DNA from: Octopus vulgaris
Taxonomy: Eukaryota
DNA length: 64,000 bases
NCBI GenBank assembly: GCA_951406725.2
Contig: OX597821.1
Location: forward strand, 91,822,001 to 91,886,000
Direction of reading: 5' to 3'
This document shows, one piece after another, positions 1-64,000 of this stretch. The translations under genes were made by a program, and so were the position numbers. The notes beneath the pieces were generated by a model that searched no databases, was not told where the DNA came from, and saw only the letters and a list, made by a program, of their open reading frames with translations. How positions within the stretch are numbered: the first letter of the stretch is position 1; each line of letters begins with the position of its first letter.

Positions 1-165
1 ACTCACTACACTCTTGAAATGGTTAACATTAGGAAGGACATCCAGCCTTAGAAACCATGCCAAGTCAGGCTGGAGCCTTGTGCAGCTCTCTGGCTACCAG
101 TTCCAGTCAAACCATCTAACCCATGCCAGCAAGAACAAGGATGTTAAATGATGATGATGATGATG
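1..165 (+). mobile_element. RTE-type 3' end with (GAT)n tail
   Basis: TTAGGAAGGACATCCAGCC..AACCCATGCCAGCA..GTTAAATGATGATG. Confidence 0.75.
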
Positions 166-299
166 AAATCTGAGAGATTGCTTTGGTCCATTGGTACATT
201 GCCTGTCGTGTCTACAGGAGATGTGGTCTCACATCCCACAGGTAGCCTTGGCTGAGAGAGGGGGTGTTAAGGATATGCCTGCTTGCATTAACATACATG

Positions 300-450
300 A
301 TTTTACTTTGCTTCACATATATTCTCAAGTACAGTAAACTGAAGTCTTATTTCCTTGTTAGTCATCTCCTCTGTGACACCCAAAGACTGAAGATCCTTTC
401 TCACCACTTCGTCTCACATCTTTTTGGGTCTACCCCCTTTCACACGTCTC
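300..450 (-). mobile_element. RTE LINE ORF2 C-terminal fragment
   Basis: Minus strand translates RGRPKKM*DEVVRKDLQSLGVTEEMT. Confidence 0.6.
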
Positions 451-472
451 CTCCATAATTAGAGATCAGTAC

Positions 473-547
<75 letters not shown>

Positions 548-549
<2 letters not shown>

Positions 550-1147
550 GCACAACAGTCTTCTGTTTGGAGTGATCACTAGTGATGGCAATGTTATACC
601 TCCATTCATCTTCCCACACAGCTTCAGCGTCAACACAGAGGCCTACATCAAGTACCTGGAGGAAATAGTGCCGCTCTGGATCAAGAGGGTGGCTACTGGA
701 AGATCTTATGTCTGGCAACAGGACTCTGCACTATCCCACACAAGTAGTAGAACCCAATCATGGCTGTTAGAACAATTTCTGTGACCACATCACCCCTAAC
801 ATCTGGCCACCTAACTCCCCAGACTGCAACACCCTTGATTATTATATGTGGGGTGCAGTTGAGTGAGAAACCAACAAAACTCCTGGTAACACCAAAGATA
901 ACTGAAGACAGAGATTATGGCAGCATTCATCAAGTTAAACAAGAAGACTGTCAAAAAGAGTTGCAGGAGATTCTGAAGTCATCTGGAAGGCATGGTTGAA
1001 GTCAATGGCGATTTTATTGAATAAATTTAATCTTTCATATTTCGAAATATTTTTATGTAATTTTGGTAAATATATTTGTTAAAATGAGATGTCAGTATTA
1101 TTTTCATTTTTGCCTAATTTAGACGATAGTTTATTCACTGCACTTTG
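548..1147 (+). mobile_element. maT-like (DD37D) Tc1/mariner relic, 3' half with right TIR
   Basis: Frameshifted transposase FGVITSDG..PPFIF..WQQDSA..WPPNSPDCNTLDYYMWG, with 37 aa between the 2nd and 3rd D after frameshift repair. Ends TTTATTCACTGCACTTTG|TA. Confidence 0.85.
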
Positions 1148-1166
1148 TATATATATGTGTGTGTGT

Positions 1167-1437
1167 GTGGCGGAACATGGCCTAGTGGTTAGAGCAGTGA
1201 ACTCGCGGTCGAGGGATCGCAGGTTCGAATCTCAGACCAGCCGATGTGTGTGTTTATGAGCAAAACACTTAAGCTCCATGCTGCTCTGCCAGAAGGTAAT
1301 GGCAAACTTCTGCTTGCTCGTTCGCCACAACTTTCTCTCACTCTTTCCTTCTGCATCTATATGTGGGGAACCCATACACCAATGAAACCAGGAAACTGAC
1401 CCTTATGAGCCAGGCATGGCTCAAGAAGGAACAACAT
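1167..1437 (+). mobile_element. tRNA-derived SINE of the related family
   Basis: A box TGGCCTAGTGG, B box GGTTCGAATC, and the shared body ACAACTTTCTCTCACTCTT. Confidence 0.8.
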
Positions 1438-1499
1438 CAATATATATATATATATATATATATATGTATAAATATATATATATATATATATCTGTAGAA

Positions 1500-1533
<34 letters not shown>

Positions 1534-1879
1534 GCACACATGTGTGTGTGGTTGTGTATGTGTCATATACGTCATTATACATCATTTTGCAGGCCATAAG
1601 TTACTGCAGTTCTCTCAGTAATATCAAATGGCTGAGCAGATTCTCCTAAAGAGGTCGGATGTTAATCCATCAAAATAGTGTTAAGAAATTCTAGAGTTTC
1701 AATGTATCATAAATATTTGCCATTCCAATATTCTGTTTAGCTAACAGCTTTAAAATACTTTGGCTGTTTTTTCGTGGTGCATCAGCAATTGTAGAGAAGA
1801 CGTTTGTAGTAGTGAATTTGTTGTTCTTCTTGTCATTGCCATCATCATTATTGTTCCTAGTATTACTGCCTTCGTTAGT

Positions 1880-2100
1880 ATTATTGCTGTTGTTGTTGTT
1901 GTTGCTGCAGCTGGTGTTACTGTTGTTGTTGTTGTTGATGCTGTTATTGCTGTAGTTGTTGTTGTCATTGCTATTGCTACTGCTGCTACTACTGCTGTTG
2001 CTTCTTCTTCTTTTTCTTCTCCTTCTTCTCCTTCTTCTTCTTCTTCTTCTTCTTCTTCTTCTTCTTCTTCTTCTTCTTCTTCTTCTTTCTTCTTCTTCTT
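1880..2100 (+). repeat. Compound (GTT)n/(CTT)n microsatellite
   Basis: Direct reading. Confidence 0.95.
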
Positions 2101-2390
2101 CCCATCAGGACTCCACGCCATTAGCCACAAAGAATAATCTCTAACTCGAACCTACTCTAAGCTACTAAGAATGCGGGTGGCAACTTGAAGATCCACCCAC
2201 CATACGCAATAGACTGGTGGTTGTACGGGCGCAAAAGCTATGTTGTATTCCGTAAACGGTGGCTTTTAACGGGTAGAAAGCTGAACCATCCTGGGATACA
2301 GAGGATTCGCAATCTAGACTAGGGTTTGAAAGTTTACCACACCATAGTGGTTTACACCATGGTGTAAGCCTCGTAAAATAAGTAAGCTTC

Positions 2391-2757
2391 GTACTTATTC
2401 TATCAGTCTCTTTTGCTGAACCACTAAGTTACAGGGACGTAAACAGACCACCATCAGTTGTCAAGCAATGTTGGGGGGACAAAGATAAACACATAAATAC
2501 ACATGCACACAGATATACATATATATATGTTGTCAAGTAATGTTGGGGTGACAAACACAGACACGCAAACACACACGCACACAAACACATATGTACGACA
2601 GGCTTCTTTCAGTTTCTGTCTACCAAATCCACTCACAAGGCTTTGGTCGACCCAAGGCTATAGTAAAAGACACTTGCCCAAGGTGCCACACAGTGGGACT
2701 GAACCTGGAACCATGTGGTTGGTAAGCAAGCTACATACCACACAGCCACTCCTATGC
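2391..2757 (-). mobile_element. SINE family A copy
   Basis: Reverse-complement match to 5942-6341. Confidence 0.88.
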
Positions 2758-3652
2758 GTATTGAAAAGAAACATGTTCAAAAATGTAAGGACACAGTTAC
2801 TGTGTCATATAGCCAGCTGGAAACAATGTTTCTTGGGGCTGAACAACAGTAACATTTATCCAGTCCAGGACTGCTACATTATATTGGCAAATGGTCTTTG
2901 CTTTTCAGTATGAAATTCTAGTTAAAAAGTGTGCTTCTACCAAGTTCTTCCATCTTCTTCATGTAGACCTTAGTGGCAGATTTTGGAAGGGTTTTAAAAA
3001 TTGAGTTTGCTTACTATTCAGGTGTTGACATGTTACTTGAGGTTGTTAGCTCAGTGTTTATTGTGTCGAGAGTGTTATAACAAGTGAAGATGACAATTAA
3101 TTAGTGTTGCAGTCTGCTGAGTTGAAAAATAAAAATAGAGATTTTATTATGATAAGGTAGACTTGTGAAAATTATGATTCAGTCAGTAATCATTGATATC
3201 TAACACAACAGATCTCATGAAAAGCAATAGTAGAAATTAGGAGTCTGAAGAGTCTTTCTTATAATCTTGTATTTTCTGAATATGGGTACCAGTCATAAAA
3301 CAGAAGGAAAAAGAAAAAGAAGGGATCACATGTTAGCTGATGGCTCTGCTATCTATTATAACAATCTCTCTACAGTCTTTCAGCAAACCAAAATTTCTAG
3401 AAAATCCAAGCATTTGTTATTTAATATTATTAGTCGTCCAACTTCAGTTGGTGACACTATGAGGTTCCAGAACTCCATGGTGTTTTCAAGTAGCTAGTGA
3501 GTTCATAAATTACCAGTTCTATCATCTGACAGTAATCCACTAACTAGATTGGTTGACCCTAGACTAACCATTGACTGAAGAGGCTCTTCTGCTCCAGGCT
3601 GCATCATGTGGTTTTGCTGAATGAAGATATATATATATGTGTGTGTATGTAA

Positions 3653-3733
<81 letters not shown>

Positions 3734-5941
3734 GAGAACATTCTTTTCTTTGTAGTTTGATTGTAGGTAATCTACTTCTAGCATATGGCTGACCACATAG
3801 TGGTTTTTAACTCTTTAAATATACACATGTATTAGAATTTTCTCTGATCTTTTAGATTTTTGTATGCTAGGCTACTGGTTTTAAATTGATATTAATTAAA
3901 TTAATATTCAATTTATCTTCCTCATTATTTAAATTATATATATATATATGTATGTGTGTGTGTATACATATATATATATATATACATACATGCTGTTGAC
4001 TCTTATGAGTTCCTCAACCCTCTGATGGGTTTGGTCTTTCATTCCATAGAATGTCAAAATAACCTTCCTCACCAAGCAAGCTTGGTGGGGTTTCTGGTTT
4101 AGTCACCAACAACCCAACCATGCGACAGGTTGTATTGCATTACATGTTACCAGTAGCACTCAAGAGTGACCTGACAAGCATTTAACATTTAAATATGTTC
4201 TTAATGTGTTCGATGTTACTGATTAGATGTGGTTGTAGTCTTTGAAGGCAATAGTAAAACTTTACAATACACATAGTGTTCCCCCAAAGTTGAATCTGAA
4301 ATCCAACTTTTTTAAATTAAAAATGCAACCTGCATTATAGTTTCTTTTTAGATTTGTGTCAAGACATTATGACATGTCTAGGTGACATCTTAGATTGAAG
4401 AATAATTGCAACATTGCTAAATACAAATTTTCAGTTGAAAGGAAAAAATAAATTCAAAGATATTTCTTCATTGTTTTTCTGTGTATTTACAATTGCTATT
4501 ATTTACACCATTTAATAATGTGAAAGCTGGAATTTGAGTGATTTCCAATACCTGCAATTAGTTTACAGTTCACCTGTTTAATTCAAACAAACTCCCTTAT
4601 TATTTCCATTGCCAGCGTAAATTGAACTCTTCTAAAACACTTGTAAATTGGTAATGAATTATGGCGCTTTTAGCAAACTACCCATTATTTGGTCTCTGCT
4701 TGTGTAGGATCAGGTTTTAAATTACCTGTAAAGCTTATCAGTTTGACATGACCTGAACATGCCATCAGGTCACTCCAAACCAACAATTTCTTAGCATCTT
4801 TTGTCCAAAGTTTTGATTATTTTACATGCTTTCATCACACAGCTATCTATAAATCATATAGGATCATGTCCCATTTTAATATTTATTTCCAAAATATTGC
4901 TTATTTTACACCAGCAAATGTACTACTTTCTTGCAAACATCTTAGTAAATAACAAGGTTTATCCTTGTGTACAAGATTTCTGATAATGAATGATTTGTCC
5001 ACAGTTGATTGTCTTTACTGATATCAGCTGATGGCAGATGATCTTCCAATTCAACCAAGGAAACTATGTTTCTGTTGCATTTTCAAACTGCTACCATCTG
5101 TTAGTCATATTTTTTGGCAGAAATGTTATAGTTTTCAGGAACAAAGTGCAAATTGAACTCAACATGAACAAATATGGAACACACCTCTAAGCAAACTGTT
5201 TTACATACTCACAAGTCTACCAATCCATCTTGGACTGGTACACTTTTTTTTTTTATTAACTTTGAAAGGATAAAGGCAAAGTTGACCTTCAGCTCAGAGT
5301 GCAGAGAGTTGAACCAAATTATTCATTGCATTCTATACAGTTCTCTAACAAATCTGCTGGTAAAAATAATATTGATTTATGACACTTGTATATGAGCACA
5401 CACTTGAAAGAAGAAAGGGAACCACAATATTTAATTGACACACATTTCATCTCTTCTGTAAGAACAAAAAGTAAGGCCAAACTCAACAGGAAGCCAGCCA
5501 ATTAAGTTATTTTTCTTTAGTGCTTGCCTGAATATATACTTTAATCTTATGTTTGCATCTTTATATAGATCTTTCACATATAAGAAATATTTATTGGTTT
5601 TTAATTATTTTATACGAACATTTGAAATTATCTTTCTAATTTTGATATCTGTTAATCACCCAGTGGCATTGTGTGCATTTCGGCCACCCTGTATGGTAGC
5701 CAAATTGGCTGCCTTTTTTTAAAAAAAAAATGTGACATACATTTGACTATATTAAGCATAGCATACTTATATAAAGTAGCTGCTCTGTATGTATGGCTGT
5801 GTGGTTCACACACCATGAACATTCGATGCTACTGCAATATACCTAAACATCACTTAAATAAGAATGTTGCATATTTACAGTTAAGTAGACTGAGACAAAG
5901 CATATAACATATCATACTTTAGAACACAATTGAATAAATAT

Positions 5942-6341
5942 TGGCTGTGTGGTAAGTAGCTTGCTAACCAACAACATGGTTCCGGGTTCAGTCCCACTGC
6001 GTGGCATCTTGGGCAAGTGTCTTCTGCTATAGCCCCGGGCCGACCAATGTCTTGTGAGTGGATTTGGTAGACGGAAACTGAAAGAAGCCTGTCATATATA
6101 TGTATATATATGTATGTATGTGTATGTGTGTGTGTTTGTCCCCCTAGCATTGCTTGACAACCGATGCTGGTGTGTTTACGTCCCCGTCACTTAGAGGTTC
6201 GGCAAAAAGAGACCGATAGAATAAGTACTGGGCTTACAAAGAATAAGTCCCGGGGTCGATTTGCTCGACTAAAGGCGGTGCTCCAGCATGGCCGCAGTCA
6301 AATGACTGAAACAAGTAAAAGAGTAAAAGAGAGTAAAAGAG
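5942..6341 (+). mobile_element. CORE-like SINE family A (internal TA/TG microsatellite, GTAAAAGA tail)
   Basis: TGGCTGTGTGGTAAG..GGTTCAGTCCC..TTGGGCAAGTGTCTT..GACTGAAACAAGTAAAAGAG. About 11 copies in the window. Confidence 0.9.
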
Positions 6342-6494
6342 TATACTACATTTTCTAGACAATGGCATCATCAAATACTGAATTCATTACATTTATGTGT
6401 GTGAGAGGTTATCTGTATAATTCAAAATATAAAGGTACTTTGTTCAAAACAACAATTTATCAATTTTCTTGGTGTGGTTTATATGTTGGATGTA

Positions 6495-6795
6495 GTTTGG
6501 CATCATCCTTAGATGTACAACTGATGTAATATTCCTTGTTAGGAAACTGCAGAAGTACTTGGCTAAGAGCAAACCACTATTTCTGACATTTGTTGACTTA
6601 GAAAAGGCATATACTAATTTGGTTACCACTAAAGAAATGAAGTGTAGGTATATTGCTTGCAAGGGTTGTACAATTTATGTACAAAGATACAGTAAGTAAA
6701 ATGATAGTCAACAATGATTTCAATAAGAAATTTAATGTGATAGTTGAAGTCCATCAAGGCTCATTCCCAAAACCTCTCCTATTCTTCATAGTCCA
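6495..6795 (+). pseudogene. Degraded RTE-clade reverse transcriptase fragment
   Basis: TTDVIFLVRKLQKYLAKSKPLFLTFVDLEKAY ... VEVHQGS. Confidence 0.7.
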
Positions 6796-7752
6796 AAACT
6801 AACTGAACCCTACGCAATAACAAAATCCTTACAGGAAGCCAAAATGAATCTCCTCACCATAACTTTCAATCAACCAACCCCTTAAAAACACATCTTTTTC
6901 TCCTATATTCCTCTATTCCTCTTCCTACACAACTACCACACCAGTGTCCTATATAATACATAATTATCATTTATACAGCTCCATCACCCTTCCTACCTCC
7001 CACCCAAAAGAAAACAACAAGTCAAAAGGAACCCAAGTAAAACCCGCTCTGATGACGTTGAGTAAACCGAAACTTTGAAGTTACTGTCGATGTTTCCCTT
7101 GTAAAAGTTAGTACATATAATAAATGGAAAACATTACAAAACTTATTTATTTATGATAGGCTTCTAGAGTTGTATTTAACATAGCGTTACTAACAAAAGC
7201 ATTGCGAATATTTACTGTTTTTGGTTTCGTTCTTCATCAACTCTTACAAGTTTTACAGTGGTTTATGTTTAAACAATCAACCTCGAAAGAAAAGTTTTGA
7301 CTTGGGCCAAAACAACAACAAAATATATTGAAACGAAAACACAACGACAATGAGGCTTGACGTTACAGCAGAAACATAAATCAGCAGCAACAACAACAGC
7401 AACAACAACAACATAGTAATATTCCAAAACAAAGAACTGAGAAAACATTGGCCTAAAGAATTACTAAAAATTTCTTTGATTGATTGTTTTGTATGACGTG
7501 TGTGTTGGATGTGTGTATATAAGTATGCTGTGCGTATATGAGTTTGAGTGTGTGTGTGTGCATGTGTGTGTGTGTATGTGTCTCAGTTTGTGTGTATGCA
7601 GGTATGTGTGTGTAAATATATCTATATTACTGTAATTTATAAAGTAATTTAGTAATCAATCACTTTGATATTTGCAGGTAAAGAAAGCACCATACTGTCC
7701 GCAGTACTATCGCCAATATCTCCTCATAGTAACTCATACGTTTATAAGCAAT

Positions 7753-7785
<33 letters not shown>

Positions 7786-8315
7786 ATATATGTGTGTGTA
7801 CTTGTAAGTGTGTATATATGCATGTGCGTATGTATGAGTGTGTGTCTTTACATTATATCATATTATATCATATATATCTATGTGAGTGTATGTCTATGTG
7901 TGTGTAAGTATATGTATGCTCTGTTTTTAATTATTTAAATTCTTCCTCTGCAAAAATAGCTGGTTTATAACAAAGATACAAAACTCCATTGTTGGAATGT
8001 AGATAACAAAAGAAAAAAGCACTGTCACATTTTAAACTTAAGAAAAGTCTTGCATATTTTTACTGTTCCACTTACATATTGTACTTTTGATGTGCAATTT
8101 AGTTGGAATCAACATTGGTGCTGCAAATGCTTTATGGTATATTGTCTTATTATAAGAGGAGTGTTTCAACTGCCATAGTTTTTAAAATCTGGCATAATAT
8201 TCTCATCCATCCATCTTTATTCACAGTACCCTCGTATGATGTTTTAATTAATGCCTAGGTACATTGATTGTCTTTTTCCATTTTTACCTTTTGACCATTT
8301 AACCTCTCTCTTTTC

Positions 8316-8723
8316 TCTCTCTTTTACTCTTTTACTTGTTTCAGTCATTTGACTGTGGCCATGCTGGAGCACTGCCTTTAATTGAGCAACTCGACCCCCG
8401 GACTTATTCTTTTGTAAGCCCAGTACTTATTCTATCGGTCTCTTTTGCCAAACCGCTAAGTAATGGGGACATAAACACACCAGCATCGGTTGTCAAGCAA
8501 TGCTAGAGGGACAAACACAGACACACAACACACACACGCATAATAATATGTACATATATATGACGGGCTTCTTTCAGTTTCCGTCTACCAAATCCACTCA
8601 CAAGGCATTGGTCAGCCCGAGGCTATAATAGAAGACACTTGCCCAAGGTGCCACGCAGTGGGACTGAACCCGGAACCATGTGGTTGGTAAACAAGCTACT
8701 TACCACACAGCCACTCCTGCACC
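8316..8723 (-). mobile_element. SINE family A copy
   Basis: Full-length reverse-complement match. Confidence 0.9.
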
Positions 8724-11566
8724 TATTTTTATTTGTATTTATATATATTTGTTTCCACACGTTTAACTTATTCCATAGGCCATCTGCTCTTATATGCAAC
8801 TTTTACCGAAGAAAGCTGTTAAAGTGATAGCCCTAGCAGCTGAGACTGATTCAAAATGGTTATGGCTGATAAGCGACTGCAGATGGAATCCTTCTGAAGA
8901 AGTATAATTCACCCCTCACTGCCCTTCTCTTGTATGGGCTAAGTGATGACATGCTCATGGCCCTGTGATATTCATTGATGATAGAGAAATATTCTCATCA
9001 ATGCAATTGCTTTGATCACCATAAAGCGGAAGATCCCAGAACATCATTATGTACCACCTGTAGCTCCTGCTTGGAGCAAAGTATTTATGTTGCATATTTC
9101 CCTCATTAACCCTTTATGCTTCCAATCTACCCCTGCCTATCTATTTTCAACAAATACTCTCACATTCAACCTAATCTATTGGCTAAGCTGCCCTAATAAT
9201 ATTAGTTATTAACATTTTTGCTTCCACCCTACCTGTTACAATTATTCACACTTTTAATCCCTATATTGCTTTTTCCTTGATTTTTCAATTATCTCCCACA
9301 GGCCTTTTCCCTCTTTTAGTCAACTCCCCAGTTAATCCATATTTTTTTCTTCCTTATTCTCAACATTATTAACTTCCTCAAAAACCTATTTAACCTTGAG
9401 TTGTCTTCCCCCTTAATATCCAAATATTTTCAATTCCTTTACTATTTTTGCTTTAAATTTTTTTCCTCATCAACTTTGCACAGATTTCTTCTTAATTTAA
9501 TTAGTTTATTGATTTAATTTAGTTTAATTTAATTTAGCTTAATTTATTTAAATTATTTCTCCTTTCATTTTAAAATTCTATATCAAACATATTTTCTTTT
9601 TCTTCTTAACATTTTATTAATTTTCTAATTAAAAAAAAAGTAAAATAGAATGTTTTTTAAATATATAAAGTACAATCTTTTTCTCATGTGACTATTTTGT
9701 ACCCACAGAACTGGACATTAATACCCACTATTTTGTTTACAAGACATTTTTCTCACCCACATTATTACCCATCTCATTAAATTTATTAGCTTTTTACTTT
9801 AAATATTTCATCCACTTTTCAATCTGTGTCCCCTTTTGCCTTTCTCTCCCTCTTACACTAACGTGAAATACATTCATTCATGTACCCAGACACACACACA
9901 CACACACACACACATACACATATATATGTGTGTGTATGTACATGCATGTGTATTTTTATTTTTTCTATTTCCTTTACGTATTTTCATTTACTTTACTCAC
10001 TAGTTTTTAATATACTTTTAATAGTTTATTCAGCCCTTCTAAGATTAATTCAGTTTTAATATTCTTCAAAACTTAAAGCAGGAGATACATGAGATGAAGG
10101 GAGGAATATTCTGACTGTAAAGATAGAAAAACAAATTGGTACTTAATTAAAATAAAGTGAAAGATGTATAAAATTCAATTACCTGAAAAAGGCAAAATTT
10201 AAAGTTGGTTTACTAATAGTTTTTAATCCTCTCACCAATTATCTTAGTTAATAGTCTTTGACGCAAAATTTAGGATAGGAAGGCAAAATTTACATATTTA
10301 TGGGGTATTCATAGAATTTCAGTGAACTTCAAAAAAAGATCAAAGATTTTCGAAGAAATTTGGTGTACACGTGCACACATGTATATCGTGACTCATACAC
10401 TGTTCCTTTTCCTGACTTTTGTACATAATTCTATGTACTGTACATGCACTTTTGATAAACTGTAGAACTAGACACAGTAATTTCATTATATTATAACAGT
10501 CATTCTGCAGCAGTTTTTTAGAATACATTTGTTTTGGTGACTACACTTCAAAAATAAGCATATTCCTAAAATTCAGACTGAAAGGAGACATCAGTATACA
10601 AGCATTTGATTGTGAATTTATTCAATCAGTGCTGACTCAGGTCATGTATAAATTATGCTAATTTTTAAGGTCTACTCATATACAAAAGTGTACATCCTAG
10701 TGATTCTGTCGGCACTATTTCAGCAAGTAAGGAGAAGTCTGCTTCACTGAGGAGGTTTAATAAGATTCAAACATGAATGAAGTTGTCTTCCCTACTTGCC
10801 AGAACAATTACAATATCAGTCATTGTTTTATTTTATTTTAACCTTATTATTATATCTAATAAACTTTTTAATGTTCTGTATATAGACACTATTTTGACTG
10901 TGGTTTTTGAAGGATATAGCATCCCTAAGTACTTTATTATCTAAATCAACCATACCCTTGTGCTACAAATTTGTGACATTATGCTGAATTATAATTAAAT
11001 AATGATAAAGATAATTACTATTATCATTAAATTTTAATTATCTCTACACACAACAAAGGTTTCCTCAACATGGAAATGAAAGCTTTTCTGCAACCCAAAC
11101 TGAAAGTGATAAGAGAAGCCTACTCTTAAAATAAATTTTCAACTTAATGCATTATAAATCCATAATAGCACAATGTTCCCTCTAGCAAACACTGACTAAT
11201 ATCTTTGATATGCAACAGTTTTTGTAACACTATTGCATGCAATCATTATTTTATAATTAACATACTAAATTCACACAATATTCAACCATAACAGATATTC
11301 TGCATTCATTGACCAAATTTATTGTAATAAAACATTACAGTTTATTTACTGTATCCTTATATGATACAAAAAAGCAGTTGTTACTGTTACTGACATGCTT
11401 TTTCAACTCAGCTGTTGCTGAACTATGGAACTGCTCTAAATGATCAAGCCATAACCTGGGACTATCACTGTCATCCCATCTTCACTATTCAACTATGATT
11501 AACCCTTTCATTAATGAATTTATTTTGAGATGCTCTGTGCTTCTTTCAGTTAATTTTAAATATAAC

Positions 11567-12172
11567 CTCCGTGCCGGTGGCACGTAAAAGCACCATCCGC
11601 TCGTGTCCGTTGCCAACCTCGCCTGGCCCCCGTGAAAAAGCACCATCCGTTCGTGGCCGTTGCCAGTGCCACCCCGACTGGCCTCCGTGCCGGTGGCACG
11701 TAAAAGCACCATCCGTTCGTGGCCGTTTGCCAGCACCGTCTGGCGCCTGTGCGGGTGGCACGTAAAAAGCACCCACTACACTCGTGGAAGGGCATCCAGC
11801 CGTAGAAACACTGCCAGATCAGACTGGGCCTGATGCAGCCTTCTGGCTTCACAGCAGAATGTCACAAATTTGTAGCACAAGGGTATGGTTGATTTAGATA
11901 ATAAAGTACTTAGGGATGCTATATCCTTCAAAAACCACAGTCAAAATAGTGTCTATATACAGAACATTAAAAAGTTTATCAGATATAATAATGAGGTTAA
12001 AAAAAAATAAAACAATGACTGATATTGTAATTGTTCTGGCAAGTAGGGAAGACAACTTCATTCATGTTTGAATCTTATTAAACCTCCTCAGTGAAGCAGA
12101 CTTCTCCTTACTTACTTGAACCGTCCAACCCATGCTAGCATGGAAAACAGACGCTAAATGATGATGATGATG
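11567..12172 (+). mobile_element. RTE-LINE 3'UTR-type retroposon with ~60-bp tandem units and (GAT)n tail, interrupted by an inverted genomic copy
   Basis: Repeated GTGCCGGTGGCACGTAAAAGCACC units, then GAAGGGCATCCAGCCGTAGAAAC and CCAACCCATGCTAGCATGGAAAAC..(GAT)n. Same family at 48282-48500 and 53748-54015. Confidence 0.8.
11852..12113 (-). repeat. Inverted duplicate of 10725-10986
   Basis: 262 bp reverse complement with only a few mismatches. Confidence 0.95.
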
Positions 12173-12619
12173 ATAACAAAAAATTTAGTAAGATAACTCA
12201 GTTATCATTAAGCTAGTGTTACGAACATAAATTGTGAGTAAGGTTTGGTGGAAGATTTTAATTCAAAACCTATGAAAACAAGACATTTGTGCTACAGAGC
12301 AAGAGGCAGTTTCAGCCAGGTTGGCATCGAAAGGGTTAAAGGGGGCAGGATTTGAAGCATGTTGGGGCCTGTAGTTCTTTTTAAAATAGTGCTTACCAAA
12401 ACAGATTTTAATGCTACAAACACATTAAGATGAGATCAAGTAATCATACAAAAATTCCTTCAATGTTCTTATTACCCTATGTTACCGATAAAGGTAGTTG
12501 TTACTGTTCATCAAAAGTGACAATTCTTGTAAAATCAGATAAATATATTTACCTCAGATAAATACACTTACTACAAGGTAAAGCCAGTAAAGTTACATTC
12601 TCAAATGACTCAAATTGAC

Positions 12620-12842
12620 TCATAAGAGCTGGTTCCCTAATTTTAAGGTGTATATATTTTCACCTGGATGGGACACTAGTCCATCACAAAGTTACTCAAT
12701 TTTTGTCAGCTGAGCTAACTGGAGAGATGTGAAATGAAGAGTTTTGCTCAAGAACACAATGTATCAACCGGTCCAGGAATCAAAACCACAATCTTCCAAT
12801 CATAAGTCCAACACCCTAACCACTAAGCCACAAACCTCCACA
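12620..12842 (-). mobile_element. Old tRNA-headed CORE-like SINE
   Basis: Minus strand GTGGCTTAGTGGTTAGGG..GGTTTTGATTCC..TTCTTGAGCAAAAC..GATGGACTAGTGTCCCATCCAGG. Confidence 0.65.
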
Positions 12843-13229
12843 CTTACTATAAGAAGTAAAATCCTAAAACATTCTGGCTAAAGCTCTTGATCAGAGCATT
12901 GAAGGTAAAGGTGATGTTAGTCCAGTTAGGGGTACAGGAAGATTTCCAACTCCCTTGTCACCTACTATTTTTAAAGGATAAGTTTGTATAGAATCAGGCT
13001 TTAATATCTCACAGCAAACTTTCCAAACTCAGCTTATTTTAGATATTATTGCCAGTCAAGATTCTCACTAGTTTCTACTGAGGCTAGTTGTTCATTAATT
13101 TTCATTTTATTGCAATTAATGCTTCAGTTTTTCATGTATTTTACATCTGCTTTTCAATGCTAGCATGGATTAGACAAATATATATATCATTGGGGCATTA
13201 TTTTTTACAAATAACAACACAAAATTTGG

Positions 13230-14045
13230 CTCTTTTACAAATCGTTTGTCTTACCATTTCTGTTGTATTCTTCTGGAACATGGACATGTTATGAAAAACA
13301 TTTCAAATTATTAGAACAATTACACCAAAAGTACTTTCACGGCATTTTAAACATTAAATGAGGCTTTTTTTACTCCAGACACAGATGTCTTTGTGTCTGC
13401 AGGCATCACTTCAAGTAAATCAATGATTCTGAAAAGCAAAATGAGATGGTCTGGCTATATTGTTTGAATGGCAGATAAATGCACACCCAAACAGCTGCTT
13501 TATGGCAAGCTTGCAGAAGGGAAAAGCTATCAATGTAAACCTAAACAGGGGTTTACAGATTACATAAGGACTATCATGGAGTCACTCGGAGTGGATCTAA
13601 AGGCCATAAAAGACCTTACTTTGGATGGAACTGGACGGCAAACAAAAGTGCAGAGCGGAGTGAAAGTGTTTGAGGAGGTCAGGATAACAGATGCAAGATT
13701 CAAAAGAGACTTAAAGAAGAATGTTGCAATCAATAAGGTGAATTTCAGTGACCTTTTTGTGTGCACAGACAATGCCTTTCTTTTGCTGGGCTCAAATTTC
13801 ATTTGAGGACTCAGGAAAAACGAACCTCAACCAACTATCCTGTCTCTATATCTGTGCACACCTTTCAATGCTGTGTCTGCAATTCTAATGGAGACCTCAA
13901 AAGACATTTTAAGATCCATAAAAATCAGATCTTGACTTCAGCTCTTGGTGGTCCAAATCAGATATGCAATCTATGTGGGTATCTTTTCAAAACATTGTCT
14001 GGTTTAAAAAGCCACATCAGATGCCATGATGGGTCTAATGTGTAG
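13230..14045 (+). pseudogene. RTE-like LINE ORF2 3' fragment with C-terminal C2H2 zinc fingers
   Basis: TWTCYEKHFKLLEQLHQK..ILNIK, MRWSGYIV.MADKCTPKQLLYGKLAEGK..KPKQ.F.D, followed by three C2H2-like motifs (..LKFHLRT; CCVC..LKRHFKIH; CNLC..LKSHIRCH). Frameshifted. Confidence 0.8.
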
Positions 14046-14110
14046 GTACAGGAGGTGATCAGACTCTGCATAAGGAGTAGACTACCACCATATATATCTA
14101 TATACATCTA

Positions 14111-14175
<65 letters not shown>

Positions 14176-14298
14176 GTCTGTCTATCTATATAACTGTCTA
14201 TCTGCCTGTCTATGTATGTATGTATGTATGTATGTATCTATCTATCTAATTGTCTGTCTTTCTGTCTATGTATCTATCTATGTATCTATGTATCTATG

Positions 14299-14405
<107 letters not shown>

Positions 14406-14808
14406 GCACACATGCACACACGCACACACACACATGTGTGTGTATACAGGCTTCTGAACATGTCCTCTCTGCTCTTTTCAGTCAGGAAGTATAGGGTAAC
14501 CCAAAGTTATAGAAGATGACATTTGCCCCAGACCCCATGAAGTAGAATCAAGCTTGAACTTGGTTGCAAAATAAATGACTAAAAGACATGCACATACTCA
14601 GACCCAAAGCTGTGTATGAAAATAATCAGTGTCCAATAACACTTGCAGGCCCACGGAAATTACTGATATCAATATATTAATAGGGTAAAACTTCCACCGT
14701 GATTATCAGCAAATCAAAATCTGTAAGAAGAGTGTGACTGAACAATTCCATTTCTGATAATCTGGGGAGAAAAGATTAATAAAAGTGTATTTAGAATGTG
14801 TTATGGTT

Positions 14809-15197
14809 GATGGAAGCACTCCGTCGGTTACGACGATGAGGGTTCCGGTTGATCCGAATCAATGGAACAGCCTGCTCGTGAAATTAACGTGTAAGTGGCT
14901 GAGCACTCCACAGACACGTGTACCCTTAACGTAGTTCTCGGGGATATTCAGCGTGACACAGAGAGTGACAAGGCCGGCCCCTTGAAATACAGGTACAACA
15001 GAAACAGGAAGTAAGAGTGAGAGAAAGTTGTGGTGAAAGAGTACAGTAGTGATCACCATCACCCCCCTGCCGGAGCCTCGTGGAGCTTTTAGGTGTTTTC
15101 GCTCAATAAACACTCACAACGCCCGGTCTGGGAATCGAAACCGCAATCCTATGACCGCGAGTCCGCTGCCCTAACCACTGGGCCATTGCGCCTCCAC
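14809..15197 (-). mobile_element. Full-length tRNA-derived SINE with 11-bp TSD
   Basis: Head TGGAGGCGCAATGGCCCAGTGGTTAGG..GGTTTCGATTCC. TSD GTGTTATGGTT at 14798-14808 and 15198-15208. Confidence 0.92.
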
Positions 15198-15590
15198 GTG
15201 TTATGGTTAATAAGATACAGCAAGAGGTTTGAGAGATAAGTTTGTTAGAGTAGGCCTGAGAGGAGTTGGTATGCAACTCTCTACTTTTGAAGAGTAAAAC
15301 AGAAAGCTGCATATGCAATTTTCTTTGCTTTATTTCTCGTGAATAACCACTATCCGAAGAAGGTTAATGCAATCGTTCTTGCTAGTGAATGTATCTTCAA
15401 GTAGACAAATGATTGATAACCAATAAAAGAATGAGTTAATTAGCATTTAAGCTACTAAGTGAAACAGCACTCTCCAGGCGGCTTTCTTCTAGTTTAGGTA
15501 ACATATATTGTCTTGTCTTTCTATACATACATACGTACATAAAAATATACGTATGCATGTGTATGTGTGTGTGCGCATGTATATATATGT

Positions 15591-15648
<58 letters not shown>

Positions 15649-15756
15649 TATAAGTATATATACATATATACATATATATATCCATATATATGTGTATATA
15701 TACACACGTATATATGTATATATACTTATATGTTTGTATATATATGTTTATGTATA

Positions 15757-15820
<64 letters not shown>

Positions 15821-16727
15821 TATACATATACATATTTGTATTTATGCATATATCCATGCATATGCACACAAACACACGCATGTAGATTTGCAGTAGTATA
15901 TTGTCTAATATGTCATTTCCTAACTTTGAAAGAAAGATCAAAACACATTGAATGGTGAAATATGAAAGAGGAATGAAAAAAATTATTCAAATAATAACTT
16001 TTAAACGTTTACAGCAAAAAACTCCAATAATACATGGAATAGTGAAACAACTTTAAAACACTTAATAACTTTTAAATATTTATAAGAAAAAAATCAGGAA
16101 CTATAGAAAAGTAAGATGTGAAAGTAGCTTGATTTGTTTTCCTTGAATAATATTTCCTTCATTTCTTTAAAAAAATTGTAATTGCTATAAAAATATTATG
16201 ACAGCAATATCAGGATAAGTTAGACTAATGGGAAAAAGTAATAAAGAATTGAATCTAGGTATATACCTTTGAACACATGTATACACTTAAACAGTTTTAG
16301 TCTTGTTTCATTTATACCCCTGGAATTTGATGAAATGAGTGGCCACATGGTTTGTGTTTACAGTTGACTCTGCATCCTTTAAGGCCCTCATGCTTTCCGA
16401 AATCCGCCGAAACTACACTTGATTATACATACACTTTAGATGAGTTGTAGTGCACCTGAGCACTGTACACAATGTTTTATTATATATTATATATATTATT
16501 ATATATAAAATAATGTAGTTTCTACCAATAAACACAAAATCATATGGCCGTCCACTTTTGCATCTTCCAGAGAAAATCAGAGAAAATCGCACCCATTAAA
16601 GCTTACTCATAGATTCAAAGTGCTAAAAATGGAGACGGGATATGTTTCCATCTTTTGAGAGCAGAAGTCACTATGGAATAATCTAGAGTTTACTCTTTTA
16701 GCATTTAGGTTACTCTGTCAAATGCAT

Positions 16728-17119
16728 ACTCTTTACTTACTTGTTTCAGTCATTTGACTGCAGCTATGCTGGAGCACCACCTTTAGTCAAGCAAATCGAC
16801 CCCAGGACTTATTCTTTGTAAGCCTAGTACTTATTCTATCGGTAACTTTTGCTGAACTGCTATGTTACAGGGACGTAAACACAGCACACAATGTTGGGGA
16901 GACAAACACAGACACACAAACACACATACCCATATATATACATATACATATATACGGTGGGCTTGTTTTCAGTTTTAATTTACCAAATCAACTCACAAGG
17001 CTTTGGTTGGCCTGAGGCTATGGTAGAAGACACTTGCCCAAGGTGCCACGCAGTGGGACTGAACCAAGAACCATGTGGTTGATAAGCGAGCTACTTACTA
17101 CACAGCCACTCCTGTGCCT
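16728..17119 (-). mobile_element. SINE family A copy
   Basis: Reverse-complement match. Confidence 0.88.
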
Positions 17120-17204
17120 ATATTATTCATATGAATTATTATTGATATGTATTATCTTGTAACTTTGAGATTTTGCCTTTAGAATAACATCGTGATGTAA
17201 CCCA

Positions 17205-17414
17205 CTTTGAAGGGGTTTTTAATTGAACAAGTCAACCCCAGCACTTCTTTCTTAAATCAGCTTGTTTTGATAAACTACTAGGTTACTGGGACATAAACAA
17301 AGCAACACCAGATGTCAAGAGGTAGTGGGTGAGAAACAAACAGAAACACACACATGCATGCATACACACACACATACACACACAAGCACACACACATGCA
17401 CATACATACACACA

Positions 17415-17445
<31 letters not shown>

Positions 17446-17850
17446 GACTGGCTTCCACGCAGTTTCTTATTTCTTTATTGCCCAAAAGGGGCCAAACATA
17501 GAGGGGACAAACAAAAACAGACAAACGGATTAAGTCGATTTCATCAACTCCAGTGCATAACTGGTACTTAATTTATCAACCCCAAAACGATGAAAGGCAA
17601 AGTTGACCTCAGCAGAATTTGAACTCAGAATGTAACTGCAGACGAAATGACGCTAAGCATTTCGGCTGGCGTGCTAACGTTTCTTCTAGTTCCCTGCCTC
17701 ACAGTTTTTGTCTACCAAATTCACTCACAAGGCATTGATCAGCCCAAGGTTATATTAGAAGTCACTTGCCCAAAGTGCAACATGTTGGGAGTGAACCCAA
17801 AACCATGTGGTTACAAAGCAAACTTCTTAACCACACAACCATGCCTACAC
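17205..17850 (-). mobile_element. Older SINE family A copy with nested family B SINE (17461-17690)
   Basis: Family A halves are separated by family B sequence, with CAGTTT at both junctions. Confidence 0.75.
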
Positions 17851-17998
17851 CTATAAATTAAATTTGAATGGTTCCCCCATCACCACCACCACCACCACTT
17901 TCATTGAAATATGGAATATCATAAAAATATGGAATACCTTTTTAATGGAAAAGGAGAAATAAGCTATATTAAATCTATATAAATAAGCTATATTATAA

Positions 17999-18220
17999 GG
18001 CGGCGAGCTGGCAGAAACGTCGGGCGAAATGTGTAGCCGTATTTCGTCTACCGTTACGTTGTGAGTTCAAATTCCGCCGAGGTCGACTTTGCCTTTCATC
18101 CTTTCGGGGTCGATAAATTAAGTACCAGTTATGCACTGGGGTCGATGTAATCGACTTAATCCGTTTGTCTGACCTTGTTTGTCCCCTCTGTGTTTAGCCT
18201 CTTGTGGGTAGTAAAGAAAT
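17999..18220 (+). mobile_element. SINE family B (Meta/MESC-like core)
   Basis: GGCGGCGAGCTGGCAGAA..GAGTTCAAATTCC head and core GACTTTGCCTTTCATCCTTTCGGGGTCGATAAATTAAGTACCAG. Confidence 0.85.
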
Positions 18221-18319
18221 ATATATTAAATCTCTGAGCATGATATAAACAGTAGTAGAATTTTGCTTAGAGATTTAATACAGTTTATCTTTCCTTTTTC
18301 GAGATCGGTGACAGTTTGT

Positions 18320-18535
18320 TGCTGGAAAAAGCAGATCGTATTTTGCGAGTGGAATGAGTTTTCAACACTAGCTTCTGATTAACACATGCTGAGGAGGGGT
18401 AACCACCCAGAAACTCGAGTCTCTGTGTATCACATAAGGCTAGAGATGGGAGCAATGACCGCCCCTCACAAATACTAATCGGACACAGAATGGGTGTCAT
18501 TATCCAGCTGGAGGAGATGTCTTCCTGGGGATATA
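18320..18535 (+). mobile_element. Penelope-like pLTR-type repeat with minimal hammerhead motif (18376-18432)
   Basis: TGAT..ACACATG-CTGAGGA-GGGGT(AACC)ACCCA-GAAA-CTCGAG-TC-TCTGTGTATCA. Collinear with the reverse complement of 47480-47690. Confidence 0.6.
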
Positions 18536-20135
18536 AACATCAGTAGCACTGTCCTGTATAGGACGCCACACTTGGTTGGCAATTATATGTTATTTTTCTA
18601 ATGGTTAGTCACTATATGACTCTCTCTGGTATTAAATCCCCACCCTCTTAAATACTCCCCCACATGATCAAGAGAGCTTTTCTCTTTCTCTCTTTATCCC
18701 TTTTCTTGTTCTTTTCTGCTTAATAAGTTGCTTGGCAACATCACTAGTGCCAGCAACATGAGAAAAGCCCTCAGTACACAGTAAAGTGATTAGGACTAGG
18801 AAGCTCATTTAACTATTAAAAACCATGCCAAAGCTGACTTAGCATGATGCAGCCTGTGGCACAGTGCAGTGCTGTGGGTCATTGGATCCTCATAAACTCT
18901 CCAACCCATGTCAGCATGAAAAACAGACATTAAATGATAATGATGAATGTTGGTGCCAAACTGTATCTGCCTAAATTGGTAAACTTTCGTTTGGATACAC
19001 ATCAGTGTTTTGGAGGGAAGAGTATTTCACATGTGGCCAAATGCTAGTCATCATCATCATCATCATCATTGTCTAACGTCCGTTTTCCATACTGGCATGG
19101 GTTGGACGGTTTATCCTTTCGGGGTCAATAAATTAAGTACCAGTTACGCACTGGGATCGATGTAATCGACTTAATCCCTTCGTCTGTCCTCGTTTGTCTC
19201 CTCTATGTTTAGCCCCTTGTGGGATGGTTTCTATAGCTGGATGTTCTTCCTAATGCTGACCTCTTTACAGAATCTGTTGGGTGCATTTTTGTCATGCCAC
19301 CAGCATGGGTGTGTTTCAGCAGAAACGGCACAGGTGCATTTTATGTGGTACTGGCAACCCATAAAGGACAAGCCTGTCTGTATGTATGGACGACAGCGAT
19401 TTTATTTAGCTTGATGCATCTTCTCAAGTACAGCAAAATCGCCCTCAAAAATCTTCTTCAGGTCTGCAGATGCATGGTCAACACTGACTGATGGTGGCCC
19501 TAAACTAACAGCTTGGTAGACTGAAAACCATGCACAGTGAACTATTTCAAGATGTTAAAACATAAAATGAAACATTTGCAACAGATTTGAACACTGAGTG
19601 CATGAGTTGGTAGCCTTGATAGCTTGCCTATTCAGACATTTTACTGCCCATCTCCCACCACTCTGTCTCTTTCTGTCTCTTTGTGTCTCTCTCTTTCTCT
19701 CTCCAAATATAGCTTTCTATAATCATTCAAAAGATCTATCATCATTTATCCACTTCGATTAATAATTCTCTCCTGGGTTTTTCTTAACTACCACCAACAT
19801 TACTATCAACATATCATTATCAATGTAGTTACTTATATCCTGTTACTGTTTCTTTTCTGCTGATGGTGATAACGTTAATGACGACAATGACGACGACGAC
19901 GACGATGGTGGTGGTGGGGATGAGGATGAAGATGATGATGGTGATGATGACGACAGTGATGATGATGATGATCATGATGACGACGATGCTTTTTAGTAGC
20001 TATTTCTCACTTGTTTGAACACGATAGAACTATTACTTTTTTTGATAAATGGTCTATTTAACATTTCAAATAGTTAAAGAACTTAATATAATGTTCTTGT
20101 CTAGTGTTAGTAATCGTGCTTATATGTGTGTGCTG

Positions 20136-20178
<43 letters not shown>

Positions 20179-21051
20179 TATTATTGTTATTATTATTATT
20201 TTGCAATTTTGTTTTTGTTTTATTGCTTGCTTCTTTTGGGGGGGTTTATTTTTGTATTTTTGTTGTTTTATTTTATTTTATTTTATTTTAATTTTTTTTT
20301 TTTTTTTTTTCATTTTACCCTATCTCCTGTTAGAAAATAGAAGTAAATAATCAGTAAGGAAATTGTGTAATTCCTTGTCTCTTTCTACCAAATGAGAATA
20401 TTTTTCACTTAATAGAAAAATGTGTATAGCTTCCAACTTTTGTACATATGTGTGTTCATGCATGAGCGTGTGTCTTTATATCAGACAGTGTGACTTGGAG
20501 AAACTATTTTACACTGATGTCATTGCTCTTCTTACTGCTAGTGTTCTTATTGTTAGATTAATTCCTTGATCAACGGTCATTGGTTGTTATTATTAGTTAG
20601 GTTTGGTTGAACAGTCATAATGAGAACTCAGATTCAGAGATGTTAAGCTATCAAACTGCTCATAAATTATAGAATTTTCTCTTTTATTCTGTCACTGGTT
20701 CACAGTTCTCTACTATACCAGTTGGCATTGGTTATATAGACATAAGATGGATGTTGGAAATGTTAACAATGGAATAATACAATGTTAGTACTGACTGAAT
20801 CAATAGGCTTGTTGAGAAGATGCTAACTGGATCGTCACACAATGCCAACTTCAACTAGACAGACACAGCGTATATGTGTCAACCAGATAGATAAAGTGTT
20901 GATTTAGTATTAAGTTAGTAAAAGTTAGACCGAATATTTATGTGTTTAAGTATATAAGAATATATAAGAAGTTATGTGTAAGTATACATACATACATACA
21001 TACACACATACATACATACACACATACATACATACATACATACATACATAC

Positions 21052-21217
21052 ATCATCATCATCATCGTTTAACGTCCATTCTCCATGCTAGCATGGGTTG
21101 GACGGTTCGACCGGGGATCTGGGAAGCCAGAAGGCTGCACCAGACTCCGGTCTTATCTGGCAATGTTTCTACAGCTGGATACCCTTCCTAACGCCAACCA
21201 CTCCGTGAGTGTAGTGT
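21052..21217 (-). mobile_element. RTE-type 3' end
   Basis: (CAT)n CGTTTAACGTCC..CCATGCTAGCATGGGTTGG..CCTTCCTAACGCCAACC. Confidence 0.8.
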
Positions 21218-21247
21218 ATATACATATATATGTATAAATTAGAAATA

Positions 21248-21358
21248 TAATTTAGGGTATCTAAGAGATACCTCCATGCTGGAAATATCACGTGGTTTAA
21301 GAGTCAAGTTTTGGCTGCTATTTCCAGAATGGAGGTATCTCTTAGATACCCTAAATTA
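21248..21358. repeat. 40-bp inverted repeat with 31-nt spacer
   Basis: TAATTTAGGGTATCTAAGAGATACCTCCATGCTGGAAATA / TATTTCCAGAATGGAGGTATCTCTTAGATACCCTAAATTA (1 mismatch). Confidence 0.92.
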
Positions 21359-21494
21359 CAATTTTAATAGTAATTATTACCTTTGAAGGTTTTTAATCCC
21401 ATGCTGGCCACTTGATATGATTGATAATTAAATTAACAATCTTATCTTTATATATATATATATGCATCCTGTACAAGTGTCACACAAAGTGTAA

Positions 21495-21700
21495 TCGTGC
21501 CAGTGCCACAGGAAAAGCACTCGTGCTGGTGCCACGTAAAAGCATCCAGCACATTCTGTAAAATGGTTGCTGTTAGGAAGGGCATCCAACCATAGAAACT
21601 ACAACTAATCAAACTGGAGCCTGGTATACAGCTCTCCAGCTTGCCAGGTCCGGTTAAACTGTCCAACCCTTGCCAGCATGGAAATCAGACATTAAAAGTT
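21495..21700 (+). mobile_element. RTE-type 3' end
   Basis: GTGCCACGTAAAAGCA..TTAGGAAGGGCATCC..CCAGCATGGAAA, running into a GAT array. Confidence 0.75.
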
Positions 21701-21746
21701 GATGATGATGATGATGATGACAATGATGATGACGAGGATGACGACA

Positions 21747-21780
<34 letters not shown>

Positions 21781-21799
21781 CGATGACAATGAGGATGAC

Positions 21800-21831
<32 letters not shown>

Positions 21832-21880
21832 CGATGACGATGATGATGATGATGATGACGATGATGATGATGATGATGAC

Positions 21881-21918
<38 letters not shown>

Positions 21919-21944
21919 CAATGAGGATGACAATGATGATGATG

Positions 21945-21976
<32 letters not shown>

Positions 21977-22150
21977 GATTATGATGATGATGACGATGAC
22001 GATGACGACGATGATGATGATGATGATGACGATGATGATGATGACGATGATGATGATGATGATGACGATGATGATGACGATGATGATGACAATGAGGATG
22101 ACGACGACGACGATGATGATGATGATGATGATGACAATGATGATGATGAT
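21700..22150 (+). repeat. (GAT/GAC)n microsatellite, ~450 bp
   Basis: Direct reading. Confidence 0.97.
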
Positions 22151-22894
22151 GGTAGATTGATAGATGCTCTACAAGTATTGAAGCATCAGTTTTTATTATT
22201 ATTCATAAGTGAGAGGAAGAGGACCCACGCCCAATAATTTTGTAAATGGATTATCGCAAACTAGTAAGGACCTATATATAGTTGATAGGTCATTTTGAAG
22301 TTTAGTAGTAAGAAAAGTTTTGGAAAGGAAAGAGCTGAGGATGGGTGTAATTCAAAATCTAAAATATCTAGTGTGGGAATTGTGATGTAAAACAGTGTAG
22401 ACATTGGAAAAGAAAGTAACAGATGCTCAAACCAGACTGGACAGTACTGGTATACAGCTCATTACTTCAAAGGAGAATAAGCTGTAGAAGTAATGAAAGA
22501 TGAGAGTGAGAAAAGTAACAATGTTTAATTAATTAATAATGATTATCAATAAACCAAATAACATTGTTGTTAATCTCATATAAAGTTAGTTATGGCTTAA
22601 TTATAAGATCGAGAAATACACCAGTTTGTGTTTCTTTTGATCTTTGTAATTGGTCAGTAACTGACCAGAACTAAAGTATTTTCTGGCTCTGAAGAAACCT
22701 ATATTTTTAATATAAGTTTTTGTCATGTTATACATTTATGGCTTCCACCATGAGAAAGGCAATAAAGGCATCAAAGAAAGCAACGCCTAATGTAGTAAAT
22801 TTGAAGACTTTTGTCGTAGGTTACTCATATGTAGGGAATGTACAGTACAATATTTTTCCTTAATATGTTTAGTAATTCTGTGTAGGTAAACGGT

Positions 22895-23222
22895 AAAGGG
22901 TAAAGACCTCTTTCAGTCCTGAAAGATCATAAGATTGCTTCTAGAAAGTTACACCCCCCCCCAAGGCACAAATCTGGGCAAGATTGTTTGTGGAAGACAA
23001 GCAGTTGCCCATGCATACCCACCTCTTCTTTCTACACCACTGATGTTACCCAAGGGAAAGAAAAAGTCCAATACAGCTTGGTACCAGTAATGTCACAACT
23101 CATTTTTACAGCTGAGTGAACTGGAGTAATGTGCTCAAAAGCACAACACAGCCTTGTACAGGAATCATACTCTCTTTCACATGATTGCAAGCTCAATGCT
23201 GTAACCACTGAGCCATTTGCCT
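22895..23222 (-). mobile_element. Old tRNA-headed CORE-like SINE
   Basis: Minus strand ATGGCTCAGTGGTTA head, CCAGTTCACTCAGCTGTAAAAATGAG core, and CTTTAC tail. Confidence 0.6.
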
Positions 23223-24149
23223 TTGTGTAAGTGCCATTGGTAAAAAAACAGTGTTGTCTGTTTTTGGAGTATGTTTTTTTTAGGATCATGATTATAGAAG
23301 AGATACAAGTCAAGCCTGAGTCACAAGATAGTATGTAGTTAACTGGAAGGACATGTACTTACTTGGAATGATGACCGGTGGAACACAACATTTAAATGTT
23401 GTATAGACTTCAAGCGATCGTTTTTTAATGAGTGAGAGATTTTTAAATATGGATTTTAACTTGCTAGACAATTAATATGTATTGATTGTATACACACAAA
23501 AAAATGGACTTTTGACAGCACAGACACAGACAGATAAATTCTGACTGGAGAGATGTAAATCATAAATAATGCATTTGTGTATAATTAGTGTTGTTATCAC
23601 AGGTAATCTCACACTGAACAAACCTATTGCACATAGGTTGTCAGCTGAAAAAAACCAAGCACAATCAACATATTTTATTTTCATTGTGCTATGCTTTTGT
23701 CTAGTCCATGACCATACGGCACACTGACAAACAGTGAATTGTATTGGATACTGTGTGGCCATCTAGACACACTATACTCTCTCCAAGGTCCAGTCTATTT
23801 CTATTGTGGCTGCAACAAAAGTGGGTAAAGTGAACTTAGTCAGGACACAGCAGTTGCTCTTTCTTTGCTCTTATTGTTGGTGGTATATATCCCAGCACAG
23901 TGTTTCAGTTAATTCATGTTCCCGTGTGAAAGCAATTTAGCTAAAAGAGTGTTATCATAATTCTATTGTAGCACTGTTATATAAACTGTTGTGATGTTTA
24001 GAGATGGATTTTATGTATTGAGAAGAACTGTATGGTGTTGAAGCTTGCTGTGGCAACAACCAGTATGTGCTTCTGAAATGTCGAGGTAGTCTTCTATTTT
24101 TAATATTTTTGTGGTCTGTGCACAACTAGATTTGTAGTTTATACACAAC

Positions 24150-24467
24150 ATAGGCAAGGGGTTCTGAAGGGGTCTCAGGGAGTAGCGTCCCTGCCTTCCT
24201 GAGCTAGTTTTTTCCACCACATTTCTTAAAAATTGTGGTAGAATCCTTGGTCTCAGGACCACTCATGTCTAGAAACTGAAGTTGGGGGTAAGCAAGGGCA
24301 TGTTCCAAAAAAGCCTCATGATAGCAAGGGAGAATGAACTCCAGCCAGCCCAAAGGTTGGGGTGGGCTGCACCTGCCTGCCTCAGTTGCTATGGCATTGA
24401 GGTAGATCTGGCCACCCCAATTAATAGCGACAAAACCCGGATTAAAAACTCTAGATGATGATGATGA
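24150..24467 (+). mobile_element. Second retroposon 3' end with (GAT)n tail
   Basis: GC-richer block containing TTGGGGGTAAGCAAGGGCATG and ending TAAAAACTCTA(GAT)n. Confidence 0.5.
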
Positions 24468-25150
24468 CAATAGCAATATATGGTTTAAATGTTACCCATG
24501 AGATAAAATGTATCGGTATACATAATTTTGGCAACTCTACTTTGGGATCTACATAAACAATACATATGGGTATTGGCATAACTGTGTGGTTTGTATGTTC
24601 GTTTCACAATTACGTGGTTTTGTATTTGATTCAATAACAGAAATTTGGGAAAGTTTCCACCTAAGCATTATGAGTGATATTTTGTAGAATTATTCCATCA
24701 CCCAGCTTAAAACCACTACGTGCTCCTTATGTACTTGTAGCAGAGCCTACTTTACTATAAACATTCTAAGTTGGGTTCTTGTCTGAGGAAAATGTCCTCC
24801 TTTCTCCTTGCTACTTTTAGAGGCCCAGGAAAATGTCTCTTTTCTTCTGCTCATGAAAGGGGGACATTAAACAATGATGATGATGAGGAGGAGGATTTGT
24901 TCATGAAATAATTACCACAAAACATTATATATTCCTTGACGATGGTCATATTTTGACAATTAAATATATGCACTATATATTTGGTCTTCACTTCAGCTTT
25001 ATTATCATTACTTTAGTTTCTTTGTCAAAGATATTCTGTCTCACATCCTATGACCTCTTCAGTGAAATATTCCATATTTCTGATGATACAACTGTACTCA
25101 GTGAAAATGGTATTAAGATAACTTTGGTAGGAAACTGAAAATTGATCTAA

Positions 25151-25483
25151 TTATTACCCTGCACATGTAAGCGAAAGCAGAGTATTGTAGTCACTCCTCT
25201 TTGTCTGTCTGTGTGTTTGCAAAATTATTGGGAAATGGCTGAATGGATTTTCACCAAATTTGGCAGAAATACTTATTGGGTAAGTGGCTTGAACTCATTA
25301 AATTTTGGTCAGGTGAATCAAGATGTTTTTTTTTTTTGTTATATATTCTTAAGCAATATGCAGGATAAATAACTCTTGATGTCATTTTGTTGAAATATTA
25401 ATTTGTCTGAGCTCATTAGATTAAATTCTATTTTATTTTTGCTTGTGTGCACAGGGTATGAATCACCCCTCTGATGCCTTTTT
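25151..25483 (+). mobile_element. Helentron-associated (DINE-1/HINE-like) element
   Basis: 5' TTATTACCCTGCACA and 3' TGTGCACAGGGTAT subterminal inverted repeats, a GTCTGTCTGT tract, a GATTTTCACCAAATTTGG core, and a terminal T run. Confidence 0.6.
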
Positions 25484-26149
25484 ATTATTATTTTTATTGC
25501 ATCTTCGATTATTTAAGTCTAAACAATTCTATATTTCTCTACCAATAAAGATACAGCTTAGTATATTTACTTAGCAAATGCTTTAGTGTTCACTTTTTAC
25601 TTTTTATGATGATGATGATGATGAGGTCAGAATAATACTGAAGAATGTTTAGTGTGCTTGCTGGGAAAAAAGAAAAAAAATGAAAATAATAATAAGATTG
25701 ACTAATATTGTTTTCCTTACTGCATATTACTTTTATTCAGCATTTTAAAGTTTCATGTATTTTAACACTGACTAACTACTTTTTATGCGTAGCTGAATTA
25801 TTATGACAAACTGGTTTATGTAAAATTAACAAACCTACAATACTATCAAAACACAAAGGCAAAAAGAATATAGCTCACTCGGCTTAGCTGCTACTGCTAT
25901 TGATGCTGTCATTGCTCACCCACGCATCATCATTTTATATCCGTTTTTCCATTGGACTTTCAATATATATATAAATAAAACATTTTTAAAATACTAGAGG
26001 CTTGTTGTGTACGTTGGGAAAGGTGGGCTGTAATAATACTACATCACATTCTTTTCTGGTTGTACAAATAAATGTCAAAATTAAGTGTCCCCGCCATTTC
26101 CTATCATATATAATCTAATCAACTTAAAGTTTTCAGAGCTATCTCTTCT

Positions 26150-26308
<159 letters not shown>

Positions 26309-27099
26309 CCCTAATAAACAAAAAAATTTTATTCCTGTAAATGCATTTATTGCATTTTTTTGTTATCCCTTTAGCTGCTACATTTAAATTATGATATTCT
26401 TGCTTCAGGTGATGCAAGCAAAACGTGCTAACTCCAGAAAATAGCAATAAGGATCACACATAAAAAAAATATAATATAACAGTTCTTCTGAACTACTGAA
26501 GAAGTAGATGGTGAAAAGCGGAAAAGAAGAAGAAAAAGAAGAGGAGGAGGAGGAGGAGGAGGAGGAAAAATAAGAAAAAGAAGAAGAAGAAGAAGAAGAA
26601 GACTGTCGTTTTAACTATAAGGGATTCGTTCAATATCAATGCCTCCTTATGTATATGCGTCTTCATAGATAAATAAGTTACCGACATTTTTTCATAAAAT
26701 GTTCCTTGAGGCTACCTTAATTGCAGACTGTCCTACCATGGCAGAATAGAAATATATTAAGTGCTCCACATGTTTGCTTAACAAAAGGAAAAAAAAAAAA
26801 ACCCTTCTCAAAGATACTTTCCTCAAAACATGGAATGAGGTATTTAAGTACTGTATTTTAACTTGCAGATCGCTTTAAAAAGATATTAACAGATAATCTA
26901 TTAACCAACAATGCAAGCTATGTTAGATGTTATATTAATAAATATATTAATAAATGTAAAGAGTATCAATCGATCCATTAAATCAACCATTTTTCTTTCT
27001 CTCTCTCTCTCTTTTTCTTTCTCTGCCTGATAAATGTTTTCATTTTATCTCGCTGTAACGTCTGGTTTTGAGTGCCCAATCACCAATTTTCGTAATAGT

Positions 27100-27540
27100 C
27101 CCACTGCGTAACTGGTACTTAATTTATCGACCCCAAAAGGATGAAAGGCAAGGTCGACCTCGGCAGAATTTGAACTCACAACAAAATACCTATTTCTTTA
27201 TTACCCACAAGGGGCTAAACACAGAGCGGACAAACAAGGACAGACATAGGTATTAAGTCGATTACATCAACCCCAGTGCGTAACTGGTACTTAATTTATC
27301 GACCCCGAAAGGATGAAAGGCAAAGTCGACCTCGGCGGAATTTGAACTCACAACGTAACAGCAGACGAAATACCTATTTCTTTATTACCCACAAGGAGCT
27401 AAACACAGAGCGGACAAATAAGGACAGACATAGGTATTAAGTCGATTACATCGACCCCAGTGCGTAACTGGTACTTAATTTATCGACCCCAAAAGGATGA
27501 AAGGCAAAGTCGACCTCGGCAGAAATTGAACTCACAACGT
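27100..27540 (-). mobile_element. SINE family B tandem multimer (~2.5 units)
   Basis: The core is repeated three times at ~175-180 bp spacing. Confidence 0.88.
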
Positions 27541-27589
27541 ATGCACACGCGTGTTTGTGTGTGCACATCAATGTGCATGTATGTTTATA

Positions 27590-27882
27590 GAGTTCTATAT
27601 TTAAGAGATGAGGAATTATGCACATTATCTACATTATTTACAATTGACAGATATTTGTCCTCATCTTGTTTGTTGATAACACAACGTTTCAGCTGATATA
27701 CCTTCCAGCCTTCATCAGATGTCTTGGGGAAATTTTGAGCCTGGGTTCTCATTCTTAAGATATTTTTTGATGTTGTTATTATTATTATGACTACTAGTAT
27801 TATTATTCAGGTTACTGCCTGGAATCGAACTCAGAATCTTGGGGTTAGTAGCCCATGCTCTTAACCACTATGCCATATGCCC
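27590..27882 (-). mobile_element. tRNA-headed SINE-like element carrying a minimal hammerhead motif
   Basis: Head GGGCATATGGCATAGTGGTTAAGAGC...GAGTTCGATTCC (A and B boxes, 27808-27882). It is followed by an (AAT) linker, then GACAT-CTGATGA-AGGCTG..CAGCT-GAAA-CG-TT-GTGTT (27678-27724), then a 3' hairpin AGATGAGGA/TCCTCATCT. Confidence 0.7.
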
Positions 27883-29124
27883 ATGTATGTTTATATTACA
27901 CACTGTCACTGACTGAGCAAAAAAGTGTTGAAGTTGACATTCCTTGTTGACATTATAACTGGCAGCACTGTACTTTCAAAGACTTATGGAAGAAAGAAAT
28001 CTCTTGCCTAAGAAAAAAAGGTACTGGGTGTTACAAGAAGTGCGCCCTTCTATAAAATCCCACCTCAAACAACTCTTTGTCTAAATGTAAAATAGCATGA
28101 CAAATAAACATTAAATAAATAAGCAAATACCTAAGATTGAACTTAATATCATGAGCTTATTTTCTATTGTCACTGCAGTTTGTTGTTCTCCAGAAGTACC
28201 TCCTTGATAGCCCCTACTTTCTAGGAATAAGATAGCTAATAAATAACAAGGGTCAGCTCTTACAGACATTGGTATGTGTATTTACCCTCACAGTCCATAC
28301 CTTTCCAGTCCCTAAATATAGGTGTTTATCTTATTCACAGTTTTAAATTTGATGTATATTCTGTTGACACCTCTAAACCATGTCAGTCTACTCAGAGACC
28401 CATAAACTGTATTTATTTAGTCAGACAACTATGAACTGCTTTTTTTTCTTCTTCTGGTGGACACCCACAAAGCATACAGACATCATTCAAAGTCTACCTG
28501 GCGAATATTTACAGGAATTTTTTGACCAGTGAATAGCCTAATAGGTGAATATTTACTGAAATTTTTCTGACTAGTAAATAGCTTCAGACTGTATGTGTCT
28601 ATATAGTGTATATCCAGCAGACTATATCAGTGCAGCCAGCATCAATAAACTGTCTATTCAACCATTAATTATTGTCAGTTTCTATTTAGTCAACACTTAT
28701 AGACCATGTTTGTCCAGTTAACATCTACAGATTGCTTCTGTTCAGTCAGTCAACAGTTACATACTGTGCTTATCTATTCAATGTCTACTGATTTTCCATA
28801 TAGTCCATACATAAGTGGTTGCAGTTAATAAATACAGGTTTTAATTATCTAGATGACACAACAAATCGCTTGTAATTGCAATTCTTAACGTATCTGATTT
28901 GAATTCAATATTTACCAAAGGTTCTTTTCATACACCTAAGTTTTAATTTCATTTAAAATCAAATTCTTGGACTGTCAGCTACATCAACTTACAATTAATA
29001 GCTCATATAACCAAGTAGTTTTGGCTACATAGTAGTAGTAGTAGTAGTAGCAGCAGCAGCAGTAGTATTAGTGGTATCTACATGAATATAGTGAGTAAAA
29101 TTAAATTACAAACATATGATAATA

Positions 29125-29488
29125 ACGGTTTCAAATTTTGGCACAAGCCAGCAATTTCATTGGAGGGGATAAGATGATTACATCGACCCCCAGCACTCAA
29201 TTGGCACTTATTTTATTGACCCTGAAAGAATGAAAGACAAAGTAGACCCCAGCAGAATTTGAACTCAAAATATTCTTTTCTACTCTAGGAACAAGGCCAG
29301 AAATTTTGTGGGAGGGAGCCAGTCAATTAGATCAACCCCAGTATGCAATTGGTACTTAATTTATCGACCCCGAAAGGATGAAAGGCAAAGTCGACCTCGG
29401 TGAAATTTGAACTCAGAATTTTAAGACAGACAAAATGCCACTAAGCATTTTACCCAGTATGCTAATGATTCTGCCAGCTTGCCACCTT
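29125..29488 (-). mobile_element. SINE family B dimer
   Basis: Two cores plus one head. Confidence 0.8.
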
Positions 29489-29514
29489 ATGAACATATAA
29501 TAATAATATTGATA

Positions 29515-29905
29515 TCTTTATATATAAAAGTGAAGTTGTGTGTCTGTCTCCTACGATTTAGATTCCTAACTACTCCCACATTTTGCAGTGCAGTTTAACC
29601 ACATCTTATAGTCGTGATTCATATCGAGCCCTTCTGGGTATTAGCGCACGTCTACAATGAGTCTATGATTTAAAAAAAAATTTACCATCATTTTTTTCCA
29701 TTTTAATGCATTCTTTTCGCTATTAAATAAGGGAAATAACTCTCTAAAAATGTCTACGATGAGTCAACGATTTAAAAAAAAATTTACCATAATTTTTTTT
29801 CCATTTTTAATGCATTTTTTTGCTATTTTTTGGCTGTAACTCTCTAAAAATGCTTATATAGTTATTCCCCTTACAAACCCGAGCAACGCCGGTCTATACT
29901 GTTAG
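29515..29905 (+). mobile_element. Non-autonomous Helitron copy 1
   Basis: A|TCTTTATATATAAAAG start, subterminal hairpin CCCGAGCAACGCCGG, end TTAG|T (mutated CTAG), no TSD, and an internal ~110 bp duplication. Confidence 0.8.
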
Positions 29906-30276
29906 TTGTATATAAACTGAAAGCCACAAATTTGGGGGAAAGGAATATTTGAATATATGTTGACCCCCAGTACTTAACTGACACTTATTTTATCCACTCC
30001 AGAAGAGTTGGAAAAGCAAAATTAACTTTTGCAGAAGTTGTATACCATTAATTGAAAAGTAAACTTGAGTATTTGAATTAATCTCACTGCCTACCCAATT
30101 TCTTTATGTAGCAATTAATGTGTATGTATGTTAGCTCAGTTTTTATCAGACTCCATTGGCAATCCCTAAGTCATATGAAGTGAAACTATGAAGTAACTCA
30201 AGAAGAGGAACGGAAAATTATAACAATGATAATTTTGTTTAACAGACAGTATAGTTTCAATATTTGCAATCTTGAA

Positions 30277-30890
30277 GGTGGTGAGCTGACAGAAATATTA
30301 GCACACTGGGGGAAATGCTTAGCGGTATTCTGTCTGTTTTTATGTTCTGAGTTCAAATTCCGCCGAGGTCGACTTTGCCTTTCATCCTTTCTGGTTCGAT
30401 AAATTAAGTACCAGTTATGCAGTGGGGTTGATGTAATCAATTTATTACCTATGTCTGTCCTTGTTTGTGCCTTCTATGTTTAGCCCCTTGTGGGTAATAA
30501 AGAAATAGGTATTTCGTCTGTTTTTATGTTCTGAGTTCAAATTCCACCGAGGTCGACTTTGCCTTTCATCCTTTCTGGTTCGATAAATTAAGTACCAGTT
30601 ATGCACTGGGGTTGATGTAATCAATTTAATCCCTTTGCCTGTACTTGTTTGTCCCCTCTGTGTGTAGCCCCTCGTGGGCAGTAAAGAAATAAGAAATGTT
30701 AGCATGTTGGGTGAAATGCTTAGTGGTATTTCGTCTGTTTTTATGCTCTGAGTTCCAATTCCACCGAGGTCAACTTTGCCTTTCATTCTTTCTGGCTTGA
30801 TATATTAAGTACCAGTTGCATACTGGGATCGATCTAATTGACTGCCCCCCTCCCACCAAATTTCGGGCCTTGTGCCTAGTGTAGAAAAGA
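30277..30890 (+). mobile_element. SINE family B tandem trimer
   Basis: One head followed by three cores. Confidence 0.88.
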
Positions 30891-31230
30891 ATACTTACAA
30901 TCTTGTATTCGTATTCAAATCTGAATAGGCAGTGAGTTGGCAGAATCATTAACATTCCAAGCAAAATGCTTAGCAAATTCTACCAAAGTCAGCTTTGTCT
31001 TTCTTCCTTTTGAAGTTGAGCACTGAGGTCAACGTATTCGATTAGACTCTTCCCACAAAATTTCAGGATTTGTACCTTTAGCAGAAAGGGTTTTAAGATC
31101 TAAATATTAATTAATAAGCTCAAAACAAGAGAATCCAAAGAATATTATTCAGGAAGTAGTTGAGCAATGATGAATTCATATTCTGCAGAAAAAAGAGAAA
31201 TCTAACAGTTATAGACTGACCTTCCATTTA

Positions 31231-31287
<57 letters not shown>

Positions 31288-32007
31288 AAGAGGAAGAAAG
31301 AGAGTTGAAATTATATTTGTTGTCACTCAGAAGGTAAAAGAAGTATCAATTACAGGAAAGGAAAGAAAAAAACAATAAGTTGTCAATTCAATTAACTTAA
31401 TATTTTCTTGACAAACTGGGTCTTATGCCTAAGGGAAAATAATTAATATCCATTCATTTTAACCAGCTGCAATAAATAAAGTGAAATGCTTTAATTTTGC
31501 TTAATTAGTTGCATCAATAGATAGTTTATTTGTCAATTATTTGGCTTTTCTTAATTGGATGCCTTAATCAGGAAAGTGCTCTCAAAATTACGTTTGTTAT
31601 ATGATTTGAGCTCAGTACAGTAAGTCACTGAAAAATTATCAGTTATACACATCTGACATTGATGCTGTCAATAGCTATAAGCTGCATCCTTTTTCAGTCT
31701 TCATTTCCATCAAGATAGATTCATCTAGCAAAAGAGACTTGATCATCAACATAAAACACAACATAGGTGATAGGACATTAACAGTTTACACCTTAAGCTG
31801 ACACTATGCCAACTCTGCCAGCTGTGATTAAGACAAGATAATATAATAAGGCTAAAATATGTTAATAGAAGTATTTACAAAGGTTATGAACAGAGAAGTA
31901 GTTTGAATAATCCAATACAAAAACATTAGGAACAATATCCAACTATCACATCCGATCTGAGTATATGCAAATGAGTGTCCCCATGTGTGTGATATATATG
32001 TGTCTTT

Positions 32008-32048
<41 letters not shown>

Positions 32049-32147
32049 CACATATATATATACATACATACATATATCATCATCATCATATATATGTATA
32101 TATATATACATACATATATATATACACATATATATGTATATATTATT

Positions 32148-32183
<36 letters not shown>

Positions 32184-32285
32184 GTATATATATACACACA
32201 TATATATATGTATATATTATTTATTTATACATATATATACATATGTATATATATACACACATATATAAATGTATATATATTTATG

Positions 32286-32365
<80 letters not shown>

Positions 32366-32375
32366 CACACTCATA

Positions 32376-33210
32376 TAGGGTGCAGTGAGTAAATAGTCAC
32401 TATTTTATGTTTCTGATTTTGTACATGAGCATTTTTGGGTTTTGATTTTATCGATTACACAGTATGGTAGGGTCAATTGGGCACTGTCTGAGTAAAACAG
32501 TACCATGACACAATTCACTCTGCTAGAAATTTACAGACAACAAACTGTATTGCTTGGCATTTGCACCAGAAGCTCCAATATGAACATTTCAGAGTGTTTG
32601 GGAATGAATCTGAGGATAGTGCAATCCAAGGACATGTACGAAGAGGGATAAAAATCAGACATCTAGTTAACAATATAGTGTTTGGAGTGATCACTAGTGA
32701 TGGTGATGTTATGCCTCCATTCATCTTCCCACACAGCCTCAGACTCAACATGAAGGACTACATCATGTGCCTAGAAGAGGTAGTGCTGCTGGAAGACCCT
32801 ATTTCTGGCAACGGGATTCTGCCTCATGCCACACAAGCAGGAGAACCCAGACATGGCTGTCAGACAATTTCTGTAACTGCATCACCCCTAACATCTGGCC
32901 ACCTAACCCCACCAGACTGCAACCTCCTTGAGACCAACAAAACTGATTGTAACACCAAAGATGAACTGAAGGCAAGGATTACGGCAACATTCACCAACTT
33001 AAACAAGGAGACCATTGAGAAGAGTTGCAGGAGATTCTGAAGTCATCTGGAGGCCGTGGTTGAAACGAATGGCGATTTTATTGAATAAATTTACTCTTTA
33101 GTATTTCAAGATACTTTTATGTAATTTTAGTAAATATATCTGTTAAATGAGATGTTAGTGTTATTTTCCTTTTTGCATAATTTAGACAATAGTTTATTCA
33201 CTGCATCCTA
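32376..33210 (+). mobile_element. Internally deleted maT-like (DD37D) element with both TIRs
   Basis: TA|TAGGGTGCAGTGAGTAAATAGTC ... GACAATAGTTTATTCACTGCATCCTA|TA. Homologous to 548-1147 (VFGVITSDGDVMPPFIFPH, NTKDELKARI). Confidence 0.88.
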
Positions 33211-33559
33211 TATATATATATATATATATATTTACAAACATATCTGATCAGATATCTGCTGACTAGAGATTAGCTACTGATAATCATGAAGCAAGTTCAA
33301 TCAGTGCATGGTTGGGCTGCCAGCAATGAAATTGACAACCTCACGAAGATTACTTGATAATGAGGTTGATTTCCAGATACTAGATGAAGTTGGAGGAATC
33401 AAAGGATATCTCCATGCCAACTAGATTATCAAATTGAATCTCACACCATTAGGATGGCATATGATGGACTTTAACCTCTCATAACTCCTTGAATAGAAGT
33501 CAAAGAGCTGAAAATGCATCACACTGAGGATGTATCTTGATCAGACTTAGCCATATCTG

Positions 33560-33900
33560 TAAAATCAGTATGTTTTGGCTTCCCATACTTGCTATGCTTA
33601 CCCCAGTTCACCAAGAAAATGCTACTAGTGTGCGTAAAAATTATTAACCCTTAACTCTTTTACAAGCAGTCCTATGAATAATGTTGGGAAATTAAAATTA
33701 TACCAAACTGACAGCTACTTGGAGAATCATGCAGCAGAACAACATGGATATAGATACAGAAAAGACCTGAATGCCAAATGTTTAAGATATTTCAACTAAA
33801 AGCTAAGACTAAGACCAAAGATATGTCCTTATTTGAAGTGTTGTTTGCTGGTGATTGCACCTTTATTCCATAGTGCAAGAGAATGCAAACTTTGATGAAT
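33560..33900 (+). pseudogene. Degraded RTE-clade RT fragment
   Basis: LKAKTKTKDMSLFEVLFAGDC (decayed LFADD motif) ..MQTLMN. Confidence 0.55.
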
Positions 33901-33915
33901 ATATACATACATACA

Positions 33916-34002
<87 letters not shown>

Positions 34003-34003
<1 letters not shown>

Positions 34004-34306
34004 TGGAGGCGCAATGGCCTAGTGGTTAGGGCAGCGGATTCGCGGTTGTAGGATCACGGTTTCGATTCTCAGACCAGGCATTGTGAGTGATTACTGAGCG
34101 AAAACACCGAAAGCTCCACGATGCTCCGGCAAGGGGGGTGATTCCTGCTGTACTCTTTCAACACTCTTTCTCTCACTCTTCTGTTGGCCTGCTCGCTTAG
34201 CCAGTGGGGTGGCATCATTCGAAGGCTAAAACAATGCGAACGCATTGTGACAAGCGATGTGTAAAACATCTGATGGTCTGGTCGGTCACGTGATCACGTG
34301 ATCACG
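34003..34306 (+). mobile_element. tRNA-derived SINE, same head/body as 14809-15197, different tail
   Basis: GTGGAGGCGCAATGGCCTAGTGG..GTTTCGATTC. Ends in (TCACGTGA) repeats. Confidence 0.85.
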
Positions 34307-34358
34307 ATATATATATAAAATATATAAATATATGCATATATACATATATGTACATACC

Positions 34359-34393
<35 letters not shown>

Positions 34394-36379
34394 GCATACA
34401 TGTGTACAGGACATCAAAAAAACATTGAACACAATGAAAAACGAAAACATAAAAACAAAAACATAGAAACGAACATTTTTTTGAACAACAGAAAAAAAAA
34501 GAGAAACGAGACATACAACATAAAGAATATTTCCCCTCTTCAATTGTCCCTGTTTCATCTACTCCATGTTTCGAAGGCAAGGACAAGATGCGACTTCGTC
34601 GAAACTGTCCCTCCCGCAAAATATACATATACATATATATATATAAATGTCATCATTATCATCATCATATTCAATATTTGCTTTTCCATGCTTGCATGAA
34701 TAAGATGAAACTATGCTGAGGTACAATTTTTTATATGGTTTGCTACCTTTCCTGATATCAACACTTACTTGTTTCTAAGAATAGGAATAATTTCCCAGTC
34801 TACCAAACTGCATATATATAAAAACACGTCAAGAAACCTGGACAAGCATGTATAGTGGTCTGCAAACAAAGAACAACATTTCAAGGAAACTATGATGGGG
34901 TTTTATATTTTCATTTTTAGAAATTTTTTTATTGTTTATTTTATTGTTTATGCAGCATGGAATTTTTTATTGTTTATTAAAAAAATGTTGGTCTTCTGGT
35001 TCCCCTCATTGCTCTCTCAAACATAACGTAAACTCATCATCTTTATATGTTGCTAAAAGCTAAATAAAACAGACAGATGCAAACATTAACCTTCGCAGTG
35101 AGGGAATACATTCACAGCTGTATGCACTAGATTATCAAGCGATTTTTAAAGTCAATAAAAATCCCCTAACTTCTTTGTAAGCACATATGTGCACAAACAG
35201 AGAGTCATTCAAGACTACATTGAACAATGATAGGAAGTTACACAAACGACAGTTTGTTCCATACAAGCACAAATACTTATTTAAACAGGCAAACACATTC
35301 ATACAGGAATAAAAAACAATGTGCACACATGCCCGTGTACACATACTTAGATTCGTACATAGACACAGAAATATGTATATATGCATATATATGTATATAT
35401 ATGTACGTATCTAAACATTTCAACTGAGACATTTAATTTTCAAGCAAAATCACTTAACAAAGACAGAGTCATGTCCATTAACACAAATGCACCTACAGAC
35501 ATAGTGTCATAAATCTATACATATCAACATACAAAAACAATTTAAAAATCATTGGAAAATAAAAGCCCCAAACAGAAATATATCAATGATTCAGTGTGTA
35601 ATAACAGCCTCATTAACTATTTACAATGTATCATTGTAGTAAAGTTAAATAGTTACTGATTATCGACAAATTTTAGAGCTCAGAGAGTTGTATTTAACTG
35701 AATCTGTACAATGTTGCTTTAACAGATGAAACATCAACACTTTGTATCCTATTGCTAGTAATATATTATGTCAAAGATCAAGGCATTCAGCTGTTGTTAG
35801 TAAATTCCACCTAACAATAAATAGGTTCCATGATGGTTAATTTAATTGTTATAGCCAAAAAAGGTGGTAGAATGGCAGAGTCATTAGAGCATTGGAAAAA
35901 CACTACCTTGAAGTATTTCTGGTTCTTTATATTCTGAGTTCAATCCCTCCAAGTTCAACTTTGCCTTTCATCCTTTTAAAGTTGATAAAAAAAAAAATTA
36001 CCTGTCGAAGTGCCTAAATTAAGAAACCATTATTATTGCTAAAAAGGTAAGAGAATGGTAGAATTGTTAGTGCATCAGTGAAAAAATCTCAAATTTTTTG
36101 GTTTTTCTTTTTTCTGGCTATATACATTTTGAGTTCAAATCCCACCATGGTCAATTTTGTCATCTTTCCTATCAGAGTTGATAAAATAAGTATAAGTCTA
36201 TTACTGGGTATAGATATAACTGACTGCTTACTCTCTCAGAAATGTCTGTACTTGTGCCTATGGTAAAAACAATTATTATTATAGTTAGAAGATAATACTG
36301 TAGAATTGATAAGACAACAAACTCAAATCTTACTATAAGAAAGTTATTTAAAAGTCACTGGATATCTCATGATCATATC

Positions 36380-36788
36380 CTTTTCTATTCTAGGCACAAG
36401 GCCCAAAATTTGGCGGGAGGGGCCCAGTCAATTAGTACTAAAATTTTCTACCACAAAAGGATGAAAGGAAAAATCAACCTCCATGGAATTTGAACTCAAA
36501 ACGTAAAGACAGACGAAATACCACTAAGCATTTCACCTGGTGTGCTAACGTTTCTTATTTCATTACTGCCCACAAGGGGCTACTCACAGAGGGGACAAAC
36601 AAGGACAGACAAACGGATTAAGTCGATTATATCGACCCCAGTGGGTAACTTGTATTTATTTAATCAACCCCAAAAGGATGAAAGGCAAGGTTGACCTTGG
36701 TGGAATTTGAACTCAGAACGTAGCGGCAGACGAAACACAGCTAAGCATTTAGCCTGGCGTGCTAACCTTTCTGCCAGCTTGCCACCTT
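36380..36788 (-). mobile_element. SINE family B dimer
   Basis: Two cores on the minus strand. Confidence 0.8.
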
Positions 36789-37534
36789 CTGTCTTGTATC
36801 TTACATCTTTGTCTCCAATACATGAGCACAATGTGTGAAGTATGCCTGCTTCAATTAAAATGACCAGCATATTACTGGTACTTGATTTTATTAACATTGA
36901 TAGCATGAAGGAAAAATATTAATCATCAAAAGATTTGAAATCAGAAAGAAGAGAAACAAAAATTCAATTATTCGGTATTTAATTTAATACTACACTGATT
37001 CAACCAACTTCTCACCCTCAATGACACTATGTATATTGGCTGATTGACTGTAAGTTAAATCAACAAATTGTTCTTGTCACTGCTGTCGTCAATTTGCTGG
37101 TGATCACTGACAAAACTAATTTGACAAATTATTAAAAAAAAATATTTCAAACAAAGGTGTTTCTGTATAATGAATGACAGGCCTATTGGTTTTTGCCATA
37201 AAAGTGAAAGAAGGTGTAGGTGTACAGTGCTGTGTATATCTTAGTTTCATGTGGTGCGAATGTGTGGAGTAGGGTGCAAGATAAGGTGTGGGAAACAGGT
37301 GGCAATGTAAATTGTAATCAAAGAGAAATTAATTAACATTCATCATTTTTGTCCCTTGCCTACCTCTGAATCATATAGTCATAATTGATATATTTCATGA
37401 TCAACACCAGCACCACCACCATCATCACCACCATCATTACCACCATCATCACTACCACCCCTACCTCCACTTTCACCCACCCCCATCATCATCATCATCG
37501 TCACATAATAATCATCATTTATCTTTTTTCCTTT

Positions 37535-37729
37535 TATCTTTTACTGGTTTCAGTCATTTTTTACAGTGGCCATGCCTTGTACAAATCAACACCACGGCTC
37601 ATTTCTTAAAGCCAGTACTTGTTTTATTGGTCTCTTTTGCTGAACTGCAAAGTGACAGGGAATAAACACACATTGACACTAGTTATCGAGCTGTATTGGT
37701 AGACTAAAAATACAAACATAGATATATAC

Positions 37730-37770
<41 letters not shown>

Positions 37771-37902
37771 GATTCTTTCAGCTTCCTGTACTTGTTTTAT
37801 TGGTCTCTTTTGCTGAACTGCAAAGTGACAGGGAATAAACACACATTGACACTAGTTACCGAGCTGTATTGGTAGACTAAAAATACAAACATAGATATAT
37901 AC

Positions 37903-37950
<48 letters not shown>

Positions 37951-38110
37951 TGGGATTCTTTCAGTTTCCTTCTACCAAATCCACTCACAAGACTTTAGTT
38001 GACCTGGGACAATAGCAGAAGACACTTGTCCAAGGTACCATGCAGTGGGACTGAACCTGGGACCATGTAGTTGAGAAGCAAGCTTCTTGCAACACAGCCA
38101 TACCTGTACC
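37535..38110 (-). mobile_element. SINE family A copy with internal ~173-bp tandem duplication
   Basis: GTACTTGTTTTATTGGTCTC... begins at both 37615 and 37788. Confidence 0.85.
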
Positions 38111-38894
38111 TATCATCAGTATTATTTTAACTCATATAATTTTCCTAGACTAGAATGGGATGGAAAGCTCTACACTATATCTTCCCACTTCACCTAAGCA
38201 ACATCAAGTAATTGATATTCTCTAACTGTATGTTAATTGGTTATCGTAAGAAAGGAGTCCACAATATTTCACATTATAACAGGAAAAAAAAAAAAGAGCA
38301 AATTGTTCGACTGTATTTTTGACCACATTTGTAGACATCTTGAGAGTTTTTCATTTTAAGTTGATGCAAGCGCTTATTAATTCTATTAGCTGTTAGTTAT
38401 TTTGATTTTAATAATTTATGGAATTTTTTTCTTTCCTGTTTTCATATTAACAAATTTAAATAACTGTTCGTTTTGTTGTTGTCTGCTTCAACACACCTGT
38501 TATTTGTATACGATTAGACTGCATTCTGTTAAAATAATATGTTTATTAAAACTAAATTTCATTGCATCTTACCTTTACAACTCTAAAGGTGGTTACTAGA
38601 GTAAACAGAAGCTCACACCTTAGCAGTTCTTCTCTCAGTATAGAAAACAAAGAGAAATCCCTGTGATAATAAAACACACTCTCTAGCAGAATAAACAACT
38701 CAGCATTGACTTAAAAAACGTTTTTTTTTCCTTTCTTTTTGTCATTTGATCAACCCAGTATTCACAAATATACAGCGATTGCTCACAAGCCAATGAGAGA
38801 GACTGAAACACGTCCTCTGATCTGTTAAATATAGCAGCCAAAAACATAACTATATCACACAATATTTTTTTCTAGACAGAAAGTAGCATTGGAT

Positions 38895-39280
38895 TTTTAC
38901 TCTTTTACTTGACTGTGGCCATGCTGAAGCACCACCATTAGTTGAGCAACTCGACCCCAGGACTTATTCTTTGTAAGCCTAGTACTTATTCTATCGGAGT
39001 CTTTTGCCAAACCGCTAAGTTATGGGGACATAAACACACCACCATCGGTTGTCAAGCAATGTTGAGGGACAAACACAGACACACAAACATATATACACAC
39101 ATACATATATATACATATATACGACAGGCTTCTTTCAGTTTCTGTCTATCAAATCCACTCACAAGGCTTTGGTTGGCCCTACGCTATGGTAGAAGACACT
39201 TGTCCAAAGTGGCATGCAGTGGGAATGAACCCGGAACCATGTGGTTGGTAAGCAAGCTACTTAGCACACAGCCACTCCTG
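38895..39280 (-). mobile_element. SINE family A copy
   Basis: Reverse-complement match. Confidence 0.88.
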
Positions 39281-40197
39281 TAAGGTACTTCTAGATATAT
39301 TTGTCAGAAAAAGCAAAAGCAAAACAAACAGAATGTCTTTGATCATAGATCTACTTCATCAAAGCTGACCTGGGGCTAAGCAACAACAAACAATAATACT
39401 GACTATACAGCGAAAAATGGTTGTCTGGTTGCTGGTGCTGTAGCTGTTATTTCTAGCATATTGGACATCCATTGAAGGAAAGGAATTTGTAATAATTCAA
39501 TGTTGCCTTATGTTTCAGAAATAGAAATTAAGGAAGAATAATTCAGCATTATAGCTGAAGCATACTGACAATATTCAACAAACATATAAAGTTTTTAATT
39601 CTATTGTTGTATTTCAGGATGGTCATTTTTTTTTTTTTGCCTAACAAACACACGCACTATATATATATTTTTTCTACACACATTTATTACTGATCTTATT
39701 TTATTATCTTAACTCAAGTCCATTCTCCGAAAATGCTTCGTCACACATCTGTGACCTCTTCAATGACACTTTTTGCTTTCGTGTGTGTTGTTGTTGCACT
39801 TGCTCCATTCTGTTCTTGATAACCATTTTTAATTCTGTTTTCTCTGAATTCTAACATTTTTATTTGACAAAATTTATATTTGAGTTATTTACTATGAATA
39901 ATCTATCATTTTCCAGCTCAGTGTTTTGTCATCATCATTTAACATCCATTTTCCATGCTGGCATGACTTGACTGATTTGAAAGAAGCCAGCAAACCGCAG
40001 GACTGTACCAAGCTCCAGCAGCAACTTTGTCATATTTTCTATGGTTGGATACTCTTACTAATGCCAACCACCTTAGAGTGTGTAATGGGTGCTTTTTTTT
40101 TGTGTCTCTGGCACCAGTAAGGTAACTGAGCAAGATGCAAGGCTGAAAAGATCAGACAAGAAAAAAGCCTCAACCATGCTAAGTGCGTTGTTATCAG

Positions 40198-40575
40198 CAT
40201 CACCATCATCATCATCATCATTATTTAATGTCTATTTTCCATGCTAGCATGAGTTGGACAGTTTGACCAGAGCTTGTAAGGCTGGGGGATGCATCAGACT
40301 CCATCGTCTGTTTTGGGATGCTTTCTGTGGCTGGATGCCCTTCCTAATGCTAACCACTCCACAGAGCGTACTGGGTGCTTTTTATTTGGCACCAGCACCA
40401 GGGCTTCTAACATAGCACTAGTGCAAGTGCTTTTTATATGGCACCAGCACTGGTATTAATTCTGCAGTGGGGGATGGGTCTACTTGAGTACAGCAAGGTG
40501 CTAGATATCTCAGTCCTTTGTTATTTCCTTTGTAAGGAGCAGTGTCTTGAGATTGGCCTTCAATACTTCATCTGT
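40198..40575 (-). mobile_element. RTE LINE 3' end (ORF2 C-terminus + 3'UTR + GAT tail)
   Basis: Minus strand EVLKANLKTLLLTKEITKD*DI*HLAVLK is contiguous with the same 3'UTR motif, which ties this tail family to RTE. Further copies at 18750-18945, 19050-19440 and 39928-40140. Confidence 0.7.
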
Positions 40576-41029
40576 GTGGGGGGAGGAAGGGGAGATGGTC
40601 TTTATGCCAGGTGCTTAGAGGCCACAAGCATATGTGATAGAAGGAGAGACAAGAACAGGTAGCTAGCCAATTGACTAGTTGAGTGTCCGACTAATCATTT
40701 GAACTTTCTATCAAACAATAGGTTTGTCAGAGTCCTTCATCACCCTTTGCAAGGTCATCAATGACACTCTCACACTCCAGTTCTGTCACACTACAAATGA
40801 AAGCAGATGTGCTGTGTTTTATTTTCTGTATTTATGATAGGTTTTGGTACATGTGTAAGTGTGTGAATGTATGTGCGCTTGGCTTACAATTTAACTGTGT
40901 GCATGTTTACACACGTGTGGATGTATGTGCATGCATGCATGATGCCTGTTGTTCCTGTATCCTTATATTTTTGCTATTTAGGTACATCGTAATTCAATGA
41001 TTCTAACATTTCTTTCGTATTTTTCTCCA

Positions 41030-41257
41030 TTACTCTTTTACTCTTTTACTTGTTTCAGTCATATGACTACAGCCATGCTGGAGCACCACCTTTAGGCAAG
41101 CAAATCGATCCTAGGACTTATTCTTTGTAAGCCTAGTACTTATTCTATCAGTCTGTTTTGCCAAACCGCTAAGATACAGGGATGTAAACACACCAGCATT
41201 GGTTCTCAAGCAATGCTGGGGGTACAAACATAGACACACAAACACACACACACACAT

Positions 41258-41342
<85 letters not shown>

Positions 41343-41496
41343 CGATGGGATTCTTTCAGTTTCCGTCTACCAAATCCACTCACAAGGCTTTGGTCAGCTA
41401 TAGCAGAAGACACTTGCCCAAGGTGCCACGCAGTGGGAATGAACCCAGAACCATGTGGTTGGTAAGCAAGCTACTTACCACACAGCCACTCCTGCG
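41030..41496 (-). mobile_element. SINE family A copy
   Basis: Reverse-complement match. Confidence 0.88.
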
Positions 41497-42579
41497 TCTA
41501 TACTGTTTATTATTATAAACCAACAACTTAACTTATTAACCAGTTAGTTAATTGATTGTTTTACTAATCATTTGATCTACCATTCACTTTATTAAATAAG
41601 TAAGTAGCAGTTATTTCCAGCATGTTGGGCAACTATTAAATGGAACTTCAATAGGAAAGGTTGCACAATACTTAGGAAATGGAAAGTGTGGAAACAGAAT
41701 TCAGATTAACATAGCTGGATTATGTTTGTGATAGTCATCAAACATTTAGAATACAGAATCTATATTTACCTGGAGTGCTAATTGTTTAGTATACAACAGT
41801 ATATCTAACTATATTATGCATTTCAAAAGCGAAAGCAGTGAAATTGTAATTACAAAATGTGATGAATATTGAAAACAGATCTGACACATAAGCTTATTAG
41901 TGATTATTAGTAATGCTTCAATAACTGAAAATATGAAAACAAAGGTTGTGGCGAAAAATAATTAATGATTGGAAATGACAGAAAGAAATCACAATTAGAG
42001 ATAGTTATAATGAGAATGACTGAAAAAGGAAAAAAAAAAACAAAAATGAATGAGACAGGAAAACAAAAACAAAAAAAAAATAAATGTAGGAATGAAATAG
42101 AAATACAATTGAAATTTTCTGTTATTCAAAATAGAAAATGAATTGAAGCAAGTTTACTCAAATGTGAATTTGAAATCCCATTGTATGCATGGCAACAGGA
42201 AGAAGTGGTAGCTAACTCCTTATAGTCACAGTAAAAACAAAAAAAATGACAGGAGGACGGAGTGATGGATATAAATATTTTAATCCGGTTGTGTGTTTGT
42301 ATGGACATGAAGGCCTACTTGTATTCATCTCCACTAGCTAATATACTGAAAATGAGTGACCAGCTGAAGTACATGGTCACCTACTCAAGAACTTCTTGAA
42401 ACTATTTCCAGTCATTTCATTTCTTTTCTCATATAAATTTTACACTCGTTATGTGCATGCTAAGAGTGTCTAACATTTTTGTAGGTAACACACACACACA
42501 CACCACCACCACCACTACCACAACCACTCGAAGAAAAAGGAATATGTTCATGACTATGCTGTATTCTTTTGACCACATA

Positions 42580-42973
42580 TCTTTATATATAAAAGAGAAG
42601 TTGTGTATCTGTCTCCTACGATTTAGATTCCTAACTACTCCCACATTTTGCAGTGCAGTTTAACCAAAACCGGGTATCTTATAGTCGTGGTTCATATCGA
42701 GCCCTTCTGTGTATTAGCGCACGTCAACGATGAGTCTACGATTTAAAAAAAATTTACCATCAATTTTTCCCATATTTTATGCATTTTTGGCATATATAAG
42801 GGAAGTAACTCTCTAAAAATTTATTATTAAATCTCAGAACGTAAAAAGCTACAGTAACGCCCACCCCCTTTGTAGTTAGCCATATTGAGATGGCTATTAT
42901 ACTTTACATCTCTAAAAATGCTTATGTAATTATTTCCCTTATAAACCCGAGCAACGCCAGGCGATACTGCTAG
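42580..42973 (+). mobile_element. Non-autonomous Helitron copy 2
   Basis: A|TC start, CCCGAGCAACGCCAGG hairpin, CTAG|T end. Homologous to copies 1 and 3. Confidence 0.85.
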
Positions 42974-43103
42974 TTTTTATTAAAGTGGTGTGCATGCCGG
43001 GCAAAGATCAATGAAACAAATTTCAGTTCTGCATTGCAGTCAATGTAATCGACTAGCCCCCCACCCCCAAGTTTTCGGGTTTCTGTCTATAGTAGAAAGG
43101 ATT

Positions 43104-43166
<63 letters not shown>

Positions 43167-43167
43167 G

Positions 43168-43720
43168 AATGAGAGAGCGGTGCATGCCATCAATGTGACA
43201 CTGGGGTAAAAGATACCAAGCCCAGTATACCCATCATGACTACCCGTCTGATAAGGGTACACCCGGCACATGCATCACAACCATATGTGCGTGACATGGC
43301 GATCTCATATCAAGATAAACAGCACATGACCTTGCAGCAGGGGCCCAACTAGAATTTTCTTCTGGTTGAGTAACCCATCCCACTCAAAAGGTCCCTGAAT
43401 AAGGGTTGTTTAAGGATGTTGAATGAACCACCCATGTTTCCAGAGGTGAATTATTCAAACCCAAAGAATCCCTCTCAACACACGGCTATGATTCTCCCCC
43501 GCTACTTCTGCTCGTGATCAGAGATGCACTTATCGTCAGCCACTAAGGGACATGGTCAACTGGTTAAGGTCAAACAACTGACAAGCAAATCTGTGGTATT
43601 GAGCAGAATATTTGCTGTAGCCCATCTTTTATACCAAGACAAAACAATGTACATGATAACACTTCCAATCAGTTAAGATCAGAAGCCACTACAGCCACTG
43701 CCCAGCACTGCATCGGGGCA
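43168..43720. mobile_element. Unclassified ~550-bp insertion within an (ATT)n tract
   Basis: Higher-complexity, higher-GC block flanked directly on both sides by (ATT)n. Confidence 0.45.
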
Positions 43721-43924
43721 TTATTATTATTATTATTATTATTATTATGATTATTATTATTATTTTACTTTTAATCTGCATGTTTGTTACAATCACTTGT
43801 CAAGACACTCCAAGTGTCCTAGGGTGAGTGAAGGCTAAGAGATGTTATAGTATGACTGAAAGCTTGGGGAGGGGAAGTGGTAGGGGGATTAGCAAAATAT
43901 CTTCATGCAATACAACACAGACAT

Positions 43925-44290
43925 TTAAATAGATAGGATTTTTTTTAAAGATGTGGGCAGTACTTGTCAGCACAATGTTTTGGATTTCTTTGAGACATGG
44001 TTCTCCTGGGATCTTATCTAAATGTTTCTGACATCCTTTGTTTATCTAGGGCAGTGGTTTTCAACCAGGGTTCTGCGGAACCTTAGGGTTCCACCAGTAC
44101 AGTCCAGGGGTTCCGCAAGAAGTTACAAAACTGCTAAAATCGGCAGTAATTTTTAAGTCTCCTGTGCAGATATGTGTGCATAAGACTATTAAATTATTGC
44201 ACAGGGGTTCCTCGAGCCAGTGGAATGTTTCCCTTGGGGTTCCGTTCCAGCAAAAAGTTTGAAAAGCATTGATCTAGGGCACCTACATAT
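43925..44290 (-). pseudogene. C-terminus of an RLE-type (R4/NeSL-like) non-LTR retrotransposon, split by the hAT MITE
   Basis: After removing the MITE: VGAL..NKGCQKHLDKIPGEPCLKEIQNIVLTSTAHIF. Confidence 0.65.
44052..44271. mobile_element. hAT (Charlie-like) MITE, 220 bp
   Basis: TIRs CAGTGGTTTTCAA / TTGAAAAGCATTG, an exact 8-bp TSD ATCTAGGG (44044-44051, 44272-44279), and repeated GGGTTCC subterminal motifs. Confidence 0.92.
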
Positions 44291-44394
44291 CGAGGACCTT
44301 TCTTGCAATCATTGCTATTCCCCACAGAGCACATTTATGAGTTAATGCAACTCTTGTAGTTACACCAATCTTAATAAGGGAACTGTTAAGTCTG

Positions 44395-44715
44395 TTGGTG
44401 AGAGTACCTAAGGCGCCTACAACAACTGGAATTACTTTTGTAGAAACCCTCCACAGATGTCATATTTCCCAAGCCAAATCCCAGTATTTTCCTATTTTCC
44501 CTCACTTGCTCTTTGACTGCTACATTCATGTCTGCAGATATAGCTACATTTATGATGGTTCACTCTTTTTTCTCCCTTATTAAGCACCATAATATCCGGT
44601 CACTTGACATGAATTTCACGACCAATTTGTACATTAAAATCCTATAAAATCTCGTATCTGTTATTTTCTATAGCACTTCTTGGTTGTTGTTCATACTATT
44701 TTCGTCTTGCACCAT
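44395..44715 (-). pseudogene. Restriction-like endonuclease domain fragment of an R4/NeSL-like LINE
   Basis: YEQQP..IENNRYEIL*DFNVQ..*PDIMVLNK..IINVAISAD..KY.DLAWEI*HLW..KVIPVVVGALG. Confidence 0.75.
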
Positions 44716-44930
44716 GGTTCCTCTGCTCTGTGGCAGAAGTAGGAAGAAAGAGTGAGAGAAAGTTGTAATGAAAGGGTACAGCAGGGTTCACTCCCCCACC
44801 ACCACCGGAGCCTCATGGAGCTTAGGTGTTTTTGCTCAATAAACACTCACAATGCCTGGTCTGGGAATCGAAACCGCATTCTTACGACCGCGAGTTCGCT
44901 GCCCTAACCACTGGGCCATTGCGCTTCCAC
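44716..44930 (-). mobile_element. tRNA-derived SINE, same head/body as 14809-15197, truncated
   Basis: Reverse complement of the same head (CCCTAACCACTGGGCCATTGCGC) and body (GAGTGAGAGAAAGTTG). Confidence 0.85.
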
Positions 44931-45850
44931 TTGCTGTTGTTGTAATTGTTATCTAGGCAATAAAGAGATAGAAGCAATAGATGGCTGTACTAAATGCCTT
45001 ACAGCATTTAGTCTTATTTCTTTATGATTGGAGTTAAAATCCTGTTGAGGTCAACTTTGCTTTTCACCCTTCTGCTATTGATAAAATAACCACCATTCAT
45101 TTTACTTGAGTCAATTCAATTGAATATACTTCTCCCTTACAAATATATGGCCTTAAATGAGGAAGTTAGAAATCATTATTTTTTTATTATCTTTATCATT
45201 AATATTATCTAAATCGTTATTATTATTGACATTATTAATATTAATTCTTTCTAACTTCTTGGATTCTTGATTATCAAGTTATATACTTGGCCTTTGTTTA
45301 TTTCTTCTTTTTGTTTCAATATCACAGTATTTTGGAATTAATAGCATTCTTAATTAATCACATTTCTCCATGAATTTTCCAAGGATTCATCGACACAAAT
45401 TAAATTCCACACGCTTCTCATACACTCAACATTTATCATTTTTTAAAACTTTTTTCTTTGTCTTTTTATTCTTATTTTTCATCTGTCTACCATTATTATA
45501 AATTCCAAATTTTTCGATGGAATTGCTTCACACTTCTATTTAAATGTGACAAATATTGTTAGCTACAAGAATGCAATATTGATACTCTCTGGGTTGTTTG
45601 TAATTGTATGTTCATGTACGTATATGTGTATATGCTTAGAACTACAAATGAATATGTAAACTTATATGTATATGAGTGCAGATATAAACATACCTGTATA
45701 GGTATACATATATGTGTGTATATGCACACACAAATGCACACATATATATCTAATATACATATACTTGTGTGCATATATATATATAGATATAGATATATCC
45801 CTCACACTCTCTCCATATATATACATACACACACACACATACACACACAT

Positions 45851-45897
<47 letters not shown>

Positions 45898-46118
45898 CAC
45901 ACACACATGTCTGTGTATGTGTATGAATGTATATGTATATAAGATGATAATTACATCTGTGTGTGTTTAATCATAGAGAGAGTTAGATGCAAATTTCATA
46001 TATATATATATATACATTATATACATACACACATATATATATATTATGTATTTATATGCATATACAAGTGTATAAATATATATATATATATATATATACT
46101 GTATGTGTATATACATAC

Positions 46119-46162
<44 letters not shown>

Positions 46163-46174
46163 ATATATATGTAT

Positions 46175-46226
<52 letters not shown>

Positions 46227-46461
46227 CAGGATACTGAAACCTAGCAGTGTGCATACATTCAGTTTCATGTAATTGGACATGCCCAACCAATAAATGCACT
46301 CACTCGCATGCGTCTTTGTGCACATGTGGAGATGTATGTGAGTCGGGTTACACGAAAGTAGAGTGATATTACTGTACTTCCAGCCGTATTCCCTTCCTTA
46401 TTTATTATTGTACAGCTCTTCGTGGATATATACGAATCTGTGCCTGTATTCGTGTACATGC

Positions 46462-46492
<31 letters not shown>

Positions 46493-47246
46493 TGTATAAG
46501 CTAACAAAAAAAAAAACACTTTTATGCAGCTAGATTAATATATGATGTGAGAGCCACTGTTATTTTCAGTCCAGTACTGTACCGTGGTGCTATGGTGGTG
46601 ATTACATAGGCAAAAGCAAATCAGAAAATTCATCAATATTCCAATAGAATTCGAGAAAGAAAAATAAGTAAAGCAATCTATCAATAAATAAATAAATAAA
46701 TTACTTTTCTGCGATGTATTGTCGATATGTCTCGTTGTGATAGAGTAATCAACATGGCTTAGTTAAAGTCTTAGGATTTAGTAGAATGGAGATACGTGTT
46801 TTTTTTTTTCCTTCATTGTTGTTGTCATTTTGGTCAGCAGGAATTTTAGCAGAGGCTGTATGTAATATAAAAGTTGAATGTGATAGATCTTAAATTCAGA
46901 TTTGGCACTGATATATATAACGGTGAACGTTCAATTGTTAACAGAATGAAGAGCTGAGATGAAGGAAGTTTTATCTATTTCAATGAACTTTTTCCATTGG
47001 ATCATCATCAGCAGCAGCATTGTGATCATCACCATTGTCATCGTCATCATCATCATCATCATCATTATCATAATCATCACCATCATTACCATCGAGGTCA
47101 TCATCAACATTACTGTCATCGTTGTCATCATTATCATCTTCTTTGTCACCATCATCATCATCATCATCATCTTTGTCATTGACTTCTTAATTGCCATCTG
47201 TGTGTGCGTGTGTGTGTGTGTATGTGCACCTGTGTGTGAGCATATA

Positions 47247-47478
47247 CAGTTGCGGCCAAAATGTTCAGAACGGCATTGTTTTCGTCAGAAGAGTAAGTAT
47301 AAGTTTTTATCAAAGTTGTTTTATATTCTATAATTTTCTCAGACAATAAATTGTTATTGTCTGAGATCTTGGTGTAATTTGAGATGATAATACAAAAGTT
47401 ATGGATGATTTAGTGATTTACTGCAAAACCCATGGCGGCCAAAATGATCAGAATGGTTGCTTTTACTCAGTGTTTTAG
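47247..47478 (+). mobile_element. Solo left TIR of the same Tc1 family as 61085-62709
   Basis: TA|CAGTTGCGGCCAAAATGTTCAGAACGG... is near-identical to 61085-61327. It is truncated at GTGTTTTAG. Confidence 0.93.
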
Positions 47479-47814
47479 CCCGAGGAGATCATCGTCTCCA
47501 GCTGGCTTTAGGCACACTTTCTGTGCTCTTATGGTATTTGCAAAGGGAGGTCATCCCTCTCTCATCAACCTAAGTGATACGCACGGACTGCAGTTTCTAG
47601 GTATTTGCCTGTCTTCGGCGTACGGCAATCACCAGTTTTCGATGAAGGGAGACCGTTTGCAAATACTTATTTATTGTTTTTCCAGTAACTAGGCAAATAC
47701 CTAGAAACTGCAGTCCGTGCGTATCACCTACGTTGACCTCCCTTTGCAAATACCATAAGGGCACAGAAAGTGTGCCTAAAGCCAGCTGGAGACGATGATC
47801 TCCTGGCGCTAAAA
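47473..47814. repeat. Fold-back (~125-135 bp inverted arms 47473-47610 / 47691-47814) of a hammerhead-bearing, Penelope pLTR-like repeat
   Basis: Arms GGAGATCATCGTCTCCAGCTGGCTTTAGGCACAC...TTTCTAGGTATTTGCCT and its near-exact reverse complement. Minus-strand motif CGTACG-CCGAAGA-CAGG(CAAATA)CCTA-GAAA-CTGCAG-TC-CGTGCG at 47574-47632. Confidence 0.85.
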
Positions 47815-48281
47815 GCTATAGTAACACCCACCCTTAGTGGTTAGCCATATAGAGATGGCTAGTATACTTTACGTTGTCGAGCGGTTACTGTTTACATCTA
47901 GTTCAGAGATTTATTATTGCTTATATAATTATTATTATCATTCTGCTTCTCTTTCCTACCTTCTTTTTCTGTACTGTCAGTTATTTCCAACTCTCCCCTA
48001 CCAACCAACCCCATTTCACGTGTTTCATCAATAGTACACCACTCCTTATTCCCCATTCACTGCAGTCACCCCTCAATGTGGGTTTCAACCTTGTTAATTA
48101 ACTGCTTGGCACGGATCAGATAGCTTTTCTCGCACTTTGCAGCCATAAATTGGCTTCTTAATACATACAACTTGTATCAAATGTCTGTATGCACCCTTAT
48201 TCTGATAATGCACTCTACCACTGAAGTTGTTCGTTTATGTCCCTCATTGATTTTCCAAGATCATCATCAGGTGCAAGACAG

Positions 48282-48500
48282 GGCCGTGGCCGTTTGCCAG
48301 CCCCGTCTGGCACCTGTGCCGGTGGCACGTAAAAAGCACCCACTACACTCACAGAGTGGTTGGCGTTAGGAAGGGCATTCAGCCGTAGAAACATTGCCAG
48401 ATCAGACTGGGCCTGGTGCAGCCTTCTGGCTTCCCAGACCCCAGTTGAACCGTCCAACCCATGCTAGCATGGAAAGCGGACGCTAAATGATGATGATGAT
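48282..48500 (+). mobile_element. RTE-type 3' end (young copy)
   Basis: GTGCCGGTGGCACGTAAAAAGCACCCACTACAC..(GAT)n. Confidence 0.85.
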
Positions 48501-48519
48501 CATAGATAACATTTTGAAA

Positions 48520-48845
48520 TCAATGGATGAATTGTGTTTTCCTGAGAGTGTTTGAACTTTTAGAATGCTTTTTTTCTCTTTGACACAATTGAAACATTCC
48601 TGCCAGAGGATTTCAATCTCACCAAAACTTTATGTAGAGAAGCTCTTGTCACATTTAGAAAGGTAATAATTTCTAAATTGCTACGTTCTGCACACAGGTC
48701 AACAATGAATGCATACCTTTGCCTTTCTTTTATTAGTGTTTTATCTAGCAAGGGAGATCTGAAAGCAATAAAAACCTTTTTATTGGTTTGACGAGAGTAA
48801 TATACTGATAATTAAGCATTCTGAAATACCACTCACACACTGTAT
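48520..48845 (-). mobile_element. 5' fragment of a Tc1/mariner (maT-like) transposon
   Basis: ORF 48560-48751 resembles an N-terminal transposase HTH (RYAFIVDL..SNLEIITFLNVTRASLHKV..SKRKK). A TA|CAG-type end lies near 48845. Confidence 0.5.
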
Positions 48846-49392
48846 TTCAAGAAAACCTGTTTCATTATATTACTAGCAATTTATATATTAAAAAGAAGCT
48901 CTTCTATTTTATATAAATTATACTAATTACTGTCTGTAATGGAATTCTAACTAACGGCGAAAAAGGAACACTATCATATTCTTGAAGATTGTCACTGAGT
49001 TTAACAAGTAAATAATAATTTATATCAATATAAAGTAAAATAGAAATAGGAGCAAGAGCAGATATATGTCAGGATGCTGTGAGATGTGGGGAAAATTAAC
49101 ATCTCTGGTAGAGAAGCAGAGAGATTCACTAAACGAGAAAGATCTCAATTCATAACAGTTTTAGTTTCAGCAGAGTGTGTATTTTTTCGCTGATTTCATT
49201 TTACAAGCACATTTTATTATTACATAAACTTAAGTGCTGACAGCTTGAAGGAAAGATGACTTCTGTATTGTATTGTTCCTGGCCTTTTCATATTAACAAG
49301 AGAAATATAAGTGAAGAGGAACAGTTATATAAAGGGACCATAATGAGATACCAGTTAATGCTTTCTAGTATTGGGTCAGTGTACTTCTATAA

Positions 49393-49698
49393 TCTTTATA
49401 TATAAAATTGAAGTTGTGTGTGTGAGACTCTGTCTCCTCCGATTTAGATTCCTAACTACTCCCACATTTTGTGGTGCAGTTTAACCAAAAGCGGGTATCT
49501 TATAGTCGTCATTCATATCAAGCCCTTCTGGGTATTAGCGTGTCTACGATGAGTCTCCGATTTAAAAAAAAAATTTACCATAATTTTTCCGCATTTTTAA
49601 TGATTTTTGCTCGGGTTATATAAGGGAAGTAACTCTCTAAAAATGCTTATATAGTTATTTCCCTTACAAACCCAAGCAACGCCGGGCGATACTGCTAG
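49393..49698 (+). mobile_element. Non-autonomous Helitron copy 3
   Basis: A|TC start, CCCAAGCAACGCCGGG hairpin, CTAG|T end. Confidence 0.85.
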
Positions 49699-49817
49699 TG
49701 TATGATGTATTAGCACAAGTAGAGCTAAACAGTTTCTAGTAAGAAATAAAACAGAGTCACAGACACCATTCATTACCATTTCTTATAACTGATCAACATT
49801 AACCACATTTTTTTAAT

Positions 49818-50225
49818 CCTTTTATTCTCTTACTTGTTTCAGTCATTTGGCTGTGGCCATGCTGGAGCACAGCCTTGAAGGGTTTTAACCAAACAAATTG
49901 ATCCCAGAACTTATATTTTTAAGACCTAGCATTTTATTCTATTAGTCTCTTTTGCTGAACCAATAGGTTACACGGACGTTAACACACCAACACCGGTTGT
50001 CAAGTAGTGATGGGGGTACAAACACAAAGACATACATACACACATATACATACATCTATGTATACATATATATGTGGCAGGCGTCTTTCAGTTCCCATCT
50101 ACCAAATCTACTCACAAAGCTTTGGTCACCCCGAGGCTATAGTAGAAGACACTTGTCCTATGTTCCTTGTAGTGGGACTGAACCCAGAACCATGTGGTTG
50201 GGAAGCAATCTTCTTACCACACAAC
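49818..50225 (-). mobile_element. SINE family A copy
   Basis: Reverse-complement match; head-to-head with the next copy. Confidence 0.85.
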
Positions 50226-50385
50226 TACACAGTGAAATTTGTATCTCGCTGGGGATCATATTAATGTGACATTACAGCATTATACATCAAGTTAGTTTGA
50301 TAGAACATGTCTCATAAAGCTACACACACTGTATCAATCATTTTCAAACTGACACATGCAAACATTCCCCACCAAAAAGAACAAA

Positions 50386-50768
50386 GCAGGAGTGGTTGTG
50401 TGATAAGTAGCGTGCTTACCAACCACATGGTTCCGTGTTCAGTCCCACTGCGTGGAACCTTGGACAAGTGTCTTCTACATGTGAGTGGATTTGGTAGACA
50501 GAAACTGAAAGAAGCCCATCATATATACATATGTGTGTGTGTGTGTGTTCATGTATATGTTTGTGTGTCTGTGTTTGCCCCCCAACATCGCTTGATAACT
50601 GATGCTGGTGTGTTTACACCCCCGTCACCTAGCGGTTCAGCAAGAGAGCCCGATAAGATAAGTACTAAGCTTACAAAGAATAAGTCCTGGGGTCGATTTG
50701 CTTGACTAAAGGCGGAGCTCCAGCATGGCCGCAGTCAAATGATTGAAACAAATAAAAGAATAAAAGAA
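50386..50768 (+). mobile_element. SINE family A copy
   Basis: Direct match to 5942-6341. Confidence 0.88.
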
Positions 50769-51002
50769 AGAATTAAAAGCAAAAGATTTTTGAAAAATTT
50801 TTGCTCTACATTTTTTATTAAAAAGAAATCAAAATAGAATCTGTGGACTATTAATACTTCTTTCAACAGGTATTTGATTATTGGACTTCTCGGAATTTAT
50901 GACTATGAAAATACTATTAATTTTATTTATTTCAAACCAGTTTCACTATAGACACTCCAGGATGTCTAGCAAGGAGCTACAACAAGCTATAGTGTAGAGT
51001 AT

Positions 51003-51237
51003 ACCTATTTCTTTACTACCCACAAGGGGCTAAACACAGAGGGGACAAACAAGGACAGGCAAATGGATTAAGTCGATTACAGCAACCCCAGTGCGAAACT
51101 GGTACTTATTTCATCGACCCCGAAAGGATGAAAGGCAAAGTCGGCCTCGGCAGAATTTGAACTCACAACGTAATGGCAGACGAAATACGGCTATGCATTT
51201 TGCCCGGTGTGCGAACGTTTCTGCCAGCTCACCGCCG
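51003..51237 (-). mobile_element. SINE family B monomer
   Basis: Reverse-complement match to 17999-18220. Confidence 0.88.
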
Positions 51238-51757
51238 TATGTGTACAGTATACCAATGGCTTGATGTAGTTCATTGCTACACTTCCTAAAGAGAGCCAGC
51301 ATGAAAGCATGAGTGAAATGTCATCAGCCAGCAAAGTTGATGGAATGTGAACTAACAACCTGCCAGTTAACAGAATATACATTATCAATTCAGTCAGTTA
51401 CAGAAACTTTCTATACACCGTAGAGTTGGTAAGACTTTTGAAAACTTCATTCAAATCATTGAAAACGACAGAAATTAAGTGGTCGTAATAATAGTATATA
51501 TGATTGCCAAAATTAGTCAGTTTGACAACACATCTATACATACAAAACATTAAACTATAAGCAACATAAATCATGTGCAAAAGACAAAAGCAACAAAAAA
51601 GGAATACCATTAAGATTCCTAGCAAATTTTTAATTAACAGTAAGAGCTGTCTATATACATTTTCTGCCTACTTTTAAAAGATTATATCACTAACATTAGG
51701 GCCTTTACTTTTTATCTCTGAAACCTCTTTGCCTCTCTTTCGCTCTCTCTACCTCTC

Positions 51758-53747
<1,990 letters not shown>

Positions 53748-53751
<4 letters not shown>

Positions 53752-54015
53752 CCTCGCCTGGCCCTCGTGCCGGTGGCACATAAAAGCACCATCCGTTCGT
53801 GGCCGTTTGCCAGCTCTGTCTGGCACCAGTATGGCATAAGCACCCACTACATCACGGAGTGGTTGGCGTTAGGAAGGGCATCCAGCCGTAGAAACACTGC
53901 CAGATTTGACTGGGCCTGATGAAGCCTTCTGGCTTCACAGACCCCAGTAGAACTGTCCAACCCATGCTAGCATGGAAAACGGACACTAAACGATGATGAT
54001 GATGATGATGATGAT
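53748..54015 (+). mobile_element. RTE-type 3' end (young copy)
   Basis: Same motif and tail, inserted in a TA tract. Confidence 0.85.
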
Positions 54016-55365
54016 ATATATATATATAGATAGATAGATAGATAGATAGATAGGTAGATAAACAGACAGACAGACACATAGATACATACATACATACATA
54101 CATACATACATACATACATACGTACATACATACATGCGTATCATTATAGTTTGCCTTTTAACAATGTAGTTTTAAGTTCGGTCTCATTGCATAGCATGTT
54201 GCCTTGGGCAAGTGTTTTCTACTGTAGCCTTGAGCCAACCTGTGCTTCATACAAAGAATTTGCAGGCAGACATTCTACAGAAGCATACTCTGTATTAAAT
54301 ATAGTTTTATAAATCTGTCAGTGTTGAGGGTACACGTGTGTGTGTGTATGTGTGTGTAGAGTTTCAATACATTCCACTTCTATACAGCATGCCATTATCT
54401 AGGGATAAATTACTGTAAATTAGTGAGTGTATTTAGGACCTTAACCCAGCATGAAATTATAGTATATCTGCTTCACTGGCATTGTGGATCACCTTCATTC
54501 ACCCAGTTCAGTTTTTATACATCAGAGAACTTGAATTAGCACTGAACAGGAATTGCACCAAAACTGCACCAACTCCTTATGACAATCAGACATTTCTAAC
54601 AAAACTAAAAACTGTATTATCAAATATTCTCTTGGCATAAAATCTGGATTTTCAAAGACAAAATGTTTCAAGTTGCCTGTTGCATTGGGATTTCTTGGGT
54701 TTTGAAGGCAAGGTTTTCATACCCCCGATGGATGAAGCTCTTAAGATATTTGTTCATAATAGTCTGGTTGATGTTTGATGAGTAAAGAGGTGAATTATCT
54801 TTAGAGTGTACATAGATAAAAAGAGCTTTGAGTAAACAGCTTGTTAATGCATAGCATACAGAATAAAGAGAAACATAATTAAAGTTTGAGGCACACCCAG
54901 ATTGACATTATATGGATTGACATGAGCTGTATGAACAATAGACTGTAACAGTATGACAAGCAGACTTTTGGTGCCAGAGATAAGACATAGGTAATGTATC
55001 CTTTTCCCTGCCATAATATTATTCAGTGATTCACATGCTAGATATGATGAAAGATTTTTCTGGTGACATGTGGAAAGAACATTTTCTTTTCCAGACTTTC
55101 CCAAGAGCAATAAAACAATCAGATGTTGTATAGGAAAGCAAAACCATAATGAGAAATGCTATTGGTTTCTGAGTAGGATTGGTATATAGAGTTATAAAGT
55201 ATGTGATTATTTACGTTTATCCTGATATTACTGGAGATGTTGACTCGTATTGTTAGATTAGAAGTTAACAGGGTCAGTGAAATCGACCTATTTAGGCAAT
55301 GAGATACCAATTCCATGTTTCCACATCTCTATCAGATTTCTTACTAGTATCCTCCCCTATCCATT

Positions 55366-55840
55366 GAAACAGAGAAAAAAAACTTGGTCAGTTTTTCAGG
55401 TTTAATTATTTGGGATTATTTTATCTAAGTCATACTGATGTACATAAATATTAGTTACTGAAGGGTCAGGAATTACAACCGTGTTTCGTGGTCTGCTACC
55501 GCAACAGCTCCTTTATAGGATCCAGTTAGCTCAAGACATCATCAGGAGGAACCACGTCCAGTTTCGGCCCCTACTCCTCTACCGTTTTGACGTGGCGGGG
55601 GCCCCCTTTCGGAGGTGTCTTCAGCTCTGGTGTTGGGTGCATGTCTTCTTTCTTCTTCTTTCCTCTGTTCCCTGGCCTCTTTGATGTATCATCAGCGAGT
55701 GTCAGCCGGTGACTGTCTGTCTTGTCAAATTTCTCCTGAAACAGAGAAAAAAAACTTGGTCGGTTTTTCAGGTTTAATTATTTTGGATTATTTTATCTAA
55801 GTCATACTCATGTACGTAAATATTAGTTACTGAAGGGTCA
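55366..55840. repeat. ~103-bp direct repeats (55366-55468, 55738-55840) flanking a ~270-bp GC-rich insert
   Basis: GAAACAGAGAAAAAAAACTTGGTC...TTACTGAAGGGTCA occurs twice with about 4 mismatches. Confidence 0.92.
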
Positions 55841-56424
55841 AACATCATTGATCAAACACCATACCTGAGTGTTAATGGATAATAATGATGAAACTAACCT
55901 ACATAGGAATAACTGATGGCTATCATGTGTCTATAACAAAGATCTCTTTATGCTTATGTAGGTCATTCAGATTTCATGCAAATTCCTCAACAGGATAGAA
56001 ATAAATTACCTGTGAAAGTAGCATCATTGTTTTATTGTCGACCAAATCAATTTATTAGTTTGCAATAATAAGTTTTTTATTGAAAGAGATGGTGCGCAGT
56101 CCTATTTTCGTACAAAATAAATTGTACAATTTATATTTATATGTTTATATATATTAATGTAATTCAAGCTGATCTCTCAGCATAGCCTCTCAGCAATATT
56201 ATTTTTCTGTTATTATTTTACTGCCACAAATGTTCTTCTTTTCACAAAATTTATTCTTTATGGATAGTTTAAACAATCTTGCAAAAACCGCTTTGAGAGA
56301 CCTATACGTTATAATCACTGATACCATGGAAACATAATAGCAAAATTATATTGCACAGTGTAGTTACTACTGAGTGCAACTTGTAAACTCATTCCTCTAC
56401 ATTTAGAATATTTCTGTTTGCAAA

Positions 56425-56466
<42 letters not shown>

Positions 56467-56599
56467 AAAAATAAATGTGTATCTTTCTTTCACAGACCCC
56501 TTTAAATGAAACTTGTGAACTCCTGCTTCCAGAACACTAATCTAAATAAAATAAAATTCATAAATAACAAAATACTTTCCTAAAATAAAAACATCCCCA

Positions 56600-57897
<1,298 letters not shown>

Positions 57898-58552
57898 GAT
57901 GCTATTTATATTTCATCTTCTGCCAAGAAATCCTACTCAAAATTTACAGATAGATCTTTTGAAAGAAATGCTTAATTTTGTTCAGCTGAAATAATTTACC
58001 TTTATTTGAAAACATCACTTATCTTAATTTGAAGTGATAATCTAAAATGGAGTATTTCATTTTTTCTTATTTAATTTTCTTTCCTTTTATTTCATTCCAT
58101 ATTGCTGCTTGTTTTTTGTTTGTCTTATATATATATATATGTATATTTTTTTTCTTTCCATTTATTATTCATGGAAAGTGTATATGGAAGAATTGTGCTT
58201 TTGAAGAAGTGAATTGCAATGATGCTGTAGTTGCATAGTAGCAGTATCGTAATATCTTTTGGTGGTTCTGGAAGATGATAAAATGATGTAGATGAGAATT
58301 TGATTGTTTAACTTTATAGTTAATGGAAAAATTGTCCTGATTTTTTGCCTCTTTTAATTACCAGATACTAGATATTCTCTTACTTTTACCCCATTTATGT
58401 CGTTTCTTTTTTGTTTTTGGTTTTGTTTTTCGATTCTTCCGAAGAAACAGGGTAATTATCTATTAGTTTTTGAGAGTTTTTCTTTCTAATATATCCTTGA
58501 TATTCTCATTACAATTTTAAAAATAATTTGATATATTGTCTCTCTCTCGCTC

Positions 58553-58794
58553 TCTCTTTTTTTACTTGTTTCAGTCAATTGACTGCTGCCATGCTGGAGC
58601 ACCGCCTTTAGTTGAGCAAATCAACCCCAGGACTTACTCTTTGTAAGCCTAGTACTTATTCTATCTGTCTCTTTTGCCGAACCACCGAGTTACGGGGACG
58701 TAAACACACCAGCATCAGTTGTCAAGCAATTTTGGAGAGACTAACTCAGACATCCAAACACACACATATATATATATATATGTATAAATATATG

Positions 58795-58869
<75 letters not shown>

Positions 58870-59040
58870 CATACTACTACGGTCTTCTTTCAGTTTCCAT
58901 CAACCAAATCCACTCACAAGGCTTTGGTCGGCCCAAGGCTATATTAGAAGACACTTGCCCAAGGTGCCACGCAGTGGGACTGAGCCCAGAACAATGTGGT
59001 TTGTAAGCAAGCTACTTACCACACAGCCACTCCTGCACCT
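58553..59040 (-). mobile_element. SINE family A copy
   Basis: Reverse-complement match. Confidence 0.88.
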
Positions 59041-60559
59041 ATATAAAGATATATAATAAAATATCATAAGAGATTTCACCCAGAACTCTGCAGATTAATG
59101 ACAGAAGACAAGAAAGTTACTTGTTTAAAATCATATATGGTCACAGCATATGTAACTTAAAACTTTGTCTACATATTGAAATAACAGTAAGATATGTGAG
59201 TTGGACAAGATATGAGGCAGGTAACATGTAAGTCAAATATTCATATTGGGTGTTCATATTATTTGAGTTCCAGGATACGTAGGTTCAGTTCACTTGCATT
59301 ATTATGAAAAAAAGTTAAGGTAATGATCTGGCAGAACTGTTAGTATGCTGAACTAAAATACTTAGCGGCATTTCATCCATTTTTATGTTCTGACTTAATT
59401 CTACTGAGATCTTTTATCTTTCTTCTTTTTGGAGTCAATAAAATAAGTATCAATCAGGTAGTAGGGGGTAAATGTAATTGTCTGCTTCTCATCCCCCAAA
59501 TTTTCAGGTCTTGTGCTATTATTTGAAAGAATTATTACAAAAGCATTTAAGATATTTAATATGCAAGAACTCCGCATGGCAACAAGTAATTAGGATGTAC
59601 TGGATATCAACTAGTCACCAGGATGCATGCAATAACTCTGATTAACAATTGCTTACAACTGAAAACCATAAGTCTCTATAACTTCAGAGATCTCTTATAA
59701 ACAAACAAAAAAAATCAATTATTAGGAGCAAGACCAGGTATTTATGTTCTAATGCTGAGAAGACATTGAGACGAAAAAGAGAAAGAGAAGGAGAGAGAGA
59801 CCAAGAAAGATAGAAAGAAGGAGAAAGAAAGATGCAGAGACACTTAAATAACTGAAAGCTTCTTGATAGTAAAGTACCAAACTTCAACATACACCGATAT
59901 AACAAAAACAAGAAGCAGACAACTTCTAAAAAATTCATTAGTTGATAGTTATGTAAAGACACAGGATTACAATAGCTTTGCCTTTGGAAGTCTTCAGATA
60001 AAATGTTATCTGTTGAAATTTTAAAAGAAATCTTAGAACAATATAATTCTCGTGTCTCTGGTATTGTATTACAAAAGACTAAAACCGTTGCAGATCAGCT
60101 TCCAGTAAAATGCTTATAAATCAATTTACGATCATTGAAAAATGAACTATAGAAATATTTGCAATATATTTAACAAAAAGAGAAAGACTATAAGGATAGC
60201 AAAGGTAATTAGCAGAAAAGATGAGATAATAAGGACAACAAAACAATAATAAATATAAAAAAATCAGAGTCAGTCAAAGAGTGAAAGAGCTTTTGTGATA
60301 CAATGGTTTAAACCAGCATAAGACATAGAGACATACAATGCTATGCACGTTCATGAACATAAATACAAATATATACAAAAATATAAATATATTCGTTTGT
60401 GAGTATATAATTGTTTGTGTCAGTGTAAATATATAGGCAACATATATGTAACATTGTTGGTGCATACATTTTTCAATGTGCAAATATATTTACATACATA
60501 CATACATATATGTGTAATTATATATGTGTATTGTTTATATATGTATATATGTGTAATTT

Positions 60560-60960
60560 CAATAAAGAACAAAATAAGAATTTTTAATACTAACGTAAAA
60601 GCAGTGTTATTGTATGGGGCTGAGACATGGCGAACAACAGTTAAGTCAAATAAGCAAATACAATCATTCATCAACAGATGCTTGCATAGTATACTTAAAA
60701 TTAGATGGCCCGAACACATAAGCAATATGGAGCTATGGCAAAGAACAAATCAAGTTTCGATTAGGGATCAAATATCTAGGAAAAAGTGGAAGTGGATTGG
60801 TAGCACAAATAGAAAAGACACACCAAATGTAGCGAAAAGTGCTTTACAGTGGAATTTGGATGGATATAGAAAGAAAGGTGGGCCTAAGAACTCGTGGCCA
60901 ACACAAAAGGAACTAGAGAATGGGGTGGTGGCTGAGTATAAGTACAGAAGCGAAAACATT
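60560..60960 (+). pseudogene. RTE-clade LINE ORF2 3' fragment
   Basis: KIRIFNTNVKAVLLYGAETWRTT..IQSFINRCL.SILKIRWPEHISN.ELWQRT..KWKWIG..ALQWN..G.RK.G.PKNSW. Confidence 0.88.
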
Positions 60961-61019
60961 TTGCGACATGGAATTCAATTATAAGTGGCCTATACTCCGT
61001 GTTGGAGGGTTAGAAGCAG

Positions 61020-61067
<48 letters not shown>

Positions 61068-61084
61068 GTATGTATGTATATATA

Positions 61085-62709
61085 CAGTTGCGGCCAAAAT
61101 GTTCAGAACGGCATTGTTTTCGTCAGAAAAGTAGATATAATTTTTTATCAAAGTTGTTTTATATTCTATAATTTTCACAGACAATAAATACAATATTATT
61201 TGTTATTGCCTGAGATTTCGGTGTAATTTGAGAGGATAATACAAAAGTTATGGATGATTTAGTGATTTACTGCAAAACCCATGGCGGCCAAAATGATCAG
61301 GACGGTTGCTTTTACTCCGTGTTTTAGTATATTTAACCGGCGAACTCTAATGTTTGGAATTTGTTTACGTGACGGTTCGTTTACTAAACATTAGTAAGAA
61401 TATTTGCAGTGTACTTTGTTAATATAATGCCACTTACTCCGTTACCAATTCGTCAGCAGATTATTAAGCTTCGAAGGAAGGATAATTTAAGTATTGGATC
61501 TATTGCAAAGAGTAACAAGTCAAAAAGTGTTGTACACGGTATTCTTAAGGTCTACGATGATTGTGGTTCGTGTGAAGCAAGAAAGTTTACAGGTAGGCCA
61601 AGGAAAACGACCAAGAGAGAAGATCGTGCTATGGTAAAGTTGGTCAAAAAGGATAGATTTAAAACTGCTGCTGCTGTTTCTCGGAAAATGAGCATTGTAT
61701 TGAAGAAAACTTTATCTCGAAAAACTGTGTCTCGTCGTTTAGTTGAACATGACCTACAAGCAAGAGCACCTGCAGTGAAGCCACTGATCAGCTCCAAGAA
61801 TAAAAAGTGTCGTCTTACCTTTGCAACCGAACATGTGTTGTGGTCTCAAGAAAAATGTCAAACGGTGCATTTCAGTGATGAATCTAAGTTTATGCTATTT
61901 GGCTCAGATGGGAAAAGGTACGTTCGTAGAAAAGTAGGTGAAAAATTGTTGCCTAAATGCCTTAAGACCAGTGTTAAATTCGGTGGAGGAAGTGTCATGG
62001 TTTGGGGAATGATATATGGAGATTGTGTGGGCCATTTGGTGCGATTACATGGAAAGTTAAATGCAGGAGTTTATAAACAACTTGTAAAAGATCATGTCTT
62101 GCCTGTGCTGAGAAATTCAACTGAGCGACCACCCATATTCATGCAGGACAATGCCCCATGTCACAAGGCTAAGGTGGTCATGAACTTCCTCAAGGCTGAA
62201 AAGATTATTGTTATGGATTGGCCAGCTCAAAACCCAGATCTCAATCCTATTGAAAATGTGTGAAATATTCTAGGAGAACGTTCGAAAGCCAGAAATCCTA
62301 AAACAACTGAGCAATTATGGAATGCCCTTCAGGAAGAATGGAATAAGATCACCCAGCAAGAAATTGAAAATTTAATTTCCTCATGCAGTCGAAGATGTCA
62401 GAGTGTGATTGAAGCTAAAGGGCTTCACAGTAAATATTAAATAATTCCAGTATTCTCTGTCATTTTTGATTATTTTGTTATTTTTTCAACCGTTCTGATC
62501 ATTTTAGCCGCCATGGGTTTTGCAGTAAATCACTAAATCATCCATAACTTTGTATTATCCTCTCAAATTACACCAAAATCTCAGGCAATAACAATTAATA
62601 TTGTATTTATTGTCTGTGAAAATTATAGAATATAAAACAACTTTGATAAAAACTTATACCTACTTTTCTGACAAAAACAATGCCGTTCTGAACATGTTGG
62701 CCGCAACTG
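61085..62709 (+). mobile_element. Full-length Tc1-family DNA transposon (IR/DR type), 1625 bp, TA TSD
   Basis: Begins TA|CAGTTGCGGCCAAAATGTTCAGAACGG and ends CCGTTCTGAACATGTTGGCCGCAACTG|TA. Inverted terminal repeats are ~220 bp (61085-61308 vs 62487-62709), each with an outer GCGGCCAAAATGTTCAGAACGG and an inner GCGGCCAAAATGATCAG(G/A)ACGG direct repeat. A transposase ORF lies between them. Confidence 0.97.
61427..62440 (+). pseudogene. Tc1 DD34E transposase with one premature stop (TGG>TGA at 62261-62263)
   Basis: From ATG 61427 (MPLTPLPIRQ): N-terminal HTH, GRPRK, FSDES, GGGSVMVWG, QDNAPCH-34 aa-NPIEN. The same frame continues past the TGA as NILGERSKARNPKTTEQLWNALQEEWNKI...EAKGLHSKY* to 62440, giving 337 codons. 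Confidence 0.95.
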
Positions 62710-62900
62710 TATATATGCATATAAAATTTATATAAACAGAAATTTGCAATGTTTTACCAAAAGGGACAATTACAAATGTCACTAAACGTGACTAGGGTGT
62801 TAGGAAACACTTACATTACTAGAAATAAGAGCTAAGACTCTCTAATATTGTAGTTAATGCACATGAATAGAAACATGTACAGTAACAGGCACCATAATCG

Positions 62901-63003
62901 TCCGAAAAATACCGATCGAAAATTCTTAATACTGATGCGTCAGTTTCGGCAATTTTCGTTGCCTCATCAGTTAAGACTGCTCAGTTGTTCGGTTCTTTCC
63001 GGA
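62901..63003 (-). ncRNA. Type I hammerhead ribozyme (core 62924-62976)
   Basis: Minus strand reads TCTTAA-CTGATGA-GGCAA(CGAAAA)TTGCC-GAAA-CTGA(CGCA)TCAG-TA-TTAAGA. The core is complete, stems I/II/III pair perfectly and the cleavage triplet is GUA. Distal stem I extension is TCCGGAAAGAACCGA/TCGGTATTTTTCGGA. Confidence 0.88.
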
Positions 63004-64000
63004 CTCACTTCACATTCAATGTTTATGTTTTCGTCATCCAAGTAAATGGATGATTTAGCGATTCGCAAATGTGTATATATGCTTATAAATATGTGTGTAT
63101 ATTTGTATATCTGCATGTAAGTGTACATATATTAGGGCACGTTGATTTTCCATACTTTTGTAGTTAATGAGTTTGAATTAATCGAGATAGTGAGAGCTTA
63201 ATGTGAGAATAACTGACAAAAAAGATCTATCTCTCTAGCTTTAACAGTATTTTGAGGAAACTGTTTCACAAAAATTCAAAATACTGTAACCAAAAAACAT
63301 CGCATTTTCACCATTTTCGGTCGAAAAATACATGTTATAGTCATTTGAAAAATCCAAAAGAAATGTTGCATCTTTATTGAAAACGAGTTAAAGCATGTAA
63401 AAACTTTATAGAGTCAAGTAAGACAAATTTAGATACCAAAATCATAAGTTTCACCGTAAGAGCCCTTAGAAGCAAAGGAAACCCTCTTACAGTGGCTTAG
63501 GGCTTTGGCCAGAATGAGTTTGTGCCTTGATTCGAGTCCATAAACAGTCTCTCTTTGTGCTTTTCACTTTCATTCTGTCTTTTTCTCTGTCCAATTTCGA
63601 TTTATCAACTATTATCCATAGCTTGTAAGTCAAGGACGAGGGCATAAGCAAGACTTGCCCCAAGACTGGAAGAAACATCACTCATGATCAATTCCATAGC
63701 ATATCTTGGGGTGGGGTTTCAAAAAGCTTTAAGCTCCAATTGGGTGCCTCCTTGGCTTGAAATCGTCATCATTAGATGACTGAAATAATAAAAAAAAACT
63801 AAAACAAAATTACTGAAGAGAAAATGGGGAAGTGAGGAGAGGAATATGAGACAAAAAGTAGAGATAAATTAGATTAAAAATAGATTCAGATGTAGGGAAA
63901 AATATTACATTTTCTGATTTTCCCGAGCTGGATCCCAAAGAAATATCTTGTGAGAATGTGGAGGCAAGTGTGGCCAAGTCCACTTCCTGCTACTGTTGAA

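Follow-up and report, generated by a model that had tools for sequence, protein, structure and literature searches.

The segment 62901..63003 of the window (the whole 64-kb stretch of DNA analysed here) reads on its minus strand like a self-cleaving ribozyme, which raises the question of whether the motif is genuine, what kind of element carries it and how that element was copied. An earlier note on this DNA had proposed a hammerhead active as a monomer and held by a loop II pseudoknot. Our analysis makes it probable that the segment belongs to a decayed solo copy of a 362-nt, protein-free hammerhead repeat, most likely a non-LTR retrozyme that was copied into the genome by Penelope-like enzymes (reverse transcriptase and endonuclease). 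Its ribozyme is predicted to be inactive in the monomer and active in the dimer.

The hammerhead motif and its repeat family

A base-by-base check of the sequence placed a type I hammerhead on the minus strand at 62976-62924, with a distal helix extending to 63003/62901, and every hammerhead element claimed in the earlier note was found at its place. The motif begins with the 5' strand of stem I (62971..62976), which forms six pairs in the majority sequence of the repeat family described below (family A), and continues with the catalytic core CUGAUGA (62964..62970), for which the predicted alternative partner, in an inactive monomer, is the 3' strand of stem III. Stem II and its loop come next (62948..62963, with five pairs between 62963-62959 and 62952-62948 and the loop II sequence CGAAAA at 62958-62953), then the core GAAA (62944..62947) and helix III with loop III (62932..62943, stem III pairing 62943-62940 with 62935-62932). 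The UA and the cleavage site, predicted from the sequence to lie between 62930 and 62929 in a GUA triplet (62929..62931), precede the 3' strand of stem I (62924..62929). Past stem I lie an internal loop and a further helix, Ib. The 3' side of this region (62916..62923) carries the AUU of that loop and includes UUUUCG at 62922-62917, and its 5' side (62977..62984) carries changes at 62984 and 62983 that weaken helix Ib in the window copy. The distal helix that the note had described was also recovered, 63003-62989 pairing with 62915-62901 (5' strand 62989..63003, 3' strand 62901..62915).

This hammerhead was the single match to the type I descriptor in the window, and 100 Markov-simulated windows, searched on both strands, gave four loose matches, one with stems of at least 5/4/3 bp and none with stems of 6/5/4 bp. 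The region has a folding z-score of −3.63, better than 200 of 200 shuffles, and its lowest-energy fold is not the hammerhead: in it the core CUGAU is paired with the 3' strand of stem III. The Rfam check suggested in the earlier note gave no match at the gathering score for the window hammerhead; a scan of 501 nt with E up to 10 returned no hammerhead, whereas in a scan of 116 nt the core matched Hammerhead_3 below threshold, with 28.7 bits (cut-off 48.5) and E 9.5e-5. The window copy has the CUGANGA, GAAA and UH core of the type I class, which is intact in 31 of the 62 family A rows compared, as well as three helices with helix I open-ended, and there is covariation between family A and its sister family B. 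Judged from these sequence features the motif is a genuine type I hammerhead, and cleavage is predicted.

The hammerhead sits in a 362-nt non-coding repeat unit (62719..63080, minus strand) that is present here as a solo copy. Other copies match 62710-63080 and stop there, and the element span of about 62720-63070 given in the earlier note was correct within 10 nt. In the numbering used for family A, unit position n corresponds approximately to window 63081-n and the cleavage site is position 152. The window unit has a GC content of 34% (34-37% across four family A copies), the only frame listed for it is one of 63 codons, stop to stop and in antisense, and no reverse transcriptase plus GIY-YIG ORF was found in the family A unit. 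Searches of the 2.8-Gb genome gave 611 first-look candidates for the motif and 1423 for the whole unit, of which 40 were scored per search. The genome search that the note had called for thus revealed a multicopy family with defined boundaries, and our results support its proposal of a short retroelement of about that size containing a type I hammerhead, the element being non-autonomous. The exact 34-letter core pattern occurs at four places in the genome; an exact 35-letter pattern had no match in metagenome contigs.

After dropping 11 loci that repeated a genomic place and three antisense self-matches, we retained 62 hammerhead-bearing family A rows. They diverge from the per-column majority by 10.8% on average (range 5.8-17.6%), and 21% of their CpG sites are changed. 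The other full-length copies among those scored are 79-84% identical and, because none of the scored copies is young, family A looks inactive. The window copy, at 11.1% from the family majority, looks by this measure like a decayed insertion rather than a young element, and as a solo copy it is likely a fossil with partial activity at most. Loop II reads CGGAAA in 32 of the 62 rows and CGAAAA in seven. A 2-nt deletion at unit positions 93-96 is linked with a U at position 103 in 15 of the 62 rows, and a loop III variant is 2 nt shorter with the palindrome kept; the linked variants point to several source subfamilies. Of 24 sequencing-run rows two, from one study, contained the stretch. The contigs of two runs presumed to be RNA comprised scattered, diverged family pieces only, with no joint among those listed that would indicate a circle, and have no bearing on expression.

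Sister family B and selection on the ribozyme

A diverged unit adjoining a Penelope endonuclease site led us to the sister family B, which has units of ~345 nt, 1101 first-look candidates, a mean divergence of 14.7% and the same layout as family A (loci L100-L129, for example L101:1480-1799 on the minus strand and L122:1408-1761 on the plus strand). Its hammerhead has an extra U before stem II, and helix III is closed by a 1-nt loop. The majority sequences of the two families are 76-79% identical outside the ribozyme region and 67% identical inside it, while the 15 pairs of helices I-III comprise eight that are identical, seven that are changed on both sides and none that is broken. Because family B keeps 15 of 15 pairs, seven of them through double changes, the sequences indicate that the hammerhead was under selection in the source elements, and this comparison is the strongest sign of it. 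The covariation check proposed in the earlier note came out in favour of the core, which has fewer substitutions than expected, and of the compensated A/B stems, but not of the loop II pseudoknot, which neither is conserved nor covaries.

Core substitutions in family A, counted with the CpG-prone G12 left out, numbered 9 against 25.6 base-matched expected in the 28 rows of the full-unit search and 19 against 30.3 in the 34 rows of the first search. The stems were no better conserved than the rest of the unit in the less biased family A set (82/801 against 568/6215), and covariation within family A was marginal. Both families keep an A-rich loop II and UU in the stem I internal loop, which may take part in a tertiary contact between helices I and II through non-canonical pairs. 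A further type I hammerhead, at L140:661 (+), lies upstream of a GIY-YIG match and possibly represents a third family; its stems measure 6 and 5 bp, and its helix III, CUCGAG, is palindromic.

Selection could also have acted on the window copy itself, had the host recruited it (as an intronic ribozyme, say) and thereby kept it intact. It is one of only two of the 62 rows in which the core and all stems are kept, the other being L004:1503-1608 (+). It carries a compensated pair at 62993/62911, and over 62923-63074 it shows no difference from a contig of a sequencing run that bears the label of a second organism. However, a contig of the flank (63045-63200) is equally identical in that second-organism run, so the identity over 62923-63074 is uninformative on selection. 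The copy also stands 11% from the majority, like other copies, and we estimate that ~3-7% of decaying copies are intact by chance, the intact ones being what draws notice. Moreover, no host exon was identified near the window copy among the 72 of 189 frames scanned, which held a transposase, a DUF6451 piece and one sub-threshold match only. We find host co-option barely credible.

Predicted monomer and dimer folds and the proposed loop II contact

A perfect 12-nt palindrome spans helix III and its loop in the family A majority and in 18 of the 62 rows; in the window copy it is broken by one CpG-type G-to-A change at 62936. In predicted folding of the majority monomer, linear or circular, stem III had a probability of 0.01 and the core-blocking pairing one of 0.98, while the dimer, in trans as well as in an in-cis tandem, formed the double hammerhead with a probability of 0.96-1.0. 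The family B majority behaved congruently (monomer 0.01, dimer 0.97-0.99), and the window copy gave 0.31 for stem III in the monomer and 0.47-0.53 for the intermolecular helix III of the dimer. When individual copies were folded, L004 (family A) and L101 (family B) followed the majority pattern, but the active dimer fold was not obtained for L005, a near-intact family A copy, or for L125 of family B; circular-fold z-scores were mixed, from −0.8 to −4.8 in six copies. In both families, then, the monomer is predicted to be inactive and the dimer to be an active double hammerhead, a prediction made with nearest-neighbour secondary-structure energies in which the gap is only 2.6-3.0 kcal/mol and tertiary contacts lie outside the model. 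Two of the compensated helix III pairs of family B flank its 1-nt loop, an arrangement that is impossible within one molecule, so that full pairing of this helix requires two molecules. Cleavage of dimers by way of a palindromic helix III has already been described (PMC4209133; PMC3088659). What is distinctive here is that a 4-bp helix III that looks monomer-competent is nevertheless predicted to be outcompeted. The claim of the earlier note that the ribozyme is monomer-competent, unlike the Penelope type, is on this prediction doubtful, with the monomer core-blocked and the active fold found in dimers.

In the model put forward in that note the hammerhead is active as a monomer and owes its stability to a 6-bp loop II pseudoknot of the type described by Perreault et al. 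(2011, PMC3088659), a pairing predicted there for ~40% of natural hammerheads. The complementarity that it had noticed is real in the window copy, where six Watson-Crick pairs can join loop II to UUUUCG at 62922-62917, the pairing that defines the type being at least 4 bp from loop II to the strand beyond stem I. With the six pairs present and helix Ib weakened in this copy (duplex −3.0 vs. −0.7 kcal/mol), the pseudoknot is physically possible, and stem III is more probable here than in the majority (0.31 vs. 0.01). Five of the six pairs are possible even in the family A majority, and in shuffles the pseudoknot structure (4/500) did no worse than the extended stem (9/500). Nonetheless, the complete pseudoknot occurs in 1 of the 62 family A rows, the window copy, and one of its pairs is unpaired in 57. 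Two departures from the majority are required, A at 62956 and U at 62920; they are found separately in six and four rows and together in one (G+C 50, A+C 6, G+U 4, U+C 1 and A+U 1, the last being the window copy). Independent columns predict 0.39 complete rows, with P = 0.25 for at least one, so that the pseudoknot occurs about as chance gives. Contigs from two public runs favour the majority letters (95-96% of depth at 62956 and 89-91% at 62920), and family B has no matching pseudoknot in that register.

The strand that would serve as pseudoknot partner is engaged otherwise in the family A majority: below a 3-by-3 internal loop it pairs with 62984-62980 as helix Ib, a perfect 5-bp helix (duplex −4.7 vs. 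−1.7 kcal/mol) that is all Watson-Crick in 23 of the 62 rows. Pair counts within the family do not tell helix Ib and the pseudoknot apart as complete structures, a distinction that comes from the per-pair rows alone. Another register of loop II, shifted and of 4 bp, holds in 49 of the 62 family A rows but was rejected because it is mismatched in most family B rows. The window copy thus resembles the pseudoknotted hammerheads of PMC3088659 in offering six possible pairs from loop II to a strand past stem I, but differs from those described there in that the pairing is neither conserved nor covarying in family A and competes with helix Ib. From these sequence comparisons it may form in the window copy as a private accident; as a tertiary contact of the family it is unsupported, and we judge a monomer-active, pseudoknot-stabilised ribozyme to be decidedly unlikely. 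If cleavage is fast at all, the contact behind it is likely one between loop II and the internal loop of the extended stem I rather than the 6-bp pseudoknot.

Insertion layout and a probable Penelope-like partner

Among 53 distinct family A loci, 26 contain head-to-tail partial tandems, 16 have an inverted piece on the 5' side, 16 have a strongly alternating purine-pyrimidine microsatellite as their 3' flank, and 25 have their 3' end at unit position 357-361. Most often the order is an inverted piece, a 5'-truncated copy, a full copy and a TA/CA repeat. Partial tandems, 5' inverted pieces and microsatellite targets make up the insertion layout of Penelope-like elements (Craig et al., 10.1101/2021.04.23.441226), and the family A insertions show this signature. 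The tandems, inversions and flanks are directly observed, as are the size and ends of the unit, the copy family and the compensated sister family. No long family A arrays were seen, with at most about two full units per locus within 1.5-kb flanks; L055 is a natural locus with two units, and the window copy itself has no tandem partner.

The upstream pieces of the 26 tandem loci start at unit positions 2-140 (11 loci) or 221-301 (15 loci). None of them starts at the cleavage site (position 152) and 11 of the 26 run through it, indicating that reverse transcription passed an intact junction; we infer that the template carried that junction as a circle or an uncut multimer. No upstream start fell between unit positions 141 and 220, just 3' of the rod and within it (26 loci only), an interval that may reflect stalling of the reverse transcriptase at the rod base.

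In the cycle that we propose, a transcript through two units would form a double hammerhead by pairing of its palindromic helices III, and both GUA sites would then be cleaved. Ligation would close the freed 362-nt monomer into a circle, which would escape cleavage because CUGAU of its core is taken up by pairing with the 3' strand of helix III. After nicking a TA-rich target, a Penelope-like enzyme would prime at the AT-rich end of the unit and copy more than one unit length, either by going round the circle or by following an uncut multimer, and so produce the 'truncated copy plus full copy' insertions observed. We advance only tentatively, and with more doubt than conviction, the stronger claim that the two sister retrozyme families share a built-in switch, in which helix III blocks the monomer core with its 3' strand so that circles survive, while paired palindromic helices III free both cores so that multimers are cut, and that Penelope-type reverse transcription round a circle made by the ribozyme left the 5' inversions and the insertions longer than one unit as its direct scars in the genome.

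A search for GIY-YIG sequences gave 6136 candidates in the genome; 16 of the 150 sites scored lie in 781-aa frames, one of which carries RVT_1 plus GIY-YIG. The local Penelope-like elements have a pLTR layout between TA repeats, the same as the family A and B units. We infer the mobilising element rather than identify it, because none of 72 sites (of the 6136 candidates) had a terminal repeat homologous to family A or B downstream of GIY-YIG. The 74 stretches at these sites gave a single match, to a family B copy that lies next to an unrelated Penelope piece and on the strand opposite to it. In six of the 74 stretches a minimal U3-A8 hammerhead lies downstream of the endonuclease; these belong to Penelope-like elements and have a palindromic CAUG helix III (L072, L074, L075, L078, L083 and L089). 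A young Penelope-like family (L095:430-5672, L096 and L097) has 781-aa reverse transcriptase plus GIY-YIG frames and 456-nt terminal repeats that are 99% identical, together with an upstream frame of 333-479 codons that gave no Pfam match in the one of three scanned. A copy of another family (L098:1821-4983) has a 766-nt 5' inversion at 100% identity, and its 3' repeat contains, by eye, a minimal hammerhead with C at position 4.

The insertion layout shared with local Penelope-like elements would also be expected if the units were solo pLTRs left by 5'-truncated insertions of an old autonomous element, with no independent retrozyme. Homology between retrozymes and pLTRs has been reported in Xenopus (Li et al., 10.64898/2026.07.22.740005), and only 72 of the 6136 endonuclease candidates were checked for a homologous terminal repeat. 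Yet at the 26 tandem loci the end of the unit joins the unit's own start and not an ORF, sharing between loci falls to near zero outside the unit, and Penelope ORF pieces occur in just 3 of 94 loci (L019, L100 and L107). Each of the pieces inspected, at L019 and L100 (the L086 site), has a 3' end of its own, and a TA tract precedes the unit; the upstream fragment at L019 was considered as a parent and rejected, having its own 3' region with the TA tract at its end. We regard the solo-pLTR explanation as unlikely, if less so than the pseudoknot model.

A retrozyme copied by Penelope-like machinery, the reading that we prefer, has clear relatives. Animal non-LTR retrozymes include mussel repeats of 350-390 bp, and Penelope-like elements have been proposed as their mobiliser (Cervera and de la Pena 2020, PMC7229834). 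Families A and B fit this group as an additional member: they share with the retrozymes of that work a type I hammerhead, a protein-free, low-GC unit of 170-400 nt, many copies, head-to-tail junctions and coexistence with Penelope-like elements, the corresponding values for family A being 362 nt, a GC content of 34-37% (below 45-50%) and tandems in 26 of 53 loci. They differ in that, in place of long arrays, mostly solo copies or one to two units are seen, which show 5' truncation and inversion of the Penelope type; 'inverted' or 'truncated' has no occurrence in the main text of PMC7229834. Family A further differs in its 4-bp helix III with a predicted core-blocking alternative, in being old and decayed, and in being known here from genomic copies rather than from circular RNA.

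The partial tandems, 5' inverted pieces and microsatellite targets (10.1101/2021.04.23.441226), as well as a palindromic helix III suited to dimer cleavage (PMC4209133), are shared with Penelope-like pLTR hammerheads, and family B resembles these also in its extra base between A9 and stem II (PMC4209133). In contrast to Penelope-like elements, the units lack a reverse transcriptase or GIY-YIG ORF and, in place of a minimal motif, have a canonical 6-bp stem I that carries a long extension. In sequence they are not homologous to the local pLTRs that were examined, in which the hammerheads detected are minimal variants of the U3-A8 type. Like the retrozymes of Xenopus (Li, Clavereau and Pollet 2026, 10.64898/2026.07.22.740005), ours are non-autonomous hammerhead units with many dispersed monomers and a proposed Penelope machinery. 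The Xenopus case is one of co-occurrence and homology, whereas here there are insertion scars and the parent is missing, and by the two-unit rule of that work the solo copy in the window would not qualify as active. The available text of Li et al. mentions neither molluscs nor palindromes, and our search of the octopus and cephalopod literature found no paper apparently describing families A and B, which supplements, Repbase or Dfam may hold. In these sources (10.1101/2021.04.23.441226, 10.64898/2026.07.22.740005, PMC7229834), as far as they cover the subject, the enzyme that moves animal retrozymes and the role of the hammerhead in Penelope-like elements stand as open questions. Penelope-type insertion scars without any ORF in these families bear on the former, and the monomer-off, dimer-on behaviour is a sharp and cheap prediction on the latter.

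Finally, we described the surroundings of the window copy. A 16-nt direct repeat, 15/16 identical, flanks it on the 5' side (63074..63089) and on the 3' side (62710..62725, overlapping the AT-rich unit end); as a target-site duplication it is an uncertain candidate, because the repeats are of low complexity, and this was examined at the window locus only. In non-LTR retrozymes such duplications, when present, are longer than 4 bp. A separate Tc1-type DNA transposon (61085..62709, plus strand) is inserted at a TA in the microsatellite adjoining the 3' end of the unit, and the TA/CA microsatellite continues beyond it at 61021..61084. The transposon has inverted repeats of ~225 nt (96-97%), each with two internal direct repeats, and Pfam matches to HTH_Tnp_Tc3_2 and DDE_3, its transposase frame being interrupted after 62260. 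The DUF6451 match lies in a frame at 60403-60981 (+), which we take to be the 3' piece of a LINE reverse transcriptase. Elsewhere in the window, a weak Gaa1 match at 1753-2151 (−), with 20.8 bits against a Pfam cut-off of 28.6, may be due to chance, and the region 56001-58000 is very AT-rich (GC 0.18).
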